This document shows positions 1 through 61,252 of a stretch of DNA of 61,252 nucleotides, in pieces. Below the pieces are notes generated by a model. It was not told the origin of the DNA. It saw nothing but the letters and a program-made list of their open reading frames with translations, and did not search any database. Origin of the DNA: an uncultured Candidatus Saccharibacteria bacterium (GTDB taxonomy: Bacteria > Patescibacteriota > Minisyncoccia > Phycocordibacterales > PALSA-1337). The position numbers and the translations under genes were made by a program. The stretch spans positions 1 to 61,252 of the forward strand of contig CAYHLX010000005.1 of the NCBI GenBank assembly GCA_964357605.1. Reading direction: 5' to 3'. How positions within the stretch are numbered: the first letter of the stretch is position 1; every line of letters begins with the position of its first letter.

Positions 1-3
1 TCC

Positions 4-1152
4 TTATTTTGTTTTTGCCTTGGCCTCTACTTTCTTGGCTGGCTTTTCGACCTTTACTGGTTCACCGCTTATCTCCGCGCTTTGGAGTGCGATGTGTTTT
101 TGTACGAATTCCTGGACCAACTTATAGCCAATTTCAAGTTCTGGTGGTCGCATCTGCTCAATTGCAGACCAACTTCGAGTCTTGAAGGCATACTCAACTG
201 CATCAGTTTTGTTTTTCTTTTCCTGAGCACCTGAGCTTGGCCAGACTGAGACGAGGTAACCCTCGATCTCCTCAAGCCAACGTTTCTTTTCATTTATCCA
301 CTGTCGTTTATCTTCTTCAGTACGAATCAGCGATCCTGCATCTTGCTGTGCAACATCGTGCCGAGCAGAAATTGGATCTTTAATGATCGCTTCTACAGCA
401 GGAGCGAAATGCTCATAGGTAGGGTTCTTGAATACTGCCCCGTCAAGAAGATTCCCTCGTCCCTTGAGGACAACTGCCTGGCGCCATACTTCACGCTTCT
501 TTCGCTGAATAAGCTCATGGCGTTCCATAAGCACAAGCACGTCAAATTCGTAGGCAGCATTCTTTTCAGCCTGCATTTTGACTCCGACTTTAGTGAATTC
601 TTTTCGACCATCTTCATCAACCTCTTGCTCCATTCGGTCTGAGATTCGGCCGGTAGCAAGAATGTGGATTGGCGACTGCACAAGTGGGACCGAGAAGTTT
701 TTATTCCAATCGGCTTTAATCGTCATCCAATCCTGAATTTGGAAAGTCTGACGATTAAACTTTCGCTTGTATGCTTCTTGGAAATCCATCCAGATGTGGG
801 TAATGCTGTCGATAATCATGATGTCTGAATATCCTTCAGAGCAAAGCTGCATAGCTTTCACTAGATCAGCAAGAGAGTGAGTCTCTCTGACCATCGCATC
901 TATTCCATGCTCTCTAAAAAGAGGCAGGAGGAATTTTGATGCCTTTTCGGTATCAATCAAGACTATGGGCTTTTTGCTTTTGATCTTCTTATGAAGACCT
1001 ATTGCAACAAGTGCCGTTGTCCAGCTTTTTCCTGTACCTGGGTCACCTTCGAAAGCTGCCTTGAAGTAGGGCTTGGTATTCCCTATCTCCGTAAAGAAGT
1101 TTTCCTGGGTTTTTACAGGCTCAGGAGGTTGTTTTGTAATAATGTTTTGCAT
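4..1152 (-). CDS. phage/plasmid-type RecA-like AAA ATPase (AAA_24/Sak4-like)
   Basis: 382-aa ORF; Walker A GDPGTGKS; Walker B-like IMIIDS; K/E-rich C-terminal tail; visibly GC-richer than neighbours. Confidence 0.6.
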   Translation of the reverse strand: MQNIITKQPPEPVKTQENFFTEIGNTKPYFKAAFEGDPGTGKSWTTALVAIGLHKKIKSKKPIVLIDTEKASKFLLPLFREHGIDAMVRETHSLADLVKAMQLCSEGYSDIMIIDSITHIWMDFQEAYKRKFNRQTFQIQDWMTIKADWNKNFSVPLVQSPIHILATGRISDRMEQEVDEDGRKEFTKVGVKMQAEKNAAYEFDVLVLMERHELIQRKKREVWRQAVVLKGRGNLLDGAVFKNPTYEHFAPAVEAIIKDPISARHDVAQQDAGSLIRTEEDKRQWINEKKRWLEEIEGYLVSVWPSSGAQEKKNKTDAVEYAFKTRSWSAIEQMRPPELEIGYKLVQEFVQKHIALQSAEISGEPVKVEKPAKKVEAKAKTK

Positions 1153-1248
1153 GTATTTGTTATTGACTTCCCGAGAGTTTTTTGAGAGAATAGATTTATC
1201 TTAGGAATCCAATCTCTCCCTTCGGGGAGATTTTATTTTGTTAATTTT

Positions 1249-1539
1249 TTAGAGGCTTTCGTTTTCTCCAACTGTTTGAGAACTTTCCTGAGTTCTATTT
1301 TCATAGTTTCTGTTTTTGATCTCTTGGATCTCCTTGAGTCTCTTTTTGCGTTCAAGACTGAGAGTCTTGTTCTTCTGCAAACGGATCTCCTTGGGTTGAT
1401 AATCGATATCGACCACATCTCCTATGTTCAATCGATATTTATCTGTTAGCCACTTACCTTCGAGAATGATGGCTGGAATGCCGTATCGTCTGTAGGTTAC
1501 AGCTCGAGTGTTTTTTGGTTTATTTTTCATTGTTAGCAT
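1249..1539 (-). CDS. SymE-like / AbrB-fold small protein with K/E-rich tail
   Basis: 96-aa ORF; YGIPAIILEGKWLTDKYRLNIGDVVDI resembles the SymE/SpoVT-AbrB motif. Confidence 0.45.
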   Translation of the reverse strand: MLTMKNKPKNTRAVTYRRYGIPAIILEGKWLTDKYRLNIGDVVDIDYQPKEIRLQKNKTLSLERKKRLKEIQEIKNRNYENRTQESSQTVGENESL

Positions 1540-1703
1540 CTACCGTTGTACATCGGTTGATCCTTTTCAGGACAATGTTTTGATTAGACTATTCCATCCT
1601 CGAACCCCATGTTTCCTTGAATTTTGCTTTCGTGAACTTAGAGTTAGATTTCATAATCATTTTTTGGCTAATAATTTTCGACCTTTAAGGTGTTACGCAA
1701 ACA

Positions 1704-1729
1704 CAAAAAAACTCCGTGTTTACCGGAGT
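1704..1729 (-). terminator. intrinsic terminator after gap
   Basis: ACTCCG-7 nt loop-CGGAGT hairpin, followed by a U-run in minus sense (A-run 1704-1710 on plus). Confidence 0.6.
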
Positions 1730-1759
1730 CTTGTATAGAACTTTATGGGGTCTTGTTTT

Positions 1760-2737
1760 TTAGATTAGCATTCCTGCCTTAATGACGTGTTGGACCAACG
1801 TATGGGTATACCCCATCTCATTGTCATACCACGCCAAGACTTTTACAAGGTTGCCATCTACCACTCTTGTAAAAGCCAAATCTGCAATAGAAGCATGCTG
1901 ATTACCAATAATGTCATGAGAAACCAATTCCTCTTCCGTCACCGTAAATATCCCCTTCCAGCGTGCCTCTTCCGCCGCTTTCTTTAAAATATTGTTAACC
2001 TCTTCAGCTGTCGTATTTTTCTTGGAAATAAAAGTAATATCTACAATAGAGCCAGCCGGTACTGGCACCCGGATAGAAATACCATCAAACTTCCCTTCCA
2101 GTTGCGTTGCCACCTTGGTCACCGCAATAGCCGCTCCAGTAGAAGAAGGAACAATATTCTGGGCCGCGGCACGACCCTCACGCAAATCCTTTTTAGAAGG
2201 ACCATCGACAAGAGCTTGAGAAGCCGTGTAGGCATGGACGGTATTTAGCACAGCCTTTTCAATACCGATAGTCTCGTCAAGAATAGCAATGAGAGGAGAG
2301 CCAGCGTTTGTGGTACATGAAGCATTAGAAGAAATTTTACACTCCTTTAATTTCTCTTCATTCATACACATGAGCACGGTCGGAGAACCATCGTCTTTGA
2401 TAGGAGCAGTAATTACCACTCTTTTTGCCCCAGCATCAATATGAGCTTGTGCCTTTTCAGTAGAAGTGAAGAGTCCTGTAGATTCCACAATGACGTCGAT
2501 TTCCAATTCCTTCCATGGTAGTTTTGTCGGATCTTTCTCACTCACATATTTTACCCCATTGAGGTTGTGCTCACTCTTACCATAGACCGTGTCATACTTC
2601 AAAAGATATTCCATACTTTCGATACTACCGAGGTCATTTATGGCCACGATCTCTATTTCCTTATTTTCTCTAGCTAGCTTGAAAAAAGCTCTGCCAATTC
2701 TCCCAAAACCATTGATTGCCACACGAATTTTCTTCAT
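1760..2737 (-). CDS. gap: glyceraldehyde-3-phosphate dehydrogenase, type I
   Basis: 325 aa; N-terminal INGFGRIGR Rossmann motif; SNASCTTN active-site cysteine motif. Confidence 0.95.
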   Translation of the reverse strand: MKKIRVAINGFGRIGRAFFKLARENKEIEIVAINDLGSIESMEYLLKYDTVYGKSEHNLNGVKYVSEKDPTKLPWKELEIDVIVESTGLFTSTEKAQAHIDAGAKRVVITAPIKDDGSPTVLMCMNEEKLKECKISSNASCTTNAGSPLIAILDETIGIEKAVLNTVHAYTASQALVDGPSKKDLREGRAAAQNIVPSSTGAAIAVTKVATQLEGKFDGISIRVPVPAGSIVDITFISKKNTTAEEVNNILKKAAEEARWKGIFTVTEEELVSHDIIGNQHASIADLAFTRVVDGNLVKVLAWYDNEMGYTHTLVQHVIKAGMLI

Positions 2738-2774
2738 ATTTTTAAATTAAAATTATGAAGATATTATAACATAA

Positions 2775-2861
2775 CTATCTAAAGGCTATTTGTCCCACAA
2801 AAACTAGAGCGCTCAGAATAACCAAAATACCAATCAAGATAGTTATTTGTTTTGTACTCAT
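2775..2861 (-). CDS. candidate 28-aa hydrophobic micropeptide
   Basis: Hand translation MSTKQITILIGILVILSALVFVGQIAFR; GGAGGT Shine-Dalgarno 4 nt upstream of the ATG; not in the ORF track (too short). Confidence 0.35.
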   Translation of the reverse strand: MSTKQITILIGILVILSALVFVGQIAFR

Positions 2862-2872
2862 AAGTACCTCCA

Positions 2873-4177
2873 TTATCCCACAAAAGTCAAAGCTTTGCCT
2901 CTTTTTCCAGCTCTACCAGTTCTTCCTATTCTATGAACATAGTCATCGTAAGTAGAAGGTATCTCGTAGTTTATGACATAACTTACACCAGCAATATCCA
3001 GTCCGCGAGCAGCTACGTCGGTTGCCACTAAAATGTTTGTGTGACTTTCCTTAAAAAGGGCTAAGGCCTTTTGTCTCTGCCCTTGGGTCTTGTTACCATG
3101 AATAGATTCAGCTTTGAAACCAAGGGTCTTTAATTCTTTCGCCAGTCTTTCTACACCATGCTTGGTTCTACCGAAAATGAGAACTTTATCAAAGCCTGGT
3201 TGAATAAGAAGATCGTGCAAAACATCTAGTTTATTCTTTCCTGGTGGTACACGCACAATATCCTGGTCTACCTGACTTGAAGTTTCGCTAGTTTTTACAG
3301 AAATCATGACAGGCTCTTTTAGAAAATCTTTGATCAAAGCTTTGATCTCTGGTGACATGGTTGCGGAAAAGAAAAGAGTGTGACGGGTTGGTGGCATTCT
3401 TGAAATCATGTACTTAATATCAGCGATAAATCCCATGTCTAACATTCTATCTGCTTCATCTAGGACAACCGTGGCATATTTCTCCAAATTGATCACTCTC
3501 TGATCAATCAAGTCTTTCAGACGACCCGGGGTACCAATGATGAAGCTATGGGCGCGACGTAATGAAGAGATTTGATATCCCATGCTCGCCCCTCCCACAC
3601 AACAGACAGCGTGCATGTTAAGTCCAGTGGTAAATCCTTTAAGTTCTGATTCTATTTGCTGAGCTAGTTCACGAGTAGGTACCACGATAAACACCCTATC
3701 GTTTGCTGGATGTGGTTCTTTTCCAGCACGAGAAACTAGAATTTTATTTATTAAAGGAATAAGAAAGGCGGCGGTTTTGCCTGTTCCAGTATTTGCAATA
3801 CCGACGAGATCTACTCCACGAAGAATATGGGGAACGGCTTTATCTTGGATCGGAGTTGGAGTCACATAACCTTTAGTGATAATATTTTTCTTTAAGGATT
3901 CTTCTATATGAAAATCTGAAAAAGCATGATCTGGTACGAAGTGTTCAATCTTTTCTGTGATAACGGCTTTATTGATGAACTTTTTGGGATCAATATAAGC
4001 ACCCTGTGAAAAGCCTCTTCTTTGAGGAGGTCTGCTACTAAAGGACTTTTTGAATGGTGGTCGACTACTAAACGGTCTACTTCCAGATGTACGACGGGCG
4101 TAACCTGATTGAGAAGAATGACCTCGAGGTGCACTTGAATTAGATTTACTATACGATTTGCTATACATAGGTGACAA
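2873..4177 (-). CDS. DEAD-box ATP-dependent RNA helicase
   Basis: 434 aa; AxTGTGKT, DEAD (VLDEADRM), SAT and HRIGRTGR motifs; S/R/P-rich N-terminal extension. Confidence 0.95.
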   Translation of the reverse strand: MSPMYSKSYSKSNSSAPRGHSSQSGYARRTSGSRPFSSRPPFKKSFSSRPPQRRGFSQGAYIDPKKFINKAVITEKIEHFVPDHAFSDFHIEESLKKNIITKGYVTPTPIQDKAVPHILRGVDLVGIANTGTGKTAAFLIPLINKILVSRAGKEPHPANDRVFIVVPTRELAQQIESELKGFTTGLNMHAVCCVGGASMGYQISSLRRAHSFIIGTPGRLKDLIDQRVINLEKYATVVLDEADRMLDMGFIADIKYMISRMPPTRHTLFFSATMSPEIKALIKDFLKEPVMISVKTSETSSQVDQDIVRVPPGKNKLDVLHDLLIQPGFDKVLIFGRTKHGVERLAKELKTLGFKAESIHGNKTQGQRQKALALFKESHTNILVATDVAARGLDIAGVSYVINYEIPSTYDDYVHRIGRTGRAGKRGKALTFVG

Positions 4178-4191
4178 CTATATAGTAAAAG

Positions 4192-4662
4192 CTAAAAAGT
4201 GTCAAGATGTTTTTTCTCCTTCAAATCATCAATTAATGACACTAAATATCCATATACTTTAATCCTCGCCTCCTCAATCGTAAAAAATCCTCCTCTATCC
4301 ACCTCCGGAATTTCCATTTGTTTTCCAGATCGTGGTGGCCACTCTACAAAACACGTATTGCTTTTAAGTTGTACCGGATCACAATCCCCTTCAAAAGCCC
4401 AGACATGAACAATTTTATCAGGGCGCATCGCTGGCTTCAGTTCTATGAATTTATCTGTTACCACCTTAAAGCCCGTTTCTTCCTCAAATTCTCTTTTCGC
4501 AGTTTCAAATAAGTCTTCTCCTTCCTCTACTAGACCTTTAGGAATACTCCAAGAACCGTTATCTTTATTTTTATAAAAAGGACCCCCTGGATGAACGAGA
4601 AAAACTTCTACTTGACCTTTCTTTTTTCTGTACATCAAAAGTCCTGCACTAACCTTTTTCAT
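4192..4662 (-). CDS. NUDIX hydrolase
   Basis: 156 aa; Nudix box GLVEEGEDLFETAKREFEEETG. Confidence 0.85.
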   Translation of the reverse strand: MKKVSAGLLMYRKKKGQVEVFLVHPGGPFYKNKDNGSWSIPKGLVEEGEDLFETAKREFEEETGFKVVTDKFIELKPAMRPDKIVHVWAFEGDCDPVQLKSNTCFVEWPPRSGKQMEIPEVDRGGFFTIEEARIKVYGYLVSLIDDLKEKKHLDTF

Positions 4663-4666
4663 AAAA

Positions 4667-5071
4667 TTATTTAAAAAGGATAGGAATCTCTATGGCGTCA
4701 TCATATTCCGGTAGTCCAGATGGATTGTCTTTTTTTACAATCAGGAAACCTCGTTCCCCATATTCTGGTTTAGCAAATTCAATTGTTCCTTCAAATGGGA
4801 CAAAATCCTCCGTCATCCATTCACCTTGAGCGGTAGCATAACCCTCAGCAATAATCTTGCCGTCCCAATCAGTCAGAATTAAAGGTAGGTTGGCTTCAAA
4901 AAACCAGTTGCCACGAGCTTTTCCAGAAACGACAAGGGGGGAAGAAATTTTTTCATTTTCGTTTGGAGAGGCTACGATAATAAAAGTATCGCCTCTTTTA
5001 ATAAAATAAGAAATAACACTTATAACGATGACTAGAATAATGATGGAGTAAATAGCTTTTTTCATAAGCAT
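4667..5071 (-). CDS. Gmad2 immunoglobulin-like domain protein, membrane-anchored
   Basis: 134 aa; N-terminal TM helix; SGKARGNWFFEANLPL...GEWMTEDFVPFEGTIEF matches the Gmad2 pattern. Confidence 0.7.
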   Translation of the reverse strand: MLMKKAIYSIIILVIVISVISYFIKRGDTFIIVASPNENEKISSPLVVSGKARGNWFFEANLPLILTDWDGKIIAEGYATAQGEWMTEDFVPFEGTIEFAKPEYGERGFLIVKKDNPSGLPEYDDAIEIPILFK

Positions 5072-5082
5072 ACTATACCACG

Positions 5083-5460
5083 TTATTTACTCTCCTCAAG
5101 ATCTAGGCAGACTGAATTTATACAATATCTCTTTCCGGTAGCTGTTGGCCCGTCGTCAAAGACATGACCAAGATGGGAATTACATTTGGCACAGACTGTC
5201 TCTATACGTTTCATTCCATGAGAATCGTCTACTATTTCTTTGATCGATCCTGGAATAGCCTGGTCGAAACTTGGCCAACCGGTACCAGAGTCAAACTGGG
5301 CGTCAGATGAAAATATTTTATTGCCACAGACCTTGCAGGTATACATGCCATCTTTAGTCTTATGCACATATTGCCCAGAAAAAGGCGCTTCCGTACCTTT
5401 TTCACGGAGGACTTTGTATTCTTCGGGGGTAAGTTTCTTTTTGAAATCTGGATCGGTCAT
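5083..5460 (-). CDS. msrB: peptide-methionine (R)-S-oxide reductase
   Basis: 125 aa; CxxC zinc pairs and GWPSF / RYCINS catalytic motifs. Confidence 0.95.
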   Translation of the reverse strand: MTDPDFKKKLTPEEYKVLREKGTEAPFSGQYVHKTKDGMYTCKVCGNKIFSSDAQFDSGTGWPSFDQAIPGSIKEIVDDSHGMKRIETVCAKCNSHLGHVFDDGPTATGKRYCINSVCLDLEESK

Positions 5461-5482
5461 CTTCTTATTTTTTTCATGTATC

Positions 5483-6553
5483 TTAATTTATAACTTCTAT
5501 CTTCCCATCACGGATAATCTTGAGTGAAGCTCCAGAAATGACGATGCCTTCTGAATCAATGGTTAAGTTCCCTAATGCTCCTTCGAGATTGCTGATCTTC
5601 AGCAATTCATCCTTGATACCCTCACGAGTTTTAGATGGTGAACGTTCTGCTGCATAGGCGACGAGATTAAAAATATCATACATATTAGGAACAGCAAATG
5701 TAATTGGTTTTTTTAACTCAGCTTCGTATGCCTCCACAAAACCTTGAGCTGGAAGTTGAGTACCGACAAACCAAAGATCATTAAAGAGTTCACGTTTAGG
5801 CGAGAGTTCAAAATACACCATTGTACTTATATTTTTAATAGACACGTCACTGAACTGTTGCATAGCAATTTCTAGCTCAGGAGGAATTGAAAGAAGTATG
5901 TACAAATCTGGTTTTACTTGCTTTAGATTAGCAATTCGAGATTTAAAATCTCTTTCACCAGGCTGAAACACCTCGTCCCCCACTAATTGAATATTAGGTA
6001 CCAAAGTTAATTGCTTTTTGAACTCATCAGCAACCGCCTGTATACCTTGATTATTTATTCTCAGGATAGCAACTTTTTTTATATCCCGCTTCTGTAATTC
6101 TTCAATGAAAAGTTTGGAAACGCTTGAGGGAGGAGTGAAGTGAATAAAATTATAATCACCCTTGGCAATATTCGGATCAAAAGCGATATTAAGATGAGGT
6201 ACTTTTTCTTTTTCTGTGATCGGAGACACAACACTGCCAATGGGTGCGTAGGCATCAACAATCACATCAACCTTGTCTATGGCTATAAGCTTATTTGCTG
6301 CGCTTAAAGCAGTTTTGGGATCGAGAGCACTATCTTCAAAAATAAGCTCGAATTTAAGATCTCCTTTATAGTTTTTAACACCAAAATTAAGTGCATCTCT
6401 CAACCCTTCTCCGACTTGAGCATTGGCTCCTGTTAGGGGCAAGATAGCACCTATTTTAATGGTAGCATCAGATATAGATGTAGAGTTTTTTCCTAAAACA
6501 ATCAGAACAAGAATAATCACTACCACGATCCCCCCAATCACCTTTTTAGCCAT
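5483..6553 (-). CDS. ABC transporter substrate-binding protein (LivJ/Peripla_BP_6-like)
   Basis: 356 aa; N-terminal TM/signal anchor; IKIGAILPLTGANAQVGEG pattern typical of branched-chain amino-acid binding proteins. Confidence 0.7.
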   Translation of the reverse strand: MAKKVIGGIVVVIILVLIVLGKNSTSISDATIKIGAILPLTGANAQVGEGLRDALNFGVKNYKGDLKFELIFEDSALDPKTALSAANKLIAIDKVDVIVDAYAPIGSVVSPITEKEKVPHLNIAFDPNIAKGDYNFIHFTPPSSVSKLFIEELQKRDIKKVAILRINNQGIQAVADEFKKQLTLVPNIQLVGDEVFQPGERDFKSRIANLKQVKPDLYILLSIPPELEIAMQQFSDVSIKNISTMVYFELSPKRELFNDLWFVGTQLPAQGFVEAYEAELKKPITFAVPNMYDIFNLVAYAAERSPSKTREGIKDELLKISNLEGALGNLTIDSEGIVISGASLKIIRDGKIEVIN

Positions 6554-6619
6554 ATTTTTCTTATTAGAAATGATAATTAAATACAGCTAAATAGTAGCAC
6601 TTTCCTATGTCTTGTAAAC

Positions 6620-7432
6620 CTACTTGAGCAAAGTATGTTTTCTATCGCTAATGGCTGATTTTCCAGTTTTTTCTTCAAGTTTTTTACGAGCGGCGTGAGC
6701 CACACTTCCACCTTCTCTTGCAACCTTACGATTTCCTTCTAGACTAGAAGGTTTTTCCACCTTTGAAATTTCCGTGTTGGAAGTTTCAGCTAGCATGTTT
6801 AAGACAATTTCAAGGTTTGTCATATTATCGCGAAGATTTTCCTGTTTCAAACCTTTATGCTTTTTGTAATCTTTCGTAGTCATACCTGCCCAAGCAAAAG
6901 TTATTTCGTCAGTAAGCAAAGCATACTCGAGAGGATTTTTTATTCCTCTTTCATTCCATTCATCAGTCAATTCTTTCCTGATCTCTATACTCTTCAAGCG
7001 CTGATTTATCCACTCTTTCGTATATCCTTTCTTGAGGTAAGTATTCAAAGCTCTTTGTATCGCAAGTTCTGGATTATGAGCTTCTTCTACCCTTTCATAC
7101 CCCACCCTAGCAAGCCAGAGCTTAAATGGTTCGGCATTTGGAGAGGGAATTGATTGTATAATACGGAATACAGTTTCGGTGTCAGTTACATCGGTCAGAT
7201 AATATTTACCATCAGAAGCCTCCATTTTCAGTTGTCCGATTTTTGCGGACAACTCACTTCCCTCGTCTTTAAGCCTCCTTTTTAAATCGTCCCAATACTT
7301 TCTTGGCCTATCACTTTGAGATAGAGCTTCTACCACATCCACCACAGAAAAATACCATTTCTCGAATTTTTCATCCCAAATTTTTCGTATTTTCTTACCT
7401 TCAAAAGTAGAGATAGAGTTCAACATTAACAA
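6620..7432 (-). CDS. Bro-N domain / DNA-damage-inducible protein D-like
   Basis: 270 aa; N-terminal FEGKKIR...WYFSVVDVV Bro-N-like segment; C-terminal DinD-like NLRDNMTNLEIVLNMLAE...AREGGSVA. Confidence 0.6.
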   Translation of the reverse strand: MLMLNSISTFEGKKIRKIWDEKFEKWYFSVVDVVEALSQSDRPRKYWDDLKRRLKDEGSELSAKIGQLKMEASDGKYYLTDVTDTETVFRIIQSIPSPNAEPFKLWLARVGYERVEEAHNPELAIQRALNTYLKKGYTKEWINQRLKSIEIRKELTDEWNERGIKNPLEYALLTDEITFAWAGMTTKDYKKHKGLKQENLRDNMTNLEIVLNMLAETSNTEISKVEKPSSLEGNRKVAREGGSVAHAARKKLEEKTGKSAISDRKHTLLK

Positions 7433-7490
7433 AATTCTACACCTGTTTTTATTTTTTACTAGTTACAGAAACTTAGATTTTATGTCGTAT

Positions 7491-7994
7491 TTATTTTTTA
7501 TAAACGTCCTTTAGTAATTCCCTAAATTCTTTTTGAATTTTCTCTAACTTTGGATTAATCACAATTTCACAATATGGATTACCTGGATTATTGGCAAAAT
7601 AATCTTTATGATAATCTTCGGCTTCATCAAACTTGTCTAGTAGTACGACTTCGGTTACTATCGGTTTTCCTTCTTTATTTGAATCATTGATCTCTTTGAT
7701 CATCTCTTCAGCCACTTTCTTTTGCTCTGGAGTGGTATAGAAAATAACAGAACGATATTGAGTCCCTACATCATTTCCCTGACGGTTAAGCGTAGTTGGA
7801 TCATGAGAACCAAAGAAAACCGTGACGAGAGACCTGAAATTTATCATGGTTGGATCATATTCAATACGAACGCATTCGGCTTGTTCTGAATACCCAGGTA
7901 CGATTGAAACCACTCCTTTGAGCATTTTAAAAACGGCTTCAGTACACCAGAAACACCCGCCTCCAAATATTGCGATTTCAGTTTTCATGGTCAA
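7491..7994 (-). CDS. msrA: peptide-methionine (S)-S-oxide reductase
   Basis: 167 aa; GGGCFWCTEAVF active site. Confidence 0.95.
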   Translation of the reverse strand: MTMKTEIAIFGGGCFWCTEAVFKMLKGVVSIVPGYSEQAECVRIEYDPTMINFRSLVTVFFGSHDPTTLNRQGNDVGTQYRSVIFYTTPEQKKVAEEMIKEINDSNKEGKPIVTEVVLLDKFDEAEDYHKDYFANNPGNPYCEIVINPKLEKIQKEFRELLKDVYKK

Positions 7995-8015
7995 AATTAT
8001 AACACTTTTCTTAAA

Positions 8016-8849
8016 TTATTTTTTGAAAAGCTTGGCAAATTCTTCTTTGGTCATACTGTAGTTGAATCCTGGCTCTTTTTCCTGAAGTCGTCCGTATTTA
8101 ACCTTATTATATTTAGGTGTATGTTTTAATTGAATAAAACAAACAGCCGAATATCTACCAGTTTTAACTGTTTTGGAAGTCGCCACCACTCTATGGCAAG
8201 TGGCTTTTAGTGCCCCGTTGCTTCTTAATTGCATCTGCATAGAAGGTATGATCACAGTACTTCCATTAGTAATAGGAATATCAGTCCATCTATTACTATA
8301 ATCTAAACACTGAAATCCTTCTTCACTTTCAAATAGATGAAAGGTAAATCCACTTTGATCCGTATGGGCAGTGGCAATCTCCTCACCGACCAATCGATCT
8401 CCGAAATAGTGAATAAAACGTATAAAAAATGCTTTTTCACTTTCTTCTACTTCTTTTTCAAAACCTTTTAAGGTGAAGGCTTTTTCTGACTGTTTTGCAA
8501 AATTCATGATACTTGGTTTCAAAAACGTCACCAATTCTGTTGCTTGTTTGACGAATTTCAAAGCAGTAGGATTTTTGATTTCATCAATGTTCTTTTCCAG
8601 CCACTCTTTTCCTCCAGTGGTCACATCAAAGTTTTCTTTTCTATCACCTCTATTACCACTTCCATCTTTTATTTCATATCCGACCCCATCCGCACCATTA
8701 CTATATGGAAGATTCTGTTTTACCCAGATCGGTAGATCACAAAACTTTTTCCAAGATACTACTGTTTCTTCTACTTTTTTCCTCAGATTTTCTGGGTAAG
8801 AAAAGGTAACGAAACCGTTTTTCTTTAAACTTTTTATTTTCATCTTCAT
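8016..8849 (-). CDS. 2OG-Fe(II) oxygenase family protein (isopenicillin-N-synthase-like)
   Basis: 277 aa; HTD facial-triad motif (AHTDQSGFTFH) and distal His (CHRV). Confidence 0.6.
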   Translation of the reverse strand: MKMKIKSLKKNGFVTFSYPENLRKKVEETVVSWKKFCDLPIWVKQNLPYSNGADGVGYEIKDGSGNRGDRKENFDVTTGGKEWLEKNIDEIKNPTALKFVKQATELVTFLKPSIMNFAKQSEKAFTLKGFEKEVEESEKAFFIRFIHYFGDRLVGEEIATAHTDQSGFTFHLFESEEGFQCLDYSNRWTDIPITNGSTVIIPSMQMQLRSNGALKATCHRVVATSKTVKTGRYSAVCFIQLKHTPKYNKVKYGRLQEKEPGFNYSMTKEEFAKLFKK

Positions 8850-8919
8850 GACTAATTAATGATAATTAGTAATATTAGAAGATGTACGAAATTTAAAAAG
8901 AGAGGACGTCCTCGGTAAC

Positions 8920-9639
8920 TTACGAGGAGATAGTATCGCTCTGAATTTCTTCTTTAAAAAAGAGTGGCATTTTATTTATTGAGCCATCCTTTATTGCACC
9001 AAGCGTTGTCCGTATACCTTGGATATAGTCAAACTCAACTGATTCATTTTTGATTGCTTCATCAATAGAAACCCACATATTATGTCCAAATTCCGTATCT
9101 TCTATGAGTGTCCCCGACACAGAGTCACTATAAGTGACAGGAAACATTACATCAGAAAAGATTTCTCCACCTTTATACATGATTCTTCTTTCACAGCCAA
9201 CTAATTTAAAAACAGCCTCTAGGCCAGTCTCTTGTTTCAATTTTCTCTTGGCCGCTGGTTCGATAAGTTCTCCTTTGAGCACCATTCCACCCATTATTCC
9301 AATTTTTCCATATGAAGGATTTGATTTTCTGATCTGATTTAAGATTTCTATCTTTCCGTTTACCACTCTAGAGACAATGGTAATAACATTTATTTTAAAG
9401 AGGCTAGTAATCGCGCTATTGTGAGGATACGGATCTGCCACATGTTTTATACCGCTCGCAGATAGTGAATAGCCTTCACCTTTTCTATCCACAAGCCCTT
9501 TTTTAACTAGAAACTGGAGATGATAATTGAAAAGATCATTCGGCACTTTATCCGGTTGCATCTCGCTATAACGAAGAGATTTGGCGTTTTTGAGTCGAGA
9601 AAGAATGTGGTTCTGGATGGGGGAAAAATTTGGTAACAT
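8920..9639 (-). CDS. winged-helix + NUDIX-like domain protein
   Basis: 239 aa; N-terminal wHTH-like segment (LFNYHLQFLVKKGLV); central degenerate Nudix-like segment GGMVLKGELIEPAAKRKLKQETG. Confidence 0.5.
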   Translation of the reverse strand: MLPNFSPIQNHILSRLKNAKSLRYSEMQPDKVPNDLFNYHLQFLVKKGLVDRKGEGYSLSASGIKHVADPYPHNSAITSLFKINVITIVSRVVNGKIEILNQIRKSNPSYGKIGIMGGMVLKGELIEPAAKRKLKQETGLEAVFKLVGCERRIMYKGGEIFSDVMFPVTYSDSVSGTLIEDTEFGHNMWVSIDEAIKNESVEFDYIQGIRTTLGAIKDGSINKMPLFFKEEIQSDTISS

Positions 9640-9714
9640 ATTTGGAGTATCTTACTACTATTACAAAATCTCGCAACCAGATGGTAACGAGATTTTGTGC
9701 GACCGAATGCTCAA

Positions 9715-9786
9715 CTATTTTCGGCGAGAGCTTTTCTTCTTCTTGGTAGTCTTCTTTGAGCGTTTAGCAACTTTTCTTTTTTTCAT
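9715..9786 (-). CDS. candidate 23-aa highly basic peptide
   Basis: Hand translation MKKRKVAKRSKKTTKKKKSSRRK; below the ORF-track cutoff. Confidence 0.2.
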   Translation of the reverse strand: MKKRKVAKRSKKTTKKKKSSRRK

Positions 9787-9947
9787 AGTAAGGATATAGA
9801 AAAATAAATTTTTAAGAGCAGATAAAATATTCTCGACAAAAATATTTTACCAACTCTTTTATTATGCTATAAAAAAATAATAGTACAATAGACAAAATCA
9901 AAAAGTGTGCATAACTTTTTGAAAAAATTTAGAATTTTTCTTCCTTA

Positions 9948-10055
9948 TTATTTTCTTCTCACTGCGCGACGAGCATGCTTGATCGCTAATCGTTTCTTGG
10001 TCTTTTTTGAACGTGAAGTTTTTCTATTGGTGCTTGCGCTTTGTCTTTTTGCCAT
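9948..10055 (-). CDS. candidate 35-aa highly basic peptide
   Basis: Hand translation MAKRQSASTNRKTSRSKKTKKRLAIKHARRAVRRK; TATAAT and GAGG immediately upstream. Confidence 0.3.
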   Translation of the reverse strand: MAKRQSASTNRKTSRSKKTKKRLAIKHARRAVRRK

Positions 10056-10077
10056 AGCCTCATTATACACTCAAAAC

Positions 10078-11559
10078 CTACTTTTCCAAATCGAGAGTCT
10101 GGTCTATTCGTATTTTATTTACAAAATCTGGAACGTGACTTACAAACACCATCGCTCCCTCATATTTATTGAGGGCTTCAGCGATCACCGGAATGTGTCT
10201 AAAGTTTATATGGTTGGTTGGTTCATCCAAAATGAGGAGTCCTGGCTTCAAAAGAACAAGTTGAGCAAAAGCTACCAAACCCTTTTGACCTTCCGATAGA
10301 TCTCCTATCCTCGTATGCACAATATCTCCTGTGATGAGAAAACTCGCTGCCACCGCCCGAATCTCTTGCTCGATGATTCTACCTTGAACAGTGCGGGCGA
10401 TATTCTCCAAACTTTGATAAACTGTGTCCTCAAAATTCAAAGTAGAAAAATCCTGTCGATAATAGCCAACCCTGGTTCCATCAAGTATTTTTGAACCTTC
10501 CGCTATTCCCTGCGCAATAGCTTCCAATAAACTACTTTTACCAATTCCATTTGGACCTTTCAAAAGGAGGTGGTTGTTGCGACGTAGTTTAATCTCTGTT
10601 TTTCTTTTGATTACTTTGTGAGTTTTAGGACTCATAATAGAGAAGTTAGTGATCGTTAAAATATCTCCAATCAATTCTGGTTGATGAGGAATAGTAAAAG
10701 GTTTGATCGTTTTATCTTCCCTCCTAGTATCAACCTTCTCCTCTTCTAGCTCCTCGGCCTTTTCGCGCATACGTTTGGCCACGAGGCGCATCTGACCTCC
10801 TTTGTTAGCAAAAAAGTTAGCTTTGTCTTTATTTTCCTGAATCTCTTTAGCCAACTGGGCATTTTTTCTATTTTCCTTTTCCACCCTAGCCGTAATCTGT
10901 TCTACGACATCAGAATAGTTTCCGACATACTGTTCTAGCTTTTTGGTAAAGATGTCCAGATACAAAACCCCATCGGTAAATTGGTTCAAGAAGAGAGCAT
11001 CGTGAGAAATAACAATGACGGTTTTGGGATATTTAATGAGAAATTGAGTGAGATGTTCAATGCCCGCTTTGTCGAGATTGTTGGTCGGCTCATCGAGAAG
11101 TAGAATGTCAGGATTCTGTATAAGAGCAGAGGCAAGAAGAAGCCTCGCTTGCTGTCCTCCAGAAAAAGTTTTGATAGTTCTTTCTTTAAAACCTTTTGTC
11201 GAACCATGAAGATTTACAACCTCTAGAACTTCATCTATCCGAGGATCAATATCATAAATTTTTTCCTTAAAACATTTCTCAAAAAACTCTCGCACAGTCA
11301 AAGTCATTTCAGAACGAGGAATCACCTGTTGAGCCAGAGCGATGCTTGTATTGTTGCTGATATGGATACTTCCAGATTCAGGTTTAGACTTGCCAACAAT
11401 AAGAGAGAAGATGGTACTCTTTCCTGCCCCATTTTGACCCATGATGGTGATCTTGGAGCCACGACGAATAGCACAATCCACCTCTTCTAGAATAGGTTTG
11501 TTGTGGCCATAATTGAAGCTGACTTCTTCAAATCGTAGTACTCCCTCATTTTTAGACAT
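10078..11559 (-). CDS. ABC-F family ATPase (two ABC cassettes, no TM domain)
   Basis: 493 aa; two Walker A motifs (GQNGAGKST, GPNGIGKSS); two LSGGQ-like signatures; charged linker. Confidence 0.9.
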   Translation of the reverse strand: MSKNEGVLRFEEVSFNYGHNKPILEEVDCAIRRGSKITIMGQNGAGKSTIFSLIVGKSKPESGSIHISNNTSIALAQQVIPRSEMTLTVREFFEKCFKEKIYDIDPRIDEVLEVVNLHGSTKGFKERTIKTFSGGQQARLLLASALIQNPDILLLDEPTNNLDKAGIEHLTQFLIKYPKTVIVISHDALFLNQFTDGVLYLDIFTKKLEQYVGNYSDVVEQITARVEKENRKNAQLAKEIQENKDKANFFANKGGQMRLVAKRMREKAEELEEEKVDTRREDKTIKPFTIPHQPELIGDILTITNFSIMSPKTHKVIKRKTEIKLRRNNHLLLKGPNGIGKSSLLEAIAQGIAEGSKILDGTRVGYYRQDFSTLNFEDTVYQSLENIARTVQGRIIEQEIRAVAASFLITGDIVHTRIGDLSEGQKGLVAFAQLVLLKPGLLILDEPTNHINFRHIPVIAEALNKYEGAMVFVSHVPDFVNKIRIDQTLDLEK

Positions 11560-11596
11560 AGATTTGAGGATAGCACAATATCTCCAAATCTCAAAT

Positions 11597-12235
11597 TTAC
11601 TTTATGAAATCTTCAGTCTTTCTAAATCCTTCATTTACGATCTCGGCCAGCTCCTTGATAACTGGGTCTATTTCAAAGGCCTCACTTCCATATTTGAGAC
11701 TAAATTCCTTATGTTGAGGAAACATTTTACCATTTGCATATTCTAAAGCCTGTAATTTTCCTTCAAGCTTATCAATAGCCCTTACCACTTTCGCTTCAAT
11801 ACATTCTTGTTTTTCATATTCCATCCAAAGGTCATAAAGTTCTTGTGATTGATCACTAGGAAGGTTGGAAAAAATCTGACGGGCTGCTTTTTCTTCAGCT
11901 TCATGTTTTTTCTTCGCCTCCTCTTTGTTATACAAATGGCTATTTTTACCCGTCCCATCGTTACCTAAAGGACTAAAATCTCCAGTAATAATCTCGGCCA
12001 GGTCGTGGACCAGAAGCATCTTCATAGCTTTGGGAAAATCAATCGGTTTTAATAAACTTTTCTCTACCAACACAAGAAGTACTGCCATTCTCCAAGTATG
12101 ATCTGCAACAGATTCATGGCGTGCTAGTGGAGGATAATCTCGCCAAAAGTATTGACCTTTAAACCTTTCAACGTCTTTGAGACCGCCAATAATTTTGAGA
12201 AAATCTACCAATTTAAGAGTGTCCATATTAATCAA
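11597..12235 (-). CDS. HD-domain phosphohydrolase (YfbR-like)
   Basis: 212 aa; SVADHTW and VHDLAEIITGD metal-binding motifs. Confidence 0.8.
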   Translation of the reverse strand: MINMDTLKLVDFLKIIGGLKDVERFKGQYFWRDYPPLARHESVADHTWRMAVLLVLVEKSLLKPIDFPKAMKMLLVHDLAEIITGDFSPLGNDGTGKNSHLYNKEEAKKKHEAEEKAARQIFSNLPSDQSQELYDLWMEYEKQECIEAKVVRAIDKLEGKLQALEYANGKMFPQHKEFSLKYGSEAFEIDPVIKELAEIVNEGFRKTEDFIK

Positions 12236-12247
12236 AGTATATCAAAA

Positions 12248-12853
12248 CTATTTCTTTCTCGCATCCGCTACCCTCCAAAGCACTCTGGAAGCATAGGTTC
12301 GATAAGGTGACCATTTTTTGGTCAGTTTTTTCATTTGGGCATCACTAGGCAACTTCTTCAAGTCATAAAGATACATCAACCCTTTTCGTAAACCGAGATC
12401 CCCCGGAGAAAAGATGTCTGTTCTACCTAAAGAAAACATGAGAATCATTTCAGCCGTCCACGGACCGATACCCTTTACAGAAGTCAAATTAGTAATAACT
12501 TCTCCATCAGGCAAAGTGTGTAGAGTCACCAAATCTATTTCTTTTCTCACTACAGCCTGGGCTAGACCATGAATAGTTTTGACTTTGGCCTCTGAAAGAC
12601 CACAAATCCTTAACTCTGCATCTTTTAAACCCAAAACATTCTGTGCATTAAACTTTTTCTTACCAAGCAAAGCCTCGAGCCTTCCAAAAATCGTTTCCGC
12701 GGCTTTTCCTGAAAGTTGTTGGTTGACGATCGCATGTACCACATCCCTAAAAACCTCTTTTGATCTTCGCACATCTGGAATCCTATGCAAGACAGACGCC
12801 CTATAGAGTAAGGCGTCTGTCTTCTTGAAATGTTTTTGAGCGAGATGATACAT
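12248..12853 (-). CDS. DNA-3-methyladenine glycosylase II / HhH-GPD family
   Basis: 201 aa; HhH motif VKGIGPWTAEMILMF followed by the catalytic Asp region SPGDLGLRKG. Confidence 0.8.
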   Translation of the reverse strand: MYHLAQKHFKKTDALLYRASVLHRIPDVRRSKEVFRDVVHAIVNQQLSGKAAETIFGRLEALLGKKKFNAQNVLGLKDAELRICGLSEAKVKTIHGLAQAVVRKEIDLVTLHTLPDGEVITNLTSVKGIGPWTAEMILMFSLGRTDIFSPGDLGLRKGLMYLYDLKKLPSDAQMKKLTKKWSPYRTYASRVLWRVADARKK

Positions 12854-12877
12854 ATGGCTCGCAACAAAAAGGATTCT

Positions 12878-13135
12878 CTATGAAAGATGCTTTGAAACAA
12901 GCTTGGTCATCTCAAACATGTTGACCATGGCCTTGCCTCCAAAAACCTTCTTGAGAGCTTCGTCAGCATTAATATTTCTCTTATTCTTCTCATCCTGGAG
13001 CTTATTGGCCTTAATATAGACCCAAAGCTTCTTCACCACCTCTGATCGAGGTAATGGACCCTTGCCCACTACAGCTGCAAGCTCTGGGCTAACAGTGAGG
13101 GGCTTCATAAATGCTGAATTTGATTTTGTTGGCAT
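12878..13135 (-). CDS. SWIB/MDM2 domain protein
   Basis: 85 aa; LSPELAAVVGKGPLPRSEVVKKLWVYIKANKLQD is the canonical SWIB pattern. Confidence 0.85.
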   Translation of the reverse strand: MPTKSNSAFMKPLTVSPELAAVVGKGPLPRSEVVKKLWVYIKANKLQDEKNKRNINADEALKKVFGGKAMVNMFEMTKLVSKHLS

Positions 13136-13179
13136 ATTTTTAAATTATCTAACTAATGAGTGAATTATACCACTATTTC

Positions 13180-14964
13180 CTAGCCATGCAAGCCTATCTG
13201 TAACTCGTAAAGTCTCCGATACTCTCCACCCTCTAGGAGAAGCAATTCTTGATGCGTTCCTGATTCGATGATTTTTCCTTCCTTAAAGACTAGAATAATA
13301 TCAGCTTTCCTCACCGTACTTAGACGATGAGCGATAATAAAGGTAGTTTTTCCTTTCATCAAGGTATCGAGAGATTCGGTAATAATCTTTTCCGATCCGG
13401 CATCTAGGGCGGAAGTTGGTTCATCTAGAACAAGTATTCTGGGATTTCTTAGAATGGCTCTCGCGATCGCTACCCTCTGTTTTTGTCCTACCGAAAGCTT
13501 CACTCCTCTCTCGCCCACAATCTGTTCCCATTTTTGAGGAAATTTTTGGATGAAATCTAGAGCATGAGCTTTGACGGTGGCAGTTTGGATCTCTTCATCT
13601 GTAGCATTGAAATTACCGTATTTCACATTCATTCTGATGGTGTCGTTAAAAAGCACGACTTCTTGAGGAACAACGGCAATCTGCTGACGAAGTTTTTTCA
13701 AATTCACATCGTTAATATCATGACCATCAATTAGAATCTGGCCCTTGGTCGCAAAATGATAAGCAGAAACTAGATCAATGAGCGTACTTTTACCCACTCC
13801 CGATTCTCCAACCAGAGCGACAACCTGTCCACCCTTGATAGAAAAAGAAATATTTTCTAAAACCTGTTTGCCTTCCTCATACTGGAAAAAGACATTTTTA
13901 AATTCAATATCGCCCTTTAGGTCAAGCTTTATTGAGCCTTCTTTCTCATAAGGCTCTGGATTAACCTGCAGGATCTTCTCTGTTTCCTGAATGTTAATAA
14001 TGCCATTTTGAATCGTTTGCCAATTTCTGGCGATGACAATGAACGGACCGAAGACCATCGCCGCATAAGTATTGAAGGCGATGAGTTCTCCAATCGTCAT
14101 GGTGCCATTTTGAATATATGAAACAGAAATCACAAAAATAATGATTTGGGTTACCAGAATCGTAATTCTTTGGTAAAGAGTCAGACTGCCCCAGAGATTA
14201 GTGAGACGCATCCAAAGGGGTACGGCACTTTTCATCTTGGTAGAAAGCTTATTCATTTCATACTCCTCAGCTGTGGCTTGCTTGATCGCTAGAGTATTAC
14301 CGACTACATCATATGATTCTCCGAACACAAAGTTCAAAACATCCCAATATTCTTTTTGATAGACAGCTGTATGAGTGATCTTGGTGGAAAAAATAAAAAC
14401 ATAAATGATCACCCCCGCTAATAGAAAAAGAGCAAGAAGAGGTTGGAGGTAGAAGGTAATAATAAAAGCAATGACGATACTTAATATTTGTGGGCTGAGG
14501 TCGATCACGATGCGTCCCGCAATCGTTTCAAAAGCGCTAGCAGCGACATTGATTTTATTACTTATTTCTCCTATTTTATTGGTCTTATGAAATGAGACTG
14601 GTAACAAAAGAAGATAACCAAAACCCTTACTCAGATAATCTAGCCAAATAATATTGGAAAACTTCTCGCTCAAGATATTAATTCTCCAGTCTAGAATATA
14701 GGTAATAAGTTGAATAACTCCCCAAAGGGTCAGTAGCGCAAGGTAAATTGGTATAAAGTAAGAAAATATCTTGACCGTCTCAGTACTCATAATGACATCA
14801 AAAAAACTTCCGGCAATATATGGGATAACCCCATTTCCTATAGCTGAGAGCAGACCCATGATGCTCAAGGTCATGATCTCACGCTTGTATTGACCCATAT
14901 ACCGAAGTAAAAGCTTGATCCCAGTATAGAGATTTTCTTTGTTTATTTTTTCTATTTGTTCCAT
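13180..14964 (-). CDS. ABC exporter, fused permease/ATPase (MsbA-like)
   Basis: 594 aa; six-TM N-terminal half; GESGVGKST Walker A; LSVGQKQR signature; ILVLDEPTS Walker B. Confidence 0.9.
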   Translation of the reverse strand: MEQIEKINKENLYTGIKLLLRYMGQYKREIMTLSIMGLLSAIGNGVIPYIAGSFFDVIMSTETVKIFSYFIPIYLALLTLWGVIQLITYILDWRINILSEKFSNIIWLDYLSKGFGYLLLLPVSFHKTNKIGEISNKINVAASAFETIAGRIVIDLSPQILSIVIAFIITFYLQPLLALFLLAGVIIYVFIFSTKITHTAVYQKEYWDVLNFVFGESYDVVGNTLAIKQATAEEYEMNKLSTKMKSAVPLWMRLTNLWGSLTLYQRITILVTQIIIFVISVSYIQNGTMTIGELIAFNTYAAMVFGPFIVIARNWQTIQNGIINIQETEKILQVNPEPYEKEGSIKLDLKGDIEFKNVFFQYEEGKQVLENISFSIKGGQVVALVGESGVGKSTLIDLVSAYHFATKGQILIDGHDINDVNLKKLRQQIAVVPQEVVLFNDTIRMNVKYGNFNATDEEIQTATVKAHALDFIQKFPQKWEQIVGERGVKLSVGQKQRVAIARAILRNPRILVLDEPTSALDAGSEKIITESLDTLMKGKTTFIIAHRLSTVRKADIILVFKEGKIIESGTHQELLLLEGGEYRRLYELQIGLHG

Positions 14965-14981
14965 GAGGTAATTTTAATAAA

Positions 14982-15866
14982 TTATTTTACCACACCATCT
15001 TTACTAAACTCCCCCATCACCGCTTTGATTCCCGCCAAGTTTTTATCCCACTCTATCGTATCGTGAGTCTTGAGCTCCACGGTAATAGCGGGAATCTGTA
15101 GAGAAGCCAACCAGTCATCAGCTGCTCCAGTCACCGCATAAGCATCGAAAGTTTTGACGGCTGGATAGAGAGAAGCTTTGGAGTAAGTGTCCATAAGTTC
15201 TGTCGTCCCCGGTAGAATTCCCTCCTCGCACTGCGAAGCGTAGACCGCATTTGATTTGCTATGCCAAAAAACGACCGCATCAGGTTTATTTTCTAAAACA
15301 AAATCTCTAAAAGCCGAAACTTCCGGCTCAGAAAAAGCTTTTGTACCAGCACTCACAGTTTTTGACTGCCAAGTACTCTTTGGTTGCCATTTACAATCAA
15401 AATTACGATTCAAATCTACTTCATTAGCGTTAAAACGACCCGAAGCTAGAACTTTAGGATCTTCTGAAACATCCTCAACACCAAAACGTCCTTCCTTACC
15501 AGTAACTAGGAACAATCCGTCAGGATTTAGAACAGGAATAATCGTAATAGAAAGATCTTTAGGAATAATCTTCGTATTTTGATCAAGATAATCTTTAAAC
15601 TTATAGGCTAGAAAAACACTATTCCATTCATATCCACCATGGACTCCACCCACGAAAACTAATTTCTTGGCGCCACTGCCATAGGTATAACTTTCAATCT
15701 TACGTCCCTCTACAGAATTACCTATGACTTTATATACTGGACTAGTAACAACAATGGTTTCTACTGGTTTTTCCGGTATCTTTTCAATTGATCTAAAAGA
15801 GAAAAAAGCCACAAGAAAACCAAGAATAACTACAGCAATAACTATCTTTGTAGTGGTTAAGCGCAT
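14982..15866 (-). CDS. M14-family zinc carboxypeptidase-like protein, membrane-anchored
   Basis: 294 aa; N-terminal TM helix; VGGVHGGYEWNS and VDLNRNFDC motifs. Confidence 0.7.
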   Translation of the reverse strand: MRLTTTKIVIAVVILGFLVAFFSFRSIEKIPEKPVETIVVTSPVYKVIGNSVEGRKIESYTYGSGAKKLVFVGGVHGGYEWNSVFLAYKFKDYLDQNTKIIPKDLSITIIPVLNPDGLFLVTGKEGRFGVEDVSEDPKVLASGRFNANEVDLNRNFDCKWQPKSTWQSKTVSAGTKAFSEPEVSAFRDFVLENKPDAVVFWHSKSNAVYASQCEEGILPGTTELMDTYSKASLYPAVKTFDAYAVTGAADDWLASLQIPAITVELKTHDTIEWDKNLAGIKAVMGEFSKDGVVK

Positions 15867-15875
15867 TATGAAAAC

Positions 15876-16751
15876 TTATTTTGAATAGTATTCTAGCAAA
15901 GCTTTGATACCCTTTTCATTTTTACTCCACTCGGTATCGGTATGATTGGTAAGCAAAACACTCACGGCTGGCACACCAATCTTGGCCAGCCAGTTAGTCA
16001 TGTCGCCAGTGGTAGAGTAGAAATCAAAGCTGGAATGAGCTGGGTATCCTGAAGCTTTTGCAAATGTCTTAGTCAACGCGTCTGTTTCTACAGAAACTCC
16101 CCCGTGACAGTTGGAAGCAAAGACTCCACCCGCGGCACTGTACCAAACCACAACGGCAGTAGGCTTAGCTGTTTCAATATAGTTCTTGATTGCTAGACTC
16201 TCTGGTTCAGAGAAAGCGGCGGATCCACCACTCACAGTCTTATTCTGCCATTTAGCTTTGGTTTGCCAATCACAATCAAAGTTACGATTTAGATCCACGT
16301 CGTTGCTATTAAAACGAGCGGAAGCCAGAACAGAGTCTGAGGGGCTATTGTTTCCAACAAGCTTGTTGAGACCGTCCGGATTCAGAATGGGAATGATCGT
16401 AACTGATAAGCCACTTGGAACCATAGTTGGATCCTTCTTGAAAGCATCAACGGCTTCCCGCGCCACCGCTACTGTATTGCTTGAGTATCCTCCGTGAATA
16501 CCTCCGACAAAAAGGAGTTTCTTAGGACCAGTACCAAAATTATAGGCAACGATATCCCGCCCTTCTACAGATTTACCAATCACCGTTTCTCCAGGATTTT
16601 GTTGGGGTGTAGTAGTGGCAGTGGTCGTAGCTGGTTGAGTATTAGTTGGTTCCTGTGTGACGGGTACAGGTTCAGATGAGTCCTTACCAAAATAGTAAAT
16701 ACCGAGAACAATAATAATAACGACAACTATAGCGATAGTGATTTTTTTCAT
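15876..16751 (-). CDS. M14-family carboxypeptidase-like paralog
   Basis: 291 aa; collinear with the previous ORF (VGGIHGGYSSNT, VDLNRNFDC); tandem duplicate. Confidence 0.7.
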   Translation of the reverse strand: MKKITIAIVVVIIIVLGIYYFGKDSSEPVPVTQEPTNTQPATTTATTTPQQNPGETVIGKSVEGRDIVAYNFGTGPKKLLFVGGIHGGYSSNTVAVAREAVDAFKKDPTMVPSGLSVTIIPILNPDGLNKLVGNNSPSDSVLASARFNSNDVDLNRNFDCDWQTKAKWQNKTVSGGSAAFSEPESLAIKNYIETAKPTAVVVWYSAAGGVFASNCHGGVSVETDALTKTFAKASGYPAHSSFDFYSTTGDMTNWLAKIGVPAVSVLLTNHTDTEWSKNEKGIKALLEYYSK

Positions 16752-17168
16752 ACTTCTATTCTACCATTAAAACTAGATTACTTCCAAGCCCCTAGGATCA
16801 GTCCAAAGACAATGAACGTGACGAGCTGAGCTCCAGCTGTAATAAACACCCTCAACCAACGACAGTAACTATTGGACTATATTTGCTTAAAAAACTTAAA
16901 AACAAAGCAACCTGCTCATCATCATGAAAAAACCGGATAATTCATCTACTTTGAAGAAACGCACCCAAACCAAAAAAACAACTTCGGGACAAATCAGCAA
17001 AGACCCCTGGTTAAGTCTCTCTTCAGACAGCTCACAAGAAACTGGGCGAGACTTTCCAGTCCTCAACCGCGCGTCAACCGATACAAATTTGACGCGCTAC
17101 CAAGTTGATGGAGATTGAGGTGTTTGGCCCGTTTCGGGATCACAAAAAGGCTTGCGCAAGTAGGCCTT

Positions 17169-17468
17169 TTACTTTATAAGAAAAAGGAGAATTGCAAAAA
17201 CAACGACGAAACAAGCGAAAAATCCGACTGTCTTGCCAAAAAAGACTAGAGCTTCTGGCTTTTTATTTTCTACTAACAAACGCAGAGGTTCAGATAAGAA
17301 GAGGAAACCCATCACGGCCGCTGATAACACAAAGAGACTTAACATCGTCATGGGAATAATGATCGTTTCAGGCTGGTCCTTTAAAAATGAACCTGCAAAA
17401 CTACCAACACTGACCAAAACAGCAATGTAAATCGCCGCTCCTAAAGCATGTAAAAATGGTTTTTTCAT
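17169..17468 (-). CDS. small integral membrane protein (3 predicted TM helices)
   Basis: 99 aa, almost entirely hydrophobic helices. Confidence 0.6.
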   Translation of the reverse strand: MKKPFLHALGAAIYIAVLVSVGSFAGSFLKDQPETIIIPMTMLSLFVLSAAVMGFLFLSEPLRLLVENKKPEALVFFGKTVGFFACFVVVFAILLFLIK

Positions 17469-17495
17469 CCTGCTATTATAGCAAATTTGTGAGTT

Positions 17496-17744
17496 TTAAC
17501 GATGGATACAACCAGCCCAGCAACAAGGTCGGCGTTTACCTTCTGTGAGTTCTGAACATGTCCTCTCGACATGATGTTGCCTTGTCTCCGGTTTCTTAAC
17601 AGAGACGATCCAGCAGATCCATTCATTACGGGCCAGCGGTGTGATATCTTTCCATACTTTCAACGCCGCAGTATTAGAATTAAGGGCACTCCGTAAATCT
17701 GCCGGGATTTTATGTACCGTTTCAGATGAGATGTCTTTTTTCAT
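17496..17744 (-). CDS. YdeI/OmpD-associated family protein
   Basis: 82 aa; W.DITPLARNEWICWI...KKPETR pattern. Confidence 0.6.
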   Translation of the reverse strand: MKKDISSETVHKIPADLRSALNSNTAALKVWKDITPLARNEWICWIVSVKKPETRQHHVERTCSELTEGKRRPCCWAGCIHR

Positions 17745-17762
17745 TTTGGAGATTTTTTAAAT

Positions 17763-18278
17763 CTAAAGACTAATTCCCAATAATCTTAACACCAAACCTG
17801 CCACCGGATCAGCACTTGTACCATACACCATTACCCCTCCAAGCAAACCAGTAATAGAAATAGTGATAAACCCGAGAATTGCCAATGTTATTGAAAGAAT
17901 TGGTTGATTAAGAAGGTTTTTAATAAAAACTATAGTTTTTAAAATCTTTCCTGATTTTAGTTTCAAATCGATCCAGGACATAGAGATGGATAAAATCTCC
18001 CCGAGCAAAAGGATCGCGTACAGATAAGTAGCTGTGGTGGCGAAAAACGAATGTGCTTCTACTAAGTTATGATTTGGTTTAGTTAACTGTTCTGCTGTTT
18101 CTCCAGTCATAAGGGCCGCAAAGGCACCCAGAACACCCACCAAAAGAAGGGCTCTCTCAATATGTTTCCAGGACACATTAGGAAACCACTTCTTAAAAGG
18201 GATTATTTTGATAATCGAATAAATAAAAAGAAGCGCGATTGGAAAATGAACAAAAAGCGGGTGAATATTATACAACAT
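17763..18278 (-). CDS. DUF2231-like membrane protein
   Basis: 171 aa; HPLFVHFPIAL N-terminal motif; 4-5 TM helices. Confidence 0.6.
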   Translation of the reverse strand: MLYNIHPLFVHFPIALLFIYSIIKIIPFKKWFPNVSWKHIERALLLVGVLGAFAALMTGETAEQLTKPNHNLVEAHSFFATTATYLYAILLLGEILSISMSWIDLKLKSGKILKTIVFIKNLLNQPILSITLAILGFITISITGLLGGVMVYGTSADPVAGLVLRLLGISL

Positions 18279-18302
18279 ATGAATTTAATTTTAACATAAA
18301 GT

Positions 18303-18330
18303 GCTGGGGGATGTGGGACGAAGTTGGAAC
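18303..18330 (+). repeat. island repeat copy R1
   Basis: GCTGGGGGATGTGGGACGAAGTTGGAAC; ends 4 nt before the stop codon of the minus-strand NUDIX gene. Confidence 0.9.
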
Positions 18331-18334
18331 TACT

Positions 18335-18835
18335 TTAACCAAGCCTCGGCAATAATTCCAAGCCACGCTCGACGAAACGATCGCCTATCTTACCCCAATT
18401 TATATACTTCCTATAATCGGCAGGATCAATCATCTTCACTTCAGTTATGATACCACCAGCCGGATCAGCCACAAATTCACCGTACGGCCTGACGAGACAT
18501 ACATATCGGAGCTGGTACGAAAATCCCTGACCGGGTTTACTACCCCTCTGATATCCGACTGGCAAATATGATAGGACCTCCATGTTGGATTCTTCCCGCA
18601 CCTCTCTCTTTAGAGCCTCCTCGGGAGTCTCACCAATCTCTAGCCGTCCACCCGGGAACCCCCACTCTCTATCTTTGCCGCCAAAATGGCCAAACACGAT
18701 GACAAGCTTACGGTCGCAAAAACAAATTCCATAACTCTGCTTAACGTGTTCCTTATCTAGGTCAACGAAACTATCTGCATCCGTATATTCGAATGTTACT
18801 TGTGGATCATTATTAAACTGTTCAATTATTTGCAT
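18335..18835 (-). CDS. NUDIX hydrolase
   Basis: 166 aa; Nudix box GGRLEIGETPEEALKREVREESN. Confidence 0.85.
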   Translation of the reverse strand: MQIIEQFNNDPQVTFEYTDADSFVDLDKEHVKQSYGICFCDRKLVIVFGHFGGKDREWGFPGGRLEIGETPEEALKREVREESNMEVLSYLPVGYQRGSKPGQGFSYQLRYVCLVRPYGEFVADPAGGIITEVKMIDPADYRKYINWGKIGDRFVERGLELLPRLG

Positions 18836-18928
18836 ATAAATTGCCGCGAGTCTTAGACGATGTTAGAACCTCATTAATAAGCATTTCTGACCTCAACTGG
18901 TTCAGGATTGTTAAGGCGTGGTAAGCCG

Positions 18929-19567
18929 TTAACTGATGATATTCCGAGCCAAACCACTATAGCGGTCCGCAAGTCCTTCGTAGATAAGCATTTTCAATGG
19001 CTCGTAGTCCCACTGCTTATCTATCTGCTTCAAAGCGTCGAGATACCTATTTTTGTTTTCACGTTCAATTTTTATAGAAATACCAACCAAGCCGTACCTT
19101 TCCAAAATGAGATTTGCCGCCAACCTTGCCGTCCTACCATTACCTTCACGAAATGGATGAACATGTGTAATTTTGTGATGTATCCAAGCAGTCGTCTCCA
19201 CTACTGCATCAAGCTGTTTCATTTGCTCGTCAGTCGGGTCAGTGTTTTCCATAAAGAGACCTTCGAGAGTTTTAAGACCAGAAAGTCGCTTTATAAACTC
19301 AACATTCGCCTCATTCATATGCTTTGCAACTTCCGAGTGGTGGGGTGGTAGATGTGATGAGTCAGTAATTTTCAGATTTTCTGTTCGCCACTGACCTGCA
19401 ATTTCAGGCCATGCGTCTTTGAAAATAACCTCATGAATTTTTCGAATGGTCCCAGTATCTATTACGTCTTTGGAATGTGCATACTTTCTAACAAAACGAG
19501 AGGCTCGGATAACGCCGATTGCCTCTCGTTTCTGTAGCTCTGCCTCATCTCCAGGACGTGTTGCCAT
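18929..19567 (-). CDS. Fic/DOC family protein (putative AMPylating toxin)
   Basis: 212 aa; canonical Fic motif HPFREGNGRTARL. Confidence 0.9.
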   Translation of the reverse strand: MATRPGDEAELQKREAIGVIRASRFVRKYAHSKDVIDTGTIRKIHEVIFKDAWPEIAGQWRTENLKITDSSHLPPHHSEVAKHMNEANVEFIKRLSGLKTLEGLFMENTDPTDEQMKQLDAVVETTAWIHHKITHVHPFREGNGRTARLAANLILERYGLVGISIKIERENKNRYLDALKQIDKQWDYEPLKMLIYEGLADRYSGLARNIIS

Positions 19568-19571
19568 GTAG

Positions 19572-19769
19572 TTACGCCTTTACGCTTTCAGCTAGCTTCT
19601 CAAATTCTGTTCGGTCGATTTTGCTTCCTTCTAAAGCACTAGAGTAGTATGCATGCTCAACATCCAAGGCGGTTTCAACCTTGCGTTTTTCTTGTGGACT
19701 CATGAGGTTAATCGCCTTGCGAGCGTCTCGGCCAGAGAGTATTACTTTGTTTATAAGAGTGTTTTTCAT
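19572..19769 (-). CDS. Fic inhibitory antitoxin-like protein (class I, VbhA-like)
   Basis: 65 aa; contains the S-x-x-x-E-G inhibitory helix motif (SSALEG); stop is 4 nt before the Fic start. Confidence 0.65.
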   Translation of the reverse strand: MKNTLINKVILSGRDARKAINLMSPQEKRKVETALDVEHAYYSSALEGSKIDRTEFEKLAESVKA

Positions 19770-19787
19770 GGCGTTCTATGTAGTTTC

Positions 19788-19815
19788 AGTATAGACGAAA
19801 ATGACCAATTGTCAA
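19788..19815 (-). promoter_or_regulatory. sigma70-like promoter for the antitoxin-Fic operon
   Basis: Minus-sense TTGACA - 16 nt - TATACT, about 20 nt upstream of the antitoxin ATG. Confidence 0.5.
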
Positions 19816-19852
19816 TTACAATTTCTCGAGACTTTGATATAATACAGCTATC

Positions 19853-19896
19853 GAAAAGGGTGCCGAACGGTTAACTACCTAAGGATCACCCTTTTC
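19853..19896 (-). terminator. hairpin terminator after the 122-aa gene
   Basis: 10-bp stem GAAAAGGGTG/CACCCTTTTC starting 3 nt after the stop; U-rich 3' side in minus sense. Confidence 0.5.
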
Positions 19897-19899
19897 TTT

Positions 19900-20268
19900 T
19901 TATTTACATATTTGAAGAATTATTTGGATTAGCCCTACCACAGCTCCAATAATGATAGCCGCGATTGCGATTTTCTCTGCACGTCTACCTGTTTTCTCTG
20001 CTTCCTTTAAGTTTAGATACTCGATGGCTGCTGATGTGCCTTTTGATGTAATTACAAAAAGGTGCGAGTCTTTCTCTGAGTTATAACTCAAATGATCAAT
20101 CAGATTTTCACTCGCAGGCATATTTGATCGGAAGATTTTCTGAACCCACTCTATTTGTTCAGGGGTTAAATTAAATTCTTTTGTTAAATCACCCCAACTG
20201 AAGCCAGCCTCTTGCCTGTTATATGTCCAAATTAATATTTTTATATACAAAGTATCTTGAGTTTCCAT
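19900..20268 (-). CDS. hypothetical protein with C-terminal TM anchor
   Basis: 122 aa; C-terminal IAIAAIIIGAVVGLIQIILQI helix; no recognised domain. Confidence 0.5.
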   Translation of the reverse strand: METQDTLYIKILIWTYNRQEAGFSWGDLTKEFNLTPEQIEWVQKIFRSNMPASENLIDHLSYNSEKDSHLFVITSKGTSAAIEYLNLKEAEKTGRRAEKIAIAAIIIGAVVGLIQIILQICK

Positions 20269-20437
20269 GTTCGTTCTGTTACCCCATTTCGGGGAGGGCC
20301 GAAGCCGTTGTGCTGCTAGTATACCAGAATAGTTTAGGTCAATAAAAACTTCCGTGAGGAAAAATCTTTAACCATATGATTACACCTCGACAACGAGAAA
20401 GTGACCAGATCTTGAGATAGATGTATAATCAATTTGG

Positions 20438-20458
20438 GTGTTTGTGGGGGTGAGGGAG
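20438..20458 (+). repeat. partial/degenerate copy of the island repeat
   Basis: GTGTTTGTGGGGGTGAGGGAG matches the first two thirds of R2 (with its upstream TGTT) at about 17 of 20 positions, same orientation; the 3' third is unrelated. Confidence 0.4.
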
Positions 20459-20528
20459 AGCACTTCCCAAGATTCTCGTTGCTGTGACGATGTGCATAAA
20501 CCAGCGTAAAACGAGCATCCCCACAAGC
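20440..20528 (+). ncRNA. candidate structured 5' leader (three-way junction) upstream of a NUDIX gene
   Basis: P1 20440-20449/20519-20528 (10 bp, one G-U); hairpin GGGAG-AGCA-CTTCC; long hairpin CTCGTT-GCTG...CAGC-AACGAG; TGTATAAT -10 at 20422-20429. Confidence 0.3.
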
Positions 20529-20544
20529 ATCTAATTAATTTTTT

Positions 20545-20955
20545 ATGAATTCAGATATTATTTTAAAAGCTGGCGGTATTATCATTAAGGATAAGAAGTT
20601 TGCACTTGAAAGGCATGGGGGTAAAGATGTCTATATTCTTCCAGGTGGAAAATTGGAACACGGTGAATCATTCGAGCAGGCACTCATACGCGAACTTATG
20701 GAAGAATTTGGAATTGAAGTTTTGATTAAAGATATTGAAAAGATTGGAGACTTCGAATCTCGGGCCGTACATATTCCAGATAAAAGAGTAAAAGTAACAG
20801 CTTTCATTGTTAAGAAATGGAAAAATGAAATTGTACTTGATGATGGTTTGGAAGAAATTCTCTGGGTGAATACTTTAAATATCAATGAATTCAAAGTAAG
20901 TCCAATTGTAAAAGAAATATTCCCACTACTAGTGAGCCGTGGTTTAATTGATTAA
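20545..20955 (+). CDS. NUDIX hydrolase (MutT-like)
   Basis: 136 aa; Nudix box GGKLEHGESFEQALIRELMEEFG. Confidence 0.85.
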   Translation: MNSDIILKAGGIIIKDKKFALERHGGKDVYILPGGKLEHGESFEQALIRELMEEFGIEVLIKDIEKIGDFESRAVHIPDKRVKVTAFIVKKWKNEIVLDDGLEEILWVNTLNINEFKVSPIVKEIFPLLVSRGLID

Positions 20956-20966
20956 CTCATTATGTT

Positions 20967-20993
20967 GCTGGGGGTGTGGGACGAAGTTGGAAC
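20967..20993 (+). repeat. island repeat copy R2
   Basis: GCTGGGGGTGTGGGACGAAGTTGGAAC; 19 nt before the stop of the 531-aa gene. Confidence 0.9.
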
Positions 20994-21012
20994 CTCTATT
21001 ACATACAATAAT

Positions 21013-22608
21013 CTAAAAAATACGTAGAAACCAAGATTTCATGTTTGTCCAAAAAGATTGTTTTTTCACTGGAATATTTGGCGTGACGATAGTTGAGTCT
21101 TCAGTAGGTGTGGTCGCTGATACTTTTTTCGTAGTTGATACTTTTTTTATTGACTCTATTTTTGGTTTAATTTTTACGTTATATTCATCCAAAATCTTAT
21201 CTGTTTGATCTTGAGTCAATTTATTTCGAATTAATGGCTTAATTTTATTTTTAAAATCAGAATCACCTTTATATGGAAATAGGAGCTGATCTCTTGTAAG
21301 ACCGGAAAGTTCAGACATAAGTGCAATTATTTTATTTGTATCACATTGATCTTTGGTATAACCGCAGGAATGGAACTGACTCATTCGTTTCATAAAAGTA
21401 CGCATTCCTTGATCGCCTACCTTCAGATAGAAATTTTTTATCACAATGCCTGTGTGAGTATAAAAATCATTTATATTATCTAGATTACCATTTAACCCTT
21501 CAGCGGGTACATCAAAATCAAAGTTTTTATTATAACGATCCAAAAGTTGTTTTTCAGAAAATCGTTGAAATAGTTCCTGCCAAACCCAAGGCGAACCGTC
21601 CGGACCAGGAGAAATATAATATTCAGTATCACCGAGGTATTTTTCACCCAAGGTCTGTGCCGCAAAAACTGACATTCCTTCGTCAAACCAAGGTGCAAAT
21701 TTTTCCTCTTTATTATAAGTGTTTCTGTAAACTATTGAGTGAGTTATTTCATGGATAATCATCTCACCAAAGGTAATATCACTAGCTTCCGAAGTGAAAT
21801 TAGTGGGATCAATGATAAAGATATTGTCACTTCTTCGAAATGCACCCACTTCAGAAAAGAAATGTCCCTTACCAGAAAAATCAGCCACAATGAGATATAT
21901 ACGATCGAGATCAAAAACTCCTAACATTTGTCGCATCGAATCAGGCAAAAATTTAAGATTACCCGCAATTCGTTTAAGTCTATCGACTTGTGAAGGTTTT
22001 CCAATAATCGTAAACATTCCAACGTCTGATCTAATATAATCAGCCGGTAATGGTTTACGTAAAAAATTTACCTCAATCAGTCCGTTATGCTTATCTGCAT
22101 ATTCAATATGAATTGGATTAACACCTGTATATGTTGGATTACTGCTTATTAGTTCGAGATTTGCAGGATACGAAAGGTCAAGCGCCGGTTTTATGAGAAA
22201 GATCTCATCGAGTACAGGAGAAAAATCATACCCAATAAATACAGGTGAAACAAACGCCGGGGGAACGTTATATTTTACATGCATACTCTGAACCCCCATA
22301 TAATCTTTGTTGAATTTTAGATTATATTTTAAATTCCCTTTACTTGTAACGATTGCTGGACCACTATTATCGTAAGCATTTAAAAATGAATAATTTATTC
22401 CCATGATACCTACATCATTAGGGATAATATAATCAATATTATTATATTGATTCGTATCGAGCGGTAAAGAATGGTCAACCAGGGCACTCAAATCCGCATT
22501 TATTTGACCTGAAATCACTTGGGTAGTCTGGGCATGCGAAATAGAAAATAAAAATACTTGACAACAAATACCTACTAATACCACAAGTACGGTTTTTTTA
22601 TAGTTCAT
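21013..22608 (-). CDS. secreted HExxH zinc-metallopeptidase-like protein
   Basis: 531 aa; signal peptide ending SHAQT; HEITH motif (MIIHEITHSIVY); no other recognised domain. Confidence 0.55.
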   Translation of the reverse strand: MNYKKTVLVVLVGICCQVFLFSISHAQTTQVISGQINADLSALVDHSLPLDTNQYNNIDYIIPNDVGIMGINYSFLNAYDNSGPAIVTSKGNLKYNLKFNKDYMGVQSMHVKYNVPPAFVSPVFIGYDFSPVLDEIFLIKPALDLSYPANLELISSNPTYTGVNPIHIEYADKHNGLIEVNFLRKPLPADYIRSDVGMFTIIGKPSQVDRLKRIAGNLKFLPDSMRQMLGVFDLDRIYLIVADFSGKGHFFSEVGAFRRSDNIFIIDPTNFTSEASDITFGEMIIHEITHSIVYRNTYNKEEKFAPWFDEGMSVFAAQTLGEKYLGDTEYYISPGPDGSPWVWQELFQRFSEKQLLDRYNKNFDFDVPAEGLNGNLDNINDFYTHTGIVIKNFYLKVGDQGMRTFMKRMSQFHSCGYTKDQCDTNKIIALMSELSGLTRDQLLFPYKGDSDFKNKIKPLIRNKLTQDQTDKILDEYNVKIKPKIESIKKVSTTKKVSATTPTEDSTIVTPNIPVKKQSFWTNMKSWFLRIF

Positions 22609-22705
22609 AGCAAATACTAACTAAATGATTACCAAAACTATATCATAAACATATCCTGACACATAACCTAGTTATCAACCGTTCCTTTGAATAAAAATAT
22701 CATTA

Positions 22706-22732
22706 GCTGGGGATGTGGGACGAGGTTGGAAC
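22706..22732 (+). repeat. island repeat copy R3
   Basis: GCTGGGGATGTGGGACGAGGTTGGAAC; 55 nt before the stop of the 390-aa gene. Confidence 0.9.
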
Positions 22733-22787
22733 CTTTTTACAGCATACATTATTAGATTAGCAGGAAGACAAAGATTGCGCTGTTTTA

Positions 22788-23960
22788 CTAATAACAAGAG
22801 ACGGTATAGTAGCCACGAGCACCACTCATTGGACCCATAGTACAATTAGTCGTCTTTGGGATTTGAATTTGAGGATACATAACGGGTTGATAAGTAGACA
22901 CGGAGTTATTTTGACTAGCATTTTTATATGCATTTATTTGTGGTAAATAATATGCGTCTAACGCTTGAGTCATTTTTGCCATTGCTTCTGACATTTCCAA
23001 CTGATTCTTTTCTGTTTTAGATACAAAGTCATTGTAAATCTTTGTAATTACCGTTTTATTTTGTTCGATATTATCACCGTGTTTTTTTAATTTATTAAAT
23101 TGAGCCAAATACTGTTCCGCACTCACAGATCCAGAAAGTGACCTGTCATTTTTTTCCTTTCGTAGCGCCACAATCACATTCTCTTGATCATTGACGGCCA
23201 TAGTAAATGTGTCTCTGTAGGTATTATTAGTCTTAATCGCTGTATCCACGTATGCAGAAATGAACAAATCCATGGCTTGTGTAAGATGTGATGGAAGTGT
23301 TCCTCCATCTCTAGCAGCTATAGCTAATGACCTTGCTTTCTCGAAATTAGCTCCGTAAAAATCAGTTGATTTTCTCATTTCATTGAAGTAATTTTTATTC
23401 GCTTCTAAACCACTTATCAGGACATCAATGTAATTATCCAAACCTGATAGATTTAGATCTTTATTCGAAGCTGAGGTAGTATCGGATTCAAAGGTTGTCT
23501 CTATTTGAGTCGTTTGATTTGCCTCTGTGGGCTTCTCCGACAAGATTGATTTGTTTATAAAACCCTTTAGACCATTTGAGGTCATGTGCTCTAACCATTC
23601 TGGTAAATCGGCTAATTTATATGTCACTTCTCCTTGTACCGTAATTTCTGTATTTTTATGATGATAGTACCCAATGACATCGCAACCTGTAGTAGAAGCA
23701 CAAGCTCTAATTCTTACATTATCGTACTTAGTATAAAATTTAGTAATTATCGGAGTTGTCGTTGGAGTATTCAATTTACTCTCAAGCTCTTGTATTCTTT
23801 TCTCTAATACCTCAGTCTTTGTATCAGCCTTATGAAAAATACCCCATGTAAAAGGATTCCACCACGCTGCAAACGTAACCTGAGGAACGATAAAGATGGC
23901 TAAGATTATAACGAATATGAATTTTTGGGGAAACTTATTCATAAGATTATTATAAGGCAT
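22788..23960 (-). CDS. secreted/anchored protein with coiled coil and SH3b-like segment
   Basis: 390 aa; N-terminal TM/signal; VRIRACASTTGCDVIGYY...GFINKSIL resembles SH3b (weak); C-terminal Cys pair. Confidence 0.45.
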   Translation of the reverse strand: MPYNNLMNKFPQKFIFVIILAIFIVPQVTFAAWWNPFTWGIFHKADTKTEVLEKRIQELESKLNTPTTTPIITKFYTKYDNVRIRACASTTGCDVIGYYHHKNTEITVQGEVTYKLADLPEWLEHMTSNGLKGFINKSILSEKPTEANQTTQIETTFESDTTSASNKDLNLSGLDNYIDVLISGLEANKNYFNEMRKSTDFYGANFEKARSLAIAARDGGTLPSHLTQAMDLFISAYVDTAIKTNNTYRDTFTMAVNDQENVIVALRKEKNDRSLSGSVSAEQYLAQFNKLKKHGDNIEQNKTVITKIYNDFVSKTEKNQLEMSEAMAKMTQALDAYYLPQINAYKNASQNNSVSTYQPVMYPQIQIPKTTNCTMGPMSGARGYYTVSCY

Positions 23961-24020
23961 TATATCAATAAAATAACAACAAGACGATACCTTTCGAAGG
24001 CAGTAACTTATCTCGGATTA

Positions 24021-24047
24021 ATTGGGGGTGTGGGACGAGGTTGGAAC
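24021..24047 (+). repeat. island repeat copy R4
   Basis: ATTGGGGGTGTGGGACGAGGTTGGAAC (first two bases diverge); 17 nt before the stop of the 118-aa gene. Confidence 0.85.
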
Positions 24048-24064
24048 TTACACTCCTTCACAAA

Positions 24065-24421
24065 TTAACTATTAAACACCTTTTCAAGAAAATTAACATT
24101 GAGTATAACTAGATCCATTATGATCTCGTTAATAATAAAATAAAAAATCGCATATGTTAAACTGAGAGATAATAAATATATCAGACTGCCTCTAACGTTT
24201 TTATTGAATACCCAAAATAATAATGTATTCACTTTTAAAAACGTAAATACATATAGAACTGTGGAGTTCACTAAACTAAATATTGATGTATAAACACTCG
24301 GGTAAAAATAGCTTAGGTACATACTTAGACCAGTTATCACTAGGATTTCCGTAAACTTGATCCACTCTGAAATTATCGTGTTAGTTTTTTTACTGTTTAA
24401 TATTTCTTGAAGTCTTTCCAT
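24065..24421 (-). CDS. small integral membrane protein
   Basis: 118 aa; 3-4 hydrophobic helices; no recognised domain. Confidence 0.5.
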   Translation of the reverse strand: MERLQEILNSKKTNTIISEWIKFTEILVITGLSMYLSYFYPSVYTSIFSLVNSTVLYVFTFLKVNTLLFWVFNKNVRGSLIYLLSLSLTYAIFYFIINEIIMDLVILNVNFLEKVFNS

Positions 24422-24445
24422 ATTTTATTACGAACTAATTTGCTA

Positions 24446-24471
24446 GCTGGGGTGTGGGACGAAATTGGAAC
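24446..24471 (+). repeat. island repeat copy R5
   Basis: GCTGGGGTGTGGGACGAAATTGGAAC; 7 nt before the stop of the 96-aa gene. Confidence 0.9.
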
Positions 24472-24478
24472 TAGTTTA

Positions 24479-24769
24479 TTAACGATGTGATCCAAACCAA
24501 TCCCATGCTTGTTTAGGTAACCATCCTTGCTGATTTTTTGGATTTACTTCCATTATAATAATGTGCCTGCTACCAGTATGTTTTATTAAAACGTTATAAA
24601 GTTGGTTTACTTCGTATACAGATTCAACAAAATATAAACCTCCAGGTATATAGTGCCACCACGTCGTTATCCAACCAACTTTATACATGGATTTAATATA
24701 ATTATGAAACAAACCCAAATCAAATGGGAGTGTCGTATCTGGCATAATCATGTAAATTTTATTAGTCAT
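24479..24769 (-). CDS. hypothetical protein (W/Y-rich, 96 aa)
   Basis: ORF overlaps the upstream gene by 8 nt (operon arrangement); no recognised domain. Confidence 0.5.
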   Translation of the reverse strand: MTNKIYMIMPDTTLPFDLGLFHNYIKSMYKVGWITTWWHYIPGGLYFVESVYEVNQLYNVLIKHTGSRHIIIMEVNPKNQQGWLPKQAWDWFGSHR

Positions 24770-25184
24770 TGTTTCCTTCTAAAGATTTAGGCGGTATTTC
24801 AGGAGTTTCTGTCTTTTTTGGACTTGCTAGTGCTGGATTATTTTCACTTACAATTTTTTGAATTTCTGTGAATGTATGTCCTTGATCACCTATAACTTCT
24901 AACGCCTTCATACGATAAATCTGATCTTCTGATTGAAGGTCCTTATGATCTCCAAAAAGCAATATTCCCAAAAAAGTCAATATAAAAACCAAGAATAATG
25001 CTCCAATTATAAACATTAGAAATATTATCGCTGTCATGTTTCCAGTAAGAACAATTAATATAAATGTACCGAGCAGATATGGTGCAATAAATAAAATAGA
25101 ACTAAATACACTACTAATACGTATTTGTTTGACCATCTCCGAAGCAGATTTTATGGGGTCAAATGTTGGTTTCATAAAATACAC
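24762..25184 (-). CDS. membrane protein (2 TM helices) with charged C-terminal tail
   Basis: 140 aa; starts 2 nt after the stop of the upstream 267-aa gene. Confidence 0.5.
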   Translation of the reverse strand: MYFMKPTFDPIKSASEMVKQIRISSVFSSILFIAPYLLGTFILIVLTGNMTAIIFLMFIIGALFLVFILTFLGILLFGDHKDLQSEDQIYRMKALEVIGDQGHTFTEIQKIVSENNPALASPKKTETPEIPPKSLEGNND

Positions 25185-25186
25185 AA

Positions 25187-25990
25187 TTACTGAGGAATGC
25201 AGGAGTTATCAACTTCTCTATATCCGCTATTACAATACCAGTTTGAACCGTAAACATATGAGTTTTGGGGATTCATGATTTTTTCACAAGAGTTACCGAC
25301 TTCTTTGTATCCAGAGTTACAATACCAGTTGGATCCGTATACATAAGAATTTGGTGGACTCATAATTTGCTGACATGTATTTCCAACTTCCTTATATCCA
25401 GAATTGCAATACCAATTTGAACCATACACGTAAGAATTTGCAGGATTTATTACTTTTTCACACGAGTTGCCAACTTCTTTGTATCCACTATTACAATACC
25501 AGCTGGACCCATACACATATGAATTCGCGGGAGCAATAATTTTTTCACAACCGCTTCCCACTTGTTTGTATCCTGAATTACAATACCAACTTGAGCCATA
25601 AACGTAGGCGTTTGCTGGAGCTGTTACTTGAGTCTTAACAGAGTTAGTCCTCACAGAAGAACCAGACGATCCTGATTCATACAAAGCCTTTCCTTCATAA
25701 TAGTTTGGATCTGTTATATATGTTGGTGTATCCCAAGTTGTTCCTCTTGTACCATATGTTTTGTTGTATAATCCTTGGCTAGGTGTGTAACTATAGTTAT
25801 CATACTTCAAACCATTTGGGTTACTCCTAACATAAGGAGCAACATAAGTACCATTTTTCCTGTAATATCCCTCAACACTCACATAAGCATCAGCGTGATT
25901 AAAAACTCCAATAGAAACAAACAACACGATTAGAATCAGGGAAAACTTGAGATATTTTTTTAGAGTGTTCATAATGCCTAGACTATACAA
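25187..25990 (-). CDS. secreted cysteine-repeat protein (5 x 29-aa modules)
   Basis: 267 aa; signal peptide ending HADA; five tandem modules P-A-N-S-Y-V-Y-G-S-x-W-Y-C-N-S-G-Y-K-E-V-G-N-x-C. Confidence 0.65.
   Translation of the reverse strand: MYSLGIMNTLKKYLKFSLILIVLFVSIGVFNHADAYVSVEGYYRKNGTYVAPYVRSNPNGLKYDNYSYTPSQGLYNKTYGTRGTTWDTPTYITDPNYYEGKALYESGSSGSSVRTNSVKTQVTAPANAYVYGSSWYCNSGYKQVGSGCEKIIAPANSYVYGSSWYCNSGYKEVGNSCEKVINPANSYVYGSNWYCNSGYKEVGNTCQQIMSPPNSYVYGSNWYCNSGYKEVGNSCEKIMNPQNSYVYGSNWYCNSGYREVDNSCIPQ
25190..25621 (-). repeat. 87-bp tandem coding repeat, 5 copies
   Basis: Encodes residues 124-267 of the 267-aa protein; copies differ at a few positions (S/N, K/R, E/Q). Confidence 0.8.
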
Positions 25991-26019
25991 TAATTTCTTT
26001 ACTTTTACAATAAGAAGAT

Positions 26020-26943
26020 GTGGTGTATCCTACGTTCATGAAAGATCTTATAGATGGTCTAAATACTCGCTACAACATTTGTGCTCAAACGACATCTGAG
26101 AGAGAGTTTTATTTACTCCTTTACTATTATTTTGACTATATTATAAAAACACCTGAATTACACTCAGTCTTTGAACAAAGTGAACATGAATATCATCAAG
26201 CTCACGGGAAACTATGGTCTAAACCACGTTTAACTGATGAAGAAGCTGATATCGCTGAAGCAAAAACAATAAAACTTGAGAAGTTTAATTTGTTTTCGGT
26301 TGGTGCTTGGATACATGGAAGAATATATCTTCCAGTTGATGATTATAGAAATACTGACGACCCAGATTATAGACAAGATCCTGTTGCTGTAATTTTATTA
26401 AAAGGATATGACTATACAAAAACTTTACAATGGAGATTTCCAGAAATAACAGAAAGACTTAGGGTCTTAAATAGATGGTTTGAAGGCAAAAGAGATAGAT
26501 ACGAAAAAGATTTACGCCAGTTTCATTTAATGTTTTTAGATGAACTGGATAAAATTAAAGTTGGAGAAAAGCCTCTTGTAAGCATAGAAAAAAACTATTC
26601 TACCCCTTTCTCTTTTAATGAACGTACTGGTGATTTTACTTTTTTAAAGACTAAGGGAAATATTTCCCCCGGGAGTCAGGAGTACAAGGTTTTTATTACT
26701 TTATACAATGGAAATGAATACATGGCTGAATATTTAGATATTCTAAAATCAATTTCTCCAAATATCGAGTCAGTTACTAAAGTTAATAAGGCTACTTTGC
26801 ACACCATAATTAGAAACGTAAAAGAAAAACTTGGAATCCTACCAGAGACTGAGGCATCAAATCCAGATATAATAAGAAACATACCAAAATTAGGATATCG
26901 CCTTGTTTTTGAACATATAAATCAGAGAGCAGAACAAGCCTAG
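26020..26943 (+). CDS. OmpR/PhoB-type winged-helix DNA-binding protein (no receiver domain)
   Basis: 307 aa; C-terminal LHTIIRNVKEKLG...IRNIPKLGYRLVF matches the trans_reg_C pattern; GTG start at 26020 or ATG at 26038. Confidence 0.55.
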   Translation: MVYPTFMKDLIDGLNTRYNICAQTTSEREFYLLLYYYFDYIIKTPELHSVFEQSEHEYHQAHGKLWSKPRLTDEEADIAEAKTIKLEKFNLFSVGAWIHGRIYLPVDDYRNTDDPDYRQDPVAVILLKGYDYTKTLQWRFPEITERLRVLNRWFEGKRDRYEKDLRQFHLMFLDELDKIKVGEKPLVSIEKNYSTPFSFNERTGDFTFLKTKGNISPGSQEYKVFITLYNGNEYMAEYLDILKSISPNIESVTKVNKATLHTIIRNVKEKLGILPETEASNPDIIRNIPKLGYRLVFEHINQRAEQA

Positions 26944-26984
26944 AACTTTTCCATACCATTCAAATCAATAAAAAGTAAAAATGA

Positions 26985-27009
26985 CCTCGTTGACTGCGAG
27001 GATTTTTTT
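26985..27009 (+). terminator. intrinsic terminator
   Basis: CCTCG-TTGACTG-CGAGG hairpin followed by ATTTTTTT. Confidence 0.6.
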
Positions 27010-27258
27010 ATGTCTTTCAAATTCAGTCAAAAACTCATAGATGAGACGATCAAGTGTTTTCATGAAGAAAACGGTATTGAGCTGTCTCCTGAATTAACTA
27101 ACGAGTATTTGGAATCATTCGCACGGTTGTATTTAGCCTTCGCACGAAAGACTCTGATTAAGAAGTTCGAGGTTTGCGAGCGGAGCGACCCTGCGCTTAA
27201 GCGCGGGAGCGACGCGCACCCTGACTTGATATCCCCTCACAATTGTAAAGATGAATAA
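27010..27258 (+). CDS. hypothetical protein (82 aa); 3' part may instead be a non-coding origin region
   Basis: ORF only; the 3' third is an atypical GC-rich repeat/palindrome block. Confidence 0.35.
   Translation: MSFKFSQKLIDETIKCFHEENGIELSPELTNEYLESFARLYLAFARKTLIKKFEVCERSDPALKRGSDAHPDLISPHNCKDE
27177..27223 (+). promoter_or_regulatory. candidate rolling-circle origin (palindrome flanked by direct repeats)
   Basis: Near-perfect palindrome CCTGCGCTT|AAGCGCGGG flanked by GAGCGAC and ACCCTG direct repeats, about 40 nt upstream of the Rep start. Confidence 0.3.
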
Positions 27259-27260
27259 TT

Positions 27261-27992
27261 ATGTATTTTGTTTACAAAAAATATGGTGAAATTGTCGAGA
27301 TCACACAAATCGAAAAAGAAATCACGAGGAAAGTACGTGTATACTTTAAGAGAAGAAGGAATAATATATACCCCTCTAGGAGACCCGATAATATTCGAAG
27401 GACACGGCAAATATGTGTGCGGAGGGTGCTTTCTGCTCTTGAAGAATATGGATGTCCGCTTCTGGTCACACTCACCTTTGCGGGAGATGCATCCGATGCC
27501 TCCTATGCAAATGATTCCTTACGCGCATTCCAAGTGCGGTTGCGAACTCAATATTCTTCTGCTCAATCCATCTTTATACCCGAACTATCCCCAAGAGGGA
27601 GAATCCATTTTCATGGCTTACTCTTTAACGTGCCGATGTCTCTCGGAGATACGCGCAAAGGTAAACGGACTTTTTCGTATGGAGATGAGAGGAAAACTCG
27701 CATACTCGCCAAACTCTGGGGAGAGGGATACGTGGATGCAACAGCAACTAACGGCTCTGGACGCTTGGCTTATTATATAAGCAAGTATATTACGAAAGGT
27801 GCTGGAGAAATTCTTTTTAATGCGATGAGAATGCTAAGAATATCACATGGCTTTCCAAAAGAAGAAGTCGTGCGTGGCAAGATGGCGGAAAAACTTGCCA
27901 AGAGTTATGATAAGAAGAAGCCAATCAGGGAGTGGTCTAAACCCAATATCTTTCTCGGAAAAATCACCAAAAAAACTTATTTACTAAAATGA
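27261..27992 (+). CDS. HUH rolling-circle replication initiator (pC194 Rep_1 / Microviridae VP4-like)
   Basis: 243 aa; motif 1 LLVTLTF, motif 2 RIHFHGLLF (HUH), motif 3 YYISKYITK (catalytic Tyr). Confidence 0.7.
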   Translation: MYFVYKKYGEIVEITQIEKEITRKVRVYFKRRRNNIYPSRRPDNIRRTRQICVRRVLSALEEYGCPLLVTLTFAGDASDASYANDSLRAFQVRLRTQYSSAQSIFIPELSPRGRIHFHGLLFNVPMSLGDTRKGKRTFSYGDERKTRILAKLWGEGYVDATATNGSGRLAYYISKYITKGAGEILFNAMRMLRISHGFPKEEVVRGKMAEKLAKSYDKKKPIREWSKPNIFLGKITKKTYLLK

Positions 27993-29467
27993 AATACATC
28001 ATCTACTGCCGTAAATCTACTGATACCGAGGATAAACAGGTTCTTTCTCTTGATTCCCAAGAAAACGAGCTTACAAGACTTGCTAAGGTCAGTGGTCTGG
28101 AAGTCGTTTCTATACTTCGGGAAAGTAAGTCTGCCAAATCACCCGATCGCCCCATCTTCAATGAGATGATTAAAATGATCACTTCTGGTAAAGCTGACTC
28201 TATCCTCTGCTGGAAAATTGACCGTCTAACACGCAATCCGATTGATGGCGGACAAATCCAATGGCTTCTACAGAACAATAAGATCAGATGCATCAGAACC
28301 TTTGAGAAAAGTTATTACCCGAATGACAATGTTTTGATTATGAGCATTGAGCAAGCGATGGCCAATCAGTACATCCGAGACCTAAGCACCAATGTGAAGC
28401 GTGGCAATCGAGAAAAGCTATCACGAGGTGAGTGGCCTAATCATGCTCCCTTCGGCTATCTCAACGATAAAGCTACTAAATCTATCGTTATTGATCCAAT
28501 TCGCTCAAAATATATTCCCAGAATGTTTGAACTCTATCTTACAGGCTCTCATGGCACCAAAAGTATCTCTGAAACCCTTTATCAAGAAGGATTACGCACC
28601 AGAACAGATAAAAAAGTTTTAAAAGGCCATATCCATAGAATTCTCTCTTCCGTTTTCTATACTGGCCTCATGGAGCGAGAAGGAAAATATTACGAAGGTA
28701 AACACCAACCTTTGATCTCAAAAGAGACCTTTGAAAAAGCTCGAGACGTCATGCACGGACGAATACACCCACGTACACAAAAATTATTCTTTCCACTTAG
28801 AGGGTTCTTAAAGTGTGAGAATTGCGGTTGCGCCTTGACTGCCTCACTCAAAAAAGGACATCAATATTATTATTGCACGGGAAACCGAGAGAACTGCGAG
28901 GAACATATAAACTATATGCGTGAGAATTACCTTTATGAGAAAATTTCCCTCATTTTTGATGATCTTCATTTCTCCGAACGGAAAATTGAGATTATGTACC
29001 AAGCGGCCAAAGAAAGACTGGAGTTTGATAATGACTATAGCGAGAAAGTCCTATCTACCCTCCATTTACAGCTAGAATCCCTTAAAACGAAAGAATCTAC
29101 ACTTCTTGATACTTTCCTTGCTGAACAGATTACGAAAGAATTATACGACGCTAAAGTACTGGCTTTGCACAATGAGCGAGTTTCATTTACCAAACAGATC
29201 AAAGAAGCAAAAGCACGACAACCAGCTTGCGTGTTGGAACCGACTAAAAAAGTATTTCTAGAAGCCAGTAGAGCCAAAAAAGAGTTTTTAGCTGGTAATG
29301 ATTTGAAAAAAAGAAATATCCTAGAAAATCTCTGTTGGAACCTTTCTGTAAAAGATAAAAATATTCAGATTGTTAGCCTTAAAAGTCCTTTCAACCTAAT
29401 GCTCAAAGCACCCAAAAACGGAGATATTTCAACTCTGCTGCGGGGGTTGGAATCGGACCAACATTAG
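27989..29467 (+). CDS. large serine recombinase (integrase)
   Basis: 492 aa; N-terminal resolvase domain (YCRKSTDTEDKQVLSLDSQ, catalytic Ser); recombinase domain; CENCGC...YYC zinc ribbon; coiled coil. ATGA overlap with rep; last 10 codons lie inside tRNA-Gln. Confidence 0.9.
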   Translation: MKYIIYCRKSTDTEDKQVLSLDSQENELTRLAKVSGLEVVSILRESKSAKSPDRPIFNEMIKMITSGKADSILCWKIDRLTRNPIDGGQIQWLLQNNKIRCIRTFEKSYYPNDNVLIMSIEQAMANQYIRDLSTNVKRGNREKLSRGEWPNHAPFGYLNDKATKSIVIDPIRSKYIPRMFELYLTGSHGTKSISETLYQEGLRTRTDKKVLKGHIHRILSSVFYTGLMEREGKYYEGKHQPLISKETFEKARDVMHGRIHPRTQKLFFPLRGFLKCENCGCALTASLKKGHQYYYCTGNRENCEEHINYMRENYLYEKISLIFDDLHFSERKIEIMYQAAKERLEFDNDYSEKVLSTLHLQLESLKTKESTLLDTFLAEQITKELYDAKVLALHNERVSFTKQIKEAKARQPACVLEPTKKVFLEASRAKKEFLAGNDLKKRNILENLCWNLSVKDKNIQIVSLKSPFNLMLKAPKNGDISTLLRGLESDQH

Positions 29468-29508
29468 AAGCTTCAAAGGCTCCTGTCCTGCCATTAGACG
29501 ACCCCGCA
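29438..29508 (-). tRNA. tRNA-Gln (UUG)
   Basis: Hand-folded cloverleaf: acceptor UGCGGGG/CCCCGCA, D stem GUCU/GGAC, anticodon loop CUUUGAA, T stem GUUGG/CCAAC, discriminator G; T-loop UCCGAUU is atypical; no encoded CCA. Confidence 0.8.
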
Positions 29509-29534
29509 ATGACTTTGTCAATACCTAAACTTTC

Positions 29535-30215
29535 TTACATTAGAGGACTAAGATATAGTACTACACCCTCTATCCATCCTGCAATCTTTCTATTTAATGG
29601 AATACTCCCTAAAACTGTTATCTTGAGGACTCCATAGTAGTTAGTTCCAATATTTTTTCTGTTCGTTTTTGGGTTATGTCTTTTATAATAGATCTTTAGT
29701 CTTTTCACTTCAAAATTTAAACCATCTGACCAATATTTTTTTGCTAATTCAACATCGCCAGTAGGATGGATGTAGAGTGCATAGCTAAGTTGGGTATCTA
29801 AAATCTCCAAATACTTTCTTGCCCACCCAATAAATATTTTATGAATATTAAGATCCATATTTGCTATCTGAACACTGGAAGGGGCCTTACGTTCTTTTGA
29901 TCCCTCACCCCAATACAAAATTACACCGGTAAGCCAGAAAGGATCTTTAGCCAGCTTCGGGACCTCAAGTCTTGCACCATATTTAATATCTTCCACTCTC
30001 TTGATTTTATTATTCCTTATGACATGTATGGCTCTCAATCTAGCAGCTATTTTCTTCTCCGTAATCCTCTGTTTTTGATGTACACTCAAGCCAACCTCTC
30101 TTAACCATAATGAGAGAGTTGATTTTGCAACAGGAACTTGCCCGAGTATTTCTGAATACGTTTGTCCCCTTTTTCTCAACTCTATTGCTTTCTTTTTTAA
30201 ATCAAATTTATTCAT
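29535..30215 (-). CDS. HTH protein with possible LAGLIDADG-like core
   Basis: 226 aa; N-terminal HTH (QTYSEILGQVPVAKSTLSLWLR); GVILYWGEGSK loosely resembles a LAGLIDADG motif (weak). Confidence 0.35.
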   Translation of the reverse strand: MNKFDLKKKAIELRKRGQTYSEILGQVPVAKSTLSLWLREVGLSVHQKQRITEKKIAARLRAIHVIRNNKIKRVEDIKYGARLEVPKLAKDPFWLTGVILYWGEGSKERKAPSSVQIANMDLNIHKIFIGWARKYLEILDTQLSYALYIHPTGDVELAKKYWSDGLNFEVKRLKIYYKRHNPKTNRKNIGTNYYGVLKITVLGSIPLNRKIAGWIEGVVLYLSPLM

Positions 30216-30272
30216 TATCGAACATATATTATGTGTATAAATTATACACTATGTCTGTTCGATATGCCTTTA

Positions 30273-31316
30273 TTACCCACAAATATCAATTACCGCCAAC
30301 TCCAATGGCAATGACTCTATATACGCCTTCTCTGTCGCATCATAGGCCTTGAGAATCGCGAGTAGCATAGCTGAATTTAGTCCCCCTTTTTCATTTTCTT
30401 CGGAGATTTTCTTGAGCACTTTCCAATCATCAGCCGAAACATGCTCTTCTAACTTCTTGGCGAGAGTAGGTGAATTCTTCAGCAATAAAACAATCCTCAT
30501 CTTTTCTAGAACCAGAGCCACGAAAGTTTTCATTCCCACATTACCCTCTTTAGCCAAAGAAATTACTAACAAAGCTTTTTCCTTATTACGCACCGAGAGA
30601 GCAGTAATAAAATCATTGACCAAGGTTCCCTTTGGCGCTCCTGTGATAGATTCAACTTCTGAGAGTGAAACTTTGGAGTCTTTGGAAGTACTCAAAGCCT
30701 TTTGCAAAATCCCCAGAGCGTCACGGAAAGAACCATCACCCAAAAGAGCAATGAGGTCAGCTACCCCAGGCTCTAAATAAAACTTTTCCTTCTTGGCGGT
30801 CTTTGTCAGGATCTCACTTAAGATTTCTCTGGAAGGTTTCTTGAAAAGAAAGACTTGGCAACGAGAGATAACAGTTTCGGGAATTTTGTCGGTCTCTGTG
30901 GTAGCGAGAATAAAAATAGCGTGAGCCGGAGGTTCTTCTAGAGTCTTGAGCAGAGCGTTGAACGCTTCTTTGGTAAGCATATGCACCTCGTCCACAATAT
31001 ATACTTTGTAGGGAGACTCAAAAGGTAGAACGTTGACGCCATCACGGATTTCCCTAATATCATCTATCCCTCTGTTTGAAGCGGCGTCTATTTCATAGAC
31101 ATCATTGGTACTAACCCCTAAAGCTTTGGCAAAAATCCTTGCAATAGTAGTTTTGCCCGTACCTCTAGTTCCAGAAAAAAGGTAGGCGTGAGAAATGCGA
31201 GTAGTTTTCAAAGAATCTTGAAGAACAGAAATCACGTGGTCCTGACCAACTACTTCGTCCCATTTTTGAGGACGGTATTTGCGATAAAGTACCGATGAGT
31301 TTTCCTTGGTAGTCAT
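30273..31316 (-). CDS. dnaX: DNA polymerase III subunit gamma/tau (short form)
   Basis: 347 aa; GTRGTGKTT Walker A, DEVHML, SRCQ sensor motifs. Confidence 0.9.
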   Translation of the reverse strand: MTTKENSSVLYRKYRPQKWDEVVGQDHVISVLQDSLKTTRISHAYLFSGTRGTGKTTIARIFAKALGVSTNDVYEIDAASNRGIDDIREIRDGVNVLPFESPYKVYIVDEVHMLTKEAFNALLKTLEEPPAHAIFILATTETDKIPETVISRCQVFLFKKPSREILSEILTKTAKKEKFYLEPGVADLIALLGDGSFRDALGILQKALSTSKDSKVSLSEVESITGAPKGTLVNDFITALSVRNKEKALLVISLAKEGNVGMKTFVALVLEKMRIVLLLKNSPTLAKKLEEHVSADDWKVLKKISEENEKGGLNSAMLLAILKAYDATEKAYIESLPLELAVIDICG

Positions 31317-31400
31317 GGGCAGATTGTATCATATCTAAAAATAGAATAAACAAAACCGCCGCAATCTCGAGGATCGCGGGGTTAGCGTAAAATACACTAT

Positions 31401-31448
31401 TACAAAGAAAGAAGTGGTGGCAGGATCGACCTCAGCCGACCCTGCCAC
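31401..31448 (-). terminator. hairpin terminator after the GC-rich 143-aa gene
   Basis: 8-bp stem GTGGCAGG/CCTGCCAC, U-rich downstream in minus sense; a second hairpin at about 31356-31380. Confidence 0.5.
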
Positions 31449-31478
31449 TGTCTCATCGCTCACTCATCTCGGCCCAAA

Positions 31479-31910
31479 TCAGGCAAGGACTGCGCCGGGT
31501 GCATCACCTCCTTCTTGGTGAAGCACACCGGTGGCCGTACCCAAAACAACTTCATTGGCCAGATCTGCCGCGGAGTGTACCAAGGCCCTCCGGTCCAAGT
31601 GATTGGGGGCAATGGCCGCCGCAGTGTCCAAACGAGTCGCGTCAATTTTTTCCGAAGCCGCCGAGCTGTACGTCATAATGGTGGCAACTTCCGGAATGGT
31701 AGCGGATTCGTTCGCGATAGGAATGGCAACAATCTCCATACCAATCGCACCGACCTCCAGCGGCGCCAGGGTAGCGGGATTCGCGCCCATCTGCACTTCA
31801 GTGATCGCCGGGACACCAACATCGCGTTCGAGGGCGATGGCCGGTGGGCTAACATTGATTGAGACAATGGCCAGAGCTGCGAGGCCAAGTGTCCATTTAT
31901 TGAACTTCAT
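31479..31910 (-). CDS. secreted hypothetical protein (GC-rich islet)
   Basis: 143 aa; signal peptide MKFNKWTLGLAALAIVSINVSPPAIA; A/V/P-rich; no recognised domain. Confidence 0.5.
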   Translation of the reverse strand: MKFNKWTLGLAALAIVSINVSPPAIALERDVGVPAITEVQMGANPATLAPLEVGAIGMEIVAIPIANESATIPEVATIMTYSSAASEKIDATRLDTAAAIAPNHLDRRALVHSAADLANEVVLGTATGVLHQEGGDAPGAVLA

Positions 31911-32053
31911 GTTGCTCCTGTGGTTGTTGGTTGTAGTTGAACGTCAGCAAAAAGCCCTTTTCGTAGGACCAGAACTTCTTCCTTTCGAGGATCAATTTTG
32001 CTATCCAAAATAATACTCCCGCTATTAAATAAAAACAAGATTTTTATCCCCAC

Positions 32054-32998
32054 TTATTTTTTAAGATACTCTTTTACGACTTTGTCAACTTCTCGGCCAT
32101 TTCCTGTTTCCATCAATTTCACTCTCAACTCCTTTGCTCCCTCCCAACCAGAAACATAAGCTTTAAAATGTTTTTTCATAACAGCAAAATTTTTGACATC
32201 ACCGAGCTTCTTTTCAAAAAGTTTCGTATGTTCAACCAAAGCTTTTAGTTTCTCTGTTGATGTGGCCGTTTTTCCAGAAAAAAGCCAGGGGTTACCAAAG
32301 ATTCCTCGCCCGATCATCACTCCATCGCAACCAGTTTCTTTTATTTTCATTCTTGCCTCTGCTATCGAAGCCACGTCGCCATTACCAATAATCAAAGTCT
32401 TTGGGGACAATTCATTTCTTATCGCTACAATTTCAGGCATGAACTCCCAGTGAGCCGGCACGTCTGACATCTCTTTTCTAGTACGCAGATGCACAGTCAG
32501 CGCTGGCAGACTCTGCTTCAAGAGAAAGCCAATCCATTCTTTTATTTCATTTTTGTTGTAACCAATGCGAGTTTTAATAGAAACCGGTAATCCACTGCCT
32601 TCGCGAGCCGCTTCTATAACCGCTAAGGCACTTTCCTGGTCTTTGATCATCGCTGCTCCACCGCCCTGCTTTTCTACCGAGCGATCTGGACAGCCCATGT
32701 TGATATCCAAACCATCAAATCCCAATTTTTTCACCAACCTAGCGGCCTCTAACATTTTTTCAGGATGACCGGTAAAAAGTTGGGCGACAATCGGCTTTTC
32801 GGCTTTAGAAAATTCCAAGTCACGCAGTAGGACCTCTCTCCCAGGAGAAACTAGACCATCAGCCGAGACAAATTCTGTCCACGTCACATCCGGTTTGCCA
32901 TACCTAGCAAACATGGCTCGAAAAGCCACATCTGTCACGTTGGCCATCGGAGCCATCACAAAAAATGGCTTAGATAATTTATCCCAAAAATTAGACAT
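32054..32998 (-). CDS. dus: tRNA-dihydrouridine synthase
   Basis: 314 aa; MAPMANVTD, DINMGCP and catalytic Cys motifs. Confidence 0.9.
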   Translation of the reverse strand: MSNFWDKLSKPFFVMAPMANVTDVAFRAMFARYGKPDVTWTEFVSADGLVSPGREVLLRDLEFSKAEKPIVAQLFTGHPEKMLEAARLVKKLGFDGLDINMGCPDRSVEKQGGGAAMIKDQESALAVIEAAREGSGLPVSIKTRIGYNKNEIKEWIGFLLKQSLPALTVHLRTRKEMSDVPAHWEFMPEIVAIRNELSPKTLIIGNGDVASIAEARMKIKETGCDGVMIGRGIFGNPWLFSGKTATSTEKLKALVEHTKLFEKKLGDVKNFAVMKKHFKAYVSGWEGAKELRVKLMETGNGREVDKVVKEYLKK

Positions 32999-33020
32999 GA
33001 AGGGATACTATCACACTTTC

Positions 33021-33953
33021 TTATTTTCTATCTAGCGCTTTATCTAGAGCCACCATAATATCATCATCTCGATTAGAACTACCAAGGACTACCACTGAAT
33101 AAACTTTTTCTGGTTTTCCAACCTTAAAAAGAGAGACCCCCGTCCGATTGGCTTCTGGAGTATAGCCATTTTTACCTCCAATATAGATAGAAAGATTTAG
33201 TAAACTAGTCGGATTGATCCAAGTATGAACACGAATAGTTTTCGATTTGGTATGGGTGATTTCTAAGAGGTCAGGTCTGTTTTTATAAATCCAATCAACA
33301 ATGATGGAAATATCTCGAGCAGTAGAAACATTTTTTACAGAAAGACCCGAAGAATCTTTAAAATAGGTTCGGTAGGCACCCACAGAATTTGTCCAATCAT
33401 TCATCGCTTTAATAAATTCTTCTCTACCATAGGACCGGGCCAGGGCTTCAGCAGCGTCATTACTAGAAACCATAAGTAGAGGATAAAGTATTTCCTCAAC
33501 CGTAAACTTTTCTCCCAGTCTAAAACGAGCGGTGTTGCCATTAGTGGCCAGGATATTTTTATTTATTTCAATCATCTGGTCTCCTTCCATTAGTTTGGTA
33601 GCCACCACCGCGGTCACCAGTTTGGTTAGAGAAGCAATCGGTAGAGAAGTATCAGCTTCTTTTTGAAAAAGGACTTTTTTATCTTCTAAAGATGTAACGA
33701 TATATGAAGCTGCAGAGATCGAATTTTTATCTATAGAAATAAATTCTTTGACACTTCTGATCACTTCTCTTCCATCAAAAATCGCTGCGGTATTAGTACT
33801 AATATAGTAAAGACTTTTCGAAAAATTGGGAATAAGAAAAGTTTCAAAAATTAACTTTGAACCAGAAATTACAAGGAAGGCAAAAACTATTCCTGTACCA
33901 ATAGCCGTAAGAATAGAGACAACGAACCTCGAAGTTTTTCTTGGTTTAAACAT
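33021..33953 (-). CDS. D-alanyl-D-alanine carboxypeptidase (peptidase S11)
   Basis: 310 aa; N-terminal TM; SLTK (SxxK) and SSND (SxN) motifs. Confidence 0.8.
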   Translation of the reverse strand: MFKPRKTSRFVVSILTAIGTGIVFAFLVISGSKLIFETFLIPNFSKSLYYISTNTAAIFDGREVIRSVKEFISIDKNSISAASYIVTSLEDKKVLFQKEADTSLPIASLTKLVTAVVATKLMEGDQMIEINKNILATNGNTARFRLGEKFTVEEILYPLLMVSSNDAAEALARSYGREEFIKAMNDWTNSVGAYRTYFKDSSGLSVKNVSTARDISIIVDWIYKNRPDLLEITHTKSKTIRVHTWINPTSLLNLSIYIGGKNGYTPEANRTGVSLFKVGKPEKVYSVVVLGSSNRDDDIMVALDKALDRK

Positions 33954-33955
33954 GA

Positions 33956-34852
33956 CTATTTGGTGGAGTAAAAGATCGTGTTGCCATAGCGCAGATTGAT
34001 GTAATTAAAGTTAAGAGTGGTTGAGGCTTTAGGAGAAAGAAAAGTTTCATTCCAAAAAGCCACAAAATTTGAAAGGGTGGTATCAAAAGGAGTCTTGTTA
34101 TCAAAATAGACAGTGATTTCTGGAACAGTTGAAGTAGAGTTATTGTCTCTTTTTATCCCACTCTCTACATACATTTCATACTGATTATTCTCATTGATCA
34201 GCACGCCCAAAGGGACAATGCCAGATTTTATCGAACCCTCCACAAACTTACTTAATTCCGCAAATTTTAGAGTATCCATAAATCTCGTCCCAATAATCTC
34301 TCCTCCCTTATCTCCAAAGACATAGTAACGAATGTAACTATCAGAAGACACTGTGGTAGAAGAAGCTAGTTTAGAAAACACATATCCACTTTTGTCGGCG
34401 AAAAAACATTTTTGACCCACATTATCTATTTCTCCACGAAAACCATCACAAACAATAATAGCTTTTTCTCTATCCTGGATCATGATTTTCAAAGATGCAA
34501 AACCTCCTCTTTTTATAGAAATAGATTTAATATTTTTAAAATTAGAGACCAAATCTTTCCTAATCTCAGCTTCTGGGTAAAAAATTATATTTGACTTGGG
34601 AATGACTTTTAAATAAGAACCGAGCAGATTTTGTTTAGTGACTTCATTTACCTGATTAATAATCGCCGGATCTGCTCCCACTACTTCAATAGTAGAAATC
34701 TGGATAAAAGGAATTCTTAAGATCAAAACTCCCAAACCAAGGATAAAAATGATAGCTAGAACGAAAATCACCATTCTACCGATGAGCTTTTTACGTCTCT
34801 TCTCTGCGAACTTTGAGGATTCTAAAGCTCTTGATCTTTGTGACAAAGACAT
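33956..34852 (-). CDS. FtsQ-type POTRA cell-division protein
   Basis: 298 aa; basic N-terminus, one TM, then the POTRA-like segment ISTIEVVGA... Confidence 0.6.
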   Translation of the reverse strand: MSLSQRSRALESSKFAEKRRKKLIGRMVIFVLAIIFILGLGVLILRIPFIQISTIEVVGADPAIINQVNEVTKQNLLGSYLKVIPKSNIIFYPEAEIRKDLVSNFKNIKSISIKRGGFASLKIMIQDREKAIIVCDGFRGEIDNVGQKCFFADKSGYVFSKLASSTTVSSDSYIRYYVFGDKGGEIIGTRFMDTLKFAELSKFVEGSIKSGIVPLGVLINENNQYEMYVESGIKRDNNSTSTVPEITVYFDNKTPFDTTLSNFVAFWNETFLSPKASTTLNFNYINLRYGNTIFYSTK

Positions 34853-34854
34853 AG

Positions 34855-36114
34855 CTAAATTTTGGCTTTTCCAAAGTATTTTTGTAGAACTTCAGGAATA
34901 GCGATGGATCCATCAGCCTGTTGGTAGTTCTCTATGAGCGAAACGAGAATTCTCGGGGTGGGAATGGCCGTACAATTAAGAGAGTGGGCGTACCTTAGTT
35001 TTCCTTCTGGATCTTTGTAACGAATATTGAGACGTCTGGTTTGAAAATCATGAAAATATGAAGCAGAAGAAATCTCTCGATACTTACCCTCCTTAGGAAT
35101 CCAAAGGTTGATATCATATTTTTTCACTTGACCAAGACCTAGATCGCCACCGCAGTTGGCCACGGTTTGATATGGAATACCAAGACTTTCTATGAATTCT
35201 TCGGTATTTCTATTAATCTCTTCATGAAATGAAACCGAAGTCGCATGACTAGCCTCACAGAGAATGAGTTGTTCAAATTTATAAAATTCATGCACCCGAA
35301 TCAATCCTTTGACATCTTTACTGTGAGCTCCAGCCTCCCTTCTGAAACAAGAAGAAAAACCGAGGTATTTCTTTGGTAGATCTTTGAGATCAAAGACTTC
35401 ATCACCATGAAAAGCCATGAGAGCTACTTCCGCCGTACCAGAAAGAGCGTCGCCATCTTGAGTCATATAAAAATCCTCTACATCTCCTGGTAAATGTCCC
35501 GTACCATAAAGATTTATTTTTCTTACGATGGATGGAGCAATGACTGGTACAAAACCTTTTTTGTTAGCAAAAAAGTCTACCGTGTAATTCCAAATAGCAA
35601 AACATAGTCGTGCTCCATCTCCAGTGAGAAAATATCCTCTAAAGCCATGGACCTTTGAACCTCTTTCAAAATCCACCATGCCGAGCTTGGTCATGATTTC
35701 CACATGATCCTTAGCCTCAAAGGAAAACTTGGTTTTTTCTCCCCAGCTTTTGACTTCCACATTTTCTTCGTCACTTTTCCCTTCTGGTACAGAGATATCA
35801 GGCACATTAGGAACTTGAAGCATAATCTCCTGCCATTTCTTCATGACTTCTTTCAGTCTATCTTCCTCTTCTTGAAGACCGCTTTTCACGTGCTTCATAG
35901 ACTCTATAAAACTAGCTCTTTCGTGGGGAGTGGCTGTGGTAATTTTTTCACTAACGGCATTTTGTTCCGCTCTCTTCTTTTCTATAGAAGCTAATAGTTC
36001 TCGCCGTTTATCATCGAGAGCGATGAGTTCGTCAAGATTAACCATTACATGCTTTTTCTTAGCACCCGCTTCTACTACACTCTTATTTTCCCTAATAAAT
36101 TTGATATCTAGCAT
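34855..36114 (-). CDS. serS: seryl-tRNA synthetase
   Basis: Start chosen at MLDIKFIREN (the ORF track extends to 36135); class II motifs FRREAG, GTAEVAL, coiled-coil N-arm. Confidence 0.95.
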   Translation of the reverse strand: MLDIKFIRENKSVVEAGAKKKHVMVNLDELIALDDKRRELLASIEKKRAEQNAVSEKITTATPHERASFIESMKHVKSGLQEEEDRLKEVMKKWQEIMLQVPNVPDISVPEGKSDEENVEVKSWGEKTKFSFEAKDHVEIMTKLGMVDFERGSKVHGFRGYFLTGDGARLCFAIWNYTVDFFANKKGFVPVIAPSIVRKINLYGTGHLPGDVEDFYMTQDGDALSGTAEVALMAFHGDEVFDLKDLPKKYLGFSSCFRREAGAHSKDVKGLIRVHEFYKFEQLILCEASHATSVSFHEEINRNTEEFIESLGIPYQTVANCGGDLGLGQVKKYDINLWIPKEGKYREISSASYFHDFQTRRLNIRYKDPEGKLRYAHSLNCTAIPTPRILVSLIENYQQADGSIAIPEVLQKYFGKAKI

Positions 36115-36176
36115 AAAAATCCTATATGAAAACAATAATATCGCAATTTAGAGAAATTTACCAGATATTGATAAGT

Positions 36177-36209
36177 AACAAAAAGCGGGTGGTTGTGAGA
36201 CCACCCGCT
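36177..36209 (-). terminator. intrinsic terminator after the GC-rich 149-aa gene
   Basis: 9-bp stem AGCGGGTGG/CCACCCGCT followed by UUUUU in minus sense. Confidence 0.7.
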
Positions 36210-36228
36210 GTTTACAAATCTCCTGAAG

Positions 36229-36678
36229 TCACACCCGTTGCCAGATGGGTAGCTTCTTCCCTCGATTACGCCCGCCCACCGCAAGCGCCAGTGTTTCCCA
36301 TTCATCCATCTCTGGGAGAGGAATCTCAAGTGCCGGTTCCTTGGGTTTGAGAGGTTTTGGACTGATCACCACTTGCCGCGACCGAATGACGTCCAATGCT
36401 CGATCCCAAAATCTCCTATACCCCCAAATTGCCGCTGGAGGATATAGCCCTCGCTCATGATTCCCCATCGTGAGCACAATCTCAGTATTCACATAAGGGT
36501 ATTCGCCATTCGGCACCCCCGTGAATTCTGGGAAGTTTTGACCAGGCTCAATCCGTCGACATCGCGCCATGGAAAAGTACACTTCTCCAATACCCTCCAC
36601 CATGGCAATGCCAGATTGTTTGACCCGATGAAAAGAGACCAACACTCCAAACTCCACCGTATTGTTTTCCGTTTTCAC
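36229..36678 (-). CDS. hypothetical protein (GC-rich islet)
   Basis: 149-aa ORF; no recognised domain. Confidence 0.45.
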   Translation of the reverse strand: MKTENNTVEFGVLVSFHRVKQSGIAMVEGIGEVYFSMARCRRIEPGQNFPEFTGVPNGEYPYVNTEIVLTMGNHERGLYPPAAIWGYRRFWDRALDVIRSRQVVISPKPLKPKEPALEIPLPEMDEWETLALAVGGRNRGKKLPIWQRV

Positions 36679-36870
36679 TCTTTGTTTTCTCCTGTTTTTT
36701 CGATGTTCAACTTATTATGAGCATTCTGTGATCCTTTCTAGGGATCATGCTCGCGTAATATCATAGCATGTTTATATACTTGTGTCAATAGATAAAATAC
36801 GGATAAAATCTTTATTTCGCCTTTATTTTTTCTTTATAAGAATTTCATTTCAATTTGCTAGGATAGATGG

Positions 36871-37296
36871 ATGGATGAAGGAAATGAAAAAATATATAAA
36901 GATATAGGAAAAGTATATTGTCCTTATTTTAAAGATTATATTAACTTTACACGAGTTGGTTTTGAACATCTTAATTTTAAAAATAAATATAGAGCGCGAC
37001 CAGCGAAAGATCGAAATATGAGATTTAAACTTTTACCTCTAGCAGTACAGATACTTAGTTTGTCCCATACGCTACAAAATATATCTAGTAGAAATAGATT
37101 TGAAGAAAGAACTGTAAACAATCGCCGGGAAACGGCATTGATGTTGGTTATCTATTATGAATTCATAGCAATAATCTCACAGAAAAGAATGAAAATAATT
37201 ATTAAACAAATAGAAAGTAGGGATAAAATTTTTCTTAGTGTCATTCCCTTTTTTAAACAAAAAACACCACCAGAAGAAGGTGATGGTTTTAGTTAG
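36871..37296 (+). CDS. hypothetical protein
   Basis: 141-aa AT-rich ORF; no recognised domain. Confidence 0.4.
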   Translation: MDEGNEKIYKDIGKVYCPYFKDYINFTRVGFEHLNFKNKYRARPAKDRNMRFKLLPLAVQILSLSHTLQNISSRNRFEERTVNNRRETALMLVIYYEFIAIISQKRMKIIIKQIESRDKIFLSVIPFFKQKTPPEEGDGFS

Positions 37297-37380
37297 CATC
37301 TGGCTACAGCTTAATGCCGTGATGGGCAACCCCTCCAGACGCCTAGATAAACATTATCAAAATAAAGAATAAAAGTAAAT

Positions 37381-38250
37381 ATGGAAATAAAAACAATCTA
37401 CAAACCAGAGTTCCCCTACTTGCTCCAAGAAATCAACGACCCACCAGAGAAACTTTATCTCAAAGGCACTCTACCTCTACCAAATACTAAATGTCTATGT
37501 GTTGTCGGTGCCCGCAAATATTCCAGTTATGGTAAAGAAGTTACCGAGAAACTCATTTCTGGTCTGCGAGGATACAATATATGTATTGTCTCCGGTTTAG
37601 CTCTAGGTATAGACAGTATCGCACACCGAGCGGCTCTAGAAGCTGATTTACCAACTATTGCCTTCCCCGGGTCTGGTCTCCACCCAAGCGTCATTTATCC
37701 AGCCACTCACGCTAGGCTTTCGGAAGAGATTGTAGAAGCTGGCGGAGCGCTCATTTCTGAATGCGAACTAATGCAAGAAAGTGCCCCTTGGACCTTTCCA
37801 AAAAGGAATCGTCTGCTCGCTGGCATCTCTCACGCCACTCTAGTCATAGAAGCAGAGCTTCAATCTGGTACGCTTATCACTTCAAAATATGCGACGGAAT
37901 ATAATAGAGATGTTGGAACTGTTCCCGGTAACATCTTTTCTCCTTTATCAAAGGGTCCGCATATGCTCTTGGGTCTAGGGGCGAAAGTGATTGCTTCTTC
38001 AGATGATCTCTTGGCTTTACTTGATTTGAAAAAGAAAGGAGATAATGATCAATCAATCCAGAGAAGTCTACTTTTAAATCTAAATGAAAATGAAAGAAGA
38101 ATTGTGGAGTTACTTTCTATTGAGCCTCACACCACCGAGCAGTTGATATTAAAAAGCGGCCTTTCGGCCAGAGAAATAAATCTAGTCATTTCTTCTTTGG
38201 AAATAGAAGGAGTGGTTACAGCGGTTGGTGGAGAGATCAAGTTAATCTAA
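37381..38250 (+). CDS. dprA: DNA-processing protein DprA
   Basis: 289 aa; VSGLALGIDSIAHRAAL and GTLITSKYATEYNRDV motifs. Confidence 0.9.
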   Translation: MEIKTIYKPEFPYLLQEINDPPEKLYLKGTLPLPNTKCLCVVGARKYSSYGKEVTEKLISGLRGYNICIVSGLALGIDSIAHRAALEADLPTIAFPGSGLHPSVIYPATHARLSEEIVEAGGALISECELMQESAPWTFPKRNRLLAGISHATLVIEAELQSGTLITSKYATEYNRDVGTVPGNIFSPLSKGPHMLLGLGAKVIASSDDLLALLDLKKKGDNDQSIQRSLLLNLNENERRIVELLSIEPHTTEQLILKSGLSAREINLVISSLEIEGVVTAVGGEIKLI

Positions 38251-38813
38251 TATTTTCTCAAAACTCCTTTGACCACGGCCGCGACATTGAATTCATATTC
38301 TGGATAGATGGGTTTGTAGTCTTTGTTGGCTGGTTCTAAGTGAGAAGGCTTGCCATTTTTCATTTTTAAAAATTTCAAAGTCCAACCACCGTCAACTTGA
38401 GCAATGACAATATCTCCATCCTTAGGATTGTTTGTTCTTTCTGCGACGACTAAGTCTCCTTCCTTAATTCCCTCTTCTATCATTGAATCTCCTTTTACTT
38501 TTAAAATAAAAGTCTTGCCTGAATCACGTATAAAATATTCGTCTAGATTGATAGTATCTAGGACCTCTTCTTCGGCCATAGTTGGAATTCCGGCTTCTAC
38601 CAAACCTAACATAGGAGTTTCTCCCACTAGTCTTTCGGGAATTATTCTTCCCTGTGAATCTTTTGATACCACTCCCTCCGCAACCAGCTTGTTGACTAAC
38701 TTATACACTGCATTTTTTGATTTGAACCCAAGCAAGTCCATAATCTCCGCATAGCTCGGCATGCGTTTGTTGTTTTTATAGAAAGAAATAATTTTATTCT
38801 TGTAATCTGTCAT
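38247..38813 (-). CDS. lexA: LexA repressor
   Basis: 188 aa; N-terminal wHTH; S24 peptidase motif VKGDSM plus the downstream Lys. Confidence 0.9.
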   Translation of the reverse strand: MTDYKNKIISFYKNNKRMPSYAEIMDLLGFKSKNAVYKLVNKLVAEGVVSKDSQGRIIPERLVGETPMLGLVEAGIPTMAEEEVLDTINLDEYFIRDSGKTFILKVKGDSMIEEGIKEGDLVVAERTNNPKDGDIVIAQVDGGWTLKFLKMKNGKPSHLEPANKDYKPIYPEYEFNVAAVVKGVLRKY

Positions 38814-38828
38814 GTCTCTAATTGTAAC

Positions 38829-39044
38829 CTAGAACATAAAAGCTGACACGAAGCTCCCTAACCTTCTCACAAATCCTGGTATAACGATGGATCGGTTATT
38901 CAACGCTCTTAGTTCGCTAGTGAGAAACTTGTGTCTCTTGGCGAGGTGTCTGTATGATCGACCTTTGATGATGAGCATGTCTATCTCCATATTTAGCTCT
39001 TTGATCTCCTTCTTTATTTCTCTCACGAATCTATATTTACTCAT
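38829..39044 (-). CDS. small protein with hydrophobic C-terminus, first gene of the lexA operon
   Basis: 71 aa; coiled N-terminal part; C-terminal VIPGFVRRLGSFVSAFMF; 15 nt upstream of lexA. Confidence 0.5.
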   Translation of the reverse strand: MSKYRFVREIKKEIKELNMEIDMLIIKGRSYRHLAKRHKFLTSELRALNNRSIVIPGFVRRLGSFVSAFMF

Positions 39045-39103
39045 ATTATTTTTTGATTAGATTTTTTAATAATCCGGCCTCTTTTGTGATGTTTATAGTA
39101 TAG

Positions 39104-39119
39104 GTGAACGTTCGTTCAC
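39104..39119. promoter_or_regulatory. LexA (SOS) box, GAAC-N4-GTTC type
   Basis: GTGAACGTTCGTTCAC, a perfect 7+7 inverted repeat containing GAAC-GTTC-GTTC; 60 nt upstream of the operon ATG and abutting a TATACT -10-like hexamer. Confidence 0.65.
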
Positions 39120-39151
39120 TGTCAAAGAAAAGGTGGGGATAACTTTTGAGA

Positions 39152-39164
39152 TCACAATTTGTGA
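39152..39164. repeat. palindrome a (TCACAA-T-TTGTGA)
   Basis: Core identical to the intragenic 27-bp palindrome. Confidence 0.8.
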
Positions 39165-39183
39165 CCTCAAATTTTTAGTAACT

Positions 39184-39200
39184 GGTCGCAAATTGCGACC
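39184..39200. repeat. palindrome b (GGTCGCAA-A-TTGCGACC)
   Basis: Perfect 8+1+8 palindrome, a variant of the same core, 3 nt after the ORF6N stop. Confidence 0.8.
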
Positions 39201-39202
39201 AC

Positions 39203-39745
39203 CTATGTTTTATCTGCAAATCCTATTTTCCCTTTTGGCCTGACTGGTTTTTCAATCAAATGTTTAACCACTGAATGAACTGTGGCCAATAGATTACCTT
39301 GCTCTTTTTGTTTTGATTCTATTTTATTTATTTTAATTGATAGATCTTTATATTGATCTAGAGACTCTCTCATTTTTATAAAGGCACGAACGATAAAAAT
39401 ACTCATTTGAATAGCTAATTCGCTCTTTAGAACAGCGGATAACATCGCAACACCATGTTCAGTGAAAGCATAGGGTAAAAAACGTGGATCACGATGTTTC
39501 TGGGAACCGGTCACAATTTGTGACCGGTTCAGTTCCTTAAATTCTTCTTCGTTTATTTTAAACCTGAAATCTTCTGGAAAACGCACTGAGTTACGCTTAA
39601 CGGCTTGATTAAAAACCTTGGTTTCAACTCCATATAACTCTGCCAAATGAACATCAATCATGACTTTATGTCCACGAATAATAAATATTCTCTGCTTGAT
39701 AATATTTTCAATATTATTTAATTGTAATTGTTCATCTTCTACCAT
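39203..39745 (-). CDS. ORF6N (KilA-N-related) domain protein
   Basis: 180 aa; IRGHKVMIDVHLAELYGVETKVFNQAVKRN...RFPEDFRF and LPYAFTEHGVAMLS motifs. Confidence 0.8.
   Translation of the reverse strand: MVEDEQLQLNNIENIIKQRIFIIRGHKVMIDVHLAELYGVETKVFNQAVKRNSVRFPEDFRFKINEEEFKELNRSQIVTGSQKHRDPRFLPYAFTEHGVAMLSAVLKSELAIQMSIFIVRAFIKMRESLDQYKDLSIKINKIESKQKEQGNLLATVHSVVKHLIEKPVRPKGKIGFADKT
39504..39530. repeat. palindrome c, perfect 27 bp, inside the ORF6N coding sequence
   Basis: GAACCGGTCACAA-T-TTGTGACCGGTTC; encodes NRSQIVTGS. Confidence 0.85.
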
Positions 39746-39765
39746 TATGCTTTTTACTCACAAAC

Positions 39766-39853
39766 TTATGCAGGAAAACGAGATACTGGTGTACTCACGA
39801 TTTATTCCATAAGAAAGAACTTAGGGGAAGTTATTCTGCCACTTCCTGCATAA
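39766..39853. ncRNA. candidate structured leader with mutually exclusive pairings upstream of ORF6N
   Basis: 11-bp outer stem TTATGCAGGAA/TTCCTGCATAA competes for TTCC with the local hairpin GGAAGT/ACTTCC (39826-39846). Confidence 0.2.
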
Positions 39854-39974
39854 ATTGATGAATAGGATACAAAGTGAGCCTTCTTAAATAAAACACTTTG
39901 TAAATAATAGACAAATTATATGCAAAAGAAAAAATAAAAACAAGTAGACAAAAATAGTTTAATATTCTCCCATT

Positions 39975-40007
39975 ACAAAAACTCGCGCCCTACCTTTCGG
40001 CGGGCGC
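39975..40007 (-). terminator. intrinsic terminator after the GC-rich 111-aa gene
   Basis: GCGCCC/GGGCGC stem followed by UUUUU in minus sense. Confidence 0.6.
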
Positions 40008-40032
40008 TTAGTGATTGTGGTTATTGAATGTT

Positions 40033-40368
40033 TTAAGCGTAGATTTCTTCAGCCTCCCTTTCAAGGAGAGCCGTGCGCTGAGTCACAGACTGACGACGCG
40101 CAAAAGAGTTCTCGAAGTTGCCATGCGACCAGTGTTCGATTTGTCCATGCTTTCCCTTTTGTCGGTAAATACGGAACTGGAGTTGCAACTCCTCTTTCTT
40201 CTCCATCAAAACACGGATCGTGTCTTGATCGCACGGCCACAAATCACGTTTCTTGTCGTCAGAACAGAGCTGGCCCTTGCAAACGTTTCCCAGCGCTACC
40301 CTTGCCATAACACTGTCAGTATGAAGGTGTCGTAAGGTGTAAATATACCACGCCACATATTCCGCCAT
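40033..40368 (-). CDS. hypothetical protein (GC-rich islet)
   Basis: 111-aa ORF; the best of several overlapping frames because of the start context and the downstream terminator. Confidence 0.4.
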   Translation of the reverse strand: MAEYVAWYIYTLRHLHTDSVMARVALGNVCKGQLCSDDKKRDLWPCDQDTIRVLMEKKEELQLQFRIYRQKGKHGQIEHWSHGNFENSFARRQSVTQRTALLEREAEEIYA

Positions 40369-40471
40369 GGGTTTGCCTTTCGTTGACCGAGTTTACTACA
40401 GAAATCAAAACCAAAATGAGCTGATTAGTATAAAAATAGCATATTGGGGGAGAGGCGCAAGGGGGAATAAA

Positions 40472-41311
40472 TTATTCCCTCACCCTCTTACTCCACTCCG
40501 GATCTTCTGCATATTTTTCTGCCTTTTCATTTATCTTGTACTTAGCTCGTAATTCTTCTAAGGTCATGGTCTTTCCATCTGGAGTCTTGGTCTCAAAGAG
40601 TCCGATCTTGTAAGCTAACTCATCTGAGTAAGCCGGCATGAGGACTTTGAAACTGAATGGTACTCGATCAGGTACAATGTCATTGACATGAGAAACAATG
40701 TTGGTAGTACAAGTGCTCGTGAGAGTGTTATAGAACTCGGGTTTCGTCGCGAGCTCATTGGCCCGCTCTAACATGGAGAGAAAAAGTTTTCTCATATTTT
40801 CCTTAGTCGTTTTTATTGGATAAAGAAAAACCTGATCCTTGCGATAGTTAGAACGCAGTTTGATCACATCCCTTTCATCAGCAATCACGTAGACCAGCTC
40901 GTACTGACGCAAGAGACCTTTGACCGCACCAAACGATTCCCCCATCTCTTTACGAATCTCCACCGAGATCGCCACATACGAACCATCTTCAAAACCAAAA
41001 GAAACTAGGGTGTGTGCCGCTCCCGCTCCGTGACCAGTAAAAGGTTCCACCATGTACCAGACAGAGTTAAGTTTATTCAGATCAAAAGTCTGATCATAAT
41101 AATGAACATCATAATCAGTCGTACTACGATAATTGATATTTCTAATATTAGTAATCTTGGCCAGATCACCATCAATCGTCGCTCGAGCTAAGATTTTTTG
41201 ATCCTTGGTCCAATCACGATCGAGAGAGGGGCGGACGATGAGAGAGAAAAGACCGTAGGCAATAACAATAAAAAGGATAAGGCAGAGAAACCTAACAAAA
41301 AACTTTTTCAT
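40472..41311 (-). CDS. DUF4105 (Lnb N-terminal) domain protein
   Basis: 279 aa; N-terminal TM; RDWTKDQ...ITNIRN..Y pattern. Confidence 0.65.
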   Translation of the reverse strand: MKKFFVRFLCLILFIVIAYGLFSLIVRPSLDRDWTKDQKILARATIDGDLAKITNIRNINYRSTTDYDVHYYDQTFDLNKLNSVWYMVEPFTGHGAGAAHTLVSFGFEDGSYVAISVEIRKEMGESFGAVKGLLRQYELVYVIADERDVIKLRSNYRKDQVFLYPIKTTKENMRKLFLSMLERANELATKPEFYNTLTSTCTTNIVSHVNDIVPDRVPFSFKVLMPAYSDELAYKIGLFETKTPDGKTMTLEELRAKYKINEKAEKYAEDPEWSKRVRE

Positions 41312-41428
41312 CTCACCATCCTAACATTTTTTACTCGTTTCTTGAACCTTATTGACTATCCCCTCCTTAGTGATAATGTATCACCAGAAAAGGTCGCATG
41401 TTGTGACCTTGGATAACCCCTAAGTGAC

Positions 41429-41923
41429 ATGAAAAAAAGAGCTCTTCTATCGGTAAGCGACAAGACTGACGTTGTCAGTTTTGCTCGCCAACTAGTCGCC
41501 CTTGGATTTGAGATTGTCTCCACTGGCGGCACTGGCAAAGAAATCAGTAAGGTAGGTTTGCCCTACACCTTGGTTGAATTGAATAAAATCGCTGAAGACT
41601 CCATCAAGACCTTCGGTCTCGTGGTGGTGAACCTTTACCCGTTTGCCAAGGATCAGTCTATCGCGAACATTGACGTCGGCGGACCCTCCATGATCCGTGC
41701 CGCCGCCAAGAACTACAATTCCGTCGGCGTCGTCGTTTATCCGGCTGACTATGAAGACGTTTTGGACGAGATTAAAGGCCTCGGAGATTTGTGTGAAATG
41801 ACCCGCTTCAAGCTGGCCACCAAAGCTTTCCAGGTCACGGCGATTTACGACACCATGATCGCCAGGGAGTTTGATAACCACCTGCGACAAGGTTCTCGTC
41901 CCAAGTCGGGAAACAAACACTGA
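41429..41923 (+). pseudogene. truncated, internally deleted PurH IMP-cyclohydrolase (MGS-like) domain
   Basis: 164 aa; RALLSVSDK...STGGT and VVVNLYPF, DVGGPSMIRAAAKN match the PurH N-domain; the GRVKTLHP segment and the whole AICARFT domain are absent. Confidence 0.55.
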
Positions 41924-41947
41924 GCCTCTCTGCCTCCCCTCCACACC

Positions 41948-41984
41948 CCCGTGGCGCCAATCGCGTCACGGGTGGAATTTTTTA
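41948..41984 (+). terminator. intrinsic terminator
   Basis: CCCGTG/CACGGG stem followed by a TTTTTT run. Confidence 0.6.
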
Positions 41985-42059
41985 TAAACTCTTTTCTTCT
42001 TTCTCTTACCTATAAATTTGCCTAAACTTTCATTATCATGTAATACTTACGAGCATACT

Positions 42060-44273
42060 ATGAAATTACTCATCGTCGAGTCACCCGCCAAAGCTAAAAC
42101 AATTTCAAAATATTTGGATGGAAAATATACCGTCAAAGCTTCCGTCGGTCACATCAGAGACCTCCCAAAAAGTAACAAAAAAGCCATCGATATAGAAGGT
42201 GGCTTCATTCCTCATTACGAAATCTCTCCTGGCAAAGAAAAAGTTGTAGAAGAAATCCAAGCTCTCGCCAAAAAAGCCACCGAAGTTATCCTCGCCACTG
42301 ACCCCGACCGCGAAGGAGAGGCGTTTGCTTGGCATATCGCCGAGGCCACCAAACTCAAGAATCCCCAAAGAGTTGTTTTTCACGAAATCACCAAAGATGC
42401 TATTTTAGAAGCGATGGAACATCCTCGAAAGATTGATGAGAATCTCCGTCTCGCTCAAGAAGCCCGCCGAGTTTTAGACAGATTAGTCGGTTATGATCTT
42501 TCAGGGCTCATTTGGAAAAAAGTGCGTTATGGACTCTCTGCTGGACGAGTCCAATCACCAGCTCTGCGAATTATCATGGAAAGGGAGAGAGAAATCCGCG
42601 CCTTTATTTCACACCCATTTTGGGTGATCACGGCTGACGTTAAAACCAAAGGAGGTATTCCTCTAACCCTCACCTGTTCAAAAGAGCCAACAGTCAAAAG
42701 TGAGGTAGACGAAATCTTAAAAAAAGCCAAGGAACATGATTGGGAGGTAACTGATGTAGAAGAAAGTACCGTAAAAAGATCACCCCGAGCTCCCTTTATC
42801 ACTTCCACTCTCCAGCAAGCGGCGAGTTCCAGACTTGGTTTTGCTCCATCCAGAACTATGATAATTGCGCAGAGACTCTACGAAGCGGGACACATCACCT
42901 ACATGCGTACCGACAGTACCAACTTGAGCAAGGTTGCTCTAGGACAAATAGCTGGGGTAATCGAAAAAAAATATGGCAAAAATTATTTACAATTCCGCAC
43001 TTATGCCAAAAAAAGTAAAAATGCTCAAGAAGCTCACGAAGCGATCCGCCCATCACATGTCGCGACTGAAGTTGCCGGTCTAAATGAAGAACAGAAAAAA
43101 CTTTACAAACTCATCTGGCAGAGAACTGTCGCTTCACAGATGTCTGACGCAGAACTGCTTAGGACAAAAATCACCGCTAACATTACGACGGACAAAATCC
43201 CAGAATTTCAAGCCAATGGTTCACGCGTCCTTTTCCCTGGATGGCTCACCGCTGATGCTGACGCCAGAGGTGAAGATGTAGAATTACCTAAAATTGGCAA
43301 GGGAGATGAACTAGATCTCAAAGAAATTAGGAGTGAAGAAAAAGCTACTCAACCACCACCAAGATATAGTGAAGCTGGCTTGGTGAAAGAATTAGAAAAA
43401 AGGGGTATTGGCCGTCCTTCTACTTATGCTTCTATTATTAGAACGATTGAAGACAGAGGTTACGTCGAAAAAGAAAATAAAGCTCTGAAACCCACCGATA
43501 CCGGAGATGTCGTCTCTTCTTTCTTGGAAGCCAATTTCATGAAGTACATCAATGACTCCTTCACTGCGGAAATGGAGGATTCTCTAGATGATATCGCCGA
43601 TGGGAAAAAAGAATACCTCGCTACTCTTAAAAAGTTCTATATCCCCTTTGCCAAAGAAATAAAAATTCTAGAAAAAGAAGCGAAGATCACCACTCTCGGA
43701 GAGGCTGATGCCAAATACAAATGTCCAAAGTGTGCTGGTGACATGATTATCAAACTCGGTAGAAATGGCAAGTTCCTCTCATGTGCCAAATACCCAGATT
43801 GCGATGGCGCTCTGATGATGGATGGCACCGAAATTAAAAAAGATGAACCAATTGGTATGGATCCAGCGACCGGCCTCCCTATTTTTGTGCTAGTTGGAAA
43901 ATATGGACCATATGTCCAACTCGGAGAACGCCCACCTAAAACCAAGGGTCGTCGCAAGAAAGGTGATCCTGTCCCAGTCAAACCACGCATGGCTTCTATT
44001 CCAAAAGGCAAAGATCTAGGTGCGGTGAGTATTGCTGATGCGACAAAATATCTGAGTCTTCCCCGAGTCCTCGGCGAACATCCTGACACCAAACAAAAAA
44101 TCACCGCCAATATTGGCCGGTTTGGTCCTTACGTTGTACATGAATCTGACTTTAGATCAATCAAAGAAAAAGATGGCGATAATCCCTACGAAATTACTTT
44201 AGAAAGAGCGCTGGACATCTTTAGTAAACCAAAAGCCGTGAGAAAAGGGAGATTTGCCAAAAAGAAAGAATAA
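42060..44273 (+). CDS. topA: DNA topoisomerase I
   Basis: Start chosen at MKLLIVESPAKAKTI (track starts at 42018); TOPRIM DPDREGE; catalytic Tyr region; C-terminal Cys4 zinc ribbon. Confidence 0.95.
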   Translation: MKLLIVESPAKAKTISKYLDGKYTVKASVGHIRDLPKSNKKAIDIEGGFIPHYEISPGKEKVVEEIQALAKKATEVILATDPDREGEAFAWHIAEATKLKNPQRVVFHEITKDAILEAMEHPRKIDENLRLAQEARRVLDRLVGYDLSGLIWKKVRYGLSAGRVQSPALRIIMEREREIRAFISHPFWVITADVKTKGGIPLTLTCSKEPTVKSEVDEILKKAKEHDWEVTDVEESTVKRSPRAPFITSTLQQAASSRLGFAPSRTMIIAQRLYEAGHITYMRTDSTNLSKVALGQIAGVIEKKYGKNYLQFRTYAKKSKNAQEAHEAIRPSHVATEVAGLNEEQKKLYKLIWQRTVASQMSDAELLRTKITANITTDKIPEFQANGSRVLFPGWLTADADARGEDVELPKIGKGDELDLKEIRSEEKATQPPPRYSEAGLVKELEKRGIGRPSTYASIIRTIEDRGYVEKENKALKPTDTGDVVSSFLEANFMKYINDSFTAEMEDSLDDIADGKKEYLATLKKFYIPFAKEIKILEKEAKITTLGEADAKYKCPKCAGDMIIKLGRNGKFLSCAKYPDCDGALMMDGTEIKKDEPIGMDPATGLPIFVLVGKYGPYVQLGERPPKTKGRRKKGDPVPVKPRMASIPKGKDLGAVSIADATKYLSLPRVLGEHPDTKQKITANIGRFGPYVVHESDFRSIKEKDGDNPYEITLERALDIFSKPKAVRKGRFAKKKE

Positions 44274-44280
44274 AAGACCA

Positions 44281-44312
44281 ACCCGTAGCGATACTCTGCT
44301 ACGGGTTTTGGT
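44281..44312 (+). terminator. intrinsic terminator after topA
   Basis: 9-bp stem ACCCGTAGC/GCTACGGGT followed by TTTGGTTT. Confidence 0.65.
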
Positions 44313-44338
44313 TTGGGTTGGAGAACTAGAAACTCTTG

Positions 44339-44569
44339 TTAGTCCAGAGCGCCGGCACCGAGTCTGGCTCTGACCGTCCTTCCATTGAGTTTGAGGAGTC
44401 TGACAAACTCCGCGTCCACTTGAACAGAAACGTACCCGGGAGGCAGTGAATCTCTACCTGGCCTGGTCACCAATCTGGCATTGAACTTGATACCACCTCG
44501 AGTGACTTTAAAGGCACGGGTTTTGTTCCATTTACGTTTCCGGTATTCCTCCGGTGTTATTTCAATCAT
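44339..44569 (-). CDS. hypothetical basic protein (GC-rich islet)
   Basis: 76-aa ORF; no recognised domain. Confidence 0.4.
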   Translation of the reverse strand: MIEITPEEYRKRKWNKTRAFKVTRGGIKFNARLVTRPGRDSLPPGYVSVQVDAEFVRLLKLNGRTVRARLGAGALD

Positions 44570-44629
44570 AGTTTTGTCTTTCTGCTAGGAGTTCCCGATA
44601 TTTATACCTCTTTTCTGTAATTTAGACAA

Positions 44630-45625
44630 CTACACCCCAAAGTTTTTAATAGAATAGATTTCCTCATTCTCTTCCTTCACAATCTCTTCTTTTGGTCGGT
44701 CATCAACCAGGGCTTCTTCGTGAGAAACTTGGAGGGGTGTGGAATCAGAAATAGTAGTGGATGAATTGGCCTCACTGGTAAGCGCGACGTCGTGAGACAT
44801 CTTCTCTAGAATCGCTCTCACATCAGCCGTAGAGAAAAAGTTAATAGTAATTCTTCCCCCATTTTCAAACCGATCAATAGAAACTTTGGTACCTAGCACT
44901 TCTTTAAATTTCTTTTCCATTTCCATAATCTCCGGTTCTAAACTCCAATCCTTCTTGCGCACTCTATCGGTCGCGATCTTTCTCGCCACCGATTCTGTCT
45001 CTCTCACACTCATTCTTTTAGCGAGAATTTCTTTGAACAAAGTGAGCTGTTCCTCTGGTCGATCAGCCAGCATGAGAAGTGGTCTAGTATGTCCTTCAGA
45101 AATTTTTCCTTCAGAAACAGCATTGAGCATCTCTTCAGGCAAAGCCAAGATACGTAAAGTGTTGGAAACATACTCCCGACTTTTGCCAACTTTTTGCGCG
45201 ACCTGCACATGAGTCATGGCAAACTCTTTGACCAGACGATCAAAAGCGCGAGCTCGATCTACCGAATTGATATCTTCTCTCTGGAGGTTTTCGATAATAG
45301 CCAGTTCAAGTTTGAGACGATCATTTTCTTCACTATTTCTGATAAGGGCTGGAACTTGAGCCAGTCCCGCAATCTTTGAAGCCCGGAGACGTCTTTCTCC
45401 AGAAATCAGTTCGTATTCTACAGCCAGCCCTCCATCGGATTTTTCAAATTCCCGACGAGTGACCACGAGCGGCTGGAGAATTCCGTACATCCGGATGGAA
45501 TCGGCGAGATCGCGCAAACGAGCCTCATCAAATTCTCGACGGGGTTGATAAGGGTTGGGTTTGATTTTCTCTACTTCAATCCAAAAGATCGAATCGCTAA
45601 AATAGTGTGAGGGGTTATTGGCCAT
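44630..45625 (-). CDS. parB: ParB/Spo0J partition protein
   Basis: 331 aa; ILQPLVV and GERRLRA ParB-box motifs; HTH. Confidence 0.9.
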   Translation of the reverse strand: MANNPSHYFSDSIFWIEVEKIKPNPYQPRREFDEARLRDLADSIRMYGILQPLVVTRREFEKSDGGLAVEYELISGERRLRASKIAGLAQVPALIRNSEENDRLKLELAIIENLQREDINSVDRARAFDRLVKEFAMTHVQVAQKVGKSREYVSNTLRILALPEEMLNAVSEGKISEGHTRPLLMLADRPEEQLTLFKEILAKRMSVRETESVARKIATDRVRKKDWSLEPEIMEMEKKFKEVLGTKVSIDRFENGGRITINFFSTADVRAILEKMSHDVALTSEANSSTTISDSTPLQVSHEEALVDDRPKEEIVKEENEEIYSIKNFGV

Positions 45626-45685
45626 GCAGATATTTTACCATCAATTGATTTTATACAAAAATCTAGTAGAATAAAGCGAATGAAT

Positions 45686-45768
45686 GCCAAGGTGGCGTAA
45701 TGGCAGCCGCGCAGCACTCAAAATGCTGTGAGATTTATCTCGTGAGGGTTCGAGTCCCTCCCTTGGCA
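45686..45768 (+). tRNA. tRNA-Leu (CAA)
   Basis: Hand-folded: acceptor GCCAAGG/CCTTGGC, anticodon loop CUCAAAA, long variable arm, T arm GAGGG-UUCGAGU-CCCUC. Confidence 0.9.
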
Positions 45769-45785
45769 CACGTAATTTCAATAAT

Positions 45786-46481
45786 ATGGTAAGTAGATAT
45801 AAATCTAAAAGATTAGTTAGTTTGAGTTGGTCACCTAACCTAGCCTATGCCGTAGGGTTAATTACCACAGATGGGTGTCTTTCTTCAGACAAAAGACATA
45901 TAACTTTCACATCTAATGATTTAGAGCAAATCAGAAATATCAAATTGATTATGAAAATAAATGACAAAATCGGTATAACAAGTAATGAAAGGGGTGAATC
46001 TTTTAGAATAACATTCAGTAATGTTCAAATTTATGATTGGTTGATAGGTATAGGACTCATGCCTCACAAGTCTCTGATTATGAAAGAGATAGCTATACCG
46101 GATGAGTACTTTGTTGATTTTTTAAGAGGACATCTAGATGGCGATGGGTCTATTACTACATATATAGATCATTACAATTCCATAAAAAATCCTACGTATG
46201 TATATAAAAGAATCTTCGTTAGATTTATTTCGGCCAGCGAAAAACATATTCTGTGGCTCCACGGTAAAATCAAGAAAATATTAGGGGTTCATGGTGCCGT
46301 TCATAAAAGCAAAGTTATGTCTGGGAAAAACCCCATGTACATCATAAAATTTGCCAAAAAAGAATCTTTGATTCTATTATCAAAAATATATTATTCAGAT
46401 ACTATTCCCTGTTTATCAAGAAAGAAAATAAAGTACGAAAATTTTATCAACAACATAGAACCCAAGACATGTTATGATTAG
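45786..46481 (+). CDS. free-standing LAGLIDADG homing endonuclease (two-motif)
   Basis: 231 aa; LAYAVGLITTDGC and FLRGHLDGDGS motifs; begins 18 nt after tRNA-Leu. Confidence 0.8.
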   Translation: MVSRYKSKRLVSLSWSPNLAYAVGLITTDGCLSSDKRHITFTSNDLEQIRNIKLIMKINDKIGITSNERGESFRITFSNVQIYDWLIGIGLMPHKSLIMKEIAIPDEYFVDFLRGHLDGDGSITTYIDHYNSIKNPTYVYKRIFVRFISASEKHILWLHGKIKKILGVHGAVHKSKVMSGKNPMYIIKFAKKESLILLSKIYYSDTIPCLSRKKIKYENFINNIEPKTCYD

Positions 46482-46493
46482 TGTACTACTAAA

Positions 46494-48023
46494 ATGTATC
46501 ATAAACAGTTAGTTACTCACGTCACGACCAAACTTAGTGCCGGCGTGCCCAAGGAACAAATTCAAGCTGAACTGGTCTTGGATGGTTGGTCAACAGACGA
46601 TATCAAGGAGGCTTTTTATTATAGTGCCTATCCAGAAAAACTTAATCATTTTTCTCTCGTTAGAGTTCTACATTCAGAAGTACCGACAGCGGTTACTGTC
46701 ATTTTAATTACCTTGATAATTATCACTTTCGTCGTCTTGTTACCCATTCTAAAAACAACCACTTTAAACTACACTCTCAATCTTCCCCCAATCACAAAAA
46801 CAGATCAAGTGGCTTTTACCTACGGCGAGCAACCCGCTCTTTCTGATCCTAATTTTTTTAGATCAGTGAAGCAAAAATTTATTGATGATGGTGCTGATTT
46901 TATAGAAGCCGATCTATCGGCTATGACCATGCGCGTGTATAAAAAGGGTCAATTGGAGATTGAAGTACCGATTGATAGCAAGGGACGAGAAGGATCTTGG
47001 TGGGAAACCCCAGCTGGACTATATAAAGTTAACAACAAAGAAAAGGCTCATTTATCCGGTATGGCTCATGTGTGGATGCCTTGGAGTATGAACTTTCAGG
47101 GAAATTTCTATATTCACGGACGTACATATTATCCGGACGGAACACTGACCTCCAGAGAATTCACTGGTGGTTGTGTTCGTCTTACCACTGAAGATGCCGA
47201 AAAAGTCTACAATGCTGTTGAGGTAGGTACCCCGATTCTAGTTTTTGAACATAGTTTTTCTCCTGACAATTTCACCTACAAAAATGAGGTGGGACCGGCC
47301 TTGAAAGCACCAGTTTATTTATCCGCAGATTTACTTAATAATCATATCTTTACCACCAAAGAATCGACTAAGCCAGTTCCGATTGCTTCCATCACTAAAC
47401 TGATGACGGCTTTGATTGCTACAGAATACATCAACCTTGATAACATCGCGACGGTGCCTAAAGAAGCGATTATCTACACCTCAAAAGCTAGGTTGAAAGT
47501 TGGTGATCGGTATAGCATCTACCAACTGCTATTTCCCTTACTTATGGAATCGTCAAATGAAGCCGCTGAAACAATCGCTCGATATTATGGACGGACCAAT
47601 TTTATCAAATACATGAATAATAAAGCCAAATCTATCGGGATGTTAAATACAACTTTTGCTGATCCTTCTGGAGCCTCAGCTGAAAATGTCTCGACGGCTG
47701 AAGATTTATTTATGTTAGCTAAATATATTTACAACAATAGAAGCTTTGTTTTTAACATCACCTCAGGCAAGATCAAAAGTAGTGCTTACGGTTCAAATGT
47801 ATTCAATAACCTAACGAATCTCAATGATTTTGTGGATCATGAATTTTTCTTTGGTGGTAAAAATGGCAAGACCACGGCCGCCGCGGAAACCAATCTTTCT
47901 ATTTTTGAATTTACGACTGGTAATACTAAGCGGCCGATAGTTTCTATTGTGCTCGGTTCACAAAATGCTTTAAACGATTCTCAGATATTACTAGATTATA
48001 CTCTCAATAATTTTAGAAGGTAA
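46494..48023 (+). CDS. L,D-transpeptidase (YkuD) fused to a D,D-carboxypeptidase (S11)
   Basis: 509 aa; YIHG...TGGCVRL YkuD catalytic motif; then SITK (SxxK), SSNE (SxN) and KTT (KTG-like). Confidence 0.75.
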   Translation: MYHKQLVTHVTTKLSAGVPKEQIQAELVLDGWSTDDIKEAFYYSAYPEKLNHFSLVRVLHSEVPTAVTVILITLIIITFVVLLPILKTTTLNYTLNLPPITKTDQVAFTYGEQPALSDPNFFRSVKQKFIDDGADFIEADLSAMTMRVYKKGQLEIEVPIDSKGREGSWWETPAGLYKVNNKEKAHLSGMAHVWMPWSMNFQGNFYIHGRTYYPDGTLTSREFTGGCVRLTTEDAEKVYNAVEVGTPILVFEHSFSPDNFTYKNEVGPALKAPVYLSADLLNNHIFTTKESTKPVPIASITKLMTALIATEYINLDNIATVPKEAIIYTSKARLKVGDRYSIYQLLFPLLMESSNEAAETIARYYGRTNFIKYMNNKAKSIGMLNTTFADPSGASAENVSTAEDLFMLAKYIYNNRSFVFNITSGKIKSSAYGSNVFNNLTNLNDFVDHEFFFGGKNGKTTAAAETNLSIFEFTTGNTKRPIVSIVLGSQNALNDSQILLDYTLNNFRR

Positions 48024-48032
48024 GATTCTATA

Positions 48033-48072
48033 ATAAAAAGCACCCGAGCAAAGTTTGCTAACTCTGCTCGGG
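48033..48072 (-). terminator. hairpin terminator between convergent genes
   Basis: 8-bp stem CCCGAGCA/TGCTCGGG; U-run in minus sense. Confidence 0.55.
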
Positions 48073-48094
48073 CACTGTGTAATTTCAATTCGGA

Positions 48095-49267
48095 TTAGAT
48101 TTCGTCAAGAGCGGGTTTACCCTTCGGGCCGCCTCCTCCGCCACCACTGTTTTGTGGGTAACTGGAACGGTAGCTGTAGGCGCTGAAGCCTCGGAGCGGG
48201 TTATTGACCGCACCGATGAAGACTACCCTGTACGCCGCGTATCCAGTACTGTCGTCAACCCTGACATAATCACTATCTTCCTGCACCGACTCCTTGCTGA
48301 GGAGTGTTGATGTACCGTTCGGGTTCACGCCATGGACCTCGAGCACAGTTCCAGCTTGGAGGCTGTAACCATAAACAAGGACGTAGTCGCGGGGATTTTG
48401 GCCGGCGATGAGCATGACCTTGGCGGAGTATTGGAAACCACTGCGCTCCACGGTATGATTCATGCTCAAACTTTCGAAGCCATCCGATCGACCTTCCTCA
48501 GGAAGACTGAATTCACCGATGTCATCGGGAAGACCGATGTCCAAGCCGAAACCGCTGTCTGGCGTCGGGGGGTTTTCACTCGACGGCCCCTTGAATGGGA
48601 CCGTCGTAATCACCGTGTTGTCACGACGATCATAGATCACCCAGCTTTGCGGCGGACGAATCGGGTCATAGTCAGCGAAGAAAGTCTCGGTGTCTGTATT
48701 GTAGTAGCCACCGAAACGACCGTCGTCGCTTTGAATCCCTGTGTTCCACCGAGTGTGGTCCCCGGTGAAATCAAACGGCACGCTCTCCTGAACATAGTTC
48801 AAGGAAAGGGTGATGCTGATCTCATCTTCCGGGTACAACTTACTCTTGTAGAACCAACCACGCCTGGTTTCTTTGCCAGACAGGCTGTGTCCTTGAATGT
48901 TGAGTTGGAAGTCCACCACGTTACCATCCACATAAGCTGGAAATTCCAGCAGTGGGTATTCTGGATCGATCGGCAAATCCTTGCCGTTGACCGAGAACTG
49001 CGGGATCACCCAGCGACTGCCTTTCCGTTGCAACATGAATTCGCCGTAAACTTCCTTGGCGACGCCGTTGTTAACGGAGGTGAACCAATACCGTCCCTGA
49101 CCGTAATCCATCGCCGCCGTCGCAAAGACATTGGCAATGTGTTCGATGGTAGGTCCATTTTCAACCGGCACCGGTACAGGACCTGTGACAATGATTTGAG
49201 CAAAGGACGCGAGCTGGAAGCCGAGGGCGACCAGGGTACAAATGAGGAGTTTAATTTTCGTTTTCAT
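48095..49267 (-). CDS. secreted hypothetical protein (GC-rich islet)
   Basis: Start moved to MKTKIKLLICTLVALGFQLASFAQ (signal peptide; track ORF extends to 49432); C-terminal GGGGGG tract; no recognised domain. Confidence 0.55.
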   Translation of the reverse strand: MKTKIKLLICTLVALGFQLASFAQIIVTGPVPVPVENGPTIEHIANVFATAAMDYGQGRYWFTSVNNGVAKEVYGEFMLQRKGSRWVIPQFSVNGKDLPIDPEYPLLEFPAYVDGNVVDFQLNIQGHSLSGKETRRGWFYKSKLYPEDEISITLSLNYVQESVPFDFTGDHTRWNTGIQSDDGRFGGYYNTDTETFFADYDPIRPPQSWVIYDRRDNTVITTVPFKGPSSENPPTPDSGFGLDIGLPDDIGEFSLPEEGRSDGFESLSMNHTVERSGFQYSAKVMLIAGQNPRDYVLVYGYSLQAGTVLEVHGVNPNGTSTLLSKESVQEDSDYVRVDDSTGYAAYRVVFIGAVNNPLRGFSAYSYRSSYPQNSGGGGGGPKGKPALDEI

Positions 49268-49289
49268 ATGTCTTGAGTTTCCGAGTTTT

Positions 49290-49637
49290 TCAGTTTGTTT
49301 CCGACACCGACACCGCATTGTTGTTGTTTGTCCGACTGTTCTGGTATTGAACGCTGACCCTGTGGCCAGGCCCAATCCCAAATCCATTTTCCAGGAGAAT
49401 CCGGTTGCGTTCTTCACGCGCCGGATCACCACTCACCACCTCAGGCTGTTCCGGCAATGCCGGTTGCCCAGGGATGATCACCGTTTCCACCACTTCCGAA
49501 ACTACCGGCTCAGATTGTGACACCTGCTGCGCCGAAATTTCGGGTTGACTGTTTGCCTTGGTTCCAAAATAGACACCAAGAATGGTTATGCCGAGCGCCA
49601 CAATGGCCCCGGCCCATAAGGACGGTCTAATCTTCAT
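49290..49637 (-). CDS. membrane-anchored hypothetical protein (GC-rich islet)
   Basis: 115 aa; N-terminal TM WAGAIVALGITILGVYF; upstream partner of the 390-aa gene. Confidence 0.5.
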   Translation of the reverse strand: MKIRPSLWAGAIVALGITILGVYFGTKANSQPEISAQQVSQSEPVVSEVVETVIIPGQPALPEQPEVVSGDPAREERNRILLENGFGIGPGHRVSVQYQNSRTNNNNAVSVSETN

Positions 49638-49763
49638 AGTTTTGTTTAATCCGAATTGACAAAGAGCCTTTTTCCCAGGAGTTTTCCTGTAGGTGGAATA
49701 CTAGCACACTTTATATACTTTGTCAATTGCCTCTTGACGGGTTATGCCATACCATGTGGATGT

Positions 49764-50630
49764 ATGAAAATCCCGAAAATCAGACTTATTTGCATCGTTG
49801 GACCCACAGCTGTGGGAAAAAGCGACTTTGCCGTGGAATATGCTCTAAAAAACAATGGAGAAATCATCTCCGCTGACTCTAGACAAGTCTACACGGGACT
49901 AGATATAGGTACCGGCAAGATTACCAAGATAGAAATGAAGGATGTTCCCCACCACCTTCTGGATGTCGTAGATCCAAAAGAACAATTCAATGTAGAGCAG
50001 TTCAAGACTCTAGCTCAAAAAGCGATTGGGGATATTTCCGCCCGAGGTAAACTTCCCATCATTTGTGGTGGTACCGGATTTTACATAGAAGCAGTGGTAG
50101 GAAATATTTCCTACCCAAATGTGCCGCATGATCAAAAATTAAGAAAAAAGCTAGACAACAAAAATACAGAGGAATTATTTAGGATATTAAGTGAAATTGA
50201 TCCTAAGTTTGCTCTATCACTCAACAATTCAGAAAAAAATAATAAACAAAGATTAGTAAGATTTATAGAAATCGGAAAAAAGCTAGGACAGATTCCCGCT
50301 GTCAATAAAAATGAATCTACTTATGATGTTGAGTGGATTGGTCTCATTGCTCCATCTAAAATCCTGAAAGAAAAGATTCGCAATAGATTGATCAGACGAA
50401 TTGACAATGGAATGATAGAAGAAGCCAAAAATTTACATGCCAATGGTCTGTCGTGGAAAAGAATGGAAGAACTAGGACTGGAGTATCGTCAGTTAGCACT
50501 TTTTTTACAAAATAAGATACCTTTAGAAAAAATGAAGGGATTACTAGAAACGGAAATCTGGCATTATGCCAAAAGACAGCTGGTCTGGTTCAAAAGAAAC
50601 AAAGACATAAACTGGATAGAAGTAAAATAA
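49764..50630 (+). CDS. miaA: tRNA dimethylallyltransferase
   Basis: Start chosen at MKIPKIRLICIVGPTAVGKS (P-loop); the track ORF begins at 49656. Confidence 0.9.
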   Translation: MKIPKIRLICIVGPTAVGKSDFAVEYALKNNGEIISADSRQVYTGLDIGTGKITKIEMKDVPHHLLDVVDPKEQFNVEQFKTLAQKAIGDISARGKLPIICGGTGFYIEAVVGNISYPNVPHDQKLRKKLDNKNTEELFRILSEIDPKFALSLNNSEKNNKQRLVRFIEIGKKLGQIPAVNKNESTYDVEWIGLIAPSKILKEKIRNRLIRRIDNGMIEEAKNLHANGLSWKRMEELGLEYRQLALFLQNKIPLEKMKGLLETEIWHYAKRQLVWFKRNKDINWIEVK

Positions 50631-50715
50631 AATTTTATTGACTTAGAATCAGCCGGTGATATGATCTGAGAGGACTTTTGTATCATGTCCAAAATCAACA
50701 AACCCAAAAACTCCT

Positions 50716-51183
50716 ATGAAAAAAACCGTCTTACTAGAGATGGTCAGAGATGAGAACAATCACCCCGAACCACTGCAGAGAGGGTTCAACACGGGGGCAT
50801 GGAAAAACATGGAGGATCCAATGGCCATCATTGCCTTGGCCGAAAAAGTCATCCCTTCCGGACCTAGGGCTCAAGAAATCGCGACGAAACTGCAGAAAAT
50901 GTTACCAAGCTTAGAGATGGAGGAACTGGTTCACATCTACAGATGGGCTACCATCAAATACAGGCGGGAGTTGATGGCTAGCTGTGAACAACAGCTTGTT
51001 GCTATGATTGAAGGCGTGAGTGATGAAACAGACGAGGTGCCAGATTGGATCATCACGTTCAGCTCCATCCAGTGTGTCCAGAACTTTGGAGAACAAGTCC
51101 GCTATGCGGCAATCGAAAAACTGAGTACGATTACCCATCACGTCTCCACCCAACTAGACTTCGTCGGCGACGACGGCCCGTAG
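50716..51183 (+). CDS. hypothetical acidic protein (GC-rich islet)
   Basis: 155-aa ORF followed by a CCTCG/CGAGG hairpin and T-run. Confidence 0.45.
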   Translation: MKKTVLLEMVRDENNHPEPLQRGFNTGAWKNMEDPMAIIALAEKVIPSGPRAQEIATKLQKMLPSLEMEELVHIYRWATIKYRRELMASCEQQLVAMIEGVSDETDEVPDWIITFSSIQCVQNFGEQVRYAAIEKLSTITHHVSTQLDFVGDDGP

Positions 51184-51286
51184 TCCTTTCTCAATCTGCA
51201 CCTCGAGCAATCGAGGGCAGTTTTTTATTTATTACATATTGTTGACAAAAGATATAAAAGCTGGTAGATTTTAATTAGATTAAGCT

Positions 51287-52075
51287 ATGAAAACATTGAC
51301 AACGGCTCGTGGTGGCATTGCCACACCGAGTCTCACCCCCAGTTCCATTTCCACCTTTCGGGTGGAGTGGGTTGGTGGGATGTGGTATCACCCATCCCAA
51401 GTGGATCTGCTTTCAGATCACCTAAAGGAGTCAGGTATCAGACTCCAAGTTCCCCACGCGGCTGAAAACGCCTTCAGTGGTAACCTCACGTTCAACCAAT
51501 TCGTCGATCAAAAGACGGAAAAAATTGAACGCCACGGAGTAGACACTTTTCTGATATGTCACTCCTACGGTATCCACGCAGCTGCGCGGATTGCCGAAAA
51601 AACATCCTTGGTAAAAGGAATTGTGAGCCTTGCCACTGGAGCTCACCTGGGTATCTGGACGAATCTGGAACCACGCGTCATTAGCTGGGATGTGATCAAA
51701 GCACTAGTGTGTGGAAAAACTTTCGATGTCCCTCACCAACACCAGGAGTTCCTCCGGGATGGTGCTCGTTGCAAGTTAGGTACAGCATCCGGAAAAGTCC
51801 TGAGGAAAGCGATATTTCCGTTTCTCCTCGGGTACAAAACCCCGATGCTCCGCTCTCTCAAGAGCCGGACTCATCTGATCATCCCCATGGATGACAGGTT
51901 GATCCCTCTGACGGTGGCGAAACAGATCGCCATCGAGCACGGGGCGGAAGCCTCGTCCTTCGTTCATGGCGGACACTTCGCCCATAGTGACCATCGGTTC
52001 AGCCGAGAAATCGGCAGGGCCGTAGCGTGGGTGGTTGGTTCGTGGATTGCTCCATATACCAACCACAGAAACTAA
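51287..52075 (+). CDS. alpha/beta hydrolase-fold protein (GC-rich islet)
   Basis: 262 aa; nucleophile-elbow-like CHSYGI; late HGGH; TTGACA-17-TAGATT promoter-like element at 51242-51270. Confidence 0.5.
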   Translation: MKTLTTARGGIATPSLTPSSISTFRVEWVGGMWYHPSQVDLLSDHLKESGIRLQVPHAAENAFSGNLTFNQFVDQKTEKIERHGVDTFLICHSYGIHAAARIAEKTSLVKGIVSLATGAHLGIWTNLEPRVISWDVIKALVCGKTFDVPHQHQEFLRDGARCKLGTASGKVLRKAIFPFLLGYKTPMLRSLKSRTHLIIPMDDRLIPLTVAKQIAIEHGAEASSFVHGGHFAHSDHRFSREIGRAVAWVVGSWIAPYTNHRN

Positions 52076-52102
52076 ATAATCGGGGTGCAGATTTCAAAGC
52101 GC

Positions 52103-52142
52103 ACGCTACTTACCTTCGGGTCTGTAGCGTGTTCTCTTTTTT
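52103..52142 (+). terminator. intrinsic terminator
   Basis: ACGCTAC/GTAGCGT stem followed by a TTCTCTTTTTT tail. Confidence 0.6.
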
Positions 52143-52158
52143 ATAAATCATTCTTACT

Positions 52159-52232
52159 TGGCGGGCGATCGAGGAATCGAACCCCGGACAGCTCTTTTGG
52201 AGAGAGCAGTTATGCCACTTAACTAATCGCCC
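52159..52232 (-). tRNA. tRNA-Trp (CCA), CCA end encoded
   Basis: Hand-folded: acceptor GGGCGAU/AUCGCCC, D arm GUUA/UAAC, anticodon loop CUCCAAA, T arm CGGGG-UUCGAUU-CCUCG. Confidence 0.9.
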
Positions 52233-52270
52233 TTTTTCAATGAGACTAATACTATCTCAGCTTTGAGCAT

Positions 52271-52296
52271 AAAGCAAAAAGGCCTCATGGCCTTTT
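52271..52296 (-). terminator. intrinsic terminator after rpmG
   Basis: AAAAGGCC-TCAT-GGCCTTTT hairpin with a U-run in minus sense. Confidence 0.6.
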
Positions 52297-52299
52297 GTC

Positions 52300-52455
52300 C
52301 TACTTCTTGGCTTCCTTGAAAACAATATGCTTGCGCAGAGCCTTGCTGTATTTCTTGAGTTCAATCTTTTTCTCGACAGTCTTCTTGTTCTTGCGAGTGA
52401 TGTAGATCTCTCCCGTTTCCTTATTTCTTAGAGTAATGAGTTTTTCTTGTGACAT
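52300..52455 (-). CDS. rpmG: 50S ribosomal protein L33
   Basis: Hand translation MSQEKLITLRNKETGEIYITRKNKKTVEKKIELKKYSKALRKHIVFKEAKK; matches the L33 pattern Y.T.KNK...LELKKY....KH..F.E.K; too short for the ORF track. Confidence 0.85.
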   Translation of the reverse strand: MSQEKLITLRNKETGEIYITRKNKKTVEKKIELKKYSKALRKHIVFKEAKK

Positions 52456-52571
52456 ATGATTAAAATTAGGTCCTGGTACTATAACCTAGAGCTTAGGAAA
52501 AAGCAACTTTAGCCAAAAGGAAAGGGCCATCCGAGATTTTCACTCAAAACGGCCCGATCTGCAACCTACAG

Positions 52572-52790
52572 TTAGGGATAAGATACATCCCCACTTCCTG
52601 TCTGCGAACCAGACTCAAATGTGATGTCATGGGGCAAATTTGTCGGCAACTGAAACGTTACCGAAGACCTTCCAACATCTGGGTCTAATTGATACTGACT
52701 CTTTTTCGCCTCCATCTGGAGAAGAAGGCATCCAACGAGTATAAACAGGACAAACAGGAGTGGTCCAAACTTTACCAGGTTTCTTTTCAT
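52572..52790 (-). CDS. small membrane-anchored hypothetical protein
   Basis: Start chosen at MKRNLVKFGPLLFVLFILVGCLL (the track ORF extends to 52823). Confidence 0.4.
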   Translation of the reverse strand: MKRNLVKFGPLLFVLFILVGCLLLQMEAKKSQYQLDPDVGRSSVTFQLPTNLPHDITFESGSQTGSGDVSYP

Positions 52791-52853
52791 AGTTTTGATA
52801 GGTGGTTGACCGTCACCGTCCACTCAATAGAATGACAACTATTACAACAAAAG

Positions 52854-53789
52854 TCAAGACAGCCCTATTCTCCAATCTTTGTATTCCTTCACCTCCCCTC
52901 TCTGAATCTGTTCATATTTCTTTGATAATTTTTCAGTAATTTTTCCGATCTTACCCCCGCCTATCATTCTCCTGTCAATAGAAAGAATGGGGGTAATGCG
53001 GGCTGAACTACCACAGACAAAAGCTTCCTCGGCTATATACATTTCACTTCTACTGACCGCCCTCTCGATAACTTCAATCTTCAAATCACGAGCAATCTTT
53101 ATCAAACTGTCTCTAGTAATCCCTTCTAAAATATCAAAATTAACACTAGGAGTAATGAGTTTACCATCTTTCACAAAAAATAAATTGGCCACCGTACCTT
53201 CGGTCACGTTCCCCTTTTGATCTAGAGCTATGGCGTCATCATAACCATTAACGATTGCTTCATTCTTCATCAAACTACTATTTACATATCCGCCATTAAC
53301 TTTAGCGCGAGCTGGAATAGCATTATCAGCGTTACGAACCCAACTGGAAACACAAACGTTAATTCCCGTCTTAGGTAAAATTTCCCCCATCGGATAAATA
53401 TAAGCACAAAGAGAATTCGGCAAACCACGAATCTTGGTCCCCGCTATCACTGCATCGACAAAAATAGAGACCCTGACCAAAGCGTCTTCAGTAAGATTAT
53501 TTTTCTTAATAAGCTCGAGAACCATTTTCTCAAATTTGTGGTAATTCCAAGACTTTTCAAAAGAATTGAAATCCATAATTTTAGCAGAATTCACCAATCT
53601 CTTATAATGATCCTCTAGACGAAAAATGTAAAGTTTCTTTTCTTTACTATTCCAGTTAAGACTAAAAACTGTATAGATCGCCAAACCATAAAGGACTGGG
53701 GAACTAGCAATACTCAAATTTGCACTAGAAAAAGAAACAAAGGAGTCACGAAAAAATACAGTGCTTTTTGAATAATCTAGACGACTCAT
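52854..53789 (-). CDS. class IV aminotransferase (branched-chain/D-amino-acid type)
   Basis: Start moved to MSRLDYS because the longer ORF would run through tRNA-Tyr; EGTVANLFFVKDGKLITP and GITRDS motifs. Confidence 0.8.
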   Translation of the reverse strand: MSRLDYSKSTVFFRDSFVSFSSANLSIASSPVLYGLAIYTVFSLNWNSKEKKLYIFRLEDHYKRLVNSAKIMDFNSFEKSWNYHKFEKMVLELIKKNNLTEDALVRVSIFVDAVIAGTKIRGLPNSLCAYIYPMGEILPKTGINVCVSSWVRNADNAIPARAKVNGGYVNSSLMKNEAIVNGYDDAIALDQKGNVTEGTVANLFFVKDGKLITPSVNFDILEGITRDSLIKIARDLKIEVIERAVSRSEMYIAEEAFVCGSSARITPILSIDRRMIGGGKIGKITEKLSKKYEQIQRGEVKEYKDWRIGLS

Positions 53790-53874
53790 GGTGCGCCGGG
53801 CTGGACTCGAACCAGCGATGCCCAAAGGGCCGGAGATTTACAGTCTCCTGGAATAGCCACTATCCGACCGGCGC
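53789..53874 (-). tRNA. tRNA-Tyr (GUA), long variable arm, CCA encoded
   Basis: Hand-folded: acceptor GCGCCGG/CCGGCGC, anticodon loop CUGUAAA, variable stem GCCC/GGGC, T arm GCUGG-UUCGAGU-CCAGC. Confidence 0.9.
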
Positions 53875-53905
53875 ATAAAAACTTACTGGTATGAGTCTAC
53901 CAGAT

Positions 53906-56614
53906 TTATTTCTTCAACTCAATGTCAGAGAGAATAAAATGACTTTCACCTTTCTTTTTCTTTTTTACCTCGAAAGTAAATTCTTCGGGAGTAATGATAC
54001 TGCCCTTAGTGTCTTTTTTGAGACCAACATAAATCGTTCCTCCCTTTGTGACACCCTGAGAAATCATGAGAGACGCAACGGGAGTCAAAATTTTTGTTTG
54101 AATGAGGCGTTTCAAAGGTCTCGCTCCGTATTGAGGATTGTAGCCCTCTATTGCCAGATATTTTGTCACATCTTCGGAAATCATCATGTTAATATCCTTT
54201 TCTTTAAGTCTTTTAACGACAAACTCAATTTGAATTTTCACAATACTTTCGATAGATTCTCGACTCAAAATGTCAAAAATAATAATGTCATCTAGACGAT
54301 TGAGAAATTCTGGTCGGAAATAATCTTTGAGACTGGACATGACTTTGTTCTTTACGCTATCGTAATTATCTTTTTCTCTGGTCCCTTCAGAACCATTAGC
54401 AAAACCAATCTTCTCCATTTTCTCTATAAACTGCGCACCAATGTTAGAAGTCATGATAATCACGGTATTTTTAAAATTAACCGTGCGTCCCTTGGAATCT
54501 GTGAGTCTGCCATTATCAAGAACCTGAAGCAGGATGTTGAAAACTTCCGGATGAGCTTTTTCTATCTCATCAAAAAGAATCACCGAATATGGTCGATGCC
54601 GAACCATTTCCGTCAAACCACCACCTTCATCGTGACCGATGTAACCTGGAGGAGCCCCGATCAGTTTGGAAATAGAATGCTTTTCCATAAATTCAGACAT
54701 GTCCACCCTGATCAAAGCCTTTTCATCATTGAATAGAAATTCGGCCAGAGCTTTGGTCAATTCTGTTTTCCCCACCCCAGTTGGACCAAGAAAAATGAAT
54801 GAACCAATAGGACGATTGGGGTCGGCAATACCTGCTCGAGAACGTTTGATCGTGTCAGCAATCTTTCTCACCGCTTCATTCTGACCAACAATGCGGTTCT
54901 TTAGATCTTCCTCCATACGTGAAAGCCTCTGTGCTTCCGCTTCCATCATGCGAAAAACAGGGATACCAGTCCATCTGGAAACCACATCAGCAATATCTTG
55001 CTCGGTAATTTCTTCTTTCAAAATTCTTCTGGAAGATTGTAATTTCTTTAGTCTCTTGTTTTTTGTTTCTAATTCTTTTTCAAAAGAAGGTATTTTACCA
55101 TAACGAATTTCTGCCGCCTTAGAAAGGTCAGCGCGAGCTTCGGCAGCCTCCGCTTCTATCCTCAAACCTTCAAGTTCCTTCTTTATTCTTTTTATTTCCG
55201 TAATCGTATCTTTTTCATTCTTCCATTTGAGTTCAAGCTCTGAAGTACTTTCCCTTAAATCAGCAATTTCCTTTTCTATCTTGGCCATCCGAGTCTTGGC
55301 ATTTTTGTCAGTTTCCTTTTTTAGAGCTTCTCGCTCTATTTCCAGTCGCATAATCTTGCGACGAGTTTCTTCTAGTTGAGGTGGCATGTTCTCTAGAGAA
55401 ATCTTCAGAGCCGAAGCCGCTTCATCAATAAGATCAACGGTTTTGTCTGGTAAAAACCGATCAGGAATATATCGACTAGCGAGATTGACCGCCGCGACAA
55501 TCGCATCATCAGTAATTCTCACCCCATGATACAGTTCGTATTTTTCTTTGAGACCTCGGAGAATCGCCACCGCATCTTCTACGGAAGGTTCGTTGACATA
55601 AACTGGCTGAAAACGTCTAGTCAAAGCTGGGTCTTTTTCAATATGCTTTTGGTATTCTTTGAGAGTGGTCGCTCCGATAGACCTCAGTTCTCCTCGCGAA
55701 AGAGCAGGCTTGAGCATGTTTGAAGCATCCATCGATCCTTCAGAGGCTCCAGCGCCGACTAAAGTGTGTATCTCATCAATGAAAAGAATAATCTTTCCTT
55801 CAGATCTTTCGATTTCTTTTAGAATATTTTTCAATCGCTCTTCAAATTCTCCTCGATATTTTGTACCTGCAATGAGAGAACCTAAGTCAAGAGAAACTAG
55901 CTCTTTGTCTTTCAGAGATTCTGGAACATCCCCTTGAGCCATTCTGATCGCCAAACCTTCTGCTATGGCAGTTTTACCAACTCCGGCCTCACCTATAAGG
56001 ATAGGGTTATTTTTAGTTCTTCTAGAAAGAATTTGGATCACTCTGAGTATTTCATTATCTCGTCCAATCACCGGATCAAGTTTATTTTCTTTGGCGAGCT
56101 TGGTGAGACTGCGAGCATATTTTGAAAGTGTCCTAAACTTTTTTGGTGAATCACTTTTTGTTTCATCGCTATTTTTAAGTTCTGCTATAATATTGAGCAC
56201 TCCCTGTCTCTCTATTTTAAAACGAGCGAGAATTTCTTTGGCCTGACTTTGAACATCGAAACAACCGACAAAAAGATGTTCGGTAGAAATAAATTCATCC
56301 TTGAGAGATTGAGCGACTTTCCCCGCATGTTCAATAATGGAAGCTAGTTCTGGAGTTAAATAAATTTGGTATGAAGGAGAGAGAGTTCTGGCCGTCTCCG
56401 GAGCTTCCATATGTTCCAAGATCACATCAGTGAGAAGCATCGTATCTACTTCTAACCTATCCAAAATAGAAGCGACCATGCTTTCTTCCTGAAGAATCAA
56501 AGCACAGATTAGATGGAGCGGATTAACATGATTTTGACCACGTTCAATGGCCAATTCGTGTGAACGACGAAGGGCTTCCTTGGCCTTGGTTGTAAAATTG
56601 GTCAGTGGAGGCAT
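53906..56614 (-). CDS. clpB: ATP-dependent chaperone ClpB
   Basis: 902 aa; Clp_N repeats; two AAA modules ([18 protein letters not shown]); long coiled-coil middle domain. Confidence 0.9.
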
Positions 56615-56637
56615 ATGTAGATATAATAATGAAAAAA

Positions 56638-57771
56638 CTAGTCTCTGTCAATAATTTTCATCGCGTTTAAAGTCTTTTTGAGATCTCCCTTTTTGGTATT
56701 TCTACCAAAAGAAAACCTAATAGCATTTCTAGAATCAACACCAATCGCCTTGAGAACATAGGATTCATCTTCATCTTTTAGGCAGGCGCTTTTGGTAGAA
56801 CACGCTATACCTTTGGCATCTAACTGTAGAACAAAAAATTCACTATCAATATTGGGAATTGAAATATTCAAGATATTTGGAACAGTATTGACCATTGATC
56901 CATTTATTTTTATCACTGAATTAATCTTATTTAACTCATCAATAAAATATTTCTTAAGAACAGTTAGTCTGTGTAATTCTTTTTTCCTCATTCTTTCGGC
57001 AAGCTCTAAAGCCAGGGCGAAGCCTTGAATACCAGGGATATTCTCGGTTCCTGATCGAAGACCTCTTTCTTGTGATCCACCGTGCAGGATCGGAGAACAC
57101 TCCACTCCCCGACGAATATAGAGCATGCCTAAGCCACGAGGACCATAGATCTTGTGTCCATCAAGAGTCACCAGATCAACATTCATTTTTTCAACATAAA
57201 CTTCAAGAGAAGTTGATGCTTGGCAAGCATCAGTATGTAAAAATGGGAATCGCGTGCCAGAAGTTTTTCGATAGTCACGAACAATTTTTGAGATCTCATA
57301 AATAGGTTCAATTGTTCCTATCTCATTATTAACCATCATAATAGAAATAAGAATGGTTTCTGGTCTGATGGATTTTTTTAATTGTTCCAAATCCACAACC
57401 CCATTTTCATCAACTTCGAGGTATGTGACTTCCATTCCTTTTTTTTCTAAATAATGAGCAGTTTCTATCACTGACGAATGTTCAATAGCACTAACGATAA
57501 TGTGTTTCCCCTGATACGCCTCTACCACTCCCAAAAGCGCGAGGTTGTTGGACTCGGTACCACTACCTGTAAAAATTATCTCGTCACTATGCGCATGTAG
57601 AACTTTGGCCACCCTCTCTCGAGCATCTTTCATTGCATCTTTTGCTAATACAGCCGAAGCATAAAGAGCTGATGGATTTCCATAAGTCTGGCTTGAAAAT
57701 TTATTTATAACCTTGAGAACCCTCGGATCAACGGGGGTTAGAGAAGCATAATCTAGGTAAATCTTCTTCAT
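56638..57771 (-). CDS. cysteine desulfurase (class V aminotransferase, NifS/IscS-like)
   Basis: Start chosen at [10 protein letters not shown] (track extends to 57789); PLP-lysine motif [10 protein letters not shown]; SGTEN loop. Confidence 0.85.
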
Positions 57772-57832
57772 GAACATGAGTATACTCACTTTTCCCCTAT
57801 TCGCAAAATCTTTTATGCCTTATACTTGGCCT

Positions 57833-58309
57833 ATGATTTTAAATTTTGACCTAAATTTTATTATAATTATAATCTTAGCTATAGCTATCATTGTTTTAGC
57901 GATTATTGTTTTCCAACTTCAAACCAAAATCAAAAAATTCTTAATTGGAAAAGATGCTCTAAACCTCGCCGATTCTCTATCATCAGTCGATACTTCACTA
58001 AAGAGCTTTGAGGCTTCCCGCAAAGAGATCGAGCAGTACCTCGCCACCGTAGAAAAACGTCTTAAAAAGAGTGTTCAAGCCGTACACACTGTTCGTTTTA
58101 ATCCTTTCAAAGGCACGGGATCTGGAGGCAACCAAAGTTTTGCCACTGCTTTTCTAAATGAGTTAGGTGATGGTGTGGTGGTCTCCAGTCTCTACTCTCG
58201 CGAGTATGTCAGCATCTTTTCTAAACCTGTGAAAGGTGGGGCTTCAGAATATGAGCTTTCAGAGGAAGAAAAAGAAGCCGTAAAAGGAGCCATGGAAATG
58301 TTGAAATAA
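57833..58309 (+). CDS. DUF4446 family protein
   Basis: Start chosen at MILNFD...; this removes the overlap with the divergent desulfurase gene (track start 57770, alternative ATG 57815); RFNPFKGTGSGGNQSFATAFL motif. Confidence 0.7.
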   Translation: MILNFDLNFIIIIILAIAIIVLAIIVFQLQTKIKKFLIGKDALNLADSLSSVDTSLKSFEASRKEIEQYLATVEKRLKKSVQAVHTVRFNPFKGTGSGGNQSFATAFLNELGDGVVVSSLYSREYVSIFSKPVKGGASEYELSEEEKEAVKGAMEMLK

Positions 58310-58370
58310 GCAGGCAAATCTAGCCAAAACTGAATTTTTCTGTTAGAGTGTAAACCCTTAGATTACACTC

Positions 58371-59867
58371 ATGAAAAACACTCCTAACAACCTCATAAAT
58401 CGCCCTCCCGTGGTTGTCATCATGGGTCATATTGACCATGGAAAGTCTACTCTTCTCGACTACATCAGAAAGTCAAATATCGTGGCCAAAGAAGCTGGAG
58501 GTATCACTCAACATCTCGGAGCTTATGAAGCGATGCATGGTAAACAAGTAATAACTTTCTTAGACACTCCTGGGCACGAAGCTTTCTGTGCTATCCGAGA
58601 AAGAGGTGCTCAAGTAGCTGACATCGCCGTGCTGGTAGTTTCTGCCGAAGACGGAGTGAAGCCCCAGACGATCGAAGCTTTAAAATGTATTCAAACCGAA
58701 AAAATTCCTTTCATTGTCGCAATTAACAAAACAGATAAACCCGGAGCCGATGTAGAAAAGACAAAACAGTCTCTAGCGGAAAACGAAATCTATGTTGAAG
58801 GATACGGTGGAGATGTTCCAGTCGTGCCGATTTCTGCTTTAACTGGCAAGGGAATTCCAGAACTGCTCGATATGATCATTTTGGTTTCTGAGATGGGAGG
58901 GTTCAAAGCGGATTCAAACAAACTAGCAGAAGGAGCCATCATCGAAGCTGGCCTTGATAACAAAAAGGGTATCTACGCGACCCTCCTCATCAAAAATGGT
59001 ACGTTAAAAAGTGGAAATTATATTGTGGCCGATGATGCCTATTCGCCAGTAAGAATCTTGGAAGATTTTCTAGGTAAGGCCATCAAAAGTGCGACTTTCT
59101 CTAGTCCTGTCCGCGTGATTGGTTTCAACAAAATCCCCACCGTGGGTACAAAATTTATCGTGGTGGAAGATAAAAAGGAAGCCGAGCAACTAGCCGAAAA
59201 TTACAAGCCGGTCATAGAAAAAGTTCCAGAAAAGAACCTGATCGCAGACACAGAAACCAGCATTTCTCTCCCCTTCATTATCAAAGCTGATGCGATTGGT
59301 AGTCTGGAAGGCATCAAACATGAAATTGCCAAGATCCAGGAACCAAAAGTGAGAATTAAAATAGTTTCTGAAGGAATTGGAAATATCAATGAAGGTGATG
59401 TCAAAACCGCCCAGAGTGATCCACAGATTACCATCTTAGCCTTCAATGCCAAACCTGATGCCAAAGCCAAAAGTATTCTAGAGAGATCTACGGTGAAGGT
59501 TGAATCTTTTGAGATTATTTACAAACTAATAGAATTTGTAAAAAACATAGTCACCACCAACGTCCCTAAAGAATATATTGATGAGATCAGTGGTACCGCC
59601 AAGATCCTCGCTCTATTTAGTAAAAACAAGGACAAGCAAATCTTGGGAGGAAAAGTCCAGCAAGGCAGTATTCTTCTTGGTTCCGAAGTTAAAATTCTAA
59701 GACGTGACGCGGAAATCGGTAGAGGAAAAGTTAAGGAACTACAACAACAAAAAGCTAAAACTGAAGAGGTGCGTGAGGGGTATGAATTTGGAGCCTTGAT
59801 AGAATCTAGAATAGAGATCGTGGTCGGCGATAAAATCCAAGGCTTTAAAACGGTAGAAAAGAAATAA
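58371..59867 (+). CDS. infB: translation initiation factor IF-2 (short form)
   Basis: 498 aa; GHIDHGKST, DTPGH and NKTD GTPase motifs. Confidence 0.95.
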   Translation: MKNTPNNLINRPPVVVIMGHIDHGKSTLLDYIRKSNIVAKEAGGITQHLGAYEAMHGKQVITFLDTPGHEAFCAIRERGAQVADIAVLVVSAEDGVKPQTIEALKCIQTEKIPFIVAINKTDKPGADVEKTKQSLAENEIYVEGYGGDVPVVPISALTGKGIPELLDMIILVSEMGGFKADSNKLAEGAIIEAGLDNKKGIYATLLIKNGTLKSGNYIVADDAYSPVRILEDFLGKAIKSATFSSPVRVIGFNKIPTVGTKFIVVEDKKEAEQLAENYKPVIEKVPEKNLIADTETSISLPFIIKADAIGSLEGIKHEIAKIQEPKVRIKIVSEGIGNINEGDVKTAQSDPQITILAFNAKPDAKAKSILERSTVKVESFEIIYKLIEFVKNIVTTNVPKEYIDEISGTAKILALFSKNKDKQILGGKVQQGSILLGSEVKILRRDAEIGRGKVKELQQQKAKTEEVREGYEFGALIESRIEIVVGDKIQGFKTVEKK

Positions 59868-59868
59868 C

Positions 59869-60201
59869 ATGGTTGCCAATAGAGATCAAAAACTAAAAGA
59901 CCTCATCAAAGAAGCTGCTGCCAACTTCCTGCAGAGAGAGTCTAACTATACTTCTCTCCTCACAGTAACTGACGTATCTCTCTCCGATCGTGGGAACAAC
60001 GCTACTATCTTTTTCACCGTCCTACCTCCTGATAAAGAAAAAGGGGCTCTGGATTTTGTTAAAAGAAAAAGAGCCGAATTTCGTGAATTCTTCAAAAGCC
60101 AAGCGCGGATGCGCGCTCTACCCTTCTTTGATTTTGAAATAGACAAAGGAGAAAAGAATCGTCAAAAAATAGACGAGATCGCTAGAAGTGTTATAGAATA
60201 A
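59869..60201 (+). CDS. rbfA: ribosome-binding factor A
   Basis: 110 aa; typical position after infB; LTVTDVSLSDRGNNATIFF pattern. Confidence 0.85.
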   Translation: MVANRDQKLKDLIKEAAANFLQRESNYTSLLTVTDVSLSDRGNNATIFFTVLPPDKEKGALDFVKRKRAEFREFFKSQARMRALPFFDFEIDKGEKNRQKIDEIARSVIE

Positions 60202-60219
60202 GACATCTCCCGAAACCAC

Positions 60220-60293
60220 GACCCAGTGGCGAAGTTGGTTAACGCGACAGTCTGCAAAACTGTTATGCGCCGGTTCGATCCCGGCCTGGGTCT
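60220..60293 (+). tRNA. tRNA-Cys (GCA)
   Basis: Hand-folded: acceptor GACCCAG/CUGGGUC, anticodon loop CUGCAAA, T arm GCCGG-UUCGAUC-CCGGC. Confidence 0.9.
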
Positions 60294-60323
60294 CCGAAAG
60301 TCACGAGAGAACTTTCATAATTT

Positions 60324-60405
60324 GCCCGAGTGGTGGAACTGGTATACACGCACGACTTAAAATCGTGTCCTTTACAGGATGTGGGTTCGATTCCCACCTC
60401 GGGCA
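60324..60405 (+). tRNA. tRNA-Leu (UAA)
   Basis: Hand-folded: acceptor GCCCGAG/CUCGGGC, anticodon loop CUUAAAA, long variable arm, T arm GUGGG-UUCGAUU-CCCAC. Confidence 0.9.
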
Positions 60406-60525
60406 CAATGAATTGACGTTTTTTATAAAAAGAGTAGTCTTTAAGAGGCTGCACTTCTTAGCTTTTATATGTGAGAGGTTCAGGAGGAAAAACAAAAACC
60501 ATCGGAACACCGGAAAGACAAAACT

Positions 60526-61143
60526 ATGCAACGACAACTAATCGGCGACACTCTCGTGGCTCGCCAGCCCAAACTCAGCCGAGTCGGTCGGAAAAAACTC
60601 AAAGTCCAATCGCCTCTGGACTTCACACTGGAGAAGGCTGGCATCCGACCTTTGAACACCAAGGCAGTAAAGGACTACATGGCCTCCATGGTGGACAAGC
60701 TCCGCAACCCGCCGGTACCCCCGAGCTGGATTGCCAGCCTCAAAGCCTTCGTGAAGACGGCTTGTCTCATAACCATCGTCGCCAGTGCCATTCAATGGAA
60801 TTTGGTCGCGCTGGCCATCGGCATCGCCGCCCTCGTAATAATTCCCATCATTAACGAAATCCGGGACAGGTGTTTCCCTCACCCAAGACACCACGCTTGC
60901 TGGAGGAGTTATGACTTGAACACGTACGTGAGCCTGAGCAGGTGCAAGAAAGATCATCCCCACATTCCAGACGAAATCAAAACTCGGATGGAGATCATCA
61001 AGTCTCGCCTACCGGGGACAGAATTCGCTATTCACTGGTTGGACATTGACCCGATCGTTGAAGCCATGTACTTCAACCCCCAAAACGGAACTATGCAACG
61101 ATGCTACATCGGCGTCTGGAACGAAGAAGGCTTAATTGCCTGA
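60526..61143 (+). CDS. hypothetical membrane protein (GC-rich islet)
   Basis: 205 aa; two central TM helices; no recognised domain. Confidence 0.45.
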   Translation: MQRQLIGDTLVARQPKLSRVGRKKLKVQSPLDFTLEKAGIRPLNTKAVKDYMASMVDKLRNPPVPPSWIASLKAFVKTACLITIVASAIQWNLVALAIGIAALVIIPIINEIRDRCFPHPRHHACWRSYDLNTYVSLSRCKKDHPHIPDEIKTRMEIIKSRLPGTEFAIHWLDIDPIVEAMYFNPQNGTMQRCYIGVWNEEGLIA

Positions 61144-61171
61144 AACCCCTCAGAAAGTTTTAATTTCAAAA

Positions 61172-61203
61172 AGCTGCAGCTCCCGCTGCGGCTTTCCCTT
61201 TTA
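61172..61203 (+). terminator. intrinsic terminator
   Basis: 9-bp stem AGCTGCAGC/GCTGCGGCT (one G-U), loop TCCC, T-rich tail. Confidence 0.6.
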
Positions 61204-61252
61204 TGTTAAACTTAATAAATTGCTAAATTAGCAAAAATCTGTTACATTTTTG

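Follow-up and report, generated by a model that had tools for sequence, protein, structure and literature searches.

Repeats stacked behind a tRNA-Gln gene as probable half-sites of tRNA-targeting serine recombinase elements in Patescibacteria

Five short repeats punctuate a run of genes in the window (the whole 61,252-nt stretch of DNA analysed here), which raises the question of what they are and how they came to lie there. An exact search of the 61 kb located R1 (18303–18330), R2 (20967–20993), R3 (22706–22732), R4 (24021–24047) and R5 (24446–24471), all in one orientation, at the positions and with the sequences given in an earlier note; that note wrote them as plus strand and the features lie on the minus strand. 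Judged by shuffles, the 24-nt pattern is expected 0.00 times by chance and the 19-nt core 0.03 times. No further full copy was found on either strand of the 61 kb, and from R1 down to position 1 there are zero further copies. Remeasurement again put the stop codon of the minus-strand ORF upstream of each copy at 4, 19, 55, 17 and 7 nt from that copy. Folding of 66–68 nt around each copy gave no structure above that of shuffles (z −0.76 to +0.50), a terminator-like site is absent at all five copies and the repeat matches no Rfam family. The earlier view that the repeats lack dyad symmetry and are neither attC hairpins nor terminators is thus upheld, as is the description of the locus as cassette-like units and not a CRISPR array.

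R4, R3 and R2 each terminate a one-gene unit, encoding respectively a 118-aa membrane protein (24065–24421), a 390-aa secreted protein (22788–23960) and a 531-aa secreted peptidase-MA-like protein (21013–22608); the tail of R4 is degenerate (CCCCCAAT). The unit or units between R2 and R1 (18331–20966, minus strand) comprise a NUDIX gene (20545–20955, plus strand), a 122-aa protein, a 65-aa protein with Fic, possibly a toxin–antitoxin pair judging solely by position, and a second NUDIX gene (18335–18835). The gene that comes next after R2 is convergent to it. R1, the final copy, follows the second NUDIX gene, with DUF2231 and more genes beyond. The units of R4 to R1 encode no recombinase. Two weak matches may be decayed copies, both on the minus strand. 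The first, at 18843–18869 between the Fic stop (18929) and the NUDIX start (18835), is absent from the earlier note; it is in register with the other copies, matches without gaps at 19/27 positions (core 14/19) and has the best background score in the window. The second corresponds to what had been called a partial copy at 20438: a gapped local alignment does exist at 20444–20465 (TGGGGGTGAGGGA-GAG against TGGGGGTGTGGGACGA), and it is at most a possible decayed copy with indels.

The 19-nt core, which reads GTTCCAACTTCGTCCCACA on the minus strand, was found in 157 loci (52 genome and 105 metagenome), nearly all of them from Patescibacteria and spread over many classes. The tail of about 8 nt that follows the core (the variable left-hand 7–9 nt of the copies as written on the plus strand) resembles the 3′ end of a tRNA gene upstream on the same strand. 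Such a tRNA was located for 49 motif copies (43 distinct motif–tRNA pairs), with the same geometry as in the window, where the array lies downstream of, and on the same strand as, tRNA-Gln(UUG) (29437–29508, minus strand; ARAGORN). The matched tRNAs are mostly Gln, and also Pro, Asp, Ser and Ile. Tails read ..CAGC or ..CAAC for Gln, ..CCCGAC for Pro, ..CCCGC or ..CTCGC for Asp, CTCTCCGC for Ser and GGGCGGACCA for Ile (10/10 in L082). Identity over the last four positions is 0.86–0.91 between a tail and its own tRNA, as against 0.31–0.80 with same-type tRNAs at other loci; the window tails, CCCCAGC, have no exact match in the resident tRNA-Gln end, CCCGCAGC. The tail tracks the type of the upstream tRNA and not the upstream gene. 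Scatter over the genome after housekeeping genes, a prospect raised in the earlier note, is not what we see: many genomes contain the motif, but in each of them it is confined to tRNA-linked islands, after accessory genes. The tail mimicry, the place of the array behind tRNA-Gln on one strand and the spread of the motif over the CPR are additions to the earlier note.

The tRNA-Gln gene and R5, which is 4965 nt downstream of the tRNA 3′ end on the same strand, enclose a resident element (24.45–29.44 kb). Next to the tRNA is the gene for a large serine recombinase (LSR) of 492 aa (27989–29467, plus strand) with Pfam Resolvase, Recombinase and Zn_ribbon_recom domains, whose ORF extends 31 nt into tRNA-Gln in antisense. 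The protein matches a PHROG integrase (E = 2e-79), in the PDB it is related to SPbeta integrase, and its homologues at other loci occupy the same position with 44–59% identity. A rolling-circle replication initiator of the REP_ORF2-G2P family (27261–27992, plus strand) adjoins it, followed by two conserved element genes with no assigned role (26020–27258, plus strand), one for 307 aa and one for 82 aa (27010–27258). The 82-aa protein has homologues in L005, L013, L016, L043, L052, L075, L091, L112, L114 and L135. The cargo (24479–25990, minus strand) comprises a 267-aa secreted Cys-rich repeat protein, a 140-aa membrane protein and a 96-aa protein, a homologue of which lies immediately before a motif copy in L124. 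R5 itself consists of the 19-nt P-arm GTTCCAATTTCGTCCCACA and the tail CCCCAGC, an exact match.

Elements of 5–7.5 kb between a tRNA and the motif, in which the LSR gene reads antisense into the tRNA and adjoins a Rep-position gene, are found in at least nine complete loci and in truncated form in others (L005, L034, L112 and L106). The order tRNA, LSR, Rep-position gene, 82-aa gene, cargo, motif is common to the window, L052, L016, L075, L091 and L114 (antisense overlap 31–67 nt; LSR identity 44–52%), and the complete tRNA–LSR–motif architecture is also present in L167 and L168/169. A gene of similar size holds the Rep position in six further full-length elements; homology to Rep was undetected in three of these (L052, L114 and L034). 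As this architecture recurs in several loci, R5 marks the far end of the resident element, its distal junction (attR). In a reverse test starting from LSR homologues, the motif was recovered with at most two mismatches in 3/3 independent loci (L166, L167 and L168/169), on the predicted strand and 5.3–6.8 kb off, with a tRNA at the LSR 3′ end; the contig of L166 ends within that tRNA. This association and geometry point to the LSR, the sole recombinase, as the partner of the motif, as the earlier note had supposed.

Comparisons between genomes, which that note had recommended, place the breaks in synteny exactly at the motif or its tail. An empty site in L037 has TTTGCATAGAAAA directly after tRNA-Gln. 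At the occupied site of L091, attL reads tRNA / TTTGCATACAAAT with the LSR next, and attR reads ..CCTCAAC / TTTGCATAGAAAA; the common core of the empty and occupied sites is CAACTTTGCATA. L030 and L048 diverge exactly past the tail ..CAGCCA, L066/L077 and L122 have the same motif and flank joined to different cargo, and the difference between L094 and L040 is a 1.27-kb indel with the tRNA end on one side and a tail on the other. In L164, the closest available relative (dnaX 84% identical), synteny is lost exactly at dnaX/tRNA-Gln, where other genes and one degenerate motif are found. The window array is invariant across three replicate assemblies of this population and thus gives no sign of current activity here.

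These breaks bear on a proposal of the earlier note, that the repeat is an RNA-level 3′-UTR element (rut site, processing site or stabiliser) common to accessory-gene mRNAs. The mRNA-sense copy is indeed C-rich and comes soon after stop codons, at 4–55 nt in the window and at a median of 17 nt in other loci. We ascribe this closeness to how densely the co-oriented cargo genes are packed; in the arrays the median gap is 17 nt from a stop codon to the site behind it and 44 nt from the site to the start of the following ORF. An RNA element is also hard to reconcile with a tail that co-varies with the tRNA, with a motif that marks the far end of LSR elements and the exact point where synteny breaks, with the lack of structure and of an Rfam match or with a convergent gene following R2, and we regard it as very improbable.

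It is probable, in our judgement, that the repeats are the P-type half of the att site of LSR+Rep elements found CPR-wide at tRNA 3′ ends, R4 to R1 being the same junction stacked by accretion. Each repeat would be a recombination half-site composed of the 19-nt arm and a mimic, about 8 nt long, of the tRNA acceptor 3′ strand and end; tRNA-Gln from the T-loop through the 3′ end would be the B-type half-site and the integration target. Two points count against this reading: the inexact match between the window tails and the resident tRNA-Gln end, and an extra A, 6 nt outside the 19-mer, that is conserved in 88% of copies, so that the arm exceeds the textbook half-site of 25 bp. The tRNA carries GTTCGAA at −22 to −16 from its end and TCCC at −15 to −12; in the element site TCCC is likewise at −15 to −12 and a T-loop-like GTTCCAA is at −27 to −21, placing the outer motif 5 bp further out. 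By analogy, this matches the attP/attB register shift known for serine integrases, the zinc-ribbon-domain motif of LI integrase being at positions 16–24 in attP and 11–19 in attB (PMC3783163). The LSR would read the tRNA through the universal T-loop GTTCGAA and TCCC, and its own site through the look-alike GTTCCAA and TCCC, with crossover at the tRNA end or within a few bp of it. The order after insertion is tRNA, element with the LSR reading back into the tRNA, arm and tail, and then the former tRNA-downstream sequence. The putative P′ arm of the resident element (29401–29436, minus strand; AGAGTTGAAATATCTCCGTTTTTGGGTGC...) overlaps the last LSR codons on the opposite strand. A pattern TTG..AAAT..TTTTTGG/TTTTTAGG is weakly conserved at a fixed distance from the tRNA end in eight elements, a conservation that is ambiguous because the feature overlaps the coding sequence for the LSR C-terminus (PKN motif).

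The 19-mer might instead, or in addition, be a nick or termination signal of the rolling-circle Rep, which would begin at one copy, end at the following one and so release a one-unit ssDNA circle for the LSR to integrate. All full-length elements inspected have a Rep-size gene in the same place beside the LSR, with Rep homology in some of them, and co-occurrence therefore cannot tell LSR from Rep as the reader of the 19-mer. One-sided conservation and the presence of direct repeats throughout are also like rolling-circle origin or terminator signals, and the gpII-binding repeats of the f1 origin contain GTTCCAA as well. Nevertheless, the spacing between the arm and the tRNA-mimicking tail joined to it is fixed, and TCCC in the arm lines up with TCCC in the tRNA, both of which favour a recombinase; there is no surrounding hairpin, we know of no nick-site consensus for the REP_ORF2-G2P family and arrays are present in some loci without Rep. 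We consider a Rep signal unlikely.

On the preferred reading of the repeats as LSR half-sites, R4 to R1 and the two possible decayed copies would close short recombinase-less units that piled up behind tRNA-Gln through serial site-specific insertion at one tRNA end. Such units would be non-autonomous partners of the LSR elements, comparable to cis-mobilizable elements or integron cassettes. Across loci, 86 motif copies are on the same strand and one is on the opposite strand (1–4 mismatches allowed). Arrays reach 10 copies (L031) at a median spacing of 681 nt, mostly with one ORF per unit, and a co-oriented ORF ends at most 60 nt upstream in 107/163 copies. The earlier note had offered both non-integron recombination sites and scars of serial integration; each fits part of the evidence, and R4 to R1 may be either.

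Tentatively, the short units may be individually mobile cassettes without a recombinase, the arrays being the CPR analogue of integron cassette arrays. A circle with one ORF and one arm-plus-tail site would be inserted at the tRNA end by the LSR in trans, and the end would stay reusable because only left half-sites (tRNA or arm plus tail) are read. The very tight packing of small, mostly single-ORF units fits this, as do the intervals from tRNA to first exact motif: no LSR gene was detected in any of the 27 below 2.4 kb, and the distribution is empty between 2.4 and 4.7 kb, although a degenerate copy in L059 is 3.6 kb from the tRNA. Only left half-sites are conserved. In L032 a 910-nt unit is present in two tandem copies, each opening with the very sequence found after the tRNA, and one cassette gene, starting 9 and 56 nt past the tail, is common to Lloydbacteria and Parcubacteria loci with 84% nucleotide identity. 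The cargo is typical of cassettes (NUDIX, HAD, isochorismatase, methyltransferase, GNAT-like, toxin–antitoxin pairs, secreted and membrane proteins). Set against these points, a circular cassette junction was not seen, the window array is the same in the replicate assemblies, very few units are common to several loci and many array copies may be decaying, since they carry 1–4 mismatches. A conserved P′-like sequence was not found at the unit starts in the window. Canonical serine integrases, to our knowledge, depend on defined P′ and B′ half-sites, and neither attL nor attR serves them as a target; reinsertion at an occupied tRNA, which accretion also supposes, would thus call for a more permissive reading of the right half or for some other route. 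Both half-sites are required by known serine integrases, which recombine strictly attP × attB (PMC3783163).

A serious possibility, if short of an even chance, is that the units are relics of full-length LSR+Rep elements that inserted serially at tRNA-Gln and later lost their recombination and replication modules by deletion. They would then be CIME-like remnants or the product of tycheposon-style island growth, moving, if at all, as passengers of an excising neighbour via the distal junction. Truncated LSR genes do lie beside motifs (L106, L105, L039 and L143), and in L139 the motif is directly followed by the C-terminal part of another LSR gene. The decay among motif copies is graded, with the two candidates in the window included, and the stability of the window array also agrees with relics. 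Tandem islands at tRNA genes have been documented to arise by accretion and decay (PMC5704250; 10.1101/2020.12.28.424599). Random deletion of 5–7 kb elements should, however, yield many intermediate sizes and LSR/Rep pseudogenes, whereas in the arrays inspected in detail all units are 0.3–3.1 kb, most of them with one or two intact ORFs, and fragments of LSR or Rep were not detected. Random decay thus explains the short units poorly.

Listeria phage A118 (LI) integrase and SPbeta SprA have the same resolvase, recombinase and zinc-ribbon domains. Serine-integrase attP/attB systems likewise have hybrid junctions bounding the element, a short identical crossover core and a 5-bp shift of the outer motif between element and host site (PMC3783163). 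Unlike in those systems, the target here would be a tRNA-gene 3′ end, recognised via the universal T-loop; the arm is near-invariant at phylum-level diversity while the inner 8 nt switch by tRNA type, and the site is reiterated behind the tRNA, closing recombinase-less units without a conserved right half-site. Prochlorococcus tycheposons and tRNA-linked islands are also small cargo elements with integration and replication modules at tRNA genes, in which repeated integration displaces older material into the island, leaving scattered partial att repeats and degenerated elements (10.1101/2020.12.28.424599). They differ in that the boundary here is a dedicated 19-nt arm with a tRNA-like tail (4–8 nt) in place of a plain partial tRNA, the units are mostly single-gene and in regular arrays, the hosts are CPR, the recombinase seen belongs to the serine class and a rolling-circle Rep serves replication. 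Streptococcal CIMEs, within ICE–IME accretion–mobilisation, are comparable as recombinase-less units that retain att sites in tandem with an autonomous element at a target-gene 3′ end, with the same scope for cis-mobilisation of the composite (PMC5704250). Here, in contrast, conjugation genes are absent, units are far smaller and more numerous, the integrase is serine and not tyrosine, and conservation of the arm extends over phylum-level lineages (classes) of Patescibacteria.

The resemblance to integrons and CALINs lies in arrays of co-oriented, mostly single-ORF units, each closed by a recombination site, in diverse accessory cargo, in arrays often without a nearby recombinase gene and in a recombinase module that diverges from the array. 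The differences are that a scan of the genes at 17.2–31.3 kb turned up no IntI tyrosine recombinase, that there is no attC hairpin, that the site is 27–33 nt and one-sided, that entry would be at the tRNA 3′ end and not at attI, and that many units appear to have their own promoter-like sequence directly past the preceding tail, judged from consensus matches only. The arrays of mostly single-gene units in many Patescibacteria (CPR) would represent an integron-like layout built on a different enzyme.

Five co-oriented copies of the repeat, R1 to R5, lie at 18303-18330, 20967-20993, 22706-22732, 24021-24047 and 24446-24471, all on the plus strand as written; shuffled sequences give an expectation of zero matches. 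The recomputed distances from copy to stop codon of a minus-strand ORF (4, 19, 55, 17 and 7 nt) agree with the earlier note, as does the absence of dyad symmetry: folding of the five copies gives z between -0.76 and +0.50 against shuffles, and no integron attC hairpin is present. The partial copy described near 20444 does exist as a gapped match but is much weaker than R1-R5 and only possibly a real copy. A further possible decayed copy, at 18843-18869 between the Fic and NUDIX genes, matches 14 of the 19 core positions in register and is also much weaker than R1-R5. The copies are clustered: all five fall within 6 kb, and the remaining 55 kb of the window has none. No terminator-like site was found at the copies, a permissive-threshold Rfam search of 17-26 kb gave no match at them and no family, and a promoter/terminator scan of the window array did no better than shuffles. 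The suggestion that the repeat works at the RNA level, as a 3′-UTR element, is not supported. The window belongs to a low-GC Patescibacteria (CPR) genome with best protein matches to Candidatus Taylorbacteria and other Parcubacteria. Its array is also present in the Hainich H41 groundwater assemblies ERZ1292619, ERZ1292624 and ERZ1292625 and is invariant, three other assemblies from the same site being 99.95-100% identical across it.

The exact 19-nt core of the motif occurs in 52 stretches of a species-representative genome collection and in 105 metagenome stretches; no exact copy was found in IMG/VR viral contigs. The hosts are almost all Patescibacteria and span many classes, among them Saccharibacteria, Parcubacteria lineages, Moranbacteria, Magasanikbacteria, Gracilibacteria and Doudnabacteria. 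When the copies are aligned, the core is invariant and its outer edge sharp; the inner 8 nt (the tail) are variable, yet uniform within a genome. In the minus-strand sense of the window the unit reads GTTCCAACTTCGTCCCACA followed by the tail. Beyond the core, 88% of 145 distinct copies share an additional A, 6 nt out at position -6 relative to GTTCC, and the stretch from -5 to -2 is A-rich; the conserved site is thus about 33 nt long rather than the 27 nt of the earlier note. Protein coding was considered as a cause of the conservation of the 19-mer and rejected, since the frame in which the ORF of the large serine recombinase (LSR) would cross it differs between the window and L139, one of the numbered comparison loci from genomes and metagenomes. 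We note that just past the motif in L007 and L015, the tail and the next 6 nt form the 5′ strand of a 14-bp hairpin whose partner lies downstream (CCCCAGCTAACAC ... GTGTTAGCTTGGGG); this hairpin is absent at the other motif copies.

A tRNA gene on the same strand lies upstream of 49 copies, representing 43 distinct motif-tRNA pairs, and the link was seen wherever enough upstream sequence was present to show it. The tRNA is mostly tRNA-Gln (29437-29508, minus strand, in the window), the others being Pro, Asp, Ser and Ile, and the tail sequence tracks the tRNA type. The tRNA-Ile of L082 ends in GGGCGGACCA and the tail is GGGCGGACCA; for the tRNA-Ser of L049 both are CTCTCCGC; the tRNA-Pro of L051 ends in ..GCCCGAC and its tail is ATCCCGAC. 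Compared with its own tRNA, the site has an identity of about 0.9 at the last 4 nt, 0.6-0.7 at -6/-5, 0.6-0.84 at -15 to -12 (TCCC) and near zero at -24 to -17. Judged by these alignments, the tail is a mimic of the tRNA end. A simple fragment of a tRNA 3′ end does not account for the motif as a whole: the 19-mer does not fit tRNA numbering and stays constant where the local T-arms vary, and likeness to a tRNA is limited to the tail and TCCC.

The interval from tRNA to motif measures 5.0-7.5 kb in the window, L052, L016, L075, L091 and L114. These six loci share one gene order: an LSR on the opposite strand, a 240-290-aa gene, a conserved small gene of 82 aa, cargo in the orientation of the tRNA, and the motif. 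In the window the LSR lies at 27989-29467 (plus strand), the 82-aa gene at 27010-27258, and the 240-290-aa gene, at 27261-27992 (plus strand), encodes a rolling-circle initiator (Rep) of the ORF2/G2P family. In full-length elements the 3′ end of the LSR gene overlaps the tRNA antisense by 31-67 nt; L005, L034, L112 and L106 have the same structure, truncated or ending at contig ends. The window LSR contains the catalytic, recombinase and zinc-ribbon domains (Pfam PF00239, PF07508 and PF13408), with a PHROG integrase match and a PDB match to SPbeta integrase. Its family is large (2999 of 8000 scored candidates at E <= 1e-60). A reverse check starting from LSR homologues found the motif at all three independent loci examined (L166, L167 and L168/169), with at most 2 mismatches, on the predicted strand and 5.3-6.8 kb from the LSR, the tRNA abutting the LSR 3′ end. 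Because the tRNA-LSR-motif architecture and these LSR-seeded loci agree, we assign R5 as the attR-type junction of a resident element at 24446-29436. An LSR was detected in none of 27 tRNA-to-first-exact-motif intervals shorter than 2.4 kb and in 7 of 10 longer than 4.5 kb; one of the seven (L106) is truncated and does not abut the tRNA. No terminal overlap indicating a free circle was found in the L112 and L139 contigs. The copies in L166 and L167 are integrated, their contigs breaking at the att sites. These Logan contigs hold full elements, with one end in or just beyond the tRNA and the other 11 nt (L166) or 130 nt (L167) beyond the motif; assembly graphs may branch at these ends, which would fit presence/absence, or coexisting circular and integrated forms, in the samples.

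Two proteins around the resident element were also noted. The cargo gene at 25187-25990 (minus strand) encodes a 267-aa secreted protein with at least 4 tandem Cys-containing repeats, NSYVYGSxWYCNSGYKEVGNxC, and a weak EGF_MSP1_1 match. Between dnaX and tRNA-Gln, 29535-30215 (minus strand) encodes a 226-aa protein with no Pfam match; L050 has a 46%-identical homologue in the same position and L164 a PemK toxin there.

Comparison between genomes locates the boundary. In L037 the tRNA-Gln is followed directly by TTTGCATAGAAAA. In the related L091 it reads tRNA|TTTGCATACAAAT and then the LSR element, and 7.5 kb further on ..CCTCAAC|TTTGCATAGAAAA; this places the crossover within CAACTTTGCATA, either at the end of the tRNA or immediately past it. 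L030 and L048 share 99% identity as far as the final base of the tail and are unrelated directly beyond it. L066/L077 and L122 have the same motif and flank joined to different cargo. A block of 1.27 kb, with the tRNA-Gln end on one side and a CAGCCA tail on the other, distinguishes L094 from L040. Empty and occupied loci thus part exactly at the site, which forms the element boundary. The earlier suggestion of a recombination site proves essentially right. Within the window's own population (three replicate assemblies) no difference between empty and occupied sites was seen. The closest relatives by dnaX are L164 and L165. L164, the closest with sequence here (dnaX 84% identical), is syntenic over 10 kb up to dnaX, has nothing in common past tRNA-Gln and carries a wholly different island; the L165 sequence ends at dnaX. 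NUDIX homologues in relatives (73-83% identity) sit in unrelated contexts with neither motif nor tRNA, so the NUDIX gene is not always a cassette and gives no boundary information.

Other inserts were seen at the same tRNA end. The L094 insert (1085-2356) lies exactly at the tRNA-Gln 3′ end; its ORF of 190 aa contains a DSGA motif and looks retropepsin-like, by eye only. The insert closes with the CAGCCA tail but no 19-mer can be recognised in it, so either units of different kinds use this tRNA end or the arm has been lost entirely to decay. L037 (176-260 and 2567-2655, oriented), L005 and L091 contain an 85-nt block with the hairpin ATCCCGATTACTATCGGGA; the final 11 nt of tRNA-Gln are repeated at the end of the block, and a gene for a small GIY-YIG nuclease comes next. 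The block occurs directly behind the tRNA as well as directly behind the motif, and it resembles a separate mini-element that uses this tRNA end too.

Counted back from its end, the tRNA has the T-loop GTTCGAA at -22 to -16 and TCCC at -15 to -12; the motif has GTTCCAA at -27 to -21 and TCCC again at -15 to -12. In the Listeria A118-type integrase the zinc-ribbon domain covers positions 16-24 of the attP half-site and 11-19 of attB, a shift of 5 bp, with the recombinase domain in the same register in both (PMC3783163). The motif probably matches this pattern, its outer part lying about 5 bp further from the crossover in the element site than in the tRNA site and its inner part in register. The arm would then copy a universal tRNA feature, which would account for its near-invariance across very distant hosts, and retargeting to another tRNA would require only a new inner 8 nt. 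On the P′ side, the element side beyond the tRNA end, a CCAA/CTAA-like motif is present in most of 8 elements, with CG or TG 3-4 nt later in most, at roughly the mirror distance from the tRNA end, the other arm having a motif of this kind too; its conservation on the P′ side is ambiguous because this stretch also encodes the LSR C-terminus. No P′-like sequence was found where the window's short units begin. In its circular form the 5-kb element is predicted to have an attP that joins the R5 arm and tail to AGAGTTGAAATATC, and excision would leave the tRNA-Gln end joined to TAGCAAATTAG. The integrated LSR ORF ends within the tRNA antisense (29437-29467 in the window, and likewise in L016, L052, L091, L075, L167 and L168). 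After excision, the ORF in the circle would run across the tail and 19-mer instead and so finish with another C-terminal peptide: in the window, ..STLLRGLESDQH when integrated and ..STLLGCGTKLELVY as predicted for the circle. Such a change could act as a switch between integrated and free states.

The short units of the window are the gene blocks closed by R4 to R1. The R4, R3 and R2 units each hold one gene, for a 118-aa membrane protein, a 390-aa secreted protein and a 531-aa secreted peptidase-like protein respectively. The R1 block holds two NUDIX genes, a Fic gene with a preceding small ORF, and a gene for a 122-aa protein; should the decayed copies be genuine, this block may comprise three units. 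At 18929-19769 (minus strand) the Fic/DOC-domain protein (212 aa) follows a 65-aa ORF with no Pfam match, a possible toxin-antitoxin pair within the array in which the antitoxin role is assigned by position only. The first bases of these four units are mutually unrelated, and our sequence query set detected no LSR or Rep fragments in them. Arrays of this kind prove common when 1-4 mismatches are permitted, with 10 copies in L031, 7 in L080, 6 in L097 and 5 in L059. Copies that match 15-18 of the 19 positions occur 86 times on the strand carrying the exact copy and once on the opposite strand. Copies in arrays are spaced by a median of 681 nt (interquartile range 495-1114), and a co-oriented ORF ends within 60 nt upstream of 107 of 163 copies. 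The cargo is accessory: NUDIX, HAD, isochorismatase, methyltransferase, exonuclease-like, reverse transcriptase and membrane or secreted proteins. Between the tRNA-Gln and the array of L059 (6339-8000, oriented) lies a gene for a 553-aa protein, by eye apparently a reverse transcriptase (YADD) of defence-type look fused to a trypsin-like protease domain. In the first 40 nt past the tails of L031, L047, L080 and L097, many units have a good sigma-70-like promoter 3-4 nt after the tail (e.g. aaaTTGACAcac..17..TATAAG); on this sequence pattern the units may each carry their own promoter, unlike integron cassettes.

How such units arose can be read in more than one way. They may be relics or passengers of serial integrations, which we consider quite possible at somewhat under an even chance. 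Graded decay of the motif and truncated LSR genes speak for this origin; the latter are present in L106, L105, L039 and L143 (not in the window's four short units or the long arrays). Against it, elements of 5-7 kb shrinking by random deletion would hardly yield arrays this regular, which favours defined non-autonomous units. That the units are individually mobile cassettes is a possibility we hold tentatively, short of even and close behind the first. The truncated LSR genes and graded decay weigh against it, the window array is identical in the three replicate assemblies, only a handful of units are common to different loci, and canonical serine integrases do not reuse attL or attR. Copying-out of units by the Rep is a minor third option and improbable. 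A joint reading, which we regard as doubtful enough to offer only as a proposal, is an integron-like cassette system of the CPR, mechanistically unrelated to integrons. Single-ORF cassettes would each carry a one-sided 27-33 nt site combining a T-loop mimic and a tRNA-end mimic; the LSR, acting in trans from a small LSR+Rep element, would insert them singly at the tRNA 3′ end; and the Rep may copy them out, with rolling-circle replication running from one site to the neighbouring one. The tRNA end would be reusable as an entry point, and changing the inner 8 nt alone would give a new tRNA target.

Among known systems, serine integrases fit in their recombinase and site logic, and tycheposons and the accretion of cis-mobilizable elements with ICEs/IMEs fit in their island-building logic. 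As in tandem accretion, there is insertion at a tRNA and an att-core repeat at every unit boundary, all in direct orientation. The layout resembles that of integrons (co-oriented, mostly single-ORF units, each closed by the site, in the window, L031, L097, L080 and L059), but two features that define integrons are absent: no IntI-type tyrosine recombinase was found among the proteins scanned at 17.2-31.3 kb, and the copies form no attC hairpin. As the earlier note argued, this is not a CRISPR array, the spacing being 0.4-2.7 kb and coding, with no match to a CRISPR repeat family at the copies; a solitary CRISPR repeat was also rejected, L008 having two copies 38 nt apart yet no array. Nor is it a REP or terminator-like element scattered after unrelated genes: there is no palindrome, the window copies are confined to 6 kb, and those elsewhere with enough upstream sequence to show it lie downstream of a same-strand tRNA (the 49 linked copies). 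The finding belongs to a known class, site-specific tRNA-targeted integrative elements with accreted arrays. It stands out by a conserved one-sided site combined with an integron-like array architecture across the CPR; in the limited literature collection searched, we found no description of the motif or of LSR elements at CPR tRNA genes.

The genomes of CPR bacteria are tiny. To our knowledge, few mobile elements have been recognised in these bacteria and their route of accessory-gene exchange is largely unknown. The 19-mer is a simple sequence handle by which variable islands at tRNA genes and arrays of mostly one-gene cassettes can be recognised throughout the radiation, and it links them to a very large serine recombinase family. 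If the site logic proposed here is true, a natural serine integrase would read a universal tRNA feature and change its target through a short inner segment, retargeting that would be of interest for integrase engineering. If the short units are individually mobile, they would represent a second, independent invention of the integron principle.

Follow-up and report, generated by a model that had tools for sequence, protein, structure and literature searches.

The pSAM2-type AICEs are small elements that insert at a specific site, the 3′ end of a tRNA gene, are excised as a circle and replicate by rolling circle using an HUH Rep. They belong to Actinobacteria, for the most part rely on a tyrosine integrase and an identity segment that lies within the tRNA, and carry an FtsK-like Tra for dsDNA conjugation. 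The tycheposons of the cyanobacterium Prochlorococcus are likewise small tRNA-targeting replicative integrative elements with cargo; they mostly have tyrosine recombinases, partial-tRNA repeats and primase/helicase replication genes. Firmicutes IMEs combine a compact integration module, sometimes with a serine recombinase, with an RCR-Rep-related nicking protein and cargo, and have no transfer apparatus of their own. Their Rep-like proteins, which need helper conjugative elements, fall within the relaxase lineages Rep_trans/Rep_2. The archaeal SSV-type and mycobacteriophage BPs systems are both tRNA-targeting. In these SSV-type “suicidal” integrases and in BPs, the att site lies within an element gene and the free and integrated proteins differ (PMC8371274, PMC3694055). 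SSV integration divides int into two parts, and BPs integration truncates the repressor, removing a degradation tag. Finally, the large serine integrases (A118/LI, phiC31, Bxb1, SPbeta, CcrAB) share a Resolvase, Recombinase and Zn-ribbon architecture and use simple att sites without long identity. Their targets are protein-coding genes or intergenic sites, and attP is outside the ORF. The distal (ZD-type) motif of their attP lies 5 bp further out than in attB (PMC3783163).

The window, i.e., the whole stretch of 61,252 nucleotides analysed here, contains an element that shares features with each of these systems. We consider it very probable that bp 24441–29437 are an integrated member of a Patescibacteria-specific family of small integrative rolling-circle plasmids. 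The element measures about 5.0 kb, within a family range of 4–7 kb. Its conserved core encodes a small helical protein, an HUH Rep of the two-tyrosine phiX174-A type and a large serine recombinase (LSR). The gene order, from the small ORF through Rep and the LSR to a tRNA on the minus strand, recurs between loci, and 10 tRNA species are represented at the junctions. The core is common to loci with unrelated flanking DNA. More than 262 Rep homologs, of 65–90% identity, were found, and every named source is a member of the Patescibacteria, which bears out the CPR host suspected in an earlier note on this DNA. Profile searches and the tRNA call likewise support the HUH Rep, the LSR and the tRNA-Gln site named there, and the ORF list, ARAGORN and Rfam confirm all of its feature coordinates. 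Its extent of 26020–29508 was too short, as the element reaches left to an attL at 24441 and includes three further cargo ORFs. The note was right that capsid, conjugation and partition genes are absent, and neither capsid nor transfer genes were found in the family. It had also called the pairing of an RCR Rep with an integrase at a tRNA unusual; this holds for the present form only, since pSAM2-type AICEs and IMEs are precedents for the pairing itself.

The LSR in its integrated form is a 492-residue ORF (27989–29467, plus strand) that overlaps the end of rep by 4 nt, ATGA. It matches Resolvase (3e-22), Recombinase (1e-13), Zn_ribbon_recom (1e-5) and the phrog_95 integrase (2e-79), and an N-terminal YCRKS(T/S) motif is present in 31/31 homologs. 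The conserved LSR sequence stops at bp 29437 (..APKNGDISTL). Beyond it, the ORF overlaps the 3′ 31 nt of the intact host tRNA-Gln(UUG) gene (29437–29508, minus strand; ARAGORN, and Rfam RF00005 at 56.7 bits), which provides the B′ arm of attB. As noted earlier, the LSR tail is encoded by the 3′ part of this tRNA on the opposite strand: the final nine codons, L-R-G-L-E-S-D-Q-H, and the stop are antisense tRNA. When the junctions of 29 loci are aligned, attR (P-O-B′) falls at 29410–29460 of the plus strand. The P arm is the LSR 3′ coding end, the TG core is at 29436–29437, and the B′ arm comprises the tRNA discriminator, the acceptor 3′ strand and the T-arm. In 24 of the 29 integrated loci, at 10 tRNA species, the conserved LSR end lies on the TG directly against the tRNA discriminator; because the arrangement recurs in this way, the LSR/tRNA overlap is not due to chance. 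The TG is near-invariant, and the conserved LSR end adjoins the junction in all loci. Furthermore, tblastn alignments to LSR residue 483 terminate at the tRNA 3′ end in L007, L009, L017, L026 and L031. Less in keeping with this pattern, the LSR end lacks a tRNA in five of the 29 loci; in four it is instead accompanied by a tRNA fragment or a site resembling the left-end motif D2, described next, and L013 has neither.

The left end, attL (B-O-P′; 24441–24471, plus strand), was recognized by the D2 motif and by the in-frame tail that results when it is joined to the LSR. It contains a TG core (24441–24442), an acceptor-like prefix, CTAGCTGGGGTG (24443–24454), and a 19-mer, TGTGGGACGAAATTGGAAC (24453–24471). 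Across the family, the left-end site has 28 conserved nt, namely a tRNA-acceptor-like prefix followed by TGTGGGACGAAGTTGGAAC, the D2 motif. When the window's attL is joined to the LSR end, the ORF continues into the tail LAGVWDEIGTSLLTM and a stop, and 17 of the 19 loci whose junctions were rebuilt have a W-[DE]-[DE]-V-G-T tail in frame. Since the left-end site continues the LSR ORF in frame (..W-D-E-V-G-T..stop), attP lies inside the LSR gene. An integrase next to an att site, as first described, is thus correct as to adjacency; more exactly, attP is within the integrase ORF and the present tail is a read-through into host DNA. Despite one mismatch, the window's 19-mer retains the in-frame coding sequence of the tail. 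Its prefix, CTAGCTGGGGTG, has 12 nt versus the usual 9 and differs from the tRNA end, CTGCGGGGG; because the prefix is 3 nt longer and mismatched to the tRNA end, the window copy may be old, or else a different D2 copy may be its true attL.

The half-sites are related to one another. P′ matches its own tRNA at 9.85 of 15 nt, compared with 7.28 for other tRNAs, and 0/20,000 permutations equalled this. The distal GAAC is at +18..21 in B′ and at +23..26 in P′, and a shift of 5 nt gives the best alignment of the distal block. The element arm is thus a mimic of the tRNA T-arm, moved 5 bp outward as is typical of an LSR attP relative to its attB. Unoccupied tRNAs commonly read discriminator-C-A. We propose that the LSR recombines an attP inside its own ORF, 10–17 codons ahead of the stop, with an attB consisting of the C-A after the tRNA discriminator base and the tRNA acceptor/T-arm; the junction structure is observed, and the chemistry is presumed. 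In the P′ arm, which imitates the tRNA arm, the conserved GTTC-complement motif is moved 5 bp outward. The crossover, whose exact dinucleotide is deduced from sequence, would be at or adjoining TG/CA, and the tRNA would therefore remain wholly host-encoded and intact. After integration, the native LSR tail (xxx-W-D-E-V-G-T-...) is severed and stays at the element's far end as attL, and the integrated gene runs on along the antisense strand of the tRNA until it meets a chance stop. That is, the LSR tail changes on integration because the attachment site is within the integrase gene. This recalls the SSV-type and BPs systems, but those use tyrosine recombinases, whereas here a serine recombinase loses just 10–17 C-terminal residues and gains a tRNA-antisense tail. 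It also sets this LSR apart from the known large serine integrases, as it targets tRNA ends (10 species), has attP inside its ORF and has its C-terminal tail replaced. In contrast to the AICEs, the patescibacterial element uses an LSR with a crossover after the discriminator and has no Tra. No recognisable RDF was identified in the element.

Free circles of relatives carry the exact P-O-P′ junction. L034, L035 and L036 are circular permutations, 100% identical, of a 6,521-bp circle, with 30-nt terminal overlaps, from three runs. L025 is a circle of 5,696 bp with a 55-nt terminal overlap; reassembly of four runs returned it as a self-closing contig of 5,726 nt at 32–34x, versus 7–9x for another D2-bearing locus in the same runs. 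The roughly fourfold greater depth suggests multicopy maintenance. In the relatives, the free state is a double-stranded circle, and the circular rep-int form with an attP matching the tRNA end that the note proposed to look for is thus present in family members. For the window's own copy, low-coverage Logan contigs gave no circle junction, excision or empty site. Its depth there, 6.6x, equals that of the flanks, and every strain copy found was occupied, so the empty-site allele that had been looked for did not appear. It is possible, though doubtful, that in a family that is mobile, the window copy and the older D2 segments form a fixed fossil island that no longer moves. The atypical attL prefix, the weak origin hairpin of the window (see below) and an integrated LSR without its native tail are in keeping with this, as is the lack of circles and empty sites. 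Against it, all four core ORFs are intact and 79–90% identical to their L005 counterparts, the catalytic motifs are intact, the origin motif is perfect, and the attL 19-mer keeps its in-frame tail with one mismatch. Moreover, coverage of ~5x is too low to reveal rare excision. Of the earlier wording, [quoted passage not shown], we retain the plasmid and not the remnant, given that no core ORF is missing and the copy has its origin and both att sites.

Rep (243 residues; 27261–27992, plus strand) matches PF23343 (7.6e-12) and phrog_3419, “rolling circle DNA replication initiation” (3e-12). Its motifs are LVTLTF (I), HFHG (II) and YYISKYITK (III, with two tyrosines), and the HUH motifs are invariant across 22 homologs. 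Compared with phiX174 protein A, the BLASTP E-value is 1e-4, the spacing of motif III is equal, and motifs I–III, including the Y-x-x-K-Y-x-x-K two-tyrosine motif, are shared; however, identity is ~25% and the lengths are 243 vs 513 residues. PF20199 (RepSA) matches the window's Rep weakly (E=0.05) and is a precomputed domain of homolog P0079. The putative double-strand origin (dso; 27189–27239, plus strand) consists of a GC-rich inverted repeat and then the invariant nick motif CTGACTTGATATCCCCTCA (27221–27239). An invariant CTGACTTG/ATA motif, with the slash at the predicted nick, lies ~40 nt upstream of rep and has the nick core of phiX174, ACTTG/ATAT being common to it and the annotated phiX174 origin. 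Forty-two Rep-bearing sequences have the motif ahead of rep, where it shows zero synonymous variation, and the window has one perfect copy where 0.02 are expected. A GC-rich hairpin, which the phiX174 origin lacks, usually precedes the nick motif. The hairpin sequence varies between elements, and folding gives z of −3 to −7 in several of them and a weak −1.4 in the window. We infer that CTGACTTGATATCCCC is the target for Rep cleavage, with the nick predicted between G27228 and A27229, just past the hairpin and within the final codons of sm82, the small gene ahead of rep. Rep would nick the plus strand at CTGACTTG/ATA to start rolling-circle replication, and the element would replicate autonomously.

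A nick site and a hairpin are equally typical of an oriT. Hence, the element might be an integrative mobilizable element whose HUH protein is mainly a relaxase and not the vegetative replication initiator, with single strands transferred from an oriT through a helper's secretion or pilus apparatus. IMEs are reported to combine RCR-Rep-like relaxases with serine or tyrosine integrases (PMC5704250, PMC5357655), and T4SS-pilin/TrbC genes adjoin the element in L005/L006. We regard this as unlikely. The nearest relatives of Rep are not relaxases but proteins that initiate replication in Microviridae, inoviruses and tiny RCR plasmids; the nick core is identical to that of the phiX174 replication origin; the depth of the L025 circle suggests a multicopy replicon; and coupling-protein or helper genes are not consistently linked. 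Relaxase and replication roles of the HUH protein can, moreover, coexist.

The +1 frame of rep contains a candidate overlapping gene of 170 residues (27268–27780, plus strand). This frame is open for 171–190 codons in 33/33 distinct rep genes versus 85 in synonymous shuffles, 0.9% of which are as long as observed. The synonymous codon entropy of rep is 0.98 bits in the overlapped part vs 1.40 downstream (p=0.0015). A Pfam search with the 170-residue product gave no match. Such a conserved overlapping ORF, as in microviruses, would be a further likeness to phiX174, and with the phiX174-like Rep and origin, the Microviridae and inovirus relatives, and the size of 4–7 kb it is what a capsid-less ssDNA-phage derivative or helper-packaged phage satellite with prophage-like integration might show. 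We think this origin highly improbable: capsid, scaffold, spike and Zot-type morphogenesis genes are absent from the window and the circles, 2.9 million IMG/VR contigs contain neither a Rep relative nor a copy of the dso motif, and the cargo consists of defence genes and surface proteins. Unlike phiX174, the element integrates and has no virion genes.

Cargo of the window element is encoded on the minus strand by three ORFs from the ORF list. The first (96 residues; 24479–24769) has no Pfam, PHROG or PADLOC match. The second (140 residues; 24762–25184) resembles a membrane protein in its long hydrophobic stretches; its sole database match is a weak one to phrog_27377. The third (267 residues; 25187–25990) has an N-terminal hydrophobic segment and then four 29-residue Cys-rich repeats, encoded by the 87-nt DNA repeats of family D1 (25210–25644), and matches EGF_MSP1_1 (3e-13) and phrog_29674 (6e-7). 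In the family, cargo is variable and often anti-phage defence, such as Shedu in L025 and CD-NTase in L034.

The D2 motif occurs five times in the window against zero expected, and four further left-end sites lie between 18312 and 24047, in an island that reaches ~18303. All are on the plus strand. Copy 4 (24029–24047) encodes an in-frame GVWDEVGT and bounds a 421-bp unit with one 118-residue ORF; copy 3 (22714–22732) bounds a unit with a 390-residue ORF; and copy 2 (20975–20993) bounds a unit with a 531-residue HExxH ORF, a putative metalloprotease. Copy 1 (18312–18330), the outermost, is probably the original island boundary, and its unit has two NUDIX genes, Fic/DOC and a 122-residue gene with a homolog as cargo inside element L005. 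That D2 serves the host as an intergenic signal, be it promoter, terminator or regulator site, has nothing to do with the element and merely mirrors local gene orientation, as its copies in gaps among co-oriented minus-strand genes and on either side of the element in L012 might suggest, is extremely unlikely, as all five window copies are within 18.3–24.5 kb and none in the other 50 kb, the copies across loci divide into 32 left of the junction and 2 right (with 1 on the opposite strand), proven circles have the motif joined directly to the LSR end, the motif encodes a conserved in-frame peptide, and its prefix tracks the targeted tRNA. As left-end sites, the copies suggest that repeated insertion at one tRNA left four older attL-bounded cargo segments and so built an island of ~11 kb, much as tycheposons, integrating one after another, displace older elements and their remnants into an island. 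Here, however, an LSR and an RCR Rep take part, and the remnant sites are P′-type half-sites, not tRNA fragments. Simple tandem integration explains the array incompletely because the short D2-bounded units have no recognisable P arms.

The small conserved protein sm82 (82 residues; 27010–27258, plus strand) has homologs directly upstream of rep in 24 loci. In the AF2 model, residues 7–58 form a helical hairpin followed by a disordered tail, whose codons hold the replication origin. A structural search with sm82 gave no fold match; it is a candidate regulator or directionality factor. The accessory DNA-binding protein p307 (307 residues; 26020–26943, plus strand) has an AF2 model with a pLDDT of 88, comprising an N-terminal all-helical domain and a C-terminal OmpR/PhoB/ToxR-type winged helix (residues 197–295). 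The OmpR-type fold recognized earlier in the protein preceding rep was found by Foldseek (DNA-binding domains of NsrR, ToxR, CovR and PhoB, with probability 1.0 and TM up to 0.73), while Pfam gave only E=0.036. Only about one third of the elements have p307, with homologs in L005/6, L011, L012, L016, L026, L031, L033 and L042. The hosts of the family are tiny groundwater bacteria of the Patescibacteria. In support of mobility, a Cys-Leu(taa) tRNA pair that is occupied in L001, L008 and L011 is empty in the window, at 60220–60406.

An earlier note described four ORFs on the plus strand, an ATGA by which rep overlaps the start of the recombinase gene, and a tRNA-Gln(UUG) gene on the opposite strand; all lie exactly at the positions claimed for them. 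The HUH character of the Rep protein (window 27261–27992, 243 aa) is also borne out. It matches PF23343 at 7.6e-12 (45.8 bits against a cutoff of 27.8) and phrog_3419, "rolling circle DNA replication initiation". Motifs I (LVTLTF), II (HFHG, the HUH motif) and III (YYISKYITK) show no variation in 22 homologs. Motif III is of the two-Tyr class and has the pattern Y-x-x-K-Y-x-x-K in common with FYVAKYVNK of phiX174, whose protein A is alignable to Rep across motifs I and II (E=1e-4). By its motifs, Rep is an HUH rolling-circle initiator of the phiX174-A/PF23343 type, and nicking-joining activity is predicted for it.

More than 262 Rep homologs were found, each of about 244 aa and with identities of 65–90%. 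Their named sources are, without exception, Patescibacteria/Parcubacteria genomes, and a scan of one genome per species gave 25 Rep loci, all 25 within Patescibacteria genome bins, which agrees with the CPR host proposed earlier. The nearest relatives outside the family, at 23–35% identity, are the Microviridae VP4-type and inovirus initiators and those of tiny Firmicutes RCR plasmids. The Rep alignment and the motif of the double-strand origin (dso) found no match among 2.9 million IMG/VR viral contigs, nor did the Rep profile among PDB sequences. NCBIfam holds no family covering Rep, the 307-aa accessory protein p307 (26020–26943) or the 82-aa product of the small ORF, sm82 (27010–27258).

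A second ORF lies in the +1 frame within rep (window 27268–27780). It spans 171–190 open codons in all 33 distinct rep genes; synonymous shuffles lead one to expect 85 codons, and 0.9% of them attain the observed length. The synonymous codon diversity of rep is 0.98 bits in the overlapped part versus 1.40 bits downstream (p=0.0015). The product has no family match. This ORF may be a gene that overlaps rep, comparable to the overlapping genes of Microviridae.

To locate the origin, 9-mers within 520 nt 5′ of rep were screened at 37 loci, and CTGACTTGA was recovered in 35. The motif CTGACTTGATA(TCCCCTCAYAGTTGTAA) occurs about 40 nt upstream of rep in each of the 42 Rep-bearing sequences, with the window copy at 27221–27239. 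It sits in the final codons of sm82 (..PDLISPH..), where synonymous variation is nil; the constraint therefore acts on the DNA. The element motif and the phiX174 origin have ACTTG/ATAT in common, and the phiX174 record annotates the origin at exactly the A that follows the slash. The predicted nick falls between CTGACTTG and ATATCCCC, which in the window would be between 27228 and 27229. GC-rich inverted repeats whose sequence varies by element are found 5′ of the motif; folding is significant in several elements (z −3 to −7), and the window's own hairpin is weak (z −1.4). The origin is defined to about 50 nt.

The recombinase ORF (27989–29467) covers the 3′ 31 nt of the tRNA gene (29437–29508, minus strand). 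Its identification as a large serine recombinase (LSR) stands, with matches to Resolvase (3e-22), the Recombinase domain PF07508 (1e-13), the zinc-ribbon domain PF13408 (1.4e-5; 25.8 bits against a cutoff of 25.3) and the phrog_95 integrase (2e-79). All 31 homologs examined conserve the catalytic motif YCRKS(T/S), in which Ser10 is the nucleophile. Directly after Rep, every locus encodes an LSR of about 500 aa, and most loci have a homolog of the 82-aa ORF ahead of Rep. An opposite-strand tRNA gene adjoins the LSR end in 24 of 29 integrated loci, and the species targeted are Gln-UUG, Gln-CUG, Leu-UAA, Leu-GAG, Tyr, Gly, Lys-CUU, Lys-UUU, Ser and Trp. The conserved LSR sequence (..APKNGDxSTL) always terminates on a codon CTG, TTG or ATG, the TG of which contacts the complement of the tRNA discriminator. 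Past this junction the frame runs on in antisense tRNA sequence until it meets a stop by chance, and the resulting tails measure 2 to 49 residues. The tRNA at the right end is a host gene. The Cys-Leu(UAA) tRNA pair carries an element at three other loci (L001, L008 and L011), and the same site is empty in the window (60220–60406). No match to a known recombination directionality factor (RDF) family was found, and Foldseek with sm82 returned only noise.

At locus L010 (2349–2366), the LSR end is followed by just 17 nt resembling the tRNA-Leu(UAA) 3′ end and then by unrelated sequence; truncation of the target, rearrangement or a pseudo-attB could account for this. A second, divergent LSR-like gene (35% and 27% identity) is present about 5 kb left of rep at L019 (1518–2594) and L028 (1457–2980), which suggests other serine-recombinase elements in the same islands. 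An independent assembly of the same strain (contig ends L044/L046) breaks at window 29442, 5 nt inside the tRNA, at attR (29410–29460). Either a population that is heterogeneous at this junction or no more than low coverage might account for the break.

For the left end, a displaced tRNA 3′ fragment as second att site was sought and was absent from the window and from five loci; sites of the LSR type, without long identity, are preferred. The repeat GGGGNTGTGGGACGARGTTGGAAC occurs in five window copies against none expected and is element-associated across loci. Across loci this repeat, called D2 here, has 32 copies on the Rep strand to the left of the junction, against two to its right and one on the opposite strand. 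In the left-end site, TG is followed by a prefix of about 9 nt, similar to the end of the targeted tRNA, and then by a conserved 19-mer. The prefix equals the tRNA end over its first 9 nt at two loci (L017, L022) and over its first 7 nt at two more (L026, L031).

When the LSR end and the left site are joined, an in-frame tail xxx-W-[DE]-[DE]-V-G-T... results, with a stop a few to about 20 codons on, in 17 of 19 loci, and the variation within the 19-mer is largely at third codon positions. Since the joined left site supplies an in-frame LSR tail, the site is attL (B-O-P′, in which B denotes a host arm, O the TG core and P′ an element arm), and attP lies inside the LSR ORF. D2 is accounted for by its coding frame and its fusion to the LSR; readings of it as the 3′ half of a tRNA, a CRISPR repeat, a terminator or a promoter were rejected, as it shows no T-arm pairing, array spacing or hairpin.

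Free circles carry the junction predicted from this arrangement. Three contigs from three runs (L034, L035 and L036; 6,551, 6,551 and 6,539 nt) are circularly permuted versions of one another at 100% identity, each overlapping at its termini by 30 nt, and therefore represent a 6,521-bp circle. A further contig, L025, has a 55-nt terminal overlap and gives a 5,696-bp circle; in four additional runs it appears as a self-closing 5,726-nt contig with differing breakpoints at 32–34x depth, and a separate 407-nt contig with a D2 site is present in the same runs at 7–9x. In every circle the LSR end is joined to the 19-mer site, e.g., ..SFSEM/LAVWVDVGTLIIKNI followed by a stop, which is the predicted P-O-P′ junction. 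The circular rep-int form that the earlier note suggested looking for thus exists for family members, and at the family level both the free circle and the integrated attL/attR forms are observed. Three Rep contigs of 6–7 kb in the first batch (L001, L002 and L007), considered as circles, proved to be chromosomal fragments.

P-O-P′-type junctions are also seen in chromosomes. At L018 (6627–7276) the LSR end is joined to a D2 variant that 576 nt separate from tRNA-Lys, and at L012 (9274–13514) it is joined to D2, with two further D2 copies to the right. Intact elements can therefore lie distal to remnants.

Unoccupied tRNA genes in these genomes commonly show discriminator-C-A, so attB already contains the TG/CA of both junctions. 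The TG core is common to the two junctions, and there is no tRNA duplication. We infer that crossover occurs at or beside tRNA positions 74–75, which would leave the tRNA intact and encoded by the host. Read outward from the core, P′ reads [9 nt][TGGGAC][GATGT][TGGAAC] and the tRNA arm, B′, reads [9 nt][TxGGAx][TCGAAC]. P′ matches its own tRNA at 9.85 of 15 nt versus 7.28 for other tRNAs, a value attained in none of 20,000 permutations. In the distal block, P′ and B′ align best at a 5-nt shift; for large serine integrases, the published rule is that the zinc-ribbon-domain motif lies 5 bp further inward in attB than in attP (PMC3783163). The distal motif is complementary to G53-T-T-C56, universal in tRNAs, which would explain the spread of the family over many tRNAs. 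Near-identical LSRs occupy Leu-UAA, Tyr and a D2 site. Recognition by the LSR appears to combine the T-loop GTTC, which is conserved universally, with the variable acceptor stem. Such recognition would explain how close relatives come to occupy different tRNAs and would be a natural example of LSR retargeting.

With the nearest attL (24441–24471; TG at 24441–24442), the window element extends over 24441–29437 and is 4,997 bp long. Its three cargo ORFs, all on the minus strand, encode proteins of 96 aa, of 140 aa (with hydrophobic stretches) and of 267 aa (with Cys-rich repeats); the other genes are those of p307, of sm82, which carries the dso, of Rep and of the LSR. GC content is host-like in the core (0.41), and the cargo is AT-rich (0.29–0.36). 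The assignment of p307 to the OmpR-type winged-helix proteins is weak at the level of sequence (E=0.036) and gains support from structure: in an AlphaFold model (pLDDT 88), residues 197–295 match OmpR/PhoB/ToxR/CadC winged-helix domains (Foldseek probability 1.0). The Logan contigs of runs X1–X4 (about 5x) showed no circle, empty site or excess depth for the window's own copy. A metagenome scan with the tRNA and right flank gave one same-strain contig, which ends within the tRNA, and no empty site. Exact-protein look-ups with island-flanking genes gave occupied copies only, all from one groundwater well, so that the empty tRNA-Gln allele anticipated in a close relative did not come to light; the sole indirect indication of empty sites is the Cys-Leu(UAA) tRNA pair, vacant in the window and filled at L001, L008 and L011. 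We infer the mechanism of excision, nicking, replication, crossover and the route of transfer from sequence.

Four further attL-like sites lie to the left, at 24029, 22714, 20975 and 18312, and all encode in-frame G[VM]WDEVGT. The segments that they bound have neither Rep nor LSR and hold one or a few genes each; their left contexts are unlike LSR ends, making them short units without recognizable P arms. The outermost segment includes a 122-aa gene whose homolog is cargo within the closest relative, L005. We read the four extra sites as the accretion of successive insertions at one tRNA, by analogy with the accretion described for tycheposons; the missing P arms of the short units, however, do not fully fit this reading. 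The D2-bounded array also resembles gene cassettes, and candidate origins are decayed tandem insertions or mini-units mobilized by the LSR. The array is not that of an integron, which has the tyrosine recombinase IntI, an attI site and structured attC sites around its cassettes, whereas the element encodes a serine enzyme and D2, lacking a hairpin, reads as an LSR half-site plus coding tail.

Among known systems, the element resembles in function an IME or an integrative RCR plasmid of the pSAM2 type. An IME has a relaxase/oriT used by a helper conjugative system; the relatives of Rep are replication initiators. The pSAM2-like AICEs have actinobacterial hosts and an FtsK/SpoIIIE-like Tra, whereas the hosts here are Patescibacteria and no such domain occurs in any element ORF scanned. 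A Microviridae or Inoviridae prophage would be expected to carry F-type capsid, coat or Zot-like genes, and none was found in the element; the statement that capsid genes are lacking holds, with no structural Pfam or PHROG match in the window or circles and no IMG/VR relatives. An attP within the integrase gene is known for archaeal tyrosine integrases (PMC8371274), and an att site within the repressor gene for mycobacteriophage BPs (PMC3694055). What is distinctive here is the use of a serine, not tyrosine, integrase at tRNA ends, a putative crossover just past the discriminator, a P′ arm that mimics the tRNA, and an attP inside the serine integrase ORF. A literature search of an incomplete library found no prior description of these elements, which is absence of evidence only.

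With attP embedded in the integrase ORF, control of a serine recombinase by integration itself can be modeled simply and testably. In a more far-reaching version, which we consider unlikely, the embedding gives the element a built-in, RDF-independent directionality switch. The circle would express full-length LSR, with the W-D-E-V-G-T tail, tuned for integration; from the integrated copy would come a tail-swapped LSR of different activity or stability, competent for excision or regulating it. In this version the same LSR, acting on conserved P′-type sites, may also assemble D2-bounded single-gene units into an integron-like cassette array of defense and surface genes beside tRNAs in Patescibacteria.

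The Patescibacteria (CPR) are a huge and mostly uncultured lineage. To our knowledge, almost no genetic tools and few plasmids have been described for them. The family provides a complete and compact parts list (a 243-aa Rep, an origin defined to about 50 nt, a serine integrase whose attP and attB are defined, and natural circles of 4–7 kb), which is what a replicating or integrating vector for Patescibacteria would need. Since the elements carry defense genes (Shedu, CD-NTase and Fic) and build tRNA-linked islands, they probably contribute to gene flux in reduced genomes.

The cargo is varied, and that of the free circles includes anti-phage defense genes. The free circle L025 encodes a Shedu SduA_C protein (1159–2373; 3e-29), and the circle L034 encodes a CD-NTase (1955–3349; SMODS/DncV-like/AGS_C) with DUF2726, YunG and an HTH_3 regulator as neighbors. 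In the window cargo the only PADLOC match is a Fic gene in an older segment, the outermost one of the island (Fic/DOC, 18929–19770; Pfam 3e-16; PDC-S04 1e-23, SoFic 8e-18). A small ORF lies directly upstream in a toxin-antitoxin-like layout, and two NUDIX genes flank the pair. The 267-aa cargo protein contains four tandem 87-nt repeats (window 25210–25644) encoding a 29-aa Cys-rich unit (..NSYVYGS(S/N)WYCNSGYKEVGNSCEK..), with weak EGF_MSP1-like matches. The LOOT RNA motif (Rfam RF03000, 50–89 bits), absent from the window, occurs on the minus strand left of rep at L013 (6552–6660), L015 (5619–5735) and L020 (5582–5701). It lies between the D2 site and the core, hence inside the element, in L013 and L020, and just downstream of a common cargo gene of about 310 aa in L015 and L020. 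Clusters of T4SS-pilin/TrbC-like genes are found just past the element-adjoining tRNA at L005 (14191–16605) and L006 (6465–8969). Finally, the window segment 31479–32013, between dnaX and dus, has a GC content of 0.50 versus about 0.40 and long overlapping ORFs on both strands (143, 115 and 136 aa).
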